Below are positions 1 through 64,000 of a stretch of DNA of 64,000 nucleotides, one piece after another. Made by a program: the position numbers and the translations under genes. Origin of the DNA: a virus (taxonomy: Duplodnaviria > Heunggongvirae > Uroviricota > Caudoviricetes); the IMG/VR virus record IMGVR_UViG_3300031994_001875, positions 8,147-72,146 of that record. One strand, 5' to 3'. Position 1 is the stretch's first letter; every line of letters starts with the position of its first letter. The notes under the pieces are model-generated. The model made no database searches. It saw only the letters and a program-made list of their open reading frames with translations, and was not told the DNA's origin.

Positions 1-10457: not shown

Positions 10458-10869
10458 TTTCTAACAGTTCCATTTGGTTTCGTTTTGCTTCTACCACATC
10501 GTCAGGAACACCGTGAACATTTTGGTATGTACCGGTACATCTGTATATATCTACAGCTATGTCATTAGATTCTGCGAAGTCAAAATATGGTTTCATTTCT
10601 TTCATAGTTGCGAAAGTATTTGCTACAATCACAACTTTATCACGCAACAAACATTTCTTTGTCTTTTCTAAACACTGTTTGTGTGCCAACCATAATTTCT
10701 TTGGGTCAAAATTATAGTTTCCATCTTTATCTTCAAAGTACTGGTCTGCTTCAAAATGGCAAATATCTGTTGGTGAGTAGCCAAATTTGATTAGGTTGCG
10801 AGTTAATTTGTTAGCAAAAGTAGTTTTACCACTACCCATAGCACCACGAACAATAATTAATTTAGACAT
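10441..10869 (-). CDS. P-loop polynucleotide-kinase-like protein (T4 Pnk kinase-domain-like; no phosphatase domain)
   Basis: GAMGSGKTTF is a Walker A motif, and the overall pattern resembles the T4 PseT kinase domain (VVIVANT.. / VHGVPDDVVEAKRNQME versus GVIISDTN.. / KAVPIDVLRSMYKSMRE). Confidence 0.55.
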   Translation of the reverse strand: MSKLIIVRGAMGSGKTTFANKLTRNLIKFGYSPTDICHFEADQYFEDKDGNYNFDPKKLWLAHKQCLEKTKKCLLRDKVVIVANTFATMKEMKPYFDFAESNDIAVDIYRCTGTYQNVHGVPDDVVEAKRNQMELLENETII

Positions 10870-11399
10870 GTTTTTCTCCTGAAAAAATAGGAAGCACGAA
10901 CAATGCTCCCTTACATTACACTAAAACGATTAGAACTAACATTAGTTAAGTCTAAGGTCATAATACAATTCCTTCAAATTGTCATAAGTAGTACCGTTCA
11001 TTTCCCAACGATGGGATATTTCATTTTTTGAGATTTCAAATTCTTTCAATTTACCATCACTATCTGGCATAATGAGTTTTACATTTGAAACCTTTGATAA
11101 AAAGTATTGGCGACCGGATAAATCAAAGATAATATCTTCATTGGTTACATCCGCTACTTCAAACACTTTTTCTTGATAAACTACTGAAGTTACTACACCC
11201 TGGATTTGTTCAACAGTAATACATCTATTGGAACCAGTTGCTGTTTCTTCGTAAGTTTGTTTACATTTTAATATCATTTTTACTCCATTATAGCAGTTCA
11301 TTATATGTATAAACTATTTTACTCTGCTACATTTTGTAGTGTATAATATAGAAAACATTTTGAAAAAGGGTATAGTAAATCACGATTTTTCGTGAAATA

Positions 11400-12557
11400 C
11401 TATACTTCTTCATTTTGTGGTTGTATCATCTTATGAACTGCAATTTTTACACCTTTGATAGATTTCTTACCTAACAAATAGTCAATAGCACACATTATGA
11501 TAGGAACTTCGTTCTTTTCCATAGTGTCTACTGCCATTTGAAACTGGTCTTTTCTATTTGGTTTAGCATCCATAATCTGTTGAGCAACCTGTACATAATC
11601 ATCTGTTCTATTTGTGATTTCTGTACGTATCCATTCTGCGTATTCACGAATTTCAGGCAATTCTTCAGGAATAAACAGAACTTCATCATCTATTGGTTTA
11701 TATGAGTTATGTTTATCAACATGAGCATGGAAGAAGTCCTTCTCAATGTCATAACAAACCCATATATTCCATTTAGTCATACCTTCAAACATTTTAGCCA
11801 ACTGGCACCAATCGTCTGATTTAGCCTTGGTCTTAAAACCATTATCAAAGGTGATAACTAGACCTTCTTGGGTCTTTGGCAATTTCTTTGCCCATTCTAC
11901 CGCATCATTGAACTTTTCAAATTCATACAGTTCTACCATACGAACTTTCAAAGATTTTGCGATTTGTTGAAGTTTTTCCAAAGATACTTCTTCTCCAGTT
12001 AAATTCCACAATACACCCAACAAAACCATACCTTCGTAATCATATTTAATTGGATGAATATCTTCCTTATATACAATTTCAAAGCAATATGTTGCGTTTG
12101 GATAAAGTAAATTTACATCTATGTTTTTATCAAACCATTTCTGTGCCCAAACTGCCTGGTCGGAATCAAATGAGCCACCAGTCTTAACTTGCCATTTATG
12201 AGTAAATGGATTTAAGAACACAATACCCAATGAACCATCCACCTTTTCCATACAACGGAATGGACCTTCCAAATTTGGTTTAAATTCTTTTGGAACTTTC
12301 AAATACAATTCGGACTTAAGACCTTCAGCAGTATAGAATTCCTGGTAGTTGAAGAATTTCTTGAAAGGACGGGCTACAATTTCACCAGTCTTTTCATTGA
12401 ATACAATACCACGGGCATTAAGAGTTACATCATCCCAATCACCAGTATAAATCGTATTCATAGAATACTTGAAACCAACCAACCCATTTTGACGATGGGC
12501 AGTTACTCGGCCTAATTTTTCTGCTTCTAATAATAATTGTAATGATGGTTCAAACAT
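11400..12557 (-). CDS. rnlA: RNA ligase 1 (T4 RnlA-like)
   Basis: 385 aa. Nucleotidyltransferase motif I KVDGSLG (T4 Rnl1 KEDGSL). The N-terminal region ...YTGDWDDVTLNARGIVFNEKTGEIVARPFKKFFNYQE parallels T4 Rnl1 ...[40 protein letters not shown]. Confidence 0.85.
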   Translation of the reverse strand: MFEPSLQLLLEAEKLGRVTAHRQNGLVGFKYSMNTIYTGDWDDVTLNARGIVFNEKTGEIVARPFKKFFNYQEFYTAEGLKSELYLKVPKEFKPNLEGPFRCMEKVDGSLGIVFLNPFTHKWQVKTGGSFDSDQAVWAQKWFDKNIDVNLLYPNATYCFEIVYKEDIHPIKYDYEGMVLLGVLWNLTGEEVSLEKLQQIAKSLKVRMVELYEFEKFNDAVEWAKKLPKTQEGLVITFDNGFKTKAKSDDWCQLAKMFEGMTKWNIWVCYDIEKDFFHAHVDKHNSYKPIDDEVLFIPEELPEIREYAEWIRTEITNRTDDYVQVAQQIMDAKPNRKDQFQMAVDTMEKNEVPIIMCAIDYLLGKKSIKGVKIAVHKMIQPQNEEV

Positions 12558-15242
12558 TGTAATACCTCATTCAAAATCTTTGTTAATGTTTTTATATGCC
12601 TCTTGTCTATGTGAATACTTAATAAAATCAACCTTTAAATTTATATCGTATTGAGCTTTGATTTCTTCCATAGTAGATTCACTAATTGGTTTAATCATAA
12701 CTTGTTTAATAGTACCAAAGGTCAAATCACTTGCAAAAGCCCAAAATCGGTGTTCACGAAAATCTATAACCAATCGTGATATATTCATTTCATTTTTATG
12801 GATTTTAATTTTGTTTAATCTTCCCGTTGAAGTCCAACAAGATAGCCAAGGTTCTTCAATATGGTCTATATACTCACTCAAAATCATCTTGTAATTCTTC
12901 CAATCTAGTTTGTTCTTCAAGTAGTTTATTTTCTAAAATCTGCCTGCGTACCATTTCTTGAATTAGTGATATATCTCCGTAAACACCATTTTCACAAATC
13001 TTTTTAAATTCATTTTGTGAAATGAAAGTATGTTGATTAAACATTACACCGTCATATTCACCATTCATAGTTCGTACAATTTTAGTTTCGTTTTCATCCA
13101 AAGTAAAATCGTATCTTATACTGTTCCCATAATATCCTCTCCAAGTTTGCCACATTCCTGGATAAACCCAACAACGAAAAATGTTATACCTGACTTTTCT
13201 TGTATATTGTTTTTCACCCCATTCATCAAGCCAGGCGTTACCATTAGAGTCAGTAATTAGTCTAGGTAATTTAACACAAGAAAGATGGTAAAATCCATAT
13301 TTGGCTCTACGTCCCATTTTTTCAAAATGTCTTTCGTTCATTAGAAATCTTTGTTAATCTCAGTTATCTTGTCTGTGACCTGTAAATTCTTTGAAGCCTT
13401 TTGATACTTACCAACATTTTCTACGAATTTGTCAATAATGGTATAAATGTATTCTCTATTCTCTGGTATGAGTTTAAATCCAACATATTGAGCATTTACA
13501 TTTATCTCACCAGGTAGATAGTCAACTACACTCAATACTGGTAATTCAATATAGAAACCAACTTCGTCATCGTCATTTATTTCATCTTCATTATAATCGT
13601 CCTCCAAATCTTCATTTTCATCAGGTTCAACTGGGTAAATGTTCAATTCGTCTGGCATACTATCATGGAATGTAATACAAGCATTAAATGATGCTTCATC
13701 AGTATCCATCTGACCATAATCTTTATAATCCCAAAAATGTTCTAACTGACCATCTTCTTCACCAACACCAAATTCATTAGTTCTGTCAGCATCGTAATCA
13801 AATTCCAAAAAAGCATCGTATTCATATTCGCCATCAAAATAATCCTGGCGACCGAAAACATTGTTGAAATGCTTACGATTCTTTGGGTATTGGAAACCTT
13901 TAGATATTGCGTAATTCAATATCTCCTGGGCTAATGCTTTTGATTCTTTTTTAGTCATTCAAAGTCTTCCTGTATTGTATCAATTTTTGCTTCTATTATC
14001 TTTTCTTTCCATTGTTTTACATAAACTTCGTAAGAATGAATTACTCGTTGTAAACGAGCTTTCACCCCATGCATAGTTTTGTATACTGTAGGTTTATTTC
14101 CCTTATTTGAATATGCCTTGCCATTACGCATAATGTAATCATCCCAAACATAAATTGAATTTTTATCAATCGCAAATCTGGTAATGATTATTCCTTCACT
14201 AATGTGCGAAGAGTAATCTTCCAAATCGCCAGGAAGATATAACATTTTGTAGTTTATGGTAGATTTGAGTTGTTCATTAAGTTCTTTATCTTGTTCTAAA
14301 CCCAAATCTTCACAAACTTTTATGTATTTTTCTACTAATGGCATTTTATACTTCTAAAATAATTCTCCATTTCTGCTTCGTTATGTAGAATGGTGGACTT
14401 CATATCGTGTTTGATTTCAATGTAAGATAAACGATTAAACACCTTGGCTGTGTAATCAGTTGTGGTTACAACCATTTGTGAACGAATTACATTTACACGA
14501 TAACGCCTAGCCAAATTACAGAACTTTTCAAATAATGGTTCCTGCTTAACTGGGAATGTTACATATCCCTTATTGAACTGTGGGTGAGCAAAATCATATT
14601 TAGGCATTTTCTTGTTTCTCCAAATAGTTATTCAATTCATTAGCAATTATCAACAAATACTTGTTTCGTTCATTGTTATCGTCAAAACTACCCTTCCAAG
14701 CATCACCAAAATAGTGTTCATAAACTGATTCTCCACCACAATCAGGACTATCAACAGTCAAATTACCCCAACGCAAACGAACATAACCAACCTGCTTTTC
14801 GTCTTTGAACACATCGTATTGCTCTGGGCAAGCATCACATGTCTTTTTAAAATTCAAACCCTTAATAATCATTAAAGACCTCCCATATAAAAGATATATT
14901 CCTGCATTTCGGCAATTACAGTAATTGCTGTGTCAAAATCTTTTGAAAATTCAATCAAACCATCCAATACAATTTTCTTTTCCATTACCAACTTCTTTTC
15001 TTTCTTATTGTATTTTGGTTTTGCGGAAAACATATATCGGTCAATACAAACATAATCTACTTCGCCATTAGTTGTAGAATTTGTAGTTACATGACCCAAA
15101 TCATACTGAGTTCCATTACAATTTACAGAGAAATAAAAACCATAGTCTGTACAATACTTGTTAGATACTGATATCAGCTCACAAGAAATTAAATTGTTAG
15201 ATGCCAATCTAACTTTATCTTTAAATTCGTCAACTGTCATTA

Positions 15243-15413
15243 GCAATCTCCCGACTTTTCATTCTTCTTATGCTTTGTTTTACGAGTGTACTTCTTCTTG
15301 TCCTTTACAACCCTGGTACGCATAGTGCGACCATTGTCGGAGCCAGCGATGCGTTCCTTACGCATGCGTTCATTTTCTTTTGCGGAATTTTTCTTTTTCT
15401 TGTTAGCCATAGT
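15243..15413 (-). CDS. small highly basic protein (56 aa)
   Basis: Unlisted ORF MANKKKKNSAKENERMRKERIAGSDNGRTMRTRVVKDKKKYTRKTKHKKNEKSGDC, preceded by the SD GAGAGGT. Confidence 0.4.
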
Positions 15414-15424
15414 TTTTACCTCTC

Positions 15425-15751
15425 TTAAAACAAATCGTAATTGTTTCTAACCTTTCGCACAATGGTATCAATGGCAGTTTGGCAATTCATACCAGTACAA
15501 TCAATAATTAGACCGCCCATGTGGTCAGACCAAGGAGAACCTTCGGAATCTTCACCAATCCAAATTTCATCAGCATGCATAGTATGTTTAACATTCTTAT
15601 CCGAGTGAATTAAAATGGTTTTCTTTATCTGGTTATCAACAGGCCATTCCAATTCAACCGCGTCAAAGTAAACATTAATTTTCATTTTACTATTAACATT
15701 TGCCGGAGCAAGTTTGGTGGCAAGATTCTTGTAAAATTCGTTCATTTCCAT
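15425..15751 (-). CDS. hypothetical protein (true start MEMNEF at ~15751; the longer ORF reads through the promoter hairpin)
   Basis: A promoter at 15784-15812 is followed by a weak SD; the first 22 codons of the track ORF cover the hairpin. Confidence 0.45.
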   Translation of the reverse strand: MEMNEFYKNLATKLAPANVNSKMKINVYFDAVELEWPVDNQIKKTILIHSDKNVKHTMHADEIWIGEDSEGSPWSDHMGGLIIDCTGMNCQTAIDTIVRKVRNNYDLF

Positions 15752-15783
15752 AATGTTACATCTTTTTCTTTTTACATAGTATA

Positions 15784-15812
15784 ATATAGTAAAAAATGCA
15801 GTTGTTGTCAAC
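15784..15812 (-). promoter_or_regulatory. sigma70-like promoter (TTGACA-17-TATATT) embedded in a palindrome
   Basis: Minus strand TTGACA (plus 15807-15812), a 17-nt spacer ACAACTGCATTTTTTAC, then TATATT (plus 15784-15789). The -35 lies inside the inverted repeat AATGCAGTTGacaaCAACTGCATT, and phased TGTAAACA/ATTTTACA/TTTTTACA tracts lie just upstream. Confidence 0.6.
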
Positions 15813-17142
15813 TGCATTCTTGTAAAAATATGTAAAATTTTGTTTACAAAACTAGAAATCTTTCTTGATTTCCTGTAATTTTTCGTACATTTGTACTTCT
15901 TTGCCCAATTTTAACAGTTTTGGCATAGATTCTTCAGGCCAAACCAATGTATAATCTTCTTTACCTAATGCTATTTGGAATTTATTAAAAAACATAGTAA
16001 GATATGGACTTGGGGTAAAAATGGCTCTCATTTTGTAATAACCATTTTTCTTCGTGTTTTCCAAATTCACAGACTGTTCTACACATAGCCGGCAGAAGTT
16101 TTTAATTGTCCTTTTATCATTTAGTGGAATGGTATTGAAATCAAAAGTCATGTTCAATGCTCCTTAGTTTTCTCTCCATTAAATAGGATTTAAAATCAAA
16201 ATCTGTTAATGGTTCTGCGTCTGCCCAAGAAATTTGAACAAATGTCATTCCAGCACAATGACTGTCTTTAAATGAAAACCCTTTTTGTTCAAAATGCTCA
16301 AAGATAGTTCTGGTCATTCTATCTTGTGGAATAGAAACATAGGTTTTCCCTTTACTAGCATTTTCTTCTATTCGTTTTTCAATTCTAGCAATCATTTCTT
16401 CATCGGAATTACGATTTACACCATTTGAAATAGTAATCATTTCTCTTGCAGTCATTTGAAATCCCTCTTTATAGATTCAAGATTTTGTTTAATTCGTAAA
16501 TCTTTAATTTGTTTCTGTAATTCGTAGGCTCGTTCTTTAATTTCACTATCAGTGACTAACCAACAACCAATGTTCTTTTCACCATATTCATCAATCAAAC
16601 AAATTCTATAACCAAATGATTTTGAATATGAAGTCATTACTGAACTATAATTTTTCATTGGATTTTCTAAATCCTCAGGTAATTGATATAAACATACATC
16701 TCTTGACCCTGGAATATACAATGTCGCTGGAACTAATCCAATAGATTCACATAGTTCGGCAAATTCTGTTGGTGTCATTTGAAGTCCTTTTCTATGTTCT
16801 TCAGTTGAGTTTTAATTCTACGTTCTTTATATTCTTTCAATCGTTTGGATAACATTTTAATGGCATCTTCTTTCCTTGTAGCCCAATAACCTTCTTCAAA
16901 TTGACCTGCATCAATAGAATATAAAATCATAGAGCCAGCAGGCCAGTTGTATTTCTTATCGTTATACAACTTTCTATCATCTTCTGTTCTGATATTGCTC
17001 TTTGTTAATCGTTTATAAGTACGATAACCACATATAGATTCAAACCAATCGTCCTTAAGAACATATCCACCATCACTGGTGATTTTGTCACTATACTGGG
17101 CTAGATTAAACATGTCAATGATTTCTTTGTAAGTTTTTTCGT

Positions 17143-17934
17143 TCATCGTAATATACCCAATTTCTTCGCAGTATTCAACATAGTAAGGTCAATAACATCA
17201 TATCCACCATACCATTTATTCTTTGTTATATCTTCGTCATAGAATTGGACTTCATTCGCAGCAGAACCACGTGCAAGTTTGTGTTTCCAATCGTCTAATG
17301 ATTTGATATGGTAGTGATATAAACGCACAGGTGCATTGTACTTGACCAATCCATAGGTGGTTTTAGAACAATCACTACCGACTACATCGGAATAACGCAT
17401 ACCATTTATGAATGGAACATGACCTCTTTCATTCTGTTCTTCTTTCGTAAAATCGTATTCATTTCCCTGGTTATACAACAATATACATTTTCCCTGGTTA
17501 CTTAGGTCAGCTCTGCGATAAAAAGAGTTTTCAATTAAACTTCTACTTCTCTGTTCACCAATTTCTTTTGTGGATAACAAAATCTGCGGTACTAATACAC
17601 AATCCAACATCTTAAACTGCTTCATTAGAGCGGCATCTAATGGCAAGTTCATATCATACCAAAGAAATTCGTCATCATCAAGGAATATTACAATGTCTTG
17701 ATTATCAAATTTCAAAGTATTTTCATTGAGAATTTTATTGTAAAGATTCCATTGGTCAGGCCAACCATGAATATACTGATATGTATCTGGTGGATTTACA
17801 TATCGGTCAATTCTCAAATCACTATCATTATGGAATACATGAATCTGGTCAATTCCTAATGCTTTGTGCCACTTATACCAAAGTTTAAAATCGTTATCAT
17901 TATATGGTTTAGTCAAACAAACTAAATGTATCAT
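17143..17934 (-). CDS. putative glycosyltransferase (DxD motif, GT-A-like)
   Basis: 263 aa ORF containing IVIFLDDDEF; there is no stronger homology signal. Confidence 0.3.
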   Translation of the reverse strand: MIHLVCLTKPYNDNDFKLWYKWHKALGIDQIHVFHNDSDLRIDRYVNPPDTYQYIHGWPDQWNLYNKILNENTLKFDNQDIVIFLDDDEFLWYDMNLPLDAALMKQFKMLDCVLVPQILLSTKEIGEQRSRSLIENSFYRRADLSNQGKCILLYNQGNEYDFTKEEQNERGHVPFINGMRYSDVVGSDCSKTTYGLVKYNAPVRLYHYHIKSLDDWKHKLARGSAANEVQFYDEDITKNKWYGGYDVIDLTMLNTAKKLGILR

Positions 17935-18254
17935 TTAAAAATCCTCTTGAATCTTTTTCAAATTATATTTAATTAGCCCATTTTTATACATTGTACTGGC
18001 TAGGTTATTAATGTATTCTACTTGATTATCTGGCAAATCATGCATACGAATTTTTTGTAAATCATAAAGTTCTACACTTAGAGATTTCCATTTTTTACAT
18101 GTTATATTAAATGTATCATTGTTTTCGGGTTCTTCTATGAAAATACCAATTCCATTATGTTCTACATCGGAAATACAATATTCACTTTTCATATAACCAC
18201 CAATTCTCAAATCCCAACCATCTTTTTCTAAATCTTTAAATAATGATTCTATGT

Positions 18255-18638
18255 TCATTTAAAATCCTCCTGGGCTTTTCTAATCACCAAACTGGCTTTT
18301 TCTTTCTTTAAATGAACTTGAGCATGTTCATACAACTGCCAAACTTTATCAATCAGTTCTTCTAACATTTCTTGTGGTATCATTTTAAATGGTATTTTCG
18401 CATCACTATCACGAACCATACAAATGCCATAAACATTTTCATTATCTTCACTGATTCTGTAATCTACAGCATAAGAAAGATATTTGTTACCCATTGAGAA
18501 ACAACGACCGTGCCAATAATCAACATAATCGCTTGGAATACACCAATCATCATTTCCATTATAGGCTACAAAACCGCGTTTCTTCAAAAGTTTCGCCACT
18601 TCTTTCTTGGTTATGTTAGTTACGAACTTTGGTTTCAT
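18255..18638 (-). CDS. hypothetical protein, tandem paralog of 18639..19022
   Basis: 127 aa. Shares GF..Y..DDW.IP..Y..........G.KY......Y.I..D.......I.......FK..P.EML.ELI...W..Y with its neighbour. Confidence 0.5.
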   Translation of the reverse strand: MKPKFVTNITKKEVAKLLKKRGFVAYNGNDDWCIPSDYVDYWHGRCFSMGNKYLSYAVDYRISEDNENVYGICMVRDSDAKIPFKMIPQEMLEELIDKVWQLYEHAQVHLKKEKASLVIRKAQEDFK

Positions 18639-19022
18639 TTAAAAATCCTTGCTGGCTTTTACTTCATTCAAATCAATTAATGCGTCTTTATACATTTTCC
18701 AAGCTCTGTTAATAAGTTCTTTTAACATATCTTCAGGGAGTAATTTGTATGTAATTTTTGAACCTTCACCAGCAGCAAATGAAATATATGAACCACCTTT
18801 AATGTCAGTCTCAATTTCATATCCAGTAGCAACAATCATATATTTTGTTCCAACTTGAAATACCTGGTCATAGTATGAGTCGCCAGTTCCATTTGGAATA
18901 ACCCAACCATCATCATCCATATCGTCAGGAATAAACCCAGCTGCTTTAATTAGTTTTTCAACTGCTTTCTTTGAATAGTTATTTGCTAATGGGAATTTTC
19001 TAATTTGTTTGTGTTTACTCAT
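18639..19022 (-). CDS. hypothetical protein, tandem paralog of 18255..18638
   Basis: 127 aa with conserved blocks collinear with the neighbour. Confidence 0.5.
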   Translation of the reverse strand: MSKHKQIRKFPLANNYSKKAVEKLIKAAGFIPDDMDDDGWVIPNGTGDSYYDQVFQVGTKYMIVATGYEIETDIKGGSYISFAAGEGSKITYKLLPEDMLKELINRAWKMYKDALIDLNEVKASKDF

Positions 19023-20859
19023 TTGAAATCCTGGTCTATAAGATTAAGATTAAATTTTTCTAACCCTTTCATAAATGTAATTTTTGCTTGTGAAAGAGTC
19101 CAGTCAATGAAATTATTATTTGGTATGTTTTCAAATTTAAAAGTTCTTTCAATTAAAACTTTTCTCGTTACAGCATTAACTAATTGACATGAAAATTCAA
19201 CAGTATTCTCTGTTACTAAAATATATGTTAAAATGTTTTCATATTTTTTTATTTCTTTACAATACTCAAATGAACAAAAGCCTATATAGACTTTACTCCA
19301 TTTATGGGATTTATGTAATAGTTTATCAAATTCTTGTTTGGTTTTAGTCATTTGAAATCTTCGTTGGCTTGATTTATTAAATAATCATTCAAATACTTAT
19401 GATACGCATTTAAACATTTGATATATTCGTGTTTAAATTTTTCATAATCTGTAAAATATCGTTCAGTAGTCATTTCTTCTTTAGGGCAACGATAAAAATT
19501 TTTAAAAACCAGTTTGTATTGTTTTTCATTTTCAACATATCCAATAACTGAATAAAAACTTTTCATAACATTAAACCACAATGATTTAGTTGGAATATAT
19601 GGTTTATCACTGAAATAAATAATACCTGATGTAATGCCAATTTGGTTTCGTTCATTAACATATAAGCAGTTGAGTTCTCGGGCTAACTCAACAATACGAA
19701 CCCCCAAATTCATCTTTTTGGGTTCTGTTTCTTTTTTAATCTTATTAAATAAGTTACGAAAAATCATCTATATTCAATTTAGTAATTCTAAGTATATTTT
19801 CAATAATTTTGTGTAAATAGATTTCATCCCAATTTACTGCATCTTTATGCTCCATTAAATAATGGAACATATTTTTGCGTAATTCTGTACAATACTGTTC
19901 TATTAAATGTAGTGGTACTTTTGAGAAATTCCATCTGAGTTTATAGTATTTCCCATTTGCAGTTGAGTTTGTATAATACTGCTTAATGTTTTCGGGAATA
20001 AATGGTTCTATTGAAACTTGAACACTGGGTGGTTCTTGATGGTTCGTGTAATTTACCCACGATTCACACCAATAATCTACTAGCAAGGATAATAAAACAA
20101 CAAAACGTGGCCTTAAACCAGCCACATTATTGAGCAACTTCTTTTCTTCTTTGGTTAGACCATTTTCAATGAGTGAAGTAAATTCGTTCCGTTTAATTAT
20201 CATAGAAACTCCAAACAAATGAATTTTAAGTTTTGTTTAGTTGGATTTTTAAGGTCATAATCTAAAACTGTGTTTAGATTTAGTTTTGGTTTGAAACCAT
20301 TCTGTAAGTTGCGGAATAGTTTTACCCCAGGGTCGGTAAAATCAAATTCTATTTCACATTCAAGTTTACCATTCTTAATTTTAGATTTCGTTACATGGGC
20401 ACAAACATCGTTTATACTCAAAAACTCACTTCTATCTTTTGAACCTGCGTAAATATATGTCGCATCTTCGTCAGTATCAAGAATATGTTTTACCCATTTC
20501 AACTGTTCTTTATTCAATTTTCCAAAAATGAAATTCAAATCAGTTGTATAATGGTTAGACTGGAATATATTAGTCCATCTTTCATATTCTAATTTAATTC
20601 TTGCTTGTTCTGCTTCTATCTCGGCTTGTCTTTCTGCCTCTAATTCTTCGGCAGTTTTCATTTGTTGGTAGTGAACACAAGGACCACGGTTTACACTAAA
20701 TGGTTGTCCGTTATAAGTCCCAGTGATTTTCACTCCCATTCCACCAAGCATAGGGCCAGGACCATCACCCAAATCGTCAAATTCAAAAACCATTGGGTCA
20801 ATGTTATTAGCTGCTATGTCAAGATACATTTGTGGGTCAATCATAATGTATTTATGACT

Positions 20860-21528
20860 TTACTCACATTTCTCCAGCTCATTAACATTTACTGGTCTAT
20901 ACCACGCATCCCAACAAACACAGTTTTGAATATAACTCTTGTCATTATAATCAAATCGTGAGAGTTTGGTGTCAGCGTGAGTATGCCCGTGAACAAACAC
21001 CACATTTGGGTCAATTACATCTGGCATTAAATCGTGGACTTCACCATAATCGTAATGCTGAACATAATAGATTTTATCTCCCCTAACGAACTGGAGTTTG
21101 TCAACCATTTCAATCTCAGGAATTCGTTGGTGGAGCTTTTCGTCATGATTTCCCATAACCCAAATGAACTGCTTTCCCTTATTCAATTTGTCAAAATATG
21201 AATGGAAAACATTCTTATATCTGTGGTCACCAGGAACACACAACATAAAATCACCCAAAAAGATTACAATGTCATTGTCAGTAATGGTCTTGTTCCACAT
21301 TTCAATAACATCTTTATCCATTTCTGTTGTGGTTTCATACTTACGAAATTGTTCAAAATGGTCCTTACAACTTCTAACCAACTTGTTATGGTTAAAATGA
21401 GTGTCGCTTACCAAAAAAACATTTTCGTTAGTAAAATCAATCATTAGTAGTTTCTTCCTTTGTTTCTTTTGCTGGGAATGAGGCAAACATTGTTTCTGTA
21501 TCAATGTTAATGTCAAATTCTTGTTCAC
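20860..21528 (-). CDS. calcineurin-like metallophosphoesterase
   Basis: VSDTHFNHN (GDxH), FLGDFM (GDxxD), VMGNHD (GNHD/E) and VHGHTH motifs. Confidence 0.7.
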   Translation of the reverse strand: MNKNLTLTLIQKQCLPHSQQKKQRKKLLMIDFTNENVFLVSDTHFNHNKLVRSCKDHFEQFRKYETTTEMDKDVIEMWNKTITDNDIVIFLGDFMLCVPGDHRYKNVFHSYFDKLNKGKQFIWVMGNHDEKLHQRIPEIEMVDKLQFVRGDKIYYVQHYDYGEVHDLMPDVIDPNVVFVHGHTHADTKLSRFDYNDKSYIQNCVCWDAWYRPVNVNELEKCE

Positions 21529-21970
21529 ATTGAGTTAGTGCCTTGATAACATGTTCATTCAAACCTGCTACTTTAGTACACATTTCATTATACATTGTTT
21601 CCAATTTGACCTTATCTTCCTTAGAGATGTTTTCGTTCTTACAATCTTCAATCACAAATGAATATGCTGGTGGGTCAGTTGTGTACTTGGATTTGAAGAA
21701 TGTAGCCATATTGTCAATCTTGAAATAGAATACCAATCGGCCACGATAATTGATAGCACACCACTTATACAATCCCTTGTATAGACTATTTCCATCAATC
21801 TTGTAGTGGAATGAACGCCCGTCATAACAATCGGATTCAAAACCAGCAGAATAGGTGCTATCTTTCTTTTCAGCTAGTTCAACAAGATAATTGATAGCAT
21901 TGGTAATCCATTGGTTAGTGATTTCTTCCTGAGTTTTTGAAATTGTCTTATTCTTTCCCATATTTTCTCC

Positions 21971-22390
21971 TTAATCAAAATCTTTGTTAATGGCTTCGTT
22001 TTGAACGAGTACTCGGTATTCTTTATATCCTAACAAGAACTGGTCAAACAAAACATCAAATTCTTCAGGGGTTGAGTATTCAATCCAATAAAGATTTCGT
22101 CCTTCGTCATCTTTAATTCTGTCATAACAAACTTCTCGTTTAGAACCTCTAATATCTAAACCTTCTTTCTTCATCCATTCCCAATTAGTACCCTTAAAAT
22201 CCCACGGTTCATCTTCAGGGTCATATACATCTGGGATTCGTGTAATTTGTATGGTATGAATATAAAATTTTCCCTGATGGCAAACATAGTAAATATCACC
22301 ATCGGGAGCTTCCCATTTACCATTTTTGACGTTTAGTTCTTTCAAATGTTTTTTGAGTTCTTCTTTTGCTTTAATATCTAGTTTTGCCAT
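21971..22390 (-). CDS. hypothetical protein, tandem paralog of 22393..22743
   Basis: Both contain ...I(H/Q)(S/T)I(K/Q)ITR... and a C-terminal F(I/L)LGYKEY...(N)(R/K)DF. Confidence 0.5.
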   Translation of the reverse strand: MAKLDIKAKEELKKHLKELNVKNGKWEAPDGDIYYVCHQGKFYIHTIQITRIPDVYDPEDEPWDFKGTNWEWMKKEGLDIRGSKREVCYDRIKDDEGRNLYWIEYSTPEEFDVLFDQFLLGYKEYRVLVQNEAINKDFD

Positions 22391-22392
22391 AG

Positions 22393-22743
22393 TTATTCTC
22401 CAAAATCTCTGTTTACAGAATTTTCTTGTTTTAGTTGCTGGTATTCCTTATAACCAAGAATAAACTGTTCCCAAACATCGTTAAATTTTTCTAGGGACTG
22501 GTCATATTCAAACAGGTTAGTATATCCACCACCGCCATATTTTCCATGCCAGCGAGTTGGCTTATATTGAACAACCTTTCGCCATTTTCCATCATCTTCT
22601 TTAAATCGTGTAATCTTAATTGAGTGAATATTAAAATAACCACCCTTTCCTACTTCAAATGATTCATGACCATCTGACCATGTACCATTAAAGATACCGA
22701 GTTCTTTAAATCTTGCTTTTAGTTCTGGGGTTGCAGCCGCCAT
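22393..22743 (-). CDS. hypothetical protein, tandem paralog of 21971..22390
   Basis: See the paralog entry above. Confidence 0.5.
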   Translation of the reverse strand: MAAATPELKARFKELGIFNGTWSDGHESFEVGKGGYFNIHSIKITRFKEDDGKWRKVVQYKPTRWHGKYGGGGYTNLFEYDQSLEKFNDVWEQFILGYKEYQQLKQENSVNRDFGE

Positions 22744-23175
22744 TTATTTCTCCTTAGTAATCAGTATTAAAAACTATATATTTCTGTTTTAGAGCAAATT
22801 CAAGAACATCTTCAACAGTTAACTGAATGGTCTTTTCTTCACATTCGCTATCACTATTCCACATTGTATAATAGCCAACCTCATATACATAAGGATTTGA
22901 ACCATCCACACCCTTACCGGCATTTTCAACAAAGAAAGAACAAACTATGTCTTTCAATGTTACATGGTTTGAATTATAAAGATAATTCTCAGCAAAATTT
23001 TCACAATTTTCAACGAAAAAATCTAACGCACCAGCAATCTGTTCGTCTTTTTCATTTTCCATTGTGCCAAATTGACGAAACTGTAGAGTTTGAATTTCAC
23101 CCATTTTAGTTTCATTGATTTTCTGCTGGAGTTTTTCTAACTGCGGTCTGTATTTATCTTCATATTCAATATACA

Positions 23176-23583
23176 TTATTTCTCCTTTAAAATTTCTTCT
23201 TTCCATTCACCACCACCAGTGGTGTAATGGATTCGTTTAATTCCAAAATTCTTGATAATTCGCATACACATCGGGCACGGTCGTGATTCTTTTGAAACTT
23301 CATTATTTCGGCAAACCCACAGTTCGCATTTATGAATAATCTTTGAATGATGTTTCATCGCTCTCATAATTGCGACCGGTTCTGCGTGTAATGCTTTCAA
23401 ATCGTTGTATTGTTTGGTGAAATCGTTAAACAGATTTGAGTTCACCCCACTGGATATGATGGCATCGTTATAGGTCAAAACGCAGGCATGTCGGCAACGC
23501 TTGTATTGATGGGCATTTTGTTTAATTGCCAAATCATTACAGTATTCCGTTACATATTGTTCAAAAGTACTTCTTTTCATCAA
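23176..23583 (-). CDS. dCMP/cytidine deaminase (zinc-dependent)
   Basis: HAEPVAIMRAM plus PCPMCMRII (the H-A-E ... PCxxC zinc-binding signature). Confidence 0.75.
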   Translation of the reverse strand: MMKRSTFEQYVTEYCNDLAIKQNAHQYKRCRHACVLTYNDAIISSGVNSNLFNDFTKQYNDLKALHAEPVAIMRAMKHHSKIIHKCELWVCRNNEVSKESRPCPMCMRIIKNFGIKRIHYTTGGGEWKEEILKEK

Positions 23584-23741
23584 TACCCCGAATGTATCTT
23601 AAATCGGTCATAATGGCATTTCAAACAAAGGTATTTGCCACAGATTTGCTCAGATACAACAATCTGCTTTTCATTTTCCAAATCTTTCTTACAAACAGAA
23701 CAGTGGAGTCCTTTAAAATCATCAACATATTCTATTTTCAT
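23583..23741 (-). CDS. small zinc-ribbon protein (~53 aa)
   Basis: Unlisted ORF MKIEYVDDFKGLHCSVCKK...CLKCHYDRF, preceded by the SD GAGAGGT and the promoter at 23765-23793. Confidence 0.45.
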
Positions 23742-23764
23742 AATGTTACCTCTCTTTTTCTTAT

Positions 23765-23793
23765 AATATAGAAAAATCCACTGACTTTGTCAA
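23765..23793 (-). promoter_or_regulatory. sigma70-like promoter in a palindrome
   Basis: Minus TTGACA-AAGTCAGTGGATTTTTC-TATATT, with the stem AAATCCAcTGAC/GTCAGTGGATTT. Confidence 0.55.
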
Positions 23794-25189
23794 TGGATTT
23801 TTGGGGAGAGTCTGTAAATTTTTGTTTACATTACTTCTTCTTTTTGGCACGATAAGAAGAATTTTGAATGAGCTTCATAGCAGTTTCGTTGCCATGTGGG
23901 TGCTGCTTATTCAATGTAGTAATGAATGACTTGAAGGTTTCATTATCAAATGCGAAATCCCAGTCTAGACGATTTTCGGACTGCATTTCCATAATCTTTT
24001 GAATGGCTTTCTTCATAGTTACATTACGGGCAAATGCTTTTACATAATTATCCTTTGCGGAACACTCAATTTTCGCATCAGTCACAAAGAATTTCTTCTT
24101 TTCACCACAGATTCGTGAAGCAAAATCTTCACCACCCTTATAGGATTCATCATCTGTCAAATAGAAGATACTACACAAACCAGTTCTGCGTTTCTTCTTG
24201 GTTACTTCTTTTACTGGGGTATGGTCAAAGCGTACCAGGAACCATTCGTTACCGCGCTTACCATCTTTATAAACAACATTTGCTTTTACTATCATTTTGT
24301 TTTCCTTTGTTATTAGTTAAATTCAAAAAGACTTTTTTCAAAGAAACTGTGATAAAACCATCGTAATTCTTATTTCGTTTCTTTTTAATAAGTGTCATTG
24401 GATAATTGAAATAAACTCATTAGAGAAATGTTAATTTTGCAATTTTAGAAGAACAAACTTCTTCATAATTTTGGATTTTTGTACAAATTATCACGAAACA
24501 TTCTTCGGCAAGTAAAATATCGTGGTTACTCACTCAATTTTACCTCTAGAAGCCCCTTTTCGCTTAAAGCCGTAAAAAACATCTTTGCAAGATTTGTACG
24601 AAAAAGCCACCAACAAATTATTCCAACAACTCAGTCAATTATTCACCGTAGATACGGGTATAAATTGTGTCATTCAGGTCAAATGTGAACTTTGCCTGAG
24701 AATTAATCTTTGATAGTTCATCTTCAAGACGAACCTTCTTCTGCTTTAATGTTTCCAATTCCTTGGTAGCATCAAAGTCAGTAATCTTTTCCAATGTGGC
24801 TACTTCCCAGTTACCGGTAACAGGGTTACGGGATTTGGAAGTACGATTGGCTTTTAATTTGTTTTCAATCTGTTGTACAACAGTGATTTGAGCATTTACT
24901 TTGTTCAAACCATTAAGAATTTTCTTACCTTCCAAATTTTGACTATCAATCAAATCGGAAAGTTCACGATTTGCTTCCATCAAATCAGTTAAAAGTTTGT
25001 ATGAACCTTCAACATCGTTGGTTTCAAATGCTTCAAGCAATTCTGCCTTGCGTTCTGGTTCAACTACATACTGAGAATAACACATTTGAGAGTTAATCTT
25101 GTTAAGAAGTTCCTTAATGCGTTTACGGAGTGTAAATGCTGTGGTTAAATTTAAATCTAGTTTCATAATATCCTCTTTTGTTTTGTTAA

Positions 25190-25217
25190 AATATAGTTTT
25201 TACAATTCTATTGTCAA
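25190..25217 (-). promoter_or_regulatory. sigma70-like promoter
   Basis: Minus TTGACA-16-TATATT, followed by the SD AAGAGGA and the ATG of the gene at 24639..25166. Confidence 0.5.
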
Positions 25218-25239
25218 TGGGTTTCGCTACAAATTATGT

Positions 25240-25656
25240 TTAATTAAAATCCTGAGAAATTGATTCTTCCAAAGCTCTTTTTCTGTATTCTTTGTATGCC
25301 CAATCAATCATTTGGGTTAATCGCTCGTTATTCATGTGTGAATAGTAATACTGATTCCAAGGTTTATATTTTAATTGAGCCATTATTATATAAGCAATCT
25401 CATTACAATAACCCCAAGGAAATGCGGTATTAAATTCATAAGTTGGGAATAACTCAACTGCTTTATCCATTGAAATGTTATCAACATACAGTGTTCGGAT
25501 TCTTTTAATTAATTTTAAGAAATCTTTCATTTCTTTAGATTCTTCGTCACACTGCAATATCCACTGTAATTCTTCATGTTTTTTAATAGCAGTAACAAAT
25601 TCAAATGCGGATAACATAACCATTATACCATTATTTTTACCTCTCGGAAAACTCAT
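25240..25656 (-). CDS. hypothetical protein, tandem paralog of 25653..26018
   Basis: Shares (K/A)PWNQYYYS(H/N)M(N/S).E.L and other blocks with the neighbour. Confidence 0.5.
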   Translation of the reverse strand: MSFPRGKNNGIMVMLSAFEFVTAIKKHEELQWILQCDEESKEMKDFLKLIKRIRTLYVDNISMDKAVELFPTYEFNTAFPWGYCNEIAYIIMAQLKYKPWNQYYYSHMNNERLTQMIDWAYKEYRKRALEESISQDFN

Positions 25657-26018
25657 TTAAAATCTCCTTCAAGAAGTTTAACTTGTAATTCGTTTTTGAA
25701 CAATTTAAGATGTTTGTCGCACAAATTTCTTAAATCTTCATCACTCATATTGGAATAATAGTATTGATTCCAAGGAGCATATCTAATAAGTTTCAGTAAT
25801 CTCCATATAACACCATCTTCCCAACTCATAAACGGGTCAAAACAATCAAATAAACGCATTAAATTATCAAATTCAGCAACCGAGTAAAGGTTTCTAATTC
25901 TGTAAAACATTGTACTGAACATTTCACATGCTTCTTTACTGTCTTTTCTCCAATCAAAGCATTTATACACATTTGCTTCAATTTGTGTGAAATATTCAGT
26001 AACATCACCTTCAAACAT
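25653..26018 (-). CDS. hypothetical protein, tandem paralog of 25240..25656
   Basis: See the paralog entry above. Confidence 0.5.
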   Translation of the reverse strand: MFEGDVTEYFTQIEANVYKCFDWRKDSKEACEMFSTMFYRIRNLYSVAEFDNLMRLFDCFDPFMSWEDGVIWRLLKLIRYAPWNQYYYSNMSDEDLRNLCDKHLKLFKNELQVKLLEGDFK

Positions 26019-26992
26019 TAATAACCTTCACAAGATTTGGCTAATAATTCTCTAACATCTTCTTTTCCTGTGAATGAATATCTTTTATCCATAGCACTTG
26101 TAGAAGACCTAGATACTTTCATTTGAACTGCATCCACAAACATTGTAGATACTGTTATATTTCCGTCCTTATCAAACATATCGTAGTCATGACCCTGATA
26201 AATCAATTTGAATTTATCATCTGGCATACCCAATGTTTCTTTTGGATGTAATTGTTCCATACCAAGGCAATCAAAAGATATAAGTTTACATTTCTTTTCA
26301 AGCATTGGTAAATCTTTTCTTAATTGTTCAATGTTTGCTTTGATTTCATCAGAGTGTTTGATTAAATTATCATTACCTCTGCGGATATTCTTATATCCGA
26401 GAATAAGAACCTTTTTTCCAAACAATCTCTTGTAATCTTCGGGCTTTAAAACACCAGCAATCGTGTGGATTACTACATTCGGGCCCAATCTAGCAATTCT
26501 TGTAAAATCTTCACTCTTTGTAGAGTCAGTTAATGATATACCAATACCACCGATATAGTTATTAATCATACAGGCATTCAAAAATTCAAAAGATTTCTTT
26601 AAATGCTTTTGATTAACTGTAATGTTAGGAACAATACCGCGTTTTCTACATTCACAAATAAACCAATTTATCTGTGGGTGAGAAGTAGCATCACCACCAC
26701 CGATAGCAATTTCAACGCCTGGCTTAATAGTGTCAAGCATTGGTAATAGTTTATTCAAATCGGCGTGTTTACCCTTTGTAGTAGAATTTTCGTGGCAATA
26801 AACACAACCGGCATCACAATAGTCAGTAATCTTTAAATCAAATGATTCAGGAAATTCATAAGTAAAATGGTCATCGTTTGGGTCAATGGTTTCTTTTACT
26901 TTTGTGCCATCACTATACAACTTAACAATGTGATTACCATTCCGGTATTCATACCAAGGATTTGGATTAGGTAAAGTCTTTTTCCAGTTCAT
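26018..26992 (-). CDS. radical SAM domain protein
   Basis: CDAGCVYC (CxxxCxxC) at residues ~57-64, followed by a GGGD glycine-rich SAM-binding-like segment; 324 aa. Confidence 0.55.
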   Translation of the reverse strand: MNWKKTLPNPNPWYEYRNGNHIVKLYSDGTKVKETIDPNDDHFTYEFPESFDLKITDYCDAGCVYCHENSTTKGKHADLNKLLPMLDTIKPGVEIAIGGGDATSHPQINWFICECRKRGIVPNITVNQKHLKKSFEFLNACMINNYIGGIGISLTDSTKSEDFTRIARLGPNVVIHTIAGVLKPEDYKRLFGKKVLILGYKNIRRGNDNLIKHSDEIKANIEQLRKDLPMLEKKCKLISFDCLGMEQLHPKETLGMPDDKFKLIYQGHDYDMFDKDGNITVSTMFVDAVQMKVSRSSTSAMDKRYSFTGKEDVRELLAKSCEGY

Positions 26993-28174
26993 AATGTTTC
27001 ACCTTTTCTTTATAAGTTTTCAATGTTTTAAGATAATTACCCACTTCTTTCTTGAAATCTTTTAGATTATCTACAATCTTTGATTCCCAAGCATCATCTT
27101 TTCTAGCATTTGTCATTATGAATGGATAATTTTTATCACCTTCACGAACATAATAATTCTTTGGTGTTTTTATAATTCTATACTTGTAAATTTCAAGTTT
27201 TAGTTCACCTGTAAAACTAACAAGGTCAACAACCAAATCATCTTCTTTTATACCAGGATACATCCATCCATTGAAGTATTCGTAGTTATCTTCATTACCA
27301 GGACTGAAATATCTCATATTATGCTTGGTTTTAAAACCCAATGATTCCAAATAATCAATGTATGGTTTTGCTTTTTCATAAATTTCAGGCATGTCTTTTA
27401 TAATTTTATTATTCATAATTTCTCCTTAGGTGTGGTAGAAATTCAATGAGATTTCTCTGGTCAACATATCTATTGTAGTAATACCAGTTTCTTCACTTTC
27501 TTCTGTGTTTTCATCCCAATTATAAACATTCACAGAGTTTTCGTAATAATCAGTAGCCTGAGCATAACTATTGGATAGCAAATCATTACCACACAATCCA
27601 AAATAATTTTTAGCATAGGGCAAAGTTTCATTTGGGTATCTCTTTTTCATAGTCTTTTCATACTTTACCCAATCTGAGTGACTGTCATACCAGGGGTCAA
27701 CACCTTCGGCAAAAATCCAATGGTGTAAATTGTCTTTTGTAATGTAAATCTTGTTATCATTCACATCAAGAAAATAATACTTAACATCCTTTGGTGGTGT
27801 TAATCCAATCTTCTTATATGCTGCAATCAAATCATTCAAAAAGTCAGTATGGTTTTTATCAAAATTACATTTGACTTCGTGGTTCTTTCTACCATACTTA
27901 GTTTCTTCACTAGAAAATACTGCGTGAGCTGCGAGATACTTAATAATGGTATCAACTGAATCCAAATCTATATCACCATTACAGACTTCCATATCCCAAT
28001 AAATGTTCATTTCAACTTCTAGTTCGCCATTTTCATTGAATGTTGGGAATGTCTTTTTATCTCTCAATGGGATCTGAGAAATAGAAGAATAATCCTTTGA
28101 GAATGAAGCACAATGGGTAGTGCTAGAATTTGTTTCAAATACACCGCGTCTAATAGTTTTCATAGTTTTTTCCT

Positions 28175-28426
28175 TTATCGTAATTCTATTGCCCAAGCCC
28201 AACCAGCATGATTATACCTGTACACATGGTCATCAAGTGTTGTAAACATTAAATCGTTTCCACTAGGATTAAAGTCTTTTGCTTTGTAATTTACACAAGT
28301 ATCGGCACTACCACCAATAGCACAGATTTTGATGTTGTAATAACGGTCGCCATTTCGTGTCTTATTTGGGCCGTCACAACAACCGACTAGAACCATAAGA
28401 ATTAGAGTTAATAGTATTTTCTTCAT
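28175..28426 (-). CDS. small lipoprotein
   Basis: MKKILLTLILMVLVGCC lipobox, preceded by the promoter at 28445-28473 and the SD AAAGGAG. Confidence 0.55.
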   Translation of the reverse strand: MKKILLTLILMVLVGCCDGPNKTRNGDRYYNIKICAIGGSADTCVNYKAKDFNPSGNDLMFTTLDDHVYRYNHAGWAWAIELR

Positions 28427-28444
28427 AGTGTCTCCTTTTCTTTT

Positions 28445-28473
28445 AATATAGTAATTTACTGACGATTTGTCAA
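28445..28473 (-). promoter_or_regulatory. sigma70-like promoter
   Basis: Minus TTGACA-AATCGTCAGTAAATTAC-TATATT. Confidence 0.55.
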
Positions 28474-28798
28474 CTATTTAAAATCATCATCCAATTCTTT
28501 TATTTTTTCCTGAACTTTATAATTTTTTACATATTTCATTGACCAGTATATTCTGTTTTTAAGAACATCACCAGCAATCATACAGGTTTGTTTTAGTGGG
28601 TCATCAAACAATGGCAAAAATGCCATAACTGGGGTATTCTTTACCAGTTTATAACTGCTAAATGATTTACCACCTGGGGTTCGTAAAGATATAATCTTAT
28701 ATCCTTCGTACATATAACCATAATCGTAATGACTACGGCCCCAAACATCAGATTCCATTACTGTTAGCCCACATTCTTTACAGGCTTGTTCGTATTCT

Positions 28799-29158
28799 TC
28801 AAAAGTCAACATTATCTCCACAATTATTTTTTATACACATATTTCTTGTATAATCACTATAATTCTTTTTCTTACATTTATCTTCACAAGAATCTTCTAC
28901 TTCAAAATCATCAAATACAAACTCAGTTGGTTCGTCATTTCGGGGTTCAAAATTCAAATGGTTTAAATTCTTACCCCAATTATCTGCTACAACTGTTGCT
29001 TCAGTTGGTATATTCTTTGGTTCAGGTGCTTTTGGTTTATTGCCAGCAATGATTTCAAGAGCATCTGCAATTCGTTTTAACTGAGTTTTACATTCGTAAT
29101 CACAAGCATTAGCAAATACAGAACCGAAGAATACTAACAAAATAATGTATTTAGTCAT
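28799..29158 (-). CDS. secreted Cys-rich small protein (family member)
   Basis: Signal peptide MTKYIILLVFFGSVFANA; ACDYECK...DSCEDKCKK...MCIKNNC. Confidence 0.5.
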   Translation of the reverse strand: MTKYIILLVFFGSVFANACDYECKTQLKRIADALEIIAGNKPKAPEPKNIPTEATVVADNWGKNLNHLNFEPRNDEPTEFVFDDFEVEDSCEDKCKKKNYSDYTRNMCIKNNCGDNVDF

Positions 29159-29549
29159 AACACCCTATTAAATGTTAATGAATGAACACAAATTTTGTAA
29201 ATCAGCATCAGTTTGAATTACAAAGAAATACTGACCATCAATTTCAATGCCATATTTGCGTTTCTTTGCTGGTTGGTTCATAAGAAACCCGAGACCAAAA
29301 CCTGATAACTGGGATTTACCCCAACCTGGCATATTATTAAATTTGGAATTTTGAACAGTTTCAGTATCACTGGATTTCAACGTCATAGTAGTCATATAAT
29401 TACGCCCATTGGAATTACCATCAACTTCAACTGTTAACTGACCATTGGAATAAAAACTTTCACTACGAATATGATTACAAGTTCCAAGTGCTTTTAATTT
29501 GTTTCCATTTTTGTCAACAGAAAATTTTTGAATTGTAGTTTTCATAGTT

Positions 29550-29963
29550 CTAGTCCTTTAAACATTGTTCTTTGATACAGAATTTGATTAAACTTTCAGC
29601 ATTATGTTTTTCTTTACACTGTTTAATACAATCATCCATTGTTTGTATTCCATTACCAATGTAAACTGTATCGTGTTTCACAATATAAACTGTGTCCACT
29701 TTGGTTTCAGTTACTACTGGTTTTTCTTTCTTCTTTGGATGTTTCTTGTTAAAATGGTCATCACATGCTTTAGCATGGTCATAAGACCAGTGAGTTCTAT
29801 CACCAGTACAAACTCTATTGTAGGTTTCCGGGTCATTAACTTCACATTTATCCAAATCACTCATACATTTCAATGAAAAGAGTTTTGGAACTGCTACGGC
29901 TGCTAAAATGCCCATAATAACGATTACTACCATTAGTTCAATTAAAGTAAATCCCTTTTTCAT
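29550..29963 (-). CDS. type IV pilin-like protein (prepilin N-terminal motif) with a Cys-rich C-terminus
   Basis: MKKGFTLIELMVVIVIMGILAAVAVP is the canonical G|FTLIE prepilin cleavage/methylation motif. The C-terminus carries DDCIKQCKE...FCIKEQC. Confidence 0.65.
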   Translation of the reverse strand: MKKGFTLIELMVVIVIMGILAAVAVPKLFSLKCMSDLDKCEVNDPETYNRVCTGDRTHWSYDHAKACDDHFNKKHPKKKEKPVVTETKVDTVYIVKHDTVYIGNGIQTMDDCIKQCKEKHNAESLIKFCIKEQCLKD

Positions 29964-29964
29964 A

Positions 29965-30333
29965 TTAGAACCTCATACAATCATCCATACACTGGTGAGC
30001 TGCTTCCACACTAGGATGCCAGGATTTGTTATATTCTTCAGTACATTTATCAATACATTTCTTCATTAATAAATTGTAAGTTTCTTCGTCAATCTCAATG
30101 TATTCGTCATCTTCGTCACTTTCAACAGTACTGTCACTAGGGAGCCCAGTTACATAGCTGTTAGTGTCAATAGTCGCATTTAAAATCGGGCTCTCCTTAG
30201 CCATTTCCTGGTCAAGTACTTTGATTGTGAGTTTTGCGACCTGTTGTTCTAGTTCAAAAACCCGCCGCTCCAGTTCACTAAATGTGGCAGCATAAGCAAC
30301 ACCACATAACAGAATGAATAATACCAGTTTCTT
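29965..30333 (-). CDS. secreted Cys-rich small protein (family member)
   Basis: Probable start MKKLVLFILLCGVAYA (signal peptide); C-terminus KCIDKCTEE...HQCMDDC. Confidence 0.45.
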   Translation of the reverse strand, partial: KKLVLFILLCGVAYAATFSELERRVFELEQQVAKLTIKVLDQEMAKESPILNATIDTNSYVTGLPSDSTVESDEDDEYIEIDEETYNLLMKKCIDKCTEEYNKSWHPSVEAAHQCMDDCMRF

Positions 30334-30516
30334 CATTTTTTCTTTACTCTCCTTTCTTTCTTTGGATTTAATCTCCAATGTTGTTTTTGTGGTTGGGTTT
30401 TCCCTTCATTCAAATCGGCCTGATTTTGAAATAATTTTTTAATAACATTGTAGTCATATAGTCTGTTATTCATTGTGGAAGGTCTTTGTTGGCCGAGTTT
30501 GAAACCTTCTTCTTTT

Positions 30517-30978
30517 TTAATTGTCGCCACTAAAAGTCCTATTTCCCTTTACGATGAAAACCCAATTTCCATTACAATCTTTAACTGAGATTCCACCATC
30601 TAATTCACTATCAACTAATGAGCCATCACACAAAATCTTATAATTCGTAATTCCTTCAATTTCATAAGCTGCTTTCAAATCAAAGAAATCAATTTGAACC
30701 ATAAATGGTTTTCTCTTATTATCTTCTACAACAGTCATTCCTTTAGAATTAAAACTAAAACCATCGGTCTTAATATAAACTGTATCGTGAACAATTTCTT
30801 TTACGATTTCTTTTTCTTTATTAACATTCTTTTCAAGCTGTTGTGCTTTGTAAATTGCGTTTTGATTTTTAACGATTCTAGCACCCACATCATTCATTCC
30901 ATAATATGAAACTGCAAAACCACAAAATATAAAAATCATTAGTACAATTACTTTCCAATCTTTTAGTGCATCAATCAT
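30517..30978 (-). CDS. membrane-anchored protein carrying an HDTVY motif
   Basis: N-terminal transmembrane segment WKVIVLMIFIFCGFAVSYY, followed by EIVHDTVYIKTDG. Confidence 0.45.
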   Translation of the reverse strand: MIDALKDWKVIVLMIFIFCGFAVSYYGMNDVGARIVKNQNAIYKAQQLEKNVNKEKEIVKEIVHDTVYIKTDGFSFNSKGMTVVEDNKRKPFMVQIDFFDLKAAYEIEGITNYKILCDGSLVDSELDGGISVKDCNGNWVFIVKGNRTFSGDN

Positions 30979-31288
30979 TGTTTATTCTCCTACAGTTTTC
31001 TCTAATACAAAATTCAATTATAGAATTTGAAACATTGTTTGCCTTACATTCTGCCACACATTCATCAAAATCATTGGTGATTTCTTTAACTGGTTCTTCG
31101 TGTTGAATTGGTTCTGGTTTTGGTGTAACAACTGACTCATCAGTAATCACAAGTGGTTTTTCTTTAAATACAGATGGTTCTTTTGGAACTGGCTTAATTG
31201 GTGAATTAACTTGATAGTCAAATGGATCTGCGAAAGCAAACAAAATAAATGCGGTAAGAATTAAGAGTAAACTAAGTTTCATATCCAT
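30971..31288 (-). CDS. secreted Cys-rich small protein (family member)
   Basis: Signal peptide MDMKLSLLLILTAFILFAFA; C-terminus DECVAECKANN...FCIRENC. Confidence 0.5.
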   Translation of the reverse strand: MDMKLSLLLILTAFILFAFADPFDYQVNSPIKPVPKEPSVFKEKPLVITDESVVTPKPEPIQHEEPVKEITNDFDECVAECKANNVSNSIIEFCIRENCRRINND

Positions 31289-31360
31289 AATTCCTTTGTT
31301 TTAAAGAAAAAAGCCCAAACAACATTTCGCAACATTGTTCGGGCTCAAATGTTTTTTTTA

Positions 31361-32635
31361 TTACTTGCTAGAGAGTTTATTAGTCAAATCCATTAGCATG
31401 TTAAGACCAACGGCATCCATAGCATTACCAGCACCACCCTTAGAGTCACCGGACATCATGATTTCAGGAACGAGTGGGTGAGTGGACTTTGCCAATGCTT
31501 CAGCAACACCAACCTTCGTCTTATATTCCCATTCAGCTCGTTCCTGTGGGGTCAAACCAGCGGCAACCTTTGCTCGGTTTGCGGCTGCTTCTGCCTCACC
31601 CTCAGCCTTAATCTTCTTTGCTACTTCAAGAGCCTTGAGAGCTTCTAGACGAGCAACTTCCTTTTCTCTTTCAGCATTAAGAATTGCCACATCACGTTCC
31701 TTTTCGGCCTGGGTTACTTCGGCAATCTTGATTACTTCCTGAGCAGCCTTTGCTTCAGCGATTTTTGCTTTACCCTCAGCTTCAGCCGTAAGAGCCTTCT
31801 GCTTTGCGGTTTCAGCAGCTGTTGCGTTTGCTACACGCTGCATTTCACGTTCCTTCACAATATCCAACTGGTTCTGTGCCTTATCATCAAGCTTCACATT
31901 CTGAATATCAAATTGGAGAACCTTAATTCCATAACGATTGAGTGCGGACTTCTTCGTCATTACACGATTACCATCCTTATCCAGCTTGAGCTTGGTTACA
32001 CGATATTCTTGAATTTCTGCCCTCTTGATAATCTTGCCATTTTCATCTAGTTCATCTTCACCAGCCTTTTCCTGGAGAACCTCAATGGTTGTTGCGTATT
32101 CACCATCAGTAAGCATATCTTCAGCGAGACGGCGGAACTCAGCAATCTTTGTTACCTTCGCCTCTTCAGCCGTAAACAATGGAGCGGTCTTTCGTACTGC
32201 GGAGAGAACAGAATTTCGTACAAGTTCATGCTTAACCTTCTTGTCGGAACGCTGCTCACGATGAATCTTAATCAAATCCTCGCAATCTGTTGGGAGCTGA
32301 TACTTGAGATAACCAGAGATATTTGCGTTAGCATTTCGTGATAGAGTTACGGAAATATCATCTTCGTCACTATCATCTCCTTCCCAACCTTCTCCCTTAA
32401 CCTTTTCGGTGGAAGAGTTGAAATAGAAGTCCTTCGTGCGGTCATAAGAATAAATCTTTGCGAAACCCTTGAAGTAGAAACCAGCGTGGTCAATACAACT
32501 CATTGAACCAGTTGGTGACTGCTTTACGAGAAGCTGCGTTTCATCGTTATAACCAACGATAGACGTTGCGAAGAATGCGGAAGCAATAAGAATGATTGCC
32601 GCGAGAATGAGAGTTACCTTTGCTTTTGTACTCAT
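31361..32635 (-). CDS. SPFH/band-7 (flotillin-like) membrane protein
   Basis: N-terminal transmembrane segment TLILAAIILIASAFFA. An SPFH-like core (YGIKVLQFDIQNV...) is followed by a long A/E/K-rich coiled coil (AEAEGKAKIAEAKAAQE...). The GC content is visibly higher than in neighbouring genes. Confidence 0.6.
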   Translation of the reverse strand: MSTKAKVTLILAAIILIASAFFATSIVGYNDETQLLVKQSPTGSMSCIDHAGFYFKGFAKIYSYDRTKDFYFNSSTEKVKGEGWEGDDSDEDDISVTLSRNANANISGYLKYQLPTDCEDLIKIHREQRSDKKVKHELVRNSVLSAVRKTAPLFTAEEAKVTKIAEFRRLAEDMLTDGEYATTIEVLQEKAGEDELDENGKIIKRAEIQEYRVTKLKLDKDGNRVMTKKSALNRYGIKVLQFDIQNVKLDDKAQNQLDIVKEREMQRVANATAAETAKQKALTAEAEGKAKIAEAKAAQEVIKIAEVTQAEKERDVAILNAEREKEVARLEALKALEVAKKIKAEGEAEAAANRAKVAAGLTPQERAEWEYKTKVGVAEALAKSTHPLVPEIMMSGDSKGGAGNAMDAVGLNMLMDLTNKLSSK

Positions 32636-32666
32636 AGTTTATTTTTTTCCTTTTTGGTTGAGTGTT

Positions 32667-33107
32667 TTATTTTGTTATAAAGTTAGTTAGTTTGTTTACA
32701 AGCATTGTTTTGTCAATGGGTAAATCCATTAAATGATGCAGTTCATCTTTAAAGACCTTCACATAAACATCAAAATTATTGGGTTTGCCATTTTTCTTGA
32801 ATGATACGATTTGGTTCAAATAGAAATTTAAATTTGAGTATTTCGGACTATCAGGACCTTTCATACCATTAGAAAATTTATCCAAAAGAAACCATATTTC
32901 AGGATGTTTCTTTTTGTATGTTCGTGCCAAAATTCTATGTGCTATATAGTGTTCTTTTGGTGTCATTAGAACTCTGTTATCTTCTGTATCTAAACCACCC
33001 ATACTTCTACATAGAATGTGGTGAACTGTAAACCGGGGGTCATTGGTCTTTCGGTCCTCGTTTTTACATTTCTTAACAAAGTTCTTATATAGTTTCACAT
33101 AGTTCAT
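32667..33107 (-). CDS. HNH endonuclease (free-standing)
   Basis: FTVHHILCRSMGG...DNRVLMTPKEHYIAHRIL (H-N-H motif). It has its own promoter at 33113-33142, and its ATG lies ~6 nt after the -10 (leaderless-like). Confidence 0.7.
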   Translation of the reverse strand: MNYVKLYKNFVKKCKNEDRKTNDPRFTVHHILCRSMGGLDTEDNRVLMTPKEHYIAHRILARTYKKKHPEIWFLLDKFSNGMKGPDSPKYSNLNFYLNQIVSFKKNGKPNNFDVYVKVFKDELHHLMDLPIDKTMLVNKLTNFITK

Positions 33108-33112
33108 AGTTC

Positions 33113-33142
33113 AATTATAGATAATTATTTTTGGTTTGTCAA
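33113..33142 (-). promoter_or_regulatory. sigma70-like promoter (TTGACA-18-TATAAT)
   Basis: Minus TTGACA AACCAAAAATAATTATTC TATAAT TGAACT ATG. Confidence 0.55.
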
Positions 33143-33394
33143 TGGATTTTTTTGCTATTTTCTTGTAAAATTTATTTTACATTAGAAAACACAATTTTTA
33201 GATTTTCAATGAATTCGTCAGTTCTTGATATTGGTTCGTCATAACCCGCGATTTCACCAGTTTCGCCATCATCATAAATTGTGAACATCAATACATTATT
33301 GTAATAATAATTTCTGTCACCGAGACCAGTTTCTTCACAAGATAAATTGTATTTCCTTTCCAAATCTTTAATAAAATTCTTAAATTTATCTTGC

Positions 33395-33985
33395 TTATTT
33401 TGCAAAATGGCTAATTGGTTCTTCATATCGGTGTACCTCAATTTCTTTTGTAGTGGTATCGTAAACCAACAAATCCAAATTAGAGAATGTAAATCCTTCG
33501 GAATTGATAACCTTGAATGGTGTGATTTCCTTATTGCCAGTTAGATAATGATACAAATATCTAATGAGCATACCATGAGAAACTACCACACAATCAGTAA
33601 TCTTTTCCATTTCAAGATAGTTTGGCAATACCTGGAAAATTGAGTGGGCACGTGTTTCCATATCTTGTGCAGTAAGTGGAACATACTTCTCAAACTGCTT
33701 TTCTGTCATTTCCCAAAATTTGCGTTTGCCAATACCGGAACAATCAAATTCACCAAAATCTTTTAGTGTAGCTGTTGGGTCTTTCTTGAACAGAAGATTA
33801 CAGGTTTGAATACATCTCTTAACTGGTGATGTGAGAATGTAATCGCGGTTCGGAATGAATTTACCAACCTTTTCTTCCCAATCGGTCGGATATTCGTCAA
33901 TGATGTCAGCATCATCGTAATTCTTAACCATCGTTCCAGTAAGATTAAATTTGGTTCGCCAATGTCTAATAAAATAAAATTTCAT
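33395..33985 (-). CDS. histidine phosphatase superfamily protein (PGAM-like)
   Basis: FIRHWRTKFNLTG (an RHG-type motif) and a C-terminal VVVSHGMLIRYL. Confidence 0.55.
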   Translation of the reverse strand: MKFYFIRHWRTKFNLTGTMVKNYDDADIIDEYPTDWEEKVGKFIPNRDYILTSPVKRCIQTCNLLFKKDPTATLKDFGEFDCSGIGKRKFWEMTEKQFEKYVPLTAQDMETRAHSIFQVLPNYLEMEKITDCVVVSHGMLIRYLYHYLTGNKEITPFKVINSEGFTFSNLDLLVYDTTTKEIEVHRYEEPISHFAK

Positions 33986-34119
33986 AATTACCCAAAAAAT
34001 AGATAGAGAAATACAAGCAGGACAAAGATTCCGGGGCTAATCGTTCCATTACATGCCAGTATGAAAAATACTAGCAGTAATAAACAACCACAACCACCTT
34101 TATCGTTTCTTTCATTCAT

Positions 34120-34410
34120 TTACTTTTCAACTGCCTTAAATACGAAACCACTACCCACAAAATCTGCCTTCAACTTGCGACCATTTACAGAGTAGATAAT
34201 GGAAACATCGTTTGAGTGTTCGGCAGTATTGAAATAGCACGGACCACTGTAAGCAAACAATGTATCACCAGTGAACGCATTGAGAACCACAACATCTCGG
34301 TGAAGTTCGGAGTAGTTTGATTCAATGTTCTTTGCCATCATCGTACAACCATTACAACCAGTCATGGTGAGTGCGATAGCGAATACTGCGAGTAGAATGA
34401 TTTTCTTCAT
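34120..34410 (-). CDS. small lipoprotein
   Basis: MKKIILLAVFAIALTMTGC lipobox. Confidence 0.5.
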   Translation of the reverse strand: MKKIILLAVFAIALTMTGCNGCTMMAKNIESNYSELHRDVVVLNAFTGDTLFAYSGPCYFNTAEHSNDVSIIYSVNGRKLKADFVGSGFVFKAVEK

Positions 34411-35082
34411 ATTTAGTTATCTCCTTTGATTGTGTTTTTAATTTTGTTGATTGTTTCAATTTCTTCTTTTGTTGCCCTGGTATCATAACCAGTATATTCA
34501 TATTCATAATTTGCTACGAGCATTGATAAATTTTCAACTGGCTTTTCAAGAGCAAACAAAACATAAGAGAAATTTACCCAAGCAAGTTCATAACCTTCTT
34601 TTGTAGAAATGGTTACATCACAAGATTCTTTAACTGGATTCTGTTTACATTCAAAAACAAATTCAGGATTTTCTTTGGCAATCTTAATCCACATTTCGTT
34701 AAATTCTGTTTGATTCATTGTCAATCTCCTGATTAGTAGTTTGTAAAGATTTCGTTAATCTGATTTACAGATTCTTTTTCTTCGTCAGTGTTGTTTTCGT
34801 TTTCAAAAATAACACCATCGTAGAACAAATGTGTTCCAACCATATCACAATCACGCATCATAGTATTTACGCAAATTGCGAGTTCAAACTTAAATGTCGC
34901 AACCTTTTCACAATGGTTATTCTTGTTGTGAACATTCACCTTGATAATTCTTCCATCCACGCCGAGATTGAAAATGTAATCTTCATATTCACATTTAGCG
35001 GCAGAAATGTTAGCATTGAGTTTGTCAATCGTGTATGTTCTAACAGCCATTGTTACCTCGTTGTTTCTTGTTTACATATAGT

Positions 35083-35111
35083 AATATAGCAAAAAAATCC
35101 ATTGTTGTCAA
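35083..35111 (-). promoter_or_regulatory. sigma70-like promoter in a perfect palindrome
   Basis: Minus TTGACA-ACAATGGATTTTTTTGC-TATATT. The palindrome AAATCCATTGacaaCAATGGATTT spans 35095-35118, and the SD ACGAGGT is 6 nt before the ATG of the gene at 34733..35050. Confidence 0.65.
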
Positions 35112-36010
35112 TGGATTTCTTATAAAACTGTGTAAAATAATGTTTACAAATGGCTATTTTTGTTTTTCTTTGTAAATTTTATTATACAAACCATCATAAA
35201 GGAAGATATGAACCGGTAAAATGGCTATGTAATTGGGGATTAGTCTTAACCAAAAACTATCAATGGAACAACCAAACTGATACCAACCAATGAACCATAA
35301 GAAAATGCCGATTTCTATTAGAAATAGTTTTAGAAATTTCATAGTTTACTCCTTTATTTTTAGTATCTTAACCACTTTCTGTGATTCTTCAATTTCTTTC
35401 TTTGTTTGTTCTTCTTGTCTTTCTTTTTCCAACTGTTCAGCAGTAGCCTTTCTCTTTTCTTTCAAATAGATTTTGTACTGAAGAACAGCATCATCTTGGT
35501 CAGTTCCAGTATAGATTGTTACCCAATCATATTGATTTCGGGTAGTTCCATCATCGTAATATGAAGAATGAACTACTGACCATTGCTGGACAACCCAATC
35601 ACCATTTCCGAGCTGTGCTACACGAAATGGATTTTCTGCTAATTTGTTTTCACTATGAATAGTAGTTGCTAAAACAACTGCTATACCGACTAAAAACAAT
35701 GGTAATAAAAAGTAAAACATTTATTCTCCTTATTTAAAATCTTCGGATGCTTTTTGGAATTTGATAATTTCTTTATACTGCTTATATGTTTTGATTAAAT
35801 TCTTCAGGTATTTACGAGCATCATCCAACTGGTCAAACTCAACTGGTTCATACGAATGGTAAATACTTGCATCCAAATGAGTATTTCTTTTGTTGGCAGG
35901 TTTGAAATTTAATTCTAATGGAAAGATTAGAATTTTATTATCACAGTATTTAACTGAAATTTTCAAATCTTTATCCAGTTTATAAAATGCGTTTTCTGTT
36001 TGTTTACTCA

Positions 36011-36154
36011 TTACCAGTTACCTCCTTCATTTTCTAGTCTGCGGAAGAAATCATCATCATCATCATCACTTTTGGTTTGTTCAACTTCCAATCCAAATTC
36101 TTGAACAAACTGTTCCCATTCTTCCTGGGTGATAATTGGTCTATAATCATCCAT
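36011..36154 (-). CDS. small acidic protein, TQEEW-motif family (47 aa)
   Basis: Unlisted ORF MDDYRPIITQEEWEQFVQEFGLEVEQ...; paralogs lie at 36801..36983 and 38363..38551. Confidence 0.45.
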   Translation of the reverse strand: MDDYRPIITQEEWEQFVQEFGLEVEQTKSDDDDDDFFRRLENEGGNW

Positions 36155-36204
36155 AAAATCTCCTTTAGTTTTGCCAAAATATAATCAAAAATGGGCAGTT
36201 AGTA

Positions 36205-36387
36205 AACTACCCATTTAATTATTTTGTTAATTGCTAAACTTCGTAATTATTGTTAGTATCGCAAAAAATACAGTAGCAATAACACCAACCACACCCAAAC
36301 AGCTAACAGAATCAAAAGTACCATCTTTCAGTAATGGATATAGTAGCAATAAACTGACTATAATTAATCCAATACAAAATGCTACCA
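36205..36387 (-). CDS. small membrane protein (~60 aa)
   Basis: Unlisted minus-strand ORF MVAFCIGLIIVSLLLLYPLL...GVVGVIATVFFAILTII, coupled to the upstream stop (TAAATG). Confidence 0.4.
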
Positions 36388-36388
36388 T

Positions 36389-36796
36389 TTATGTAAAATC
36401 TCCCATTATATTAAGCTGCTTTTCCATTTCTTTTGCTTTCAAGTATGTGGCTTTAACTCTAACAATATATTCTTTCAGTTCTTGTAAAGAATTGAAGGAC
36501 ATAGTTTCGTAGTTTCCAGTCACATCTAATTTCACACCAGTAGCAGTAGTCTTGAAACTAAATGAAACACTATCGGCTATTAGTGTTTTGTTTTGATAAT
36601 TGGTAATACTCATTTTGTAATTACCAATCTGTATTTTATATGTATCGTGGGCATAGAAATTAGTTGCCCAAATACCTGCCGTTGAAGGAGTTATAGTTCC
36701 TAATGTTCCACTAACACTAACATATCCATTATAACTTGTTAAACTACTACCACTTGTTAAATTTGAGTTTAAACTTGCGTTTCCACTTGTAGTCAT
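36389..36796 (-). CDS. hypothetical protein (Ser/Thr-rich N-terminus)
   Basis: 135 aa ORF downstream of a TQEEW-family gene. Confidence 0.4.
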   Translation of the reverse strand: MTTSGNASLNSNLTSGSSLTSYNGYVSVSGTLGTITPSTAGIWATNFYAHDTYKIQIGNYKMSITNYQNKTLIADSVSFSFKTTATGVKLDVTGNYETMSFNSLQELKEYIVRVKATYLKAKEMEKQLNIMGDFT

Positions 36797-36800
36797 ATTA

Positions 36801-36983
36801 TTACCCTGATACAGTTATGCTATTGCTAGCGGTCAATGAATAATCAGATGTATTGTTTACAGTGTAATAACTCATAGGTTCTTCTTTTTCCAAACCCATT
36901 TCTTGAACAAATTCATCCCATTCTTCCTGAGTACACAATGGTTCTTTTTCTTCTTGGTTATCTTGAACTAAACCACCTAGCAA
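36801..36983 (-). CDS. small acidic protein, TQEEW-motif family
   Basis: ...CTQEEWDEFVQEMGLEKEE...; the reading frame is open upstream to ~37075. Confidence 0.4.
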   Translation of the reverse strand: MLGGLVQDNQEEKEPLCTQEEWDEFVQEMGLEKEEPMSYYTVNNTSDYSLTASNSITVSG

Positions 36984-37078
36984 ATAACCACAGGTTCTAT
37001 GAACTAATGGTGATGTGGTAGTTGTTACTACAATACCGGCTAGTGCTGTTAGTACTGATGCTGGTATCTACATAGTAA

Positions 37079-37468
37079 TTATCTGTTTGAGCCAAATCTG
37101 TTGTTGTATCGTTCATCATCGTCCTCGTCTATATGATTTGCGTATGTTCCTTCAAAATATTCAAAAAATGTTTTATCATTAAAATCCTTATATTCTACTG
37201 CGTAGCCTTCAGGTGCTACAGGGTATATATTTAAGATTTGTAGTTTGTTTGGACTATTTCGGCTATGCGGTCCATTCTTACATTCCGGGTGCCATATCAT
37301 TCTATGGTGTGTTGGGCAAAAAGATAATGTTACATGGCAGTTCAATCTATTACCCAATTCTTTCGGGACGATATGGTGAAATTCAATTTGGTTTCGGTCA
37401 GTAGTCTTTACAGAACAACCAGGCCAATGGCAAATGAATTCTTTATTTTGAATTATCGTTAATTCCAT
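37079..37468 (-). CDS. HNH endonuclease
   Basis: QIEFHHIVPKELGNRLNCHVTLSFCPTHHRMIWHPEC (H-N-H with Cys/His zinc ligands). Confidence 0.65.
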   Translation of the reverse strand: MELTIIQNKEFICHWPGCSVKTTDRNQIEFHHIVPKELGNRLNCHVTLSFCPTHHRMIWHPECKNGPHSRNSPNKLQILNIYPVAPEGYAVEYKDFNDKTFFEYFEGTYANHIDEDDDERYNNRFGSNR

Positions 37469-37943
37469 TTTTCAAAATTTCTTCTAATGTTCCATCTTCA
37501 ACTGCTTGGGAAAGTTTCATATTTATGTATTTGTGAATAGAAACACCTTCTTCATTTGCTTTTTCTTTCAACATAGCCCATTCGGCTTGGGTCAAGGATA
37601 ATTCTACTTTCTCCATACCATCTTCAATGAGTTCTACCCCAGTATCTTCTAACCATCTGCGGGCAATTTCATTTTCTACCTGACACCCCTTGGATTCCTT
37701 CCAACCAGGTGCGAAATAGATAATATCTGCGTCTGCCATTTTAGAAATAGCACTACCCAACATATTCACAGCACTAGCTGCATTATAATTTGTATTGCCA
37801 GTCTGTTTAAAAGAATCAATTACATCAATCGTGTAATCTGGGTAAATAGTTTCAATGTATTCCTTAGCTTCTTTTCTTTGTTTCAAGATTTTATCTTCAG
37901 GAATGTTACTCATTGGTTGAGAAATAAACAATTTCTTTTTCAT
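37443..37943 (-). CDS. hypothetical protein (possible nucleoside 2-deoxyribosyltransferase-like fold)
   Basis: ADIIYFAPGWKESKGCQVENEIA pattern; weak evidence. Confidence 0.25.
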   Translation of the reverse strand: MKKKLFISQPMSNIPEDKILKQRKEAKEYIETIYPDYTIDVIDSFKQTGNTNYNAASAVNMLGSAISKMADADIIYFAPGWKESKGCQVENEIARRWLEDTGVELIEDGMEKVELSLTQAEWAMLKEKANEEGVSIHKYINMKLSQAVEDGTLEEILKNGINDNSK

Positions 37944-38019
37944 ACAAAATCCTCTATTAAATCTTCAAATTTCTTTTCAAGTTCTGCTTTTACTTTTTCA
38001 AGTTCTACATCATTCCATC

Positions 38020-38382
38020 TCATACGAAATCTCTATCAGCTTGAATGTTCTTACTGAAAGCAAGCATTTTCTTGTACATAGCCCTTAGATTTTTAATGCT
38101 ATTCTTCAAATCGTCTAGTGTATCATATTTCTGTTCTCCATTCCAGGAAACATTTAAATGACCTTCACTATCAAATGTGAACTGAACATCGTACATTTTG
38201 AAATAACGATTTTCTATATTTTCTACTTGAACTTTCAAATTACCCAAAGAAAAGTGCATAACATGACCGTTCTTTTGATTCCACATTTCATCGTCTAAAT
38301 CAAAGAAGTTTATACCATTCTTACCTAGAGCCTGTTGGAAATTATAATAATTCAGTTTATTTTTATTCATGAGCACCGCCAT
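38020..38382 (-). CDS. hypothetical protein
   Basis: 120 aa ORF downstream of a TQEEW-family gene. Confidence 0.4.
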   Translation of the reverse strand: MAVLMNKNKLNYYNFQQALGKNGINFFDLDDEMWNQKNGHVMHFSLGNLKVQVENIENRYFKMYDVQFTFDSEGHLNVSWNGEQKYDTLDDLKNSIKNLRAMYKKMLAFSKNIQADRDFV

Positions 38383-38551
38383 CTTCCAGACCCATTTCTT
38401 CGCAGAAATTAGTCCATTCTTCTTCAGTACATACTGTTTTCATTTCTTCAGTATTTTTATCGTCACCCAATGTACCCAAAAAACTGCCGCCAAGGCCACT
38501 ATTAATGGCTAGTTGTTTTAGTAATTCATTTATAACATCATTAGAATTCAT
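38363..38551 (-). CDS. small acidic protein, TQEEW-motif family
   Basis: ...VCTEEEWTNFCEEMGLEDGG.... Confidence 0.4.
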   Translation of the reverse strand: MNSNDVINELLKQLAINSGLGGSFLGTLGDDKNTEEMKTVCTEEEWTNFCEEMGLEDGGAHE

Positions 38552-39134
38552 TAGAAGTCTCCTTGTAAGTGTAGCAAATTTTTTAGTTCATTCATTCGTT
38601 TAATGAAAATCTTTTCTTCGTTCAATACATTATCAAGGTCTTGATATGTTGTATATTCGTAAGTTTTTGAAGCATATAAATCTATACTAACATTATAATT
38701 TTCATCAATTCGGGCACTGAGTTTTCTTACTGAAAAAATACCATTACGATAATTTATGTCATATTCATAACCTTCAACTGGTATTTTAGCATAAGCGGCA
38801 TCATAATATGTTGCGTTATTTTTAATACACCAATCTCGCCATTCTTCAGTCATGACTGGTTCACGCCTTGATTCACCAAGTTTTGCAAGAAAGTCACCAT
38901 ATTCTTTTCGCCACTGGTCAAGTTGTTCTTCTAAATTCATAACAAATTATAACCTAGAATAGCAAATAAAATAACATAAAGGGCTATTGTGATTACAATA
39001 TCCTTTTTATCCATGTTGGTATAGATACCCTCTCTTGGATCTGTGATTGGTCTAAAAGAGAGTTCTGTTTTGTCCTTATTTTCATTATCTTTTAATATCA
39101 TACCAAAGAATATAACAAAAATTTACAAAAATGG

Positions 39135-39701
39135 TTAGATTACACCATCAAATAATGTTTTTGAGATACTGACTTTTTCTTCTGTCTGTTTTGCTTGTTT
39201 CAATGATGGTGCTGGTGCAGTTTCTTTTATACGAACAACCCAATGCCCAGTACACCATTGTAATCCTGGCTTTGAGTCTACAGTATAAATCGTTCCTTCA
39301 CAACCAACTGTGAAATACTCAACATCTTCAAATGTCGGGCCGTGCCCGTGTAGAATTACCATTCCATTGTTCTTTGATTCCATCTTTGGAAAACCAACCA
39401 ACAACTTCTTGTCCTTAAATTCATCTGGAGTGTTAATCGTGTACAATACTGTATCTTTTTGAACTACTACACCTGTGCCATCCAAACTTCTATACACAGT
39501 ATCGTGAACATATTTTGTTACTTCAATGGTATCGTGAGTAATGACCTCTAATTCTTTTGGTTTTACTCTTTCTTCAGTTTCTGTCATATCTTGAACATCA
39601 CTGACGAGTTTGATTAAAGCAACAATGGCTACCAATCCAAGTGCAGACCAACAAAGTTTCTTTAACAAATTAATCATAGTTTCCTCCCACAACAAGGGCA
39701 A
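39135..39701 (-). CDS. membrane-anchored protein carrying an HDTVY motif
   Basis: N-terminal transmembrane segment CWSALGLVAIVALIKLV; ITHDTIEVTKYVHDTVYRSLDG. Confidence 0.4.
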   Translation of the reverse strand: MPLLWEETMINLLKKLCWSALGLVAIVALIKLVSDVQDMTETEERVKPKELEVITHDTIEVTKYVHDTVYRSLDGTGVVVQKDTVLYTINTPDEFKDKKLLVGFPKMESKNNGMVILHGHGPTFEDVEYFTVGCEGTIYTVDSKPGLQWCTGHWVVRIKETAPAPSLKQAKQTEEKVSISKTLFDGVI

Positions 39702-40734
39702 TTAGTGATTTTGATGGAAGTAATAGCAGCTCTTGGGTCACCAGGTATTTTTACACAAACTAAATGACTAGAATTTTCAATAGTTTCTATCCAAAAAGTT
39801 TGTTCAGTATTTCCATCTTTCTGTGTAATATGTTTGTGTTCTTCACACAGTTCACATTTCTTAATGTTCGCCCCGCGTGGATGAATTTCAACTCCTTCGT
39901 GGAGGCCTGGGTATTCATTCTTCGTCTGATTCTGTATATCCATAGTATTCCTTTGCTACAGTGTCAATCTTAAATTTAATTTCGCCAATGTCATCAGTCC
40001 AAGTCAAATACTCGTCTGTACCAAAATTATCAGGGTCTTCATATCCATATTTTTCTTTCATTAAGTCAATATGAACATAATAACAATTATTGAAACGGAA
40101 TGTATAACAAGCTGGCATTGGTGTTGATTTATTGGCTTCGTAATCCCAATTCTCATAACCAATGTCTTTGTATGGCAAATCTAACGATTCAATTTTTTGT
40201 CTAATACTGTCAATGGCTAAGTTTGATTTGATGATTCTGTTTGTGAACATGAGTTATCCTTCTTCATTTTGATAATTAGAATTTGTTTACCATCTTTGGA
40301 AGTTTTGAGTTCGTTTGTTTGGATTTTGTTTCTCCAAATGGGGTATGTTTCATCAGACCCACAAATTTTACATTGTTTGTAATCTTCAACAGATGGAACA
40401 TGATAACAAACATCGTTAATATAACAGTGGCAAATATCATCACAATGTATCAAACGATTTATACATTGTTCTCCATCTTGTTCGGTTGTAAGATTATCGT
40501 CTTTCAATCGGTTCGTATGGTAAAAATGTTTTGGGTTTGTTAAATCCAATTTGATATAGAAATCAGTCATGTTGATAGATTTCAATAAGTCCTTTCTGTG
40601 GGAGTCAAATGTAAATCTTTCTCCACCAGTTTCAAAATATAGATTTTCAATAGCCCAAACATCTATATGAATGGCTTCACAATTTTCAAATACAAATTCA
40701 ATACTTTGTGATTCTATTTCTACTGTATTCATTA

Positions 40735-40905
40735 TTCCTCTTTATCAAAACCAAATGATTTCCACAGTTGTTCTGCTCCTGGGATATTCTTTTCTCGCAT
40801 ATTTTGAATTTGCTGCTTCATTCGTTCACGATGTTGCTTTGCCTTACGATAACGATTAGCAACATAAACGATTCCAATGACTGCGAGAATGATATAAATT
40901 TCCAT
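40735..40905 (-). CDS. small membrane protein (57 aa)
   Basis: Unlisted ORF MEIYIILAVIGIVYVANRYRK... with the SD AAAGGAGA and the promoter at 40939-40967. Confidence 0.4.
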
Positions 40906-40938
40906 AGTTATCTCCTTTATATAGTGGTGGATAACTAT

Positions 40939-40967
40939 AATATAGTAAAATTATTCGTCCTTGTCAA
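40939..40967 (-). promoter_or_regulatory. sigma70-like promoter
   Basis: Minus TTGACA-AGGACGAATAATTTTAC-TATATT. Confidence 0.5.
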
Positions 40968-42416
40968 CCGAGTTTTGTAAATTTTCTGCAACATAATCAA
41001 GGTAATCTGAGTAATTATCACCTGACCATTCGTCTAACCAATAATCATCACTGCGGATTTCAAAATCTCCCTGGTCATTTAACCTTTCCTGTTCTGGGCT
41101 AATTTCAAATAACGCAGATTTAATTTCTTCGTTTTCTTTTCTATCTTTGACGGCTCGTTTCCAACCGATTGCTTTGGTGTTATGTTTCTTTCTTCCATTC
41201 TTGGATTGACCTAACAGTTTCAACAAATGGCACCAGTCTTCATCGGTAAATCCATATTCTTTTGATAGTTTATCTTTGGCCTTTAACCATTCATCAAAAG
41301 AAATGCCTTTTGAGAGAGCATTTAATCGTTTATTAAACTCTCTTAACTTATGTTCGTATCTGTCTTTATTACTATTTTTCATTTGGAAACTTATGTGGTA
41401 AATATGTTTTTAGAACTTGAATAAATTTATTCAAATCTGTTTCTTCGTGTTCAATACCATCTTCTCTTGTCAGTCTATAAAATGTTTCATAAACTTCAAC
41501 TACAACCCAGATATTATTTTTTCGTTTTTCTTCCCATTCCCACTGAAAAGAACCATCTGGGCAAGGGCTCAAATGGTAATTTGTTGGAATATATGGTATG
41601 AGTGCTTCAGTTCTTTGAAACATTAACTCATTTATTGCTGGTGTGTCCGGGTCCCACCACCCAGGCACCATACAAAATGTTCGGCATTGTTCTAATCGTT
41701 CTTTAAAATTCACATGAAACACCAGGTGATAGCATCCAATCGTTCAACTGCTTCTTGAACACTAAATCCCTTTCTGTAAAATTCTTCTAAATTCTCAAGT
41801 AGATTTTCTTCCTTGATATATGCGAACACATCATCGTATTTCCAATGTGCGAACTGTTCACATTTATTCAATTCAAAAATTACCTGAGAAATATAATCAT
41901 CCATTATTCTTCACCGTATGTAAATATGTATTCGCCTTTCAAATTGGTGGCTACATCAAGAAACTTCAAGCCAACCATTCTAACTGGCATGCGTTGGTTT
42001 TCTTTACATGCGACCTTAGCATAATGCTTCCATTTCACCCCTGAAACATAGTCATTATCAACCCACTGAACTGTTTCACAACCCAATCGGCGTGCCGAAA
42101 CCAGGAAGTCAAGTTTAACATCAGCAAATGCGACCATCGCAAAAGTCAGTACGATTAATAGTGTTTTCTTCATTCTTTCTCCTTTAGTTATAACAATCTT
42201 TGTGTCTAACTTCCCCACAATGAGTACATTGCTGAATATAACGATAGCCAACACAAGCAGTATCGTCAGTTCCATCTTCTGTAACTCTTATTTCTTTTAC
42301 AGTTTTCCATTCGTGTTTACATTCTCTACCCAATCTGGCGAGTTTGATAATTGTAGCACATATAATAGCAACCAAACTAATTATGCCTACAATAATCCAA
42401 AATATAGTTGCAGTTG

Positions 42417-42797
42417 TCATAGTTTTCTTCTCCATATCATTCGGGTTTCTTCTTGTTCTTCAAACCCAAGTTTTTCATAAAAGATTTTAGCATCCACAAG
42501 TGAACACAGCGTAATTAAATTAGCATATTCTTTGAATTTTGTCAACATTCTTCTGCCGATATTTGTATTTCTGTATTCAGGATGAACTTCAAATGAGTAA
42601 ATGGTAATTTCTTTATCACCAGTTTCTTTATAGATAATGACTGCCAATGGATGCCACACTTCTTGTGAAACGAGCATACGAACCTTACAACCTGTGTAAT
42701 CGTTCTTACTGCACATATCATAAGTTAGTGCGAAATCTTCTTTCTTAATTTGTTTTAAAAGAAAATGTGAGTAATCATTATCTAACACCATTCTCAT
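42417..42797 (-). CDS. GNAT family N-acetyltransferase
   Basis: FEVHPEYRNTNIGRRML (motif A, R/Q-x-x-G-x-G/A-like). Confidence 0.55.
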   Translation of the reverse strand: MRMVLDNDYSHFLLKQIKKEDFALTYDMCSKNDYTGCKVRMLVSQEVWHPLAVIIYKETGDKEITIYSFEVHPEYRNTNIGRRMLTKFKEYANLITLCSLVDAKIFYEKLGFEEQEETRMIWRRKL

Positions 42798-43124
42798 AAT
42801 TTTTTGTTATTTCCTCCAACATTATTGATATTTGACTTCGTGGATAAAATTGTAAAATATAAAACTGAGATTTTAAAATTCTTCTCAGCATTGGTATATC
42901 CATATTCTCAAATCGTATTTTATATTTAATGTAAGGTTTTAAATTACCCCAACCACTAAAATGATTTTTACGATATTTCGGATAACCAATCACCGCAAGT
43001 TCGCCATTCATTTTCAATAGTTTTGCTTTTGTTTCTAGTAGAAAATTATGTGCTACTCCAACTGGCATTCGGCTACAATAGCCTATACTTACCATTTCGT
43101 TTATTATGTCATCTACAGTAACCA

Positions 43125-43655
43125 TTATGGCAAATCCTTTGGATTTACTAACTGAACATCTATTGAGCTGGCGTTTTTCATATTCATAAAGTTTCGTGTT
43201 TCAAATTCACCTTCTTTATTCAAATCGTCAATAAGGATAAAATGTTCAGCGACCAATGGTTTTGTATCAAATTCAGCCAAATCTTTACATTGCTGAATGA
43301 AACATGTTGGCTTTTCCATTCCAAATCGTGTCATAGCACCAGGAAGATGTAAATCTTCTAGTTCCAATTCGTCAGTAGTATTTACCCATTTATGATTAAA
43401 CGCACATTGAATGGAATCGTCCTTAGTCCATACAACACCACGCTGCTCTGCTGGGATTTCAAGGGCATTGAAAATCCAATCCACAATGTACTTTCTAATT
43501 TCTTTATGTTCTTTCCAACCCCAGGTAAAGATATTCACCTTATCAGGATTAGCAGAATGAACGAAATTTTTAATTCGTTCACATTGGTCAGCCATTAGAT
43601 TACAAGTTGTTAAATCGTCAATAACTGTATTTTCAATGTCAATAAAGATTTGCAT
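43125..43655 (-). CDS. hypothetical protein (possible DEDD-type exonuclease)
   Basis: N-terminal IFIDIENT (DxE); weak evidence. Confidence 0.25.
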   Translation of the reverse strand: MQIFIDIENTVIDDLTTCNLMADQCERIKNFVHSANPDKVNIFTWGWKEHKEIRKYIVDWIFNALEIPAEQRGVVWTKDDSIQCAFNHKWVNTTDELELEDLHLPGAMTRFGMEKPTCFIQQCKDLAEFDTKPLVAEHFILIDDLNKEGEFETRNFMNMKNASSIDVQLVNPKDLP

Positions 43656-44279
43656 TTTATTCCTCGTTAACTGGTATTATATTACACGAAGTTTCTTTCT
43701 GTTTTCTTTCGTTTAATTTTCGGTTCAATTTGATAATGTCAAGGGCATCTTCTTTATTATAGTAAATAATGCTCATACCCCATAGTTCGTGCTTCTTATG
43801 GCTATGAACATCATAGTAAAAATCGCTATTTACTCCGAGCCAAAACCACAACCACTTTTCTTCAATGAGATACATTGTGCTGTCATATTCAGCACAATAA
43901 AATTCTTTCAATCTGTACTGCTTTGGTTTCTTTTTGAATAATTCCATAGTTATATCTCAATCAGTCTCCATATTTTCTTTGAGTTTCTTTTCGTTCTTGA
44001 TAAATTCATTCAACAGTTTAGTTCCACATCTACAACAGAGTGTAAATAGTCGGTTCAATGAATATCCATCAGTCAATTTAACAGATGTGTTAGAAGGGTC
44101 TAACAATGTAATATCTTTTCCGCATTTACAACACTTCATTTTCTTTCTCCTGTTGTTCGTTCTTTTCTGCTGGCTTTATAAATTCTTCCTGGTTTTCACC
44201 AACAAGAAATGCCATTCCCAACTTGAAAAAATCAACTTCATCGTTCATAGTTTGTCTCCTTATGTTGTAATCTAATTAT

Positions 44280-44308
44280 AATATACAAAAAACCACTGAT
44301 TTTGTCAA
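44280..44308 (-). promoter_or_regulatory. sigma70-like promoter in a palindrome
   Basis: Minus TTGACA-AAATCAGTGGTTTTTTG-TATATT, then the SD AAGGAGA before the gene at 43934-region. The stem is AAACCAtTGAca/TCAGTGGTTT. Confidence 0.55.
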
Positions 44309-46500
44309 TGGTTTACAGTTTAATTTTTGTAAAATTTTATTTACACTTACTTAAAATCTTGTTCAATATCGGTCAGTTTCATTTTTTCTTTAACATTTCT
44401 TAACCAATAAGCATGTTTTTCTTCAAACGAAATATCTTTGTTAGTCATAAATTTTGCTTCTTCCAATGTATCGTAAGAAATTGGTATCATAAACTGATAA
44501 CCAATTTCTCGCCAGTAATAGTGCCACCAAATAAACCACCATTGAGGGCACCAGCGCTCACCAACATCTAAATTTGGTGTGGTAACTCTTTTCTTGGCAA
44601 TTCTGTGTGTATGTTTGTAAATAAATTCTAACAATTTATTCATCATAATGAACTTCTTCACCATTAACTGTTATCTTGTTCAAATCCAATACTTTAGAAG
44701 CATTCGTTGGTTTATGGTTCATTGGGTGAATTACACAAAATGCTCCAACACCATAAACAATTTCTACTTCGGAAAACTTACCATTGTATTCTAATTGGAA
44801 ATGATAGTTTTCCCAGTCATCTTTATCACTATAAACAAATGGTCTAAAATTCTTTACCCAAATGTTTTGATAAAAGAATTCCATACAGTGCCAGATATCT
44901 TCTTTATCTTCACCTTTGTAATTGTATTGTAAATCTTCTTCTTCAAATGTTTTCTGTTGTTCAACAATTTCTTTTAGTTTGTTAAACATGTCAGGATGTT
45001 CTACTTGTGTAATAATCATAAATCCCAATTATTCATAATTTCAACTTGATATTTCTTGGCTTCGTTAATAATACCATTAGCAGTGTTCTGGTCAATGATT
45101 TGGGCAATATCAGTTTCATTTATATCATACTGTGAATCTTCAAAACATTGGATTTTTACTTCACTAAATCCATTAGATGTCAAATGCCCAACCAAAGAAG
45201 TTTCAGGGTCATACTGAATATGGATTACTTTGGCATGGCATCTAAAAAATCCTTGACCCTTAAAATCAATATCCAGTACATGAATAATGGATATATCGTC
45301 AAGATTATCTCTGTTAAATTTGACTGACATAGCCATCAGTTTTCGGCCATATTTAATTAGATACTTACCCTTATATTTGGCTTCCAATTCTGTTTTGTTA
45401 GCCATAGCCTTTTCGTCTTTTAGTTGCTGCCTGCGAGCATCAGCCCAAAGACTGATTTCTTTCAATTCGGTTTCGTCAGTAAGATTGTTAATCTTTTCTT
45501 TTAATTCTTCATTCATATTTTGTTTCTTCAATAGGTTCGTAACATGTAAAAATCTTTGGGTTCTTTGTACATTCGTAGCAATATGGCATTACATAGCCCT
45601 TAGAAGCATAAGTTGCTTTCTTACCACAAATAGAACATACATGCCAACTTTCAGTTTCTAGTCTAAATAACAATTCATCAATCTGTCGGCGGCAATCACC
45701 ATTACCAACACCACTGTAATACAAACGAGCGGTTCCCCATTTCTCTTTTGCGTCAGTGATATAGAAATTGTGAAGTTCGCCATATCTTTTAAGGATTTTG
45801 TTCAATCGTTTACAATAACCAATGATTAACTTTCGCCAACCATCAGGATAACAATCCAAATCTGTAAACTTGTAATCGTAATCTGGAATTATTGTTCCAT
45901 CATATTTTCTTGGTCTCAGGTATGGAAATCTCCATACAAGATAACGATTTTTTAAATTGAACATTATTTGAAATCCCTCCTAACTTGATGTTCCAATTCT
46001 ATTTCTTTTGCTTTTTTAGCTTCTTCGTACAAATTATTTAACAACACTAAAATTTCGTCATCAGTTTTAAATTTTTTTCTATTTAATGCGTTAAATGTTG
46101 TAGTTGGTTTTATCTTACTCCATTCAAAGCAAAATGTTCTTGGTTCGCCATTTATATAACGAATTACATCAGGATAATAAATGGTTTCTTCCCAATAATC
46201 CACTCTAAATACACCCCATTCTTCTAAACTTACATTAAAACAATGTTCGTTACAATCCATTTTAAATGGGGACTGAATATGCTCACCAAAGAACTTAATA
46301 GATTCTTCAATTTTCTTTTGGTTCATATTCTTTTGCCATTTCTTTAAAGTCAGGAGTTGTAACGAGTTGTGATAACTGAGCAACCAAATTATTCAAATTG
46401 TTTAAAACCATTTGTGTTGCTAGTTTTTCTTCAGGATTATCTGTGTTATTGAATAACACTTCCAATCTCTTAATTTCATATCCAAGTTCTTCTAAACAAA

Positions 46501-46968
46501 TCATAGTCTTTCCTTTAGTTTATTGTAAACAAAATCGTTTCTTCCATTTATACCAAAAAAGCAACTCATTTTACAGTTAAAAAATTCTCTTAACGCACAA
46601 CCAACACCAATACTTCTGCTTTTGCCAGCCATACAATGAATATAAAAATCTTTTTTATCAGCATTCTTTTTGGCAAATTCTACAATCATATCGGCATCTT
46701 TATCGGTCATTCCATAGGACATGCCAAATCGGGTTTCTCGCTCATCTTCAGTAATATCGTCAAAATCTATGTTCAAAACATTTGGGTGGTTTTCTTTAAA
46801 CCAATGTTCGTCAATAATATGTTTATAATCTTCCAAGTAGTTCTTTTTAATGTTTGGCAAACAACAGATAGAAATGAATGCTTTATCAGTTGGAACGTTG
46901 TTATCATTCCAACCTTCTTTCTTCATTAGTTTATCAAACTTTAATTTTGGAAGCACATGAATATACAT
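46501..46968 (-). CDS. protein tyrosine / dual-specificity phosphatase
   Basis: IHCMAGKSRSIGV is the CX5R(S) P-loop. Confidence 0.7.
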   Translation of the reverse strand: MYIHVLPKLKFDKLMKKEGWNDNNVPTDKAFISICCLPNIKKNYLEDYKHIIDEHWFKENHPNVLNIDFDDITEDERETRFGMSYGMTDKDADMIVEFAKKNADKKDFYIHCMAGKSRSIGVGCALREFFNCKMSCFFGINGRNDFVYNKLKERL

Positions 46969-47124
46969 TTAATACCCATAAAACATATAGTCGCCACATA
47001 CCACAGCACTATCACCTTCGCCAGCACTTACACAATCTGGCACAGTAGCTGAGTTATCGCTACAACCAATCAAGAAAAATATACTGCCCAGTATGAGCCA
47101 TTTACTGACGATTCCTGCCATATC
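46969..47124 (-). CDS. small lipoprotein (probable start MAGIVSKW)
   Basis: LILGSIFFLIGCSDN lipobox. Confidence 0.45.
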   Translation of the reverse strand, partial: DMAGIVSKWLILGSIFFLIGCSDNSATVPDCVSAGEGDSAVVCGDYMFYGY

Positions 47125-49217
47125 ATTCTCTCTTTTTCTTAATGCTATTATTGCCCTTATAAACTGTGGTAATAATTTTGGTTCCTTCTTTAATCGTAAC
47201 AACCAATGGTAAATGATTCTTTACATGCTTGGTTTGTGATGGATTTAAACTTTCCCAATGAGTTTTAGGAATATCAATTTCATCTAATACGATTTGATTA
47301 CCAACCAAAACACCATATTTCATACAAAGATTAATATCCTTATACAAAATTCGTCTTTCTTTCATTCGGGTTCTACAATGGTCAGTCATTACATAATGAT
47401 GATAATTTCTATCAAACTCCGGTTTCTTTACAAACAAATTCTTAAAAAAGTCAAGTATTTTCATAATTTTCCTTCCATCGGAGATATTCCTTTTCACATT
47501 CTTTTGAGAGTTTCATTACTTCATTATAATCATCATGGAGTTTACCTGACCCATTCATATTAGAACTGAGTAATTTCAAATAACTATAACAAGAATTTAA
47601 TCGGCTTTTGTAATATCGTTTTTGGAATGTAAATTCATCTTCATCGTAGTTTCGTTTTAGTTCATAATTCTTAATACGATTTACAAAATTAATTGTTTCC
47701 ACCCTCATCAAATAGTTCCTTTGCATTCATAAAGTTCATAAACACCATTTTTGCTAGAACTTCGTTATCATAACCCAAATCAAGTAGTTGTTCTAAATTC
47801 GCTTTATAATAACAAATTTCGTCATAGCCTTCTTTCCATACAGAAACTTCTTTCGCATTAACATCGTATGCTAAATACGCATCGTTGTCCCTATATTGAT
47901 TCGCATATACCTTTATTGCTTCCCATAAATCGTTCATTGGTTTCTCTCACAAATTTTAATTGATAAACATCAGGAAATTTTGGATTTTGCCCCAATCTTT
48001 CCAATCTATAATTTTTGTTTTTGGCATAACGAACAATCACATTCATCATATCCACACATAAGTTAGGGTTTTGTGAAAGTGTTTTGTCTTTATATGTAAC
48101 ATCAATTATAGCATACGATTCAGGGATAATTTCTCGCTCAAACAATGCTCTATCTTCATCACTATCTTGGTCTTTTCCAATAGCAAGAACATCAGTATTC
48201 ATTTGAACATTCAATCTATCATTACTAACAAATTTAATTTCAAGCACCAGCATTAAGAACCTCAATTACTACATAACCATATTTTCCACACATTTCATTA
48301 GCGAATATGGTTGCGATTTCTTTAGATTCCCAAGTGCGTACATTCTTACCAAATTCACCCGCGAAACCACCACCCACTAATGGATATGCGGGTCCATTTG
48401 GAAATTGAAAAACAACTGTGTATTTCATAATCTTTTTAATACCTCAATCGCACCAAATAAACAGACTGAATAAACAATGAAGTTTAACCAGTCCAAATTC
48501 AGTTCAAATAAAAAATTGAATATAGTTAAACTCAAGGCACAAGTGAGATAATCACTTATAAATCTTGATACTTTATCTATATTCATATTAAACCACCATC
48601 AATCTTTCAATGTATGCATCCAGTTCTGCTTTGGTCATGTTTGGCATTTGCTTCAAAAGGTCTTTGATATGTGAACGAAGGAAATCCTTCATTTCTTCAG
48701 CAACCTTTTCTTCCTTGCCGAGCATCATTTCCAAATCATCTTGATTCATCATAGTATTTCTCCTTATTTATGTTTGTTTACCACCATAGGTCAAAAAAGT
48801 TTTCTTGGAATAATTTAATGGCTCTTTTTACTTTTGCCATATTTCCATTTTCTTCGTTAGCATCCGCAGTTTCCCATTCAAATTTATGTGAATGGAGTTC
48901 AAATCCTTCAATCATTTCATCAAGAATTTTATTCCATTCTTCTATTGAATTATAACGAGCTGGATAACCATCGTTTAGTTCTTTGAATACTTTCAATCTT
49001 GGAATCATGAATTTACAAAAAGTAATATCCAAATTCCACAATTCAGTATCATCAAACCCACGGGTCATTCGTTGTTCTTTATACTTCTTCTGTCTTTCTT
49101 TATCTGAGACTTCGTTAGCACAAGAAAAACAAATGTTTTTATTTTGTATTACATCTTCCATACATTATAATATAGTAATTTTTTAGTTTGGAAACAACAT
49201 ACTTAGATACAAAATGT

Positions 49218-50003
49218 TTACTTTTGATCTGTGTAATTTTCACAAGGATATGGGCAAGCAGCACAACCAAAAGTGGTTTTAATTCCATTACAGAAGAATT
49301 TATCTAAAACTGAGTGACTCATATCACGAATCATAATCATAGCATAATCTTTCTTTGTTCCATGTGGCGCAGTTTCAAATGTAAGATATGAACTCAAAGC
49401 CTTATTCGTAGCATTGAATAAATCTTCTTCAGTTCCATTATTAGAAATTGGAATGACCTTATTTTGAACTGTTTCAAATACTGGAATGTCTTTGGACTGA
49501 ATGGAATCTCGCAATTCAATCTGCTCTACACTCATGCCTCGTTTGATTAGTCTTTCCCTACGCAAATCTTCATTACAAAAGACCCAAAAAACATGTCTAA
49601 GGCTTTCATAAAACAAACTGACGAAACGCATAAATCTATCTTTATTAAAAGCAGGTACTTCCAAAAATAAAGGTGTACGACCGAAATTTTTATCGTTTAT
49701 CTTTTGTAAGAGTTTACGATAAAGCATGTTATCCAACTGAGTTTCAAACATGTCTCTGGTAGTTGCCAAATCAGGTTGGAAATATACTTCTCGGAGATAT
49801 TCTTTGTCAAGTTGACCCATATCATCAAGTACTTTTTTACTAAAAGCACGAACCAGTTCAATTTTACATTCTGCGTTTTCTTCCATAAAAGACTTAGCGA
49901 AATCATCCATCTTAATGACTTCGTGATTTTTATATCTGATGTAGTCGGCAACAGTAGATTTGCCACTACCCATTAGTCCTGATATGAAATAAACATCTCT
50001 CAT
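49218..50003 (-). CDS. P-loop nucleoside/nucleotide kinase-like protein (CoaE/dNK-like)
   Basis: YFISGLMGSGKSTVADYI is a Walker A motif. Confidence 0.45.
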   Translation of the reverse strand: MRDVYFISGLMGSGKSTVADYIRYKNHEVIKMDDFAKSFMEENAECKIELVRAFSKKVLDDMGQLDKEYLREVYFQPDLATTRDMFETQLDNMLYRKLLQKINDKNFGRTPLFLEVPAFNKDRFMRFVSLFYESLRHVFWVFCNEDLRRERLIKRGMSVEQIELRDSIQSKDIPVFETVQNKVIPISNNGTEEDLFNATNKALSSYLTFETAPHGTKKDYAMIMIRDMSHSVLDKFFCNGIKTTFGCAACPYPCENYTDQK

Positions 50004-50249
50004 TTTATACCTTCACTGGATGAGTTTTATCTTCTTCAATAGTTACCTTATCTGTAAAGACTCCATAGTTTTCGTGAATGAAAACAATTAGTTCTCTCTT
50101 CACTGTTTCAGTTTCTTTACCATATCGTTTAAATCTAAGTGTTTCACCATTAACGATAGCAACCAAATTATATCTGGTCAAATCGGTTTCTTTTGAATTT
50201 TTATATTCACCCATAATTTCTTCTATCTTCCGTTTTAATTCTTTATCTA

Positions 50250-50654
50250 TCATTTCTTATTCTTTTTCAATTCGTCTTTATGTTTGTATTCGTTAATAAT
50301 AATCGGCAAACATAGCAAACAAATTAAGGTTAAAATTGGCAAATAAATTACCCAAGCAAAACTGAAGAAAGTCATGGCGAAGAAATACCCAACTGCCAAA
50401 CTTCCCTTGGGTGATGCCAACCAAATAACGAAAAGAATTAGTGCTAGAACAAAGGTAGCAATTACCCAAAAGCCAAGTGGTGTAAAAACACCAGCCAATA
50501 CAGTAGCAATAATGCCTAATATGAGATGTAAAACACCAATTACGGCAGCACCATCGCCGTCTTTATCATCTTCGTGGTCTTTAATTAGTGCCCAGATACC
50601 ATCAATCATGTCCTTCATCGTCTTTATCCTCCAATGTTTCTGCTGGTAAACCAC
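50250..50654 (-). CDS. multi-pass membrane protein
   Basis: 3-4 predicted transmembrane helices (LILGIIATVLAGVFTPLGFWVIATFVLALILFVIWLA...). Confidence 0.45.
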   Translation of the reverse strand: MVYQQKHWRIKTMKDMIDGIWALIKDHEDDKDGDGAAVIGVLHLILGIIATVLAGVFTPLGFWVIATFVLALILFVIWLASPKGSLAVGYFFAMTFFSFAWVIYLPILTLICLLCLPIIINEYKHKDELKKNKK

Positions 50655-53018
50655 GAATAGCCCTGATAATGTTTGCTATTCCCATTGACCCGAAGATTAT
50701 GAACAAAAGAGTCCAACCTGGGTTGTTTGTAATAAAGTTCATTACAAGTTCCATATTAGTTTTCTCCATATTTTTGTTTTAGTTTTTCGTATAGATTTCG
50801 TTCATCAATTTCTTTCTGTATTTTGGCTTGTTCTTCGGCTTCTTTCTGTTTGCGTTCCATTTCTTCTTTGTCTTTACGCATTTGTTCTTCCCTGCGTTTT
50901 TCTTCGTCAATTAGGAACTGCTCAAAATCTTTCTTTGCCTTGTCTTTATTACCTTCAAAATAATCGTCAAGAATGGTATTGGGTACATTGTATGTGATGT
51001 AATCTTCATCACCATAAATCCAATAACTCAAACGAAGCTCACTCGTTTCACCTGGAGCATTGTAAACAAGTCTATCAAAATAGAACTGTCTAGTTGTTTT
51101 AACACCCTTAAACAGAAATGTCACCATATTATACAGTTCATCTTCCATTTCATCTACACATTTTAGTGATTCACGATATTTTAAAAGTTTTTCATTCATT
51201 CGTAATACCTGTTGTAAAGTTTTTCGTTTAGTACAATGTCTAGTTCTTTTTGAATGTTTGGTGAGTTCCCGTGTAATGGTGAACCATAACCAACTGTTCC
51301 ACCCATCGGGCTCCAAAACACAATATCGTATTTTGAAGTCAAACTCATAACATCAGCTTTTGGCATTTCATATTCAGCACTATCTACCAAACACAAATCA
51401 AGAAAATGTTTGTTCTCGCCAACACCTGAAAGACCTTCAACAAATACTGTCTTAAAAATTGGATTAGCAAACCAAAACTTCAATACTGGAACATGCTGGT
51501 CAATAGCAAATCCATTTGCCTTACGCCAGTTTTGGATTAACGCACGAAGTTCCGCACCAATCATTTCAGGAATTAAAGATTCAATGCTCTTATGGAGAAC
51601 ATCTTTATTCTTATACAAAAGAGTTGTTTTTGTAAAAGGTTTACCCTTAATTTCTTTTTCAACAGTTAATTCAATTTTCTGCGTCATTTTCTTCCTTCTT
51701 TTCGGGTTCTTTTTGAACTACTCTAATCTGTAATGGATAATCTTCTTTAATATATTTCACAGTGGTTGTAATAAACAGATACAGTGAAATCATAAAAGCT
51801 GCACCAAACAAAATAGCATAATCAGGGTTGCCATCTTGATAAAAGCCAATAGAGTGAACAATAGTCCAGGCACAAACTAATGACCAAAGTACAATTCCTA
51901 ATCTCATAGTTTACCTGTATTGGAAAGTGTAGTTGCCTACATCATAAGAGGCATTATGTCTATTCACAGTTCTTTCTTTGAAACCCATTGAGAAAAGTTT
52001 TTCTTTTGTGAGCTGTGAGAACAACATAATGTCACGGTTAGTTGGAGTTTCAATGGTGATTAGTTCGTTCTTTGTATCATAAGTAATCTTACTGCCATCA
52101 TTGAACAAACATTCATTTAAATTCCAGGACTTGATATTATCTAGAATGCCTTCTAGCATCTTAAATCGCCATAACATAAATTGGTCTGTTGTCATAATTC
52201 CTTCTATTTATATGGGAAAATAACCCACATTTCTGTGGGTCATTTGTTTAACATTACTGCGGGTCTGGAACATACAGGATAGTCGGATTATCCTTATGGA
52301 TGTCCATTTGCTTCAGGTCAAGATTCTTTTCCTTCGTGAACTTTTCCCAACGAACACCAAACATTTGTTTGTTAAATGGACTAACCACAAAATGCTTACC
52401 GCTCTTGGTAGGAACAACGAAAAATTCGTTCTTAACCCTGTATCTTGCTTCTTCTTTGCTAATGCCTAAATCCATATAAGCCTGGATTTTCTTGTCATAC
52501 GGCTGGCAATCAAGAATCATTTCCATAACATCGTTTTCGTATGGGAGATATTCCTTGTCCATATCCACAATCCAGGTCTTGTCTTTACCAGCCTGGCAAA
52601 CAGTGCCACATGCGGAGGTAACAAGATGGAACGGTGACGAGAAGGATTCACCACTAGCACATTGTTCAGCAATATGTTTCATCATTTCCAGTGCGATATT
52701 CTTGTAATTTCTCTTATTCAGTCGGATATACGCACGAACATTGAACATATCGCAGAGCATCTTAATATCGTCTTTGACCTTTTCAAGATGGTCAATGTCT
52801 TTAATGAGATAATCCTTGATAGAACGAGAGTGCATGTTCCCGTGATACTTGGGGTCTTTTACACCATTCTTCTGTGGGTCATCCGCCTGGCGACGGAGCA
52901 ACTGAACATAGTAGCAATCGCCTTCTTTCCAATCCAGCTGCTGCTTTGCCATATATTCTTTAATTAGTTCAAAATTATCAACCATTGTTTACCTCTTTTG
53001 TTGTTTGTTTCTAAAGAA

Positions 53019-53047
53019 AATATAGATATATTTCTTCAGTTTGTCAA
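53019..53047 (-). promoter_or_regulatory. sigma70-like promoter
   Basis: Minus TTGACA-AACTGAAGAAATATATC-TATATT, then the SD AAAGAGGT before the ATG of the gene at 52254..52985. Confidence 0.55.
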
Positions 53048-53634
53048 TGGAAAAATTGTAAAATTGTGTAAATTTTTATTAACATTCTTCAAAAATGGTG
53101 TGTTCCTTGTATTCAACACCATTCTTTTTAGCACAACGAATTTCGGCCTGCTTTCTGTATTCCGAAAGATTTTTGATAGCATCCATATACTTACGAATGC
53201 CGTACTTCTTCAGTAAATAGCCATGCTGACCCAGTGCTCGGTCATAGTAGGTCGTACCACCACCCCAACGAGGACAAGAAGTACGTTGCCATCCGTCGCG
53301 GGGCTGGATAAATCCATCGTGTAGGAACATAGCCCAGGTCTTTGAGAGATAACCATCCGCATAACCCAAATTAAATGCGTTGTTCATCATAGCTTCACGC
53401 TTGGATTTTACAATTCGTTCTTCCTTCGGAAGACGTTCCAATGTGTAGCCATTATTCTCATATTCTTCAGCGGCTTGGTCAGTTAAAGAACCAATCCCAA
53501 CGAGATAACGAGCGAGCTGGAACCAACGACGTTCCTCCACCTTATACACACATTTCTTGAGTTCACTATTCCAGCAGCGAGTTACATAAAATGGATTCAT
53601 ATTGTTACCTCTTGTTTTGTTGTTTACATATAGT

Positions 53635-53663
53635 AATATAGAAAAAAACATCTATTTCGTCAA
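53635..53663 (-). promoter_or_regulatory. sigma70-like promoter in a palindrome
   Basis: Minus TTGACG-AAATAGATGTTTTTTTC-TATATT. The stem is AAACATCTATT/AATAGATGTTT, and the SD AAGAGGT precedes MNPFYV (the gene at 53079..53600). Confidence 0.55.

Positions 53664-64000: not shown

Follow-up and report, generated by a model that had tools for sequence, protein, structure and literature searches.

The early, hyperplastic region of an uncultured and distant T4-like phage contains repeated intergenic cassettes that are probably regulatory elements of the PeSL (promoter-early stem-loop) type. This region forms the content of the 64,000-nt stretch of DNA that was analyzed, termed the window, in which every gene or ORF is carried by the minus strand. 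The anatomy of the cassettes, their enrichment, the covariation and strand asymmetry of their stems, and the presence of breakpoints within them in relatives were all observed directly. Assignment to the T4-like lineage was based on a gp43-like family B DNA polymerase (31-32% identity to cyanomyovirus gp43), an RNA ligase gene also encoded in the window and the single-strand layout of the ORFs. As the polymerase is ~32% identical to that of any cultured T4-like phage, this lineage is very distant from the phages in which PeSLs have been described. A 6-kb query from the window had no megablast match among 50,697 phage records, indicating that there is no close cultured relative, and an Rfam search of the whole window at the gathering threshold gave no matches, indicating that the cassette hairpins are not a known RNA family. 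No tRNA was found in a search of the window. The labels of related contigs refer to ruminants (yak omasum, rumen and reindeer). Assignment of a host from the labels of metagenome-assembled genomes (MAGs) was rejected due to the inconsistency of these labels (Clostridia, Bacillota, Lachnospiraceae, "Rickettsiales" and Treponema).

The promoter motif TTGACA-N17-TATATT, allowing up to one mismatch, was detected 13 times in the window, always on the minus strand, relative to an expectation of 1.64 ± 1.26 from shuffled sequences (0/100 shuffles reached 13). Ten core copies, named here by the position of the first T of a TTGAC[AG] −35 element, are listed in Table 1 together with two variant cassettes and a related arrangement, the last of which recurs in a relative (L066). 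In a generic promoter scan of the 15- to 55-kb region, every site with 11 or 12 matching positions out of 12 (11 sites) was on the minus strand. Core cassettes accounted for nine of them, and the remaining two (17118 and 49810) were located within ORFs, while the tenth core cassette (53663, with TTGACG) scored 10/12. The original prediction was of a cassette at ten positions with every module present in each copy. The repetition and common orientation of the element were confirmed by the counts above, but the modules were not uniformly present, as a hairpin with a T-run was found in only 5 of the 10 copies and upstream tracts in only 5 to 7. Similarly, TATATT had been placed exactly 17 nt after TTGACA, and this was found in most copies but not at 25217 (N16), 33142 (TATAAT) or 53663 (TTGACG). 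Overall, the spacer was 17 nt and the −10 element was TATATT in 9/10 core copies each, and TTGACA-N17-TATATT, a sigma70-like promoter as judged by sequence match, was present at 8 sites. A conserved C at −13 precedes the −10 element, giving (C)TATATT. The promoter is probably of the host sigma70/sigmaA type. A GAGGT/GGAG Shine-Dalgarno sequence was present 5 to 9 nt upstream of the ATG in most copies and was weak or mutated in two (33142 and 15811).

Table 1. Cassettes of the window and a related arrangement, with coordinates in window positions
Cassette	Type	Span	Strand	Upstream element	−35	−10	Hairpin	Energy (kcal/mol)	z	Covariance model	Other features
15811	full	15783..15848	minus	palindrome TGTAAACAAAATTTTACA 15848-15831; second TTTTACA	TTGACA 15811-15806	TATATT 15788-15783	15821-15792; stem AAGAATGCAGTTG/CAACTGCATTTTT	−15.3	−7.1	26.7 bits	T-run; upstream stop TAG 15854-15852; downstream ATG 15751
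23793	full	23765..23830	minus	palindrome 23830-23813	23793-23788	23770-23765	23802-23772; 14 bp, one U·G	−15.9	−6.3	67.7 bits	terminator-like
35111	full	35083..35148	minus	palindrome 35148-35131	35111-35106	35088-35083	35121-35092	−13.1	−6.3	found	repeat family D1; one further TGTAAACA in 5′UTR
44308	full	44280..44345	minus	palindrome TGTAAATAAAATTTTACA 44345-44328	44308-44303	44285-44280	44314-44290; one U·G	−11.5	−3.1	64.1 bits	terminator-like
53663	full	53635..53700	minus	palindrome 53700-53683, right after stop TAA	TTGACG 53663-53658	53640-53635	53673-53645	−12.2	−5.0	found	
55821	variant	55793..55833	minus	no palindrome	TGAACA (−35-like) 55821-55816, in hairpin loop	TATATT 55798-55793	55833-55803	−16.4	−4.9	29.9 bits	T-run
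36206	variant	36178..36216	minus		TTTACT (−35-like) 36206-36201, in hairpin loop	TATATT 36183-36178	36216-36189; GC-richer	−16.6	−5.6		T-run; terminator-like
53047	promoter only	53019..53075	minus	ATTTACA / ATTTTACA repeats	TTGACA 53047-53042	53024-53019	none		+0.35		
40967	promoter only	40939..40967	minus		first T 40967		none		+0.67		overlaps 3′ end of ORF 41382-40951; stop codon in spacer
33142	promoter only	33114..33181	minus	palindrome variant 33181-33164	first T 33142	TATAAT		0			AAATCCATTGACAA kept, right arm missing
28473	promoter only	28445..28473	minus	no palindrome	first T 28473		none		−1.0		stop TAG abuts −35
25217	promoter only	25190..25217	minus	no palindrome	first T 25217		none		+0.69		16-nt spacer
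	related arrangement	60767..60824	minus	palindrome extended to hairpin GATGTAAAtttttatTTACATC 60824-60803	TTGCCA 60795-60790	TATATT 60772-60767					T-run after hairpin; N17 spacer

Like PeSLs, the cassettes are repeated, intergenic and co-oriented with the genes of a T4-type genome. They span 15.8 to 53.7 kb and are surrounded by ORFs without homologues, and none was found inside the conserved polymerase/RNA ligase/ThyX/methylase block; concentration in the hyperplastic region, outside the conserved core block, is another property of PeSLs. For one protein family, DF-tail, the C-terminal helix was the only part modelled confidently in structure prediction. Several other interpretations of the motifs were rejected. 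The word TTGACA occurs 55 times on the sense strand and once on the antisense strand, against just 2.5 expected under a third-order Markov model, indicating that lower-order composition, rather than avoidance of antisense promoters, accounts for this asymmetry. The TTTACA words are not −35 boxes, as no −10-like hexamer was present 16 to 18 nt downstream in the sequences of the copies. The T4 late promoter TATAAATA is present once in the window, indicating that the cassettes are not late promoters.

Significant hairpins were detected in only five of the ten core copies (15811, 23793, 35111, 44308 and 53663), while the folding of the others (53047, 40967, 33142, 28473 and 25217) was no better than that of shuffled sequences. 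Four degenerate copies had also been proposed; two of these, the variant cassettes 55821 and 36206, have a significant hairpin, whereas those at 11330-11400 and 49150-49215 lack a −35 element and show just a −10 element, CTATATT. A stem-loop, as expected of PeSLs, is therefore present in 7/12 window cassettes. Energies at these 7 sites ranged from about −10 to −16.6 kcal/mol, with z scores of −3 to −7, and 0/200 shuffles folded as well. A covariance-model scan, suggested as a check in the original prediction, recovered six of the seven hairpin copies at E<0.05, with 36206 being absent from the matches listed. The −35 element had been placed in the left arm of the hairpin. Only TTG(A)(C) lies in this arm, the remainder of the hexamer being in the loop, and in relatives the −35 element is located in either arm or in the loop.

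The hairpins have a stem of 10 to 14 bp, a loop of 3 to 5 nt (up to 8 in relatives) and a 5- to 7-nt U-run on the 3′ side, and are located 40 to 50 nt past the stop codon, which is the geometry of an intrinsic terminator. A generic terminator scanner flagged 3/7 hairpin cassettes (23793, 44308 and 36206). The T-run had a median length of 5 nt in cassettes with a hairpin versus 3 nt in those without (Mann-Whitney p = 1e-5), an association that is partly circular because pairing between the A-tract and the U-tract supplies part of the calculated stability; such pairing would also compete with a free U-tract. The stems are AT-rich, with 3 to 5 G-C pairs each, and the stand-alone GC-rich terminators of the window (31346-31311, 57544, 10941 and 8272) are stronger. 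As the whole putative terminator is nested in the −35 element and spacer of the next promoter, the 17-bp spacer limits how long it can be. The absence of a hairpin from 5/10 core copies indicates that the element can do without termination.

In order to examine the stems more widely, about 80 non-redundant cassettes from relatives were compared. Stem sequences were wholly different while pairing was retained, with more than 40 different stem sequences occupying the same position. A plain MAFFT alignment could not register the stems, as loop length and register vary (pair sums of 8, 9 and 12); hence, a covariance model, built from seven copies sharing one register, was utilized instead of RNAalifold. 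In the resulting alignment of 30 matches, which is fitted to the structure, 90.5% of cells were paired compared to 77.8% in shuffles (0/500), and only 31 to 54% were paired in slid controls. Double-sided changes were present in 7/13 stem pairs of this alignment. The compensatory stem changes that had been noted between copies were, therefore, borne out and extended by the relatives. Strand asymmetry was assessed in two independent sets, both of which were picked without reference to the hairpin. The sense fold was the more stable in 19/21 cassettes of the first set (Wilcoxon p = 1.2e-4) and 23/27 of the second (Wilcoxon p = 7e-4), and G·U pairs numbered 24 on the sense strand versus 6 on the antisense strand and 35 versus 8, respectively. 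Strand-specific C-to-T mutation on the non-template strand could in principle inflate a G·U bias. Selection of the hairpin for pairing rather than for sequence is supported by these patterns, which point to a structure working at the RNA level, on the sense strand. Retention of pairing, the occurrence of the T-run with the hairpin and the bias of G·U pairs to the transcribed strand argue for an RNA hairpin rather than an operator and support the proposal that the hairpin and T-run are a terminator lying over the −35 element.

The upstream region contained a second conserved module. The motif TGTAAACA-N3-TTTTACA, with up to two mismatches, had 10 matches in the window versus 1.12 expected. The five core hairpin copies all had the full TGTAAACA..TTTTACA module; 33142 and 53047 had variants of it, 40967 had a single TTTACA, and 25217 and 28473 had no upstream tracts. 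The upstream stop codon was located 0 to 16 nt before, or within, the TGTAAACA motif, matching the upstream stop of PeSLs. These tracts had been interpreted as phased, UP-element-like A/T tracts. The phasing was upheld, but as a property of a sequence-conserved palindrome, TGTAAA-N6-TTTACA, located 10, 20 or 31 bp upstream of the −35 element, while the UP-like feature is an A-tract at −43 to −40, which matches the A-tract of T4-type early promoters. Such promoters generally have an A-rich stretch at −40 to −44 (PMC1524935). Spacing between the palindrome and the −35 element was quantised (10-11, 20-22 or 31-32 bp) in 47/49 cassettes. The palindrome consists of two 5- to 6-bp half-sites 6 bp apart with a centre near −63.5, which shifts by whole helical turns; hence, a conserved sequence is held on a fixed helical face relative to the −35 element, as in activator or UP-type sites. 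In position and helical phasing, it resembles class I activator sites (e.g., CRP at −61.5 or −71.5) and distal UP elements, but TGTAAA-N6-TTTACA fits no regulator consensus that we could name and membership of this class is not claimed. While tentative, one possibility is that a dedicated dimeric factor binds the palindrome and turns all of the early cassettes on or off in concert. Such a factor could be virion-carried, phage-made early or host-supplied and could occupy the same helical face as the −35 element (centre about −63.5, ± one turn). The palindrome offers a concrete candidate regulator site.

Rearrangements among relatives were examined in other contigs of the clade, the cassettes of the window itself being compared by distant synteny only. 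The block between a glycosyltransferase gene, a 56-aa anchor ORF and the RNA ligase gene varies in gene content among four relatives, and cassettes are located at the edges of this variable block. In four pairs of closely related contigs (86-96% nucleotide identity over aligned segments), breakpoints fell in cassettes. One inserted ORF separated the Shine-Dalgarno sequence from the ATG in one pair (L045/L067), an insertion was flanked by a duplicated 5′UTR in another (L015/L068), an indel consisted of one cassette plus one ORF in the third (L054/L056) and identity stopped at the −10 element in the fourth (L034/L066). The endpoints of indels and replacements were, as for PeSLs, within the elements, at the 5′UTR/Shine-Dalgarno, the −10 element or the upstream palindrome and not in the stems. 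Cassettes without a hairpin (L054B and L056) shared in the same rearrangements.

PeSLs have been described in RB49/phi1, T4/PST and KVP40/nt-1 (Arbiol 2010, PMC2839356; Comeau 2014, PMC4122927). Their layout consists of an upstream stop in an AT-rich region, a sigma70-like −35/N17/−10, a stem-loop, a Shine-Dalgarno sequence and an ATG, with the stem-loop lying between or overlapping the boxes in five positional subclasses and containing G-T pairs; promoter and terminator activities were shown with lacZ fusions in RB49/phi1, and crossovers were mapped within the elements (PMC2839356; PMC4122927). The window cassettes share with PeSLs their repetition between genes of a hyperplastic early region, the upstream stop in an AT-rich stretch, the sigma70-like core (TTGACA-N17-TATAAT in RB49), a 3′ end carrying the Shine-Dalgarno sequence and ATG, a stem-loop with G-T pairs between the boxes or over the −35 element, breakpoints of indels and replacements within the elements (here in relatives) and the existence of "half" or degraded copies (5/12 window cassettes are without a stem-loop). 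They differ in having a (C)TATATT −10 element, AT-rich stems with a variable core as opposed to G(n)/C(n) in RB49 and A3-4G3/C3T3-4 in nt-1, and the TGTAAA-N6-TTTACA palindrome within the AT-rich region, which is absent from the published description of PeSLs. Moreover, the source of these cassettes is gut metagenomes and they are known from sequence alone. Early promoters of T4 ("uber" UP/−35/TGn/−10; PMC2988021, PMC1524935) similarly have near-consensus host elements, extra conserved upstream positions and an A-tract at about −40 to −44 and precede small early ORFs, many of them novel. In contrast to T4, the cassettes have no TGn extended −10 but a C at −13, a −35 of TTGACA (as in RB49) rather than GTTTAC, and TTTACA words further upstream, as a palindrome. 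The hairpins resemble intrinsic (Rho-independent) terminators, including bidirectional ones with an A-tract and a U-tract, in stem, loop and U-run sizes and in position past the stop codon but differ from typical examples in the low GC content of the stem and in being nested within the −35/spacer of the next promoter.

Promoter activity, termination and early timing are inferred from the RB49/phi1 experiments together with standard promoter and terminator rules. On the minus strand, a cassette would be read in the order of upstream stop, palindrome, A-tract, −35/17-bp spacer/−10, a short leader with a strong Shine-Dalgarno sequence and ATG. About half of the copies would form a 10- to 14-bp RNA hairpin over the −35 element and spacer, followed by a 5- to 7-nt T-run at the 3′ end of the spacer. 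Transcripts of the cassette itself would begin downstream of the hairpin, and hence the hairpin would be present solely in transcripts entering from upstream, in which its role would be that of an intrinsic terminator or an attenuator. In this way, the small early gene blocks could each be an insulated unit that is re-promoted at once, with the flanking A-tract doubling as a proximal UP-like element and the T-run as the terminator U-tract. The repetition of such self-contained cassettes could allow promoter-plus-ORF modules to be swapped, added or removed by recombination between copies, with neighbouring genes spared. More speculatively, the location of the terminator release site within the next promoter could let a just-released polymerase re-initiate on the spot.

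Other explanations for the cassettes appear less probable. An RNA hairpin selected on the sense strand would fit equally well with a role as a 3′-end protector or processing barrier that stabilises the upstream mRNA once it has been cut by an endonuclease or trimmed by a 3′-exonuclease, while transcription reads through. T4-type early regions are associated with long read-through transcripts and heavy mRNA processing, and the modest, AT-rich stems would also suit this role, which is nevertheless considered unlikely: the 5- to 7-nt T-run directly 3′ of the stem, seen only where there is a hairpin, is a termination signature and superfluous for protection, and the stem-loop of a PeSL cut downstream lacZ as strongly as the rrnB T1 terminator (PMC2839356). 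A DNA-level role, in which the inverted repeat forms a cruciform or single-stranded hairpin for recombination or replication restart and is mainly recombinational, is very unlikely. While cassettes hold the breakpoints between relatives and the authors of the PeSL study speculated on a stem-recognising recombination protein (PMC2839356), the breakpoints lie outside the stems, hairpin-less cassettes rearrange likewise and strand-asymmetric G·U pairing favours RNA.

The suggestion that the palindrome over the −35 element serves as an operator bound by a dimeric repressor or activator was not sustained and is highly improbable. Overlap with the −35 element is a classical location for a repressor and AAATCCATTGACAA is common to several window copies, but the arms are wholly different between copies and relatives, with pairing kept and no conserved half-site, the distance of the symmetry centre from the −35 element varies by more than 10 nt, the palindrome is missing from half of the promoters and a G·U bias to one strand is meaningless in duplex DNA. 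Least credible of all is a small non-autonomous mobile element (MITE or REP-like) with incidental promoter-like sequence. Family D1 is indeed a dispersed intergenic family of about 70 to 100 nt with 60-77% identity. The cassettes, however, all point the same way and keep a constant register with the ATG that follows, lack terminal inverted repeats and target-site duplications, and are conserved only in the −35, −10, palindrome and Shine-Dalgarno sequences, the rest being free to vary; Pfam scans of 30 window ORFs detected no transposase.

Earlier PeSLs came from three groups of T4-like phages infecting Proteobacteria (PMC2839356; PMC4122927). The PeSL architecture is now extended to a T4-like lineage far from cultured phages, known from metagenomes only and with ruminant-gut relatives; its presence in so distant a lineage suggests that the insulated, self-promoted module and recombination joint is old and general in T4-type genomes. 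In the original PeSL papers, the RNA role of stem-loops was demonstrated only on single cloned examples (PMC2839356; PMC4122927), and the strand-biased G·U pairing provides sequence-only evidence for selection of stem-loops as RNA. The cassette motif is also easily searchable and, in contigs from uncultured phages, flags shuffling joints as well as transcription units. Searches with this motif exposed 39 contigs of phage DNA mis-binned into bacterial MAGs.

The original prediction of a repeated intergenic promoter cassette was partly confirmed, its core being borne out. Matches to TTGACA-N17-TATATT (≤1 mismatch) numbered 13 in the window, ten of them the listed intergenic copies, and all lay on the gene strand, compared with 1.64 ± 1.26 in shuffles. 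When 15-55 kb was scanned for generic sigma70 promoters, all 11 sites matching 11 or 12 of 12 positions lay on the gene strand, nine of these best sites being core cassettes, and the total of weak promoter-like matches was not above chance. The upstream word TGTAAACA-N3-TTTTACA occurred 10 times in the window against 1.1 expected, and a CTATATT -10 was present alone at several other intergenic sites.

Cassettes are named here by the position of the first T of the -35 on the minus strand. Strong hairpins over the -35 and spacer (-10 to -16 kcal/mol, equalled by 0 of 200 shuffles) were detected at 15811, 23793, 35111, 44308 and 53663. Two copies previously regarded as degenerate (-35-like hexamers at 55821 and 36206) also folded strongly, with the hexamer in the loop, and folding of 53047, 40967, 33142, 28473 and 25217 was no better than that of shuffles. 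The description of every module as present in each copy was thus too strong: the five canonical hairpin copies carry the full upstream module, which was partial or absent elsewhere. A covariance model derived from seven copies sharing the same register recovered six of the seven hairpin cassettes at E<0.05 in a window scan, missing 36206, and detected nothing comparable on the plus strand.

Related loci (L-numbers) were obtained by pattern and protein scans of IMG/VR (126 loci) and by a scan of bacterial genome bins (39 more). With the relatives' cassettes defined by palindrome and promoter only, a hairpin of ≤ -8 kcal/mol was found in 21 of 38 non-redundant cassettes of a first set and in 27/40 of an independent second set. 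Stem sequences were unrelated (GCAG/CTGC, CACCCCA/TGGGGTG, CGTCA/TGACG, ACTGG/CCAGT, GGCTGGTTG/CAATCAGCC) and the -35 lay in the left arm, loop or right arm. In every case the stem's 3′ end and the T-run abutted the -10. The proposal that compensatory stem changes reflect selection for pairing was upheld in an alignment of 30 covariance-model hits, which, being fitted to the structure, leans towards it: 90.5% of cells were paired versus 77.8% in column shuffles (0/500), two-sided changes occurred at 7 of 13 stem pairs, and sliding the partner by 1-3 columns lowered pairing to 31-54%.

Strand asymmetry in RNA folding was the most informative test. The sense strand was the more stable in 19/21 hairpins of the first set (p = 1.2e-4; 24 G·U pairs sense versus 6 antisense) and in 23/27 of the second (p = 7e-4; 35 versus 8). 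As a protein-binding palindrome or cruciform would show no strand bias, these results favoured the hairpin as RNA rather than DNA; a strand-specific mutation bias may contribute in part to the G·U asymmetry. The strand-biased G·U pairs, together with the unrelated stem sequences, argued against the suggestion that the inverted repeat at the -35 is an operator. T-runs were longer with a hairpin (median 5 versus 3 nt, p = 1e-5), an association that is partly circular since A/U ends raise the calculated stability. The cassette's own transcript would start downstream of the -10, so that the hairpin would be present only in RNA reading in from the upstream gene, making a terminator or attenuator of upstream transcripts the most economical reading; the main alternative is a 3′-end protective structure. 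The terminator-plus-promoter interpretation was essentially right, re-describing a known class, except that not all copies carry the hairpin.

This class is the promoter-early stem-loop (PeSL) cassettes of T4-type phages. In PeSLs, the upstream stop codon lies within an AT-rich region, the promoter is sigma70-like (TTGACA-N17-TATAAT in RB49), the stem-loop, with G-T pairs marked, can be situated between the promoter boxes or over the -35, a Shine-Dalgarno and then the ATG form the 3′ end, promoter and terminator activities were demonstrated by lacZ fusions, and crossovers map to the loop, to the AT-rich region or to the interval from the -10 to the ATG (PMC2839356). "Half" PeSLs and lineage-specific consensus sequences have been described (PMC4122927). 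On every sequence-level criterion, the cassettes match this published anatomy and behaviour. They differ in belonging to a phage lineage very distant from cultured T4-like phages, whose host may be Bacillota, and in having stems that are AT-rich and vary in the core, a (C)TATATT -10 that lacks TGn and an added conserved, phased palindrome.

The "phased TTTTACA tracts" noted originally resolved to this palindrome, TGTAAA-N6-TTTACA (consensus, 29 copies). Behind it there is often another TTTTACA, one helical turn further on, together with an A-tract occupying -43 to -40. The UP-like reading was retained for the A-tract, the position of which agrees with the A-rich UP-like -40 to -44 region that PMC1524935 reports as common to the early promoters of T4-type phages in general. 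Palindrome-to--35 distances were quantised (10-11 bp, n = 7; 20-22 bp, n = 38; 31-32 bp, n = 2), with no intermediate spacings among the cassettes measured, and the extra or missing turn was not merely a TTTTACA repeat unit, which indicates that the palindrome is constrained to one helix face. Its centre is at about -63.5 at the common spacing. Its partner may be alpha-CTD or a factor of either host or phage origin; a site for a dedicated regulator seems rather unlikely. In a few cassettes (window 60824-60767; L066) the palindrome was extended to a hairpin and T-run ahead of the promoter. Distant relatives (polymerase ~50% identical) kept the hairpin around the -35, their stems being richer in GC and their boxes reading TTTACA or TTGACG, and the palindrome was absent from those examined, which makes it a clade-specific addition.

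By synteny, one block differed in gene content across the window and four relatives, with cassettes at its edges. A cassette lay directly before the 56-aa anchor ORF in L069 and L073, and L070 had a promoter without the upstream palindrome; the window carries an extra ORF (15751-15425) between cassette 15811 and the anchor, and the homologues of this extra ORF in L054 and L056 were also the first gene after a cassette. Homology breakpoints fell inside cassettes between contigs with 86-96% nucleotide identity over aligned segments. A single ORF was inserted precisely between the cassette Shine-Dalgarno and ATG in L045/L067, a 320-nt ORF insertion in L015/L068 was flanked by a duplicated 5′UTR (AATTAACAAAGAGAGGTA), and L054 and L056 differed by one cassette-plus-ORF module. 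L056 kept a palindrome, hairpin and T-run without a -10, immediately followed by the next palindrome and promoter. Identity between L034 and L066 extended up to the -10, with unrelated sequence beyond, and L066 had a second copy of the -10/5′UTR 1.4 kb downstream.

The window (G+C ~33%, essentially all ORFs on the minus strand) derives from an ENA metagenome assembly, in which its contig is 71 kb long, and had no megablast match among cultured phages. Its gene products include a family B DNA polymerase (31-32% identity to gp43 of T4-like cyanophages), a T4-type RNA ligase, ThyX, three N6/N4 DNA methylases, a chaperonin, Hsp20 and an M18 aminopeptidase; the majority of its ~140 ORFs are small and lack a family match. 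Relatives were large IMG/VR contigs (48-80% polymerase identity) and short contigs in ruminant-gut "MAGs". This identifies the window as the early, hyperplastic part of the genome of a T4-like phage that is uncultured and has relatives largely from ruminant guts. The cassette pattern selected 39 short contigs (L128-L166) binned in ruminant-gut MAGs (GTDB genome bins) labelled Clostridia, Bacillota, Lachnospiraceae, "Rickettsiales", Gastranaerophilales or Treponema, with 8-13 cassette contigs each in several bins (e.g., RGIG9710, SRR8387716_bin.52). Phage DNA of the window's clade, misclassified as bacterial, appears to make up most or part of these bins.

Coordinates of genes and other features in the window
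Feature	Coordinates	Strand	Remark
Glycosyltransferase gene	17934-17143		bounds variable block
56-aa anchor ORF	15410-15240		bounds variable block
RNA ligase gene	12557-11400		bounds variable block
N6_N4 DNA methylase genes (three paralogues)	4974-4276, 4279-3539, 1632-895	minus	PF01555, E = 1e-31 to 1e-38
DF-tail ORFs, examples	17146-16775, 16778-16452, 16455-16141, 16157-15852	minus	
DF-tail ORFs, further examples	19767-17935, 14344-12567, 55822-54648	minus	
Protein-quality-control cluster	60216-55862	minus	unusual for a phage
M18 aminopeptidase	60216-58882	minus	
Hsp20/alpha-crystallin	58033-57545	minus	
Cpn60/GroEL-type chaperonin	57478-55862	minus	full-length
NAD synthase	63784-63020		
Stand-alone GC-rich intrinsic terminators	8272-8242, 57544-57479, 52253-52196, 31346-31311, 10941-10870	minus	
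66-nt coding repeat	36065-36151, 36867-36953, 38384-38449		plus-strand coordinates; 73-76% identity
ORFs with 66-nt repeat	36154-36011, 36983-36801, 38551-38363		

Minus-strand ORFs ending in DF, DFx or DFxx numbered 36 of 143 (25%), against a DF dipeptide background of 0.5% per position, and 53/247 ORFs of relatives had this tail. About 32 of the 36 (93-165 aa) share a C-terminal motif of ~16-35 aa, K-x-[YL]-x5-L-x-x-I-x-x-D-F-[KE]*; a profile of the tail found 34 window ORFs, a circular result since it was built from the same ORFs. The codons vary synonymously (GAT/GAC, TTT/TTC), so the tail is a protein-level feature. N-terminal parts were mostly without detectable relation, no Pfam or PHROG match was obtained, and AlphaFold was confident only of the tail, a 30-residue helix, in a DF-tail protein. 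It could be a shared targeting or partner-binding tail, and a DF(K/E)-ending helix on about a quarter of all ORFs is the chief of several side observations that may be more unusual than the cassettes, upstream of which these ORFs are the usual genes (GATTT[CT]-stop-TGTAAACA). The tail may be compared with the ends of the methylases and the polymerase, the genes of which adjoin one another. The methylase C-termini ([DEG]FFE: DFFE/EFFE/GFFE) and that of the polymerase (LDDFFV) look like sliding-clamp-binding motifs, and on that reading the methylases would be tethered to the replisome.

Several short sites were strongly depleted on both strands of the whole window relative to a third-order Markov expectation: CAATTG (0 observed, 28 expected), CATATG (0, 21.5), AATATT (7, 59), ATTAAT (23, 61), TCTTAG/CTAAGA (0, 24), TTCTGA/TCAGAA (2, 25) and CTCTTC/GAAGAG (3, 24). 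This looks like restriction-site avoidance; the window also encodes the three methylase paralogues. The T4 late-promoter word TATAAATA had one copy in 64 kb on both strands, compared with 8.8 ± 2.6 in shuffles, every one of which held at least one; this suggests avoidance of late-type promoters in the early region. The sole copy (52205-52212, minus) sits 9 nt upstream of the ATG that starts ORF 52195-51911, just past a GC-rich terminator. At another terminator (8272-8250; TCCCGCGACCAGCGGGA plus T6), TATATT follows 2 nt later without a -35, a hairpin, T-run and -10 geometry equal to that of the window cassettes. The 66-nt repeat encodes a peptide common to three small ORFs, which are a small paralogous family within the hyperplastic region.

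Follow-up and report, generated by a model that had tools for sequence, protein, structure and literature searches.

Why should a bacteriophage encode a protein that starts like a type IV pilin and ends in a cysteine-rich module common to its secreted neighbours? The question is raised by an array of minus-strand genes, here termed g1 to g9, in a stretch of 64,000 nucleotides from the viral contig IMGVR_UViG_3300031994_001875, which was analysed as a whole and is referred to as the window. A phage setting, as assumed in the preliminary description of this DNA, is borne out by genes for PolB, RNA ligase, GroEL and NAD synthetase and by relatives whose contigs reach 417 kb. A megablast comparison of 27-33 kb of the window with deposited phages gave no match. 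We regard it as next to impossible that the array consists of chance ORFs or of a bacterial fragment wrongly joined into a phage contig. Identical as well as diverged copies with conserved synteny exist in many independent assemblies, which refutes this reading, and the genes of the array are closely spaced on a single strand, with a composition like that of the remaining window; nothing was found that supports such an artefact.

The genes for exported or membrane proteins between positions 28175 and 32635 (minus strand) form a non-random cluster. The pattern C-x3-C-x(8-20)-C-x(3-4)-C occurs in 4 of the 129 minus-strand ORFs of at least 60 aa, all four being adjacent and within 28.8-31.3 kb, and of 16 ORFs having an N-terminal hydrophobic segment, 7 fall into 28175-32635. 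Both counts argue against clustering by chance. A predicted envelope destination of the encoded proteins, as already proposed, is supported by their sequences, while several details had to be corrected. The five ORFs described initially were found again on the minus strand, but g6 starts with an ATG at 30336 and not at 30333. A lipobox in g1 and A-x-A sites in g3, g6 and g8 were confirmed (signal peptides of n/h/c-type, read manually), but two lineage-specific ORFs inside the same span, g2 (28474..28812, 112 aa) and g4 (29168..29545, 125 aa, packed inside the array), have no export signal. The initial tally of two small lipoproteins or secreted proteins, four Cys-rich paralogs and one pilin-like protein is thus replaced by one lipoprotein, three Sec-type Cys-module proteins and one pilin-like protein. 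Two members of the conserved module had been overlooked, namely g7, which has a TM segment, and the SPFH gene g9. A further 65-aa basic ORF with a GTG start (30333..30530, minus strand) is called as a gene in relatives; it has no export signal and its status is uncertain. The arrangement is syntenic: of 9 related loci, 7 have the SPFH gene next to the pilin-like one, and g7, g8 and g1 accompany the latter in several loci. NCBIfam and PDB searches with g1, g2, g3, g4, g6, g7 and g8 returned nothing.

The central gene of the array is g5 (29550..29963, minus strand). It codes for a 137-aa protein with a leader MKKG, an alpha1N helix, a helical head with four Cys, a linker and a C-terminal Cys hairpin. 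Residues 1-30 (29874..29963) represent a class III (prepilin) signal plus alpha1N and are 90% identical to Fibrobacter pilins. This prepilin N-terminus, recognized already in the preliminary description, is genuine, with scores above the curated cut-offs of Pfam N_methyl (PF07963, E=5e-9, 35.8 bits versus 21.2) and of TIGR02532 (37.7 bits versus 16.3), and it shows the Gly-ended leader, F/M+1, E+5 and the hydrophobic stretch of these domains. With type IV pilins and pseudopilins of type II secretion systems (T2SS), g5 has in common the short basic leader ending in Gly, F+1, E+5, G14, P22 and a hydrophobic alpha1N of ~22 residues, and only this leader/alpha1N segment matches solved pilins (PilA, MshA, GspG, geopilin). 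The designation as a type-IV-pilin-like protein therefore holds up to residue ~30, but the remainder is neither pilin nor pseudopilin. Full-length equivalog models all score below their cut-offs (GspG 38.6/88.85, GspH 34.2/80, PilA 34.5/400, ComGC 28/75 bits). The mature part is all-helical in the predicted structure, contains 8-10 Cys and lacks the alpha-beta head of pilins, in which an antiparallel beta-sheet packs on alpha1C; no structural neighbours of the predicted mature part were found. The best PDB sequence match, Geobacter PilA-N (geopilin domain 1; E=4e-10), is confined to residues 2-30. That protein is likewise reduced to essentially the alpha1 helix, whereas g5 goes on with a Cys-stapled helical head, linker and hairpin, and has neither a PilA-C partner nor a pilus operon.

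In addition, g5 differs from type IV pilins and pseudopilins in being encoded by a phage without filament assembly genes nearby. Domains Peptidase_A24, T2SSE and T2SSF (representing PilD, PilB and PilC) are absent from the Pfam lists for up to ~20 kb around the g5-type gene in loci L001-L009. Among deposited phages, tblastn with g5 detected N-terminal matches only, p038 of Aeromonas phage PX29 being a 31-aa fragment. Phage-encoded pseudopilins had been called rare, which applies only in relative terms, as six PHROG families carry a prepilin motif.

Residues 88-102 of g5 (29658..29702) form a tandem DTVYI strand-like motif (KVDTVYIVKHDTVYI), which is common to g7 and lies in a low-confidence part of the model. 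As the assembly of type IV filaments is licensed by short beta-strands (PMC13533445), these strands may have a role in this process. They are followed by the C-x3-C-x12-C-x4-C module (residues 106-137, 29553..29648). Structure prediction for this module, which had been suggested as a check, yielded a helix-loop-helix with helices 109-119 and 123-134 at a pLDDT of ~80, and the four-Cys hairpin is probably disulfide-stapled.

Secreted proteins with this type of C-terminus are encoded on both sides of g5. In g8 (30971..31288, minus strand), a Sec signal peptide is followed by a Pro-rich linker and the Cys hairpin (CVAECKANNVSNSIIEFCIRENC). In g3 (28799..29158, minus strand), the signal peptide precedes a mature N-terminal C-x3-C 'LKRIADALE' helix, a linker and the hairpin. 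In g6 (29965..30336, minus strand), it precedes a coiled-coil-like helix and an acidic linker. By manual reading, cleavage sites are ANA/C in g3, AYA/A in g6 and AFA/D in g8. Cys spacing is C-x3-C-x12-C-x4-C in g3, g5 and g8, and C-x3-C-x16-C-x3-C in g6. Alignment of the g8 and g5 families by hhalign resulted in a probability of 98.4% (E=8.8e-15), and g3 was related to g8 with 96% and to g5 with 86% probability. Judged from these profile alignments, g8, g5 and g3 carry homologous modules, so that the proposed fusion of a prepilin N-terminus to the module of secreted paralogs is confirmed. For g6, the hhalign probability is 5.7% and homology to the hairpin is not demonstrable; we consider it a lineage-specific analogue. 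The shared C-terminal Cys pattern that had been described thus holds for g3, g5 and g8, but g6 does not match the regular expression given for it and the motif is absent from g1. A Tim10 zinc finger was dropped as identity of g6, the Pfam match to zf-Tim10_DDP being weak and below threshold (E=0.067). In PDB sequence searches, the g8 family and g6 gave nothing beyond noise at E<=5. The g8 protein has 71 close homologs. The hairpin module is limited to 30 representative clusters among 1.84 billion proteins. The hairpin of ~30 residues is an undescribed module without a Pfam model, restricted to phages in the contexts examined, that has been shuffled among export signals. It is reminiscent of alpha-hairpinins and of the twin-CX3C small Tim proteins, where four Cys (CX3C...CX3C) are placed on two antiparallel helices (PMC7191063). 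This is a structural analogy only: in g3, g5 and g8 the second pair is CX4C, and those eukaryotic families are unrelated in sequence and function. The g3 gene is duplicated in some strains.

The g5 family is large, with 1,432 matches (about 1,400 members). All distant members for which the context was examined, two database members and IMG/VR viral loci, reside in phage-like contigs. These carry genes for PolB, RNA ligase and NAD salvage, some are 260-417 kb in size, most are from rumen samples, and the SPFH gene is usually adjacent. No full-length member was found among the best 80 matches from species-representative bacterial genomes, in a scan that was biased toward N-terminal patterns. As established for pilins, residues E5, G14 and P22 play a part in filament assembly and not in simple membrane anchoring. 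In the g5 family, G-1, F+1 and E+5 are each conserved in at least 90% of a 114-sequence alignment, and G14 and P22 in 96% and 97% of 117 members, respectively, while the sequences are about 40% identical outside the pilin-specific residues. Among the bacterial matches listed for residues 2-31, 9 of the best 10 are from rumen Fibrobacter genomes, with 90% identity. The matching Fibrobacter succinogenes gene codes for an ordinary 164-aa pilin with a head unrelated to g5. Synonymous sites have diverged between the phage and host copies of alpha1N although the proteins are 90% identical, so that this identity has been kept by selection and is not due to recent transfer. P0260 suggests that some strains may lack g5.

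The other members of the module are also directed to the envelope. SPFH/Band-7 protein g9 (31361..32635, minus strand, 424 aa) is membrane-anchored and is the conserved neighbour of the pilin-like gene. Its match to phrog_11908 has an E value of 2e-46, and it shares 33% identity with the SPFH protein of crAss001. Its score against Pfam Band_7 (PF01145) is 22.6 bits, just below the gathering score of 23.6, and Band_7 is recorded for the orthologs of g9 in L005 and L008. The conserved gene g7 (30517..30978, minus strand) codes for an N-terminal TM anchor, a helix, an HDTVYI motif in common with g5 and a C-terminal domain with two Cys. Its AF2 model (13 sequences) is unusable with a pLDDT of 40; the TM segment and helix extend to about residue 50. 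Small lipoprotein g1 (28175..28426, minus strand, 83 aa) has a canonical lipobox (LVGC) and no hairpin; in L010, L015 and L016, the pilin-like gene is closely followed downstream by a g1 homolog.

The region is served by early promoters of the sigma70 type. A perfect consensus (TTGACA-17-TATAAT, 33114..33142, minus strand) is located 7 nt upstream of an HNH-like ORF and reads into the SPFH gene. Another promoter with an 11/12 match (TTGACA-17-TATATT, 28445..28473, minus strand) is found 19 nt upstream of g1. Between the SPFH gene and g8, a terminator-like hairpin of the intrinsic type (31311..31346, minus strand) has a 16-bp stem followed by a T run. The coding strand of the window carries 12 promoters of the form TTGACA-N17-TATATT, while the T4 late motif TATAAATA occurs only once in 64 kb. 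From these signals, the region is predicted to be expressed early.

The host of the phage is probably Fibrobacter, an assignment based on a 30-residue helix which is 75-86% identical in many phyla and on a pattern-limited genome scan. The GC content counts against it, with 33% in the phage and 43-55% in the Fibrobacter loci. Two candidate contigs were discarded: L027, a Fibrobacter MAG contig with a match to the RNA ligase of the window, is not a phage but part of an ordinary chromosome, and in L017 a host pilin gene lies beside a prophage-like region. A published account of NAD-encoding gut jumbo phages gives hosts at phylum level only, and these genes are not mentioned there. F. succinogenes adheres to cellulose via pilins and fibro-slime proteins, and its T2SS genes are up-regulated on cellulose (PMC4668043).

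We tentatively prefer the interpretation that g5 is a host-mimicking 'headless' pilin which enters the type IV filament pathway of the host. In this reading, the block is the conserved, early-expressed envelope module of a rumen jumbo phage that belongs to the T4 superfamily and has roughly 400 kb of DNA. After infection, the block would be transcribed by the host RNA polymerase and g5 would be cut after Gly-1 by the host prepilin peptidase (PilD). Mature g5 would reside in the inner membrane, from where its host-identical alpha1N (E5, G14, P22) may lead it into the type IV pilus and/or the T2SS pseudopilus, and it would cap, poison or decorate the filament. In this subunit, the beta-sheet head of pilins would have been swapped for a small disulfide-stapled helical head, the strand-like DTVYV linker and the C-terminal disulfide-stapled helix-loop-helix. 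The soluble hairpin paralogs, TM protein g7, lipoprotein g1 and the SPFH scaffold would target, or cooperate with, that same partner in the periplasm. For the phage, this would probably pay off by blocking pilus-dependent superinfection or by changing host adhesion to cellulose. Interference with the host type IV filament system, as initially proposed, is plausible because of the near-invariance of the pilin residues, the 90% helix identity to Fibrobacter, which is seen at the protein level only, and the early sigma70-type promoters; the absence of a pilin fold beyond residue ~30 speaks against it. Superinfection exclusion as the role of the cluster is purely conjectural. We are more doubtful about a specific version, a 'Trojan pilin' of rumen jumbo phages infecting Fibrobacter. 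Such a subunit mimic would keep the exact assembly helix of the host and be accepted by its prepilin peptidase and pilus/T2SS platform, and the non-pilin head, DTVYV decoys and disulfide hairpin would jam or re-purpose the filament together with the secreted hairpin paralogs.

In the main rival to filament entry, the prepilin segment serves only to place the effector on the periplasmic face and can stand in for other such devices (Sec signal peptides, plain TM segments and lipobox-like Cys clusters). The effector would be the DTVYV strand plus disulfide hairpin, which would, like the small early periplasmic proteins Spackle and Imm of T4, neutralise a component of an incoming phage or a host periplasmic enzyme, without involvement of pili. 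The hairpin module is indeed found behind four kinds of N-terminus. In P0253, a plain TM anchor replaces the prepilin segment in front of the HDTVYV-plus-hairpin unit, and this unit is also found behind Sec signal peptides. The anchor thus is exchangeable, which weakens the pilus-specific reading, as does the lack of pilus genes in the vicinity. Also, g8, g3 and g6 plausibly resemble Spackle and Imm, which are early, small, exported, helical proteins of T4-type phages (PMC7677548), in being small, secreted, helical and probably Cys-bonded products of an early region of a T4-superfamily phage. However, they differ in Cys pattern, and their sequences resemble neither Spackle nor any solved structure. 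Moreover, E5, G14 and P22 are near-invariant and the alpha1N identity is maintained at the protein level only, which goes far beyond what a membrane anchor needs, and the pilin-type form dominates the family (about 1,400 matches as compared to 71 for g8). We consider this rival rather unlikely, though it has to be taken seriously.

It is improbable that the block is a lysis module in which TM-anchored periplasmic g7 and lipoprotein g1 form a two-component spanin while the SPFH, pilin-like and hairpin proteins regulate or assist late envelope disruption. The canonical lipobox of g1 would fit, g7-like and g1-like genes abut in L010, and just upstream of its SPFH gene, L008 encodes a 121-aa TM protein as well as a lytic transglycosylase (SLT) bearing a TM segment at the N-terminus. 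However, homologs of these two are absent from the window, for which reason a lysis cassette was discarded. In the window, a distance of 2 kb separates g7 from g1, an early promoter of the sigma70 type is dedicated to g1, T4-type late promoters are missing from the region, and spanin, holin and endolysin families have no matches; neither a lysis-cassette context nor late expression is indicated, and pilin mimicry is left unexplained. We also give little credence to a pure decoration of filaments, where g5 becomes a building block of host pili and presents the hairpin at the cell exterior, so that adhesion is altered (e.g. cellulose release or aggregation) without the pili being blocked. In its favour, g5 has kept the assembly residues E5, G14 and P22, the flexible linker and small head seen in the model would make the hairpin project, and the best PDB match is to short head-less pilins such as Geobacter PilA-N. 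However, packing of the all-alpha head in a filament has no support, and it is not obvious what the secreted paralogs would do. Decoration is a variant of the filament-entry interpretation, from which it is computationally inseparable.

If filament entry by g5 applies, its proposed anti-pilus function is shared by phage proteins Tip (D3112), Aqs1 (DMS3) and PfsE (Pf4), but these proteins have no resemblance to pilins and attach to PilB or PilC. A phage mimic of a pilin subunit is not described in the literature that we searched. It would represent a new principle, as a counterfeit subunit would poison or redecorate the filament while known anti-pilus proteins of phages bind the ATPase or the platform, and subunit mimicry would define a new class of host-takeover or superinfection-exclusion effectors. 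It would also connect Fibrobacter, by concrete sequence evidence, with an uncultured family of rumen phages of roughly 400 kb. As Fibrobacter is a principal fibre degrader that attaches to cellulose via pilins, phage infection could alter fibre colonisation. The hairpin of ~30 residues is a tractable target for structure determination and for the discovery of binding partners. Phage SPFH/Band-7 proteins resembling g9 occur elsewhere (phrog_11908, crAss001), but only in this clade are they closely linked to a pilin mimic.

The gene at 29550-29963 (minus strand; g5) codes for a pilin-like protein, and the prepilin N-terminus assigned to it in the preliminary description was confirmed, as it clears the cut-offs of Pfam N_methyl and TIGR02532. 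The pilin and pseudopilin models failed, however, with g5 far under the cut-offs of GspG, GspH, PilA and ComGC. A database search gave 1,432 relatives, many of them full length with 30-50% identity, and alignments of 23 and 114 members reveal a fixed layout. The MKKG leader and alpha1N helix are followed by four invariant cysteines, or six in the majority of members, then by a basic/Pro-rich linker, a tandem, strand-like 'DTVyVxKHDTV' motif and a C-x3-C-x12-C-x4-C module. The pilin residues G-1, F+1 and E+5 are each at least 90% conserved (114-member alignment), and G14 (96%) and P22 (97%) are near-invariant among 117 members, while identity outside the pilin-type residues is just ca. 40%. The AlphaFold2 model, computed from the 114-sequence alignment with moderate confidence (pLDDT 71.8), has a long helix (residues 7-35), then three short ones (37-74) and a disordered linker (81-106) and, for the Cys module whose structure prediction had been called for, a helix-loop-helix (109-119 and 123-134); no beta-strand occurs anywhere in it.

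The bacterial counterpart of the helix was sought in a pattern-limited scan with one genome per bacterial species, and no full-length member of the g5 family was found among the 80 best matches listed. Nine of the ten best matches listed are from rumen Fibrobacter genomes, each with ca. 90% identity over residues 2-31; other phyla follow among the matches listed with 75-86% over these residues. The Fibrobacter succinogenes gene codes for a conventional pilin of 164 aa that agrees with the phage consensus over its first 29 mature residues and has an unrelated head. As synonymous positions differ throughout between the phage and Fibrobacter helix DNA, the identity at the protein level has been kept by selection and is not a leftover of recent transfer.

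The proposed cluster of envelope genes around g5 is real, with 7 of the 16 ORFs that carry an N-terminal hydrophobic segment concentrated in a 4.5-kb part of the 64-kb window, but its membership had to be corrected: g7 and the SPFH gene, which both belong to the conserved module, had been overlooked. All elements are on the minus strand. The SPFH/Band-7 gene (g9, 31361-32635) is followed by a terminator with a 16-bp stem (31346-31311), g8 (signal peptide and Cys hairpin, 30971-31288), the TM-anchored g7 (30517-30978), a putative ORF for a basic protein of 65 aa (30333-30530), g6 (signal peptide and Cys motif, 29965-30336), g5, g4 (29168-29545), g3 (signal peptide and Cys hairpin, 28799-29158), g2 (28474-28812), a promoter matching the sigma70 consensus at 11/12 positions (28473-28445) and g1 (28175-28426), a lipoprotein, as proposed from its lipobox (LVGC). 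Genes g2 and g4 lack an export signal. From g8 to g2 the genes overlap or are at most 10 nt apart, except for the stretch with the 65-aa ORF. Between a histidine phosphatase gene and the SPFH gene there is an HNH-like ORF (32667-33107; weak Pfam HNH and IscB-HNH matches), preceded by a perfect sigma70 consensus promoter (33142-33114). It lies upstream of SPFH in the related locus L012 and is missing from that position in both L008 and L010, so that it may be a mobile insertion. A second small lipoprotein (34120-34410, minus strand, MKKIILLAVFAIALTMTGC..., Pfam Phage_VG64, E=7.6e-10) and further small TM proteins (35154-35720) represent additional envelope proteins just upstream of the module.

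Among the 129 ORFs on the minus strand that reach 60 aa, just four, all of them neighbours, contain the Cys pattern C-x3-C-x(8-20)-C-x(3-4)-C. Profile-profile comparison shows the C-terminal modules of the g8 and g5 families to be homologous (98.4% probability, E=8.8e-15), with 96% for g3 against g8 and 86% for g3 against g5. Homology of the g6 module, which differs in spacing (x16, then CX3C), could not be demonstrated by this comparison, and g1 lacks the motif. A hairpin-only profile retrieved just 30 clusters among 1.84 billion representative proteins, all of them short proteins with the hairpin at the extreme C-terminus. In these proteins the unit of DTVYV motif and hairpin is shuffled, its partner at the N-terminal side being of the prepilin type, a plain TM anchor (P0253), a Sec signal peptide followed by a Cys cluster or a g3-type helix; within the window, the DTVYV repeats are common to g5 and g7 only. 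In three otherwise near-identical strains, an extra g3 paralog of 114 aa (MTKYIILLSAVMAFACGSEC...) sits between the g4 and g3 equivalents (L002 10806-11150, L003 7854-8198, L006 2627-2971); judging from these loci, hairpin genes vary in copy number within one phage population. Protein P0260 (127 aa) joins the N-terminus of g6 (29965-30336) to the C-terminus of g3 (28799-29158). Either it arose by natural recombination, in which case g5 and g4 would be deleted, or the assembly is chimeric. Orthologs of g8 in other phages, at L008 9666-9992, L012 5406-5753, L014 5239-5586 and L015 4744-5085 carry a dense Cys cluster directly after the signal peptide (AMGCDELCCKC, FAPCGCK, GNDCWCTCC, AGPCCFCGTC; some lipobox-like), which is absent from g8 of the window.

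The two distant database members examined for context both reside in phage-like contigs, one (L007) of 417 kb with NAPRTase, NMNAT-Nudix and NAD synthase genes, the other (L008) with RNA ligase, SLT, SPFH and PolB. Full-length members also occur in seven IMG/VR viral contigs. In 7 of 9 loci, an SPFH gene lies upstream of the pilin-like gene, at a distance of ca. 2 kb or less. BLAST detects g8-type proteins in five to six loci, some matches being to the module of the pilin-like gene itself; g7 occurs in three, and the g1 lipoprotein lies just downstream of the pilin-like gene in three. Genes g2, g4 and g6 are lineage-specific, and in L010 the module comprises no more than a TM protein, SPFH, the putative pilin mimic, g7 and g1.

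The window has 33% GC, all its genes on the minus strand and no tRNAs, and no near match was found among deposited phages. Its family B DNA polymerase shares ca. 32% identity with cyanomyovirus gp43. As many assemblies from sheep and cattle rumen contain identical or near-identical copies of the region's proteins, with contigs as long as 396 kb, the source is an uncultured jumbo phage from the rumen with a genome of ca. 400 kb and with the T4 superfamily as distant kin. Genes for GroEL (55862-57478), NAD synthetase (63020-63784), a radical-SAM protein (26018-26992) and a T4-type RNA ligase (11400-12557), together with NAPRTase and NMNAT-Nudix in related contigs (L007), place the clade among the NAD-salvage gut jumbo phages (PMC11662467).

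Of the 13 strong sigma70-type promoters in the window (TTGACA-N16-18-TATATT or TATAAT, 11/12 or better), twelve, nearly identical to one another, lie on the coding strand (first hexamers at 497, 15811, 17118, 23793, 25217, 28473, 33142, 35111, 40967, 44308, 49810 and 53047) and one is on the other. Most of the twelve are placed directly in front of an ORF, several at most 35 nt from its start; one precedes g1 and one the HNH-SPFH pair. They look like a phage early-promoter family for a host sigma70-type polymerase. The T4 late motif TATAAATA is strongly under-represented, with one copy (52205-52212) against 8.8 +/- 2.6 expected. We consider the region to be early and transcribed by the host polymerase, a timing to be expected of genes for takeover or exclusion and not of those for the virion or for lysis. 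Fibrobacter pilin genes (L018-L025) are preceded, ca. 60-100 nt upstream of their start (e.g. L025 ca. 7890-7940), by a shared element TTTGACAAAA...TTGCTT-N17-TATATT, and its -10 hexamer is identical to that of the phage TTGACA-N17-TATATT promoters, which is weakly consistent with a Fibrobacter host. Overall, we regard Fibrobacter as the probable host. For F. succinogenes, cellulose adhesion by pilins and fibro-slime proteins has been reported, with T2SS genes up on cellulose (PMC4668043).

The best-supported reading, still a tentative one and in line with the interference with pili or T2SS considered before, is that g5 is a host-mimicking, head-less pilin. The host prepilin peptidase (PilD) would process it, a cleavage that we infer, and its helix with the assembly-specific residues would allow entry into the type IV pilus or T2SS pathway, where the filament might be capped, poisoned or decorated. 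The hairpin, presumably disulfide-bonded, may be a common interaction module for a putative binding partner, which g8 and g3 would deliver in soluble form as well, g6 being an analogue. The membrane partners would be g7, g1 and SPFH. One may speculate that the DTVYV repeats of g5 and g7 act by beta-strand addition, a mechanism that recent work has found to license the assembly of type IV filaments (PMC13533445). The known phage anti-pilus proteins Tip, Aqs1 and PfsE bind to PilB or PilC and do not mimic a subunit (PMC8764522, PMC12378983). The g5 module is thus a clearly delimited and testable candidate for subunit mimicry that would interfere with a filament system of the host, a bacterium of ecological importance.

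The main rival, which we consider rather unlikely, takes the prepilin segment as no more than an anchor, one of several that can replace each other, for an effector that acts in the periplasm like Spackle (PMC7677548). That the module represents spanins or other lysis genes is improbable, a reading weakened by the early promoters and by the lack of an endolysin or holin gene here.

Phage pseudopilins had been called rare, but prepilin-motif ORFs are already on record in six PHROG families, one annotated 'pilin'. What appears to be undescribed in the libraries and literature searched is a large phage-restricted family combining a host-identical helix with a non-pilin body, its linkage to SPFH and the shuffled, putatively disulfide-bonded hairpin. 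In the cultured, T4-like Aeromonas phage PX29, a 31-aa ORF between nrdB and nrdD (PX29p038, L098 2492-2587) consists of a pilin N-terminus only and may be the remnant of a similar pilin-like gene.
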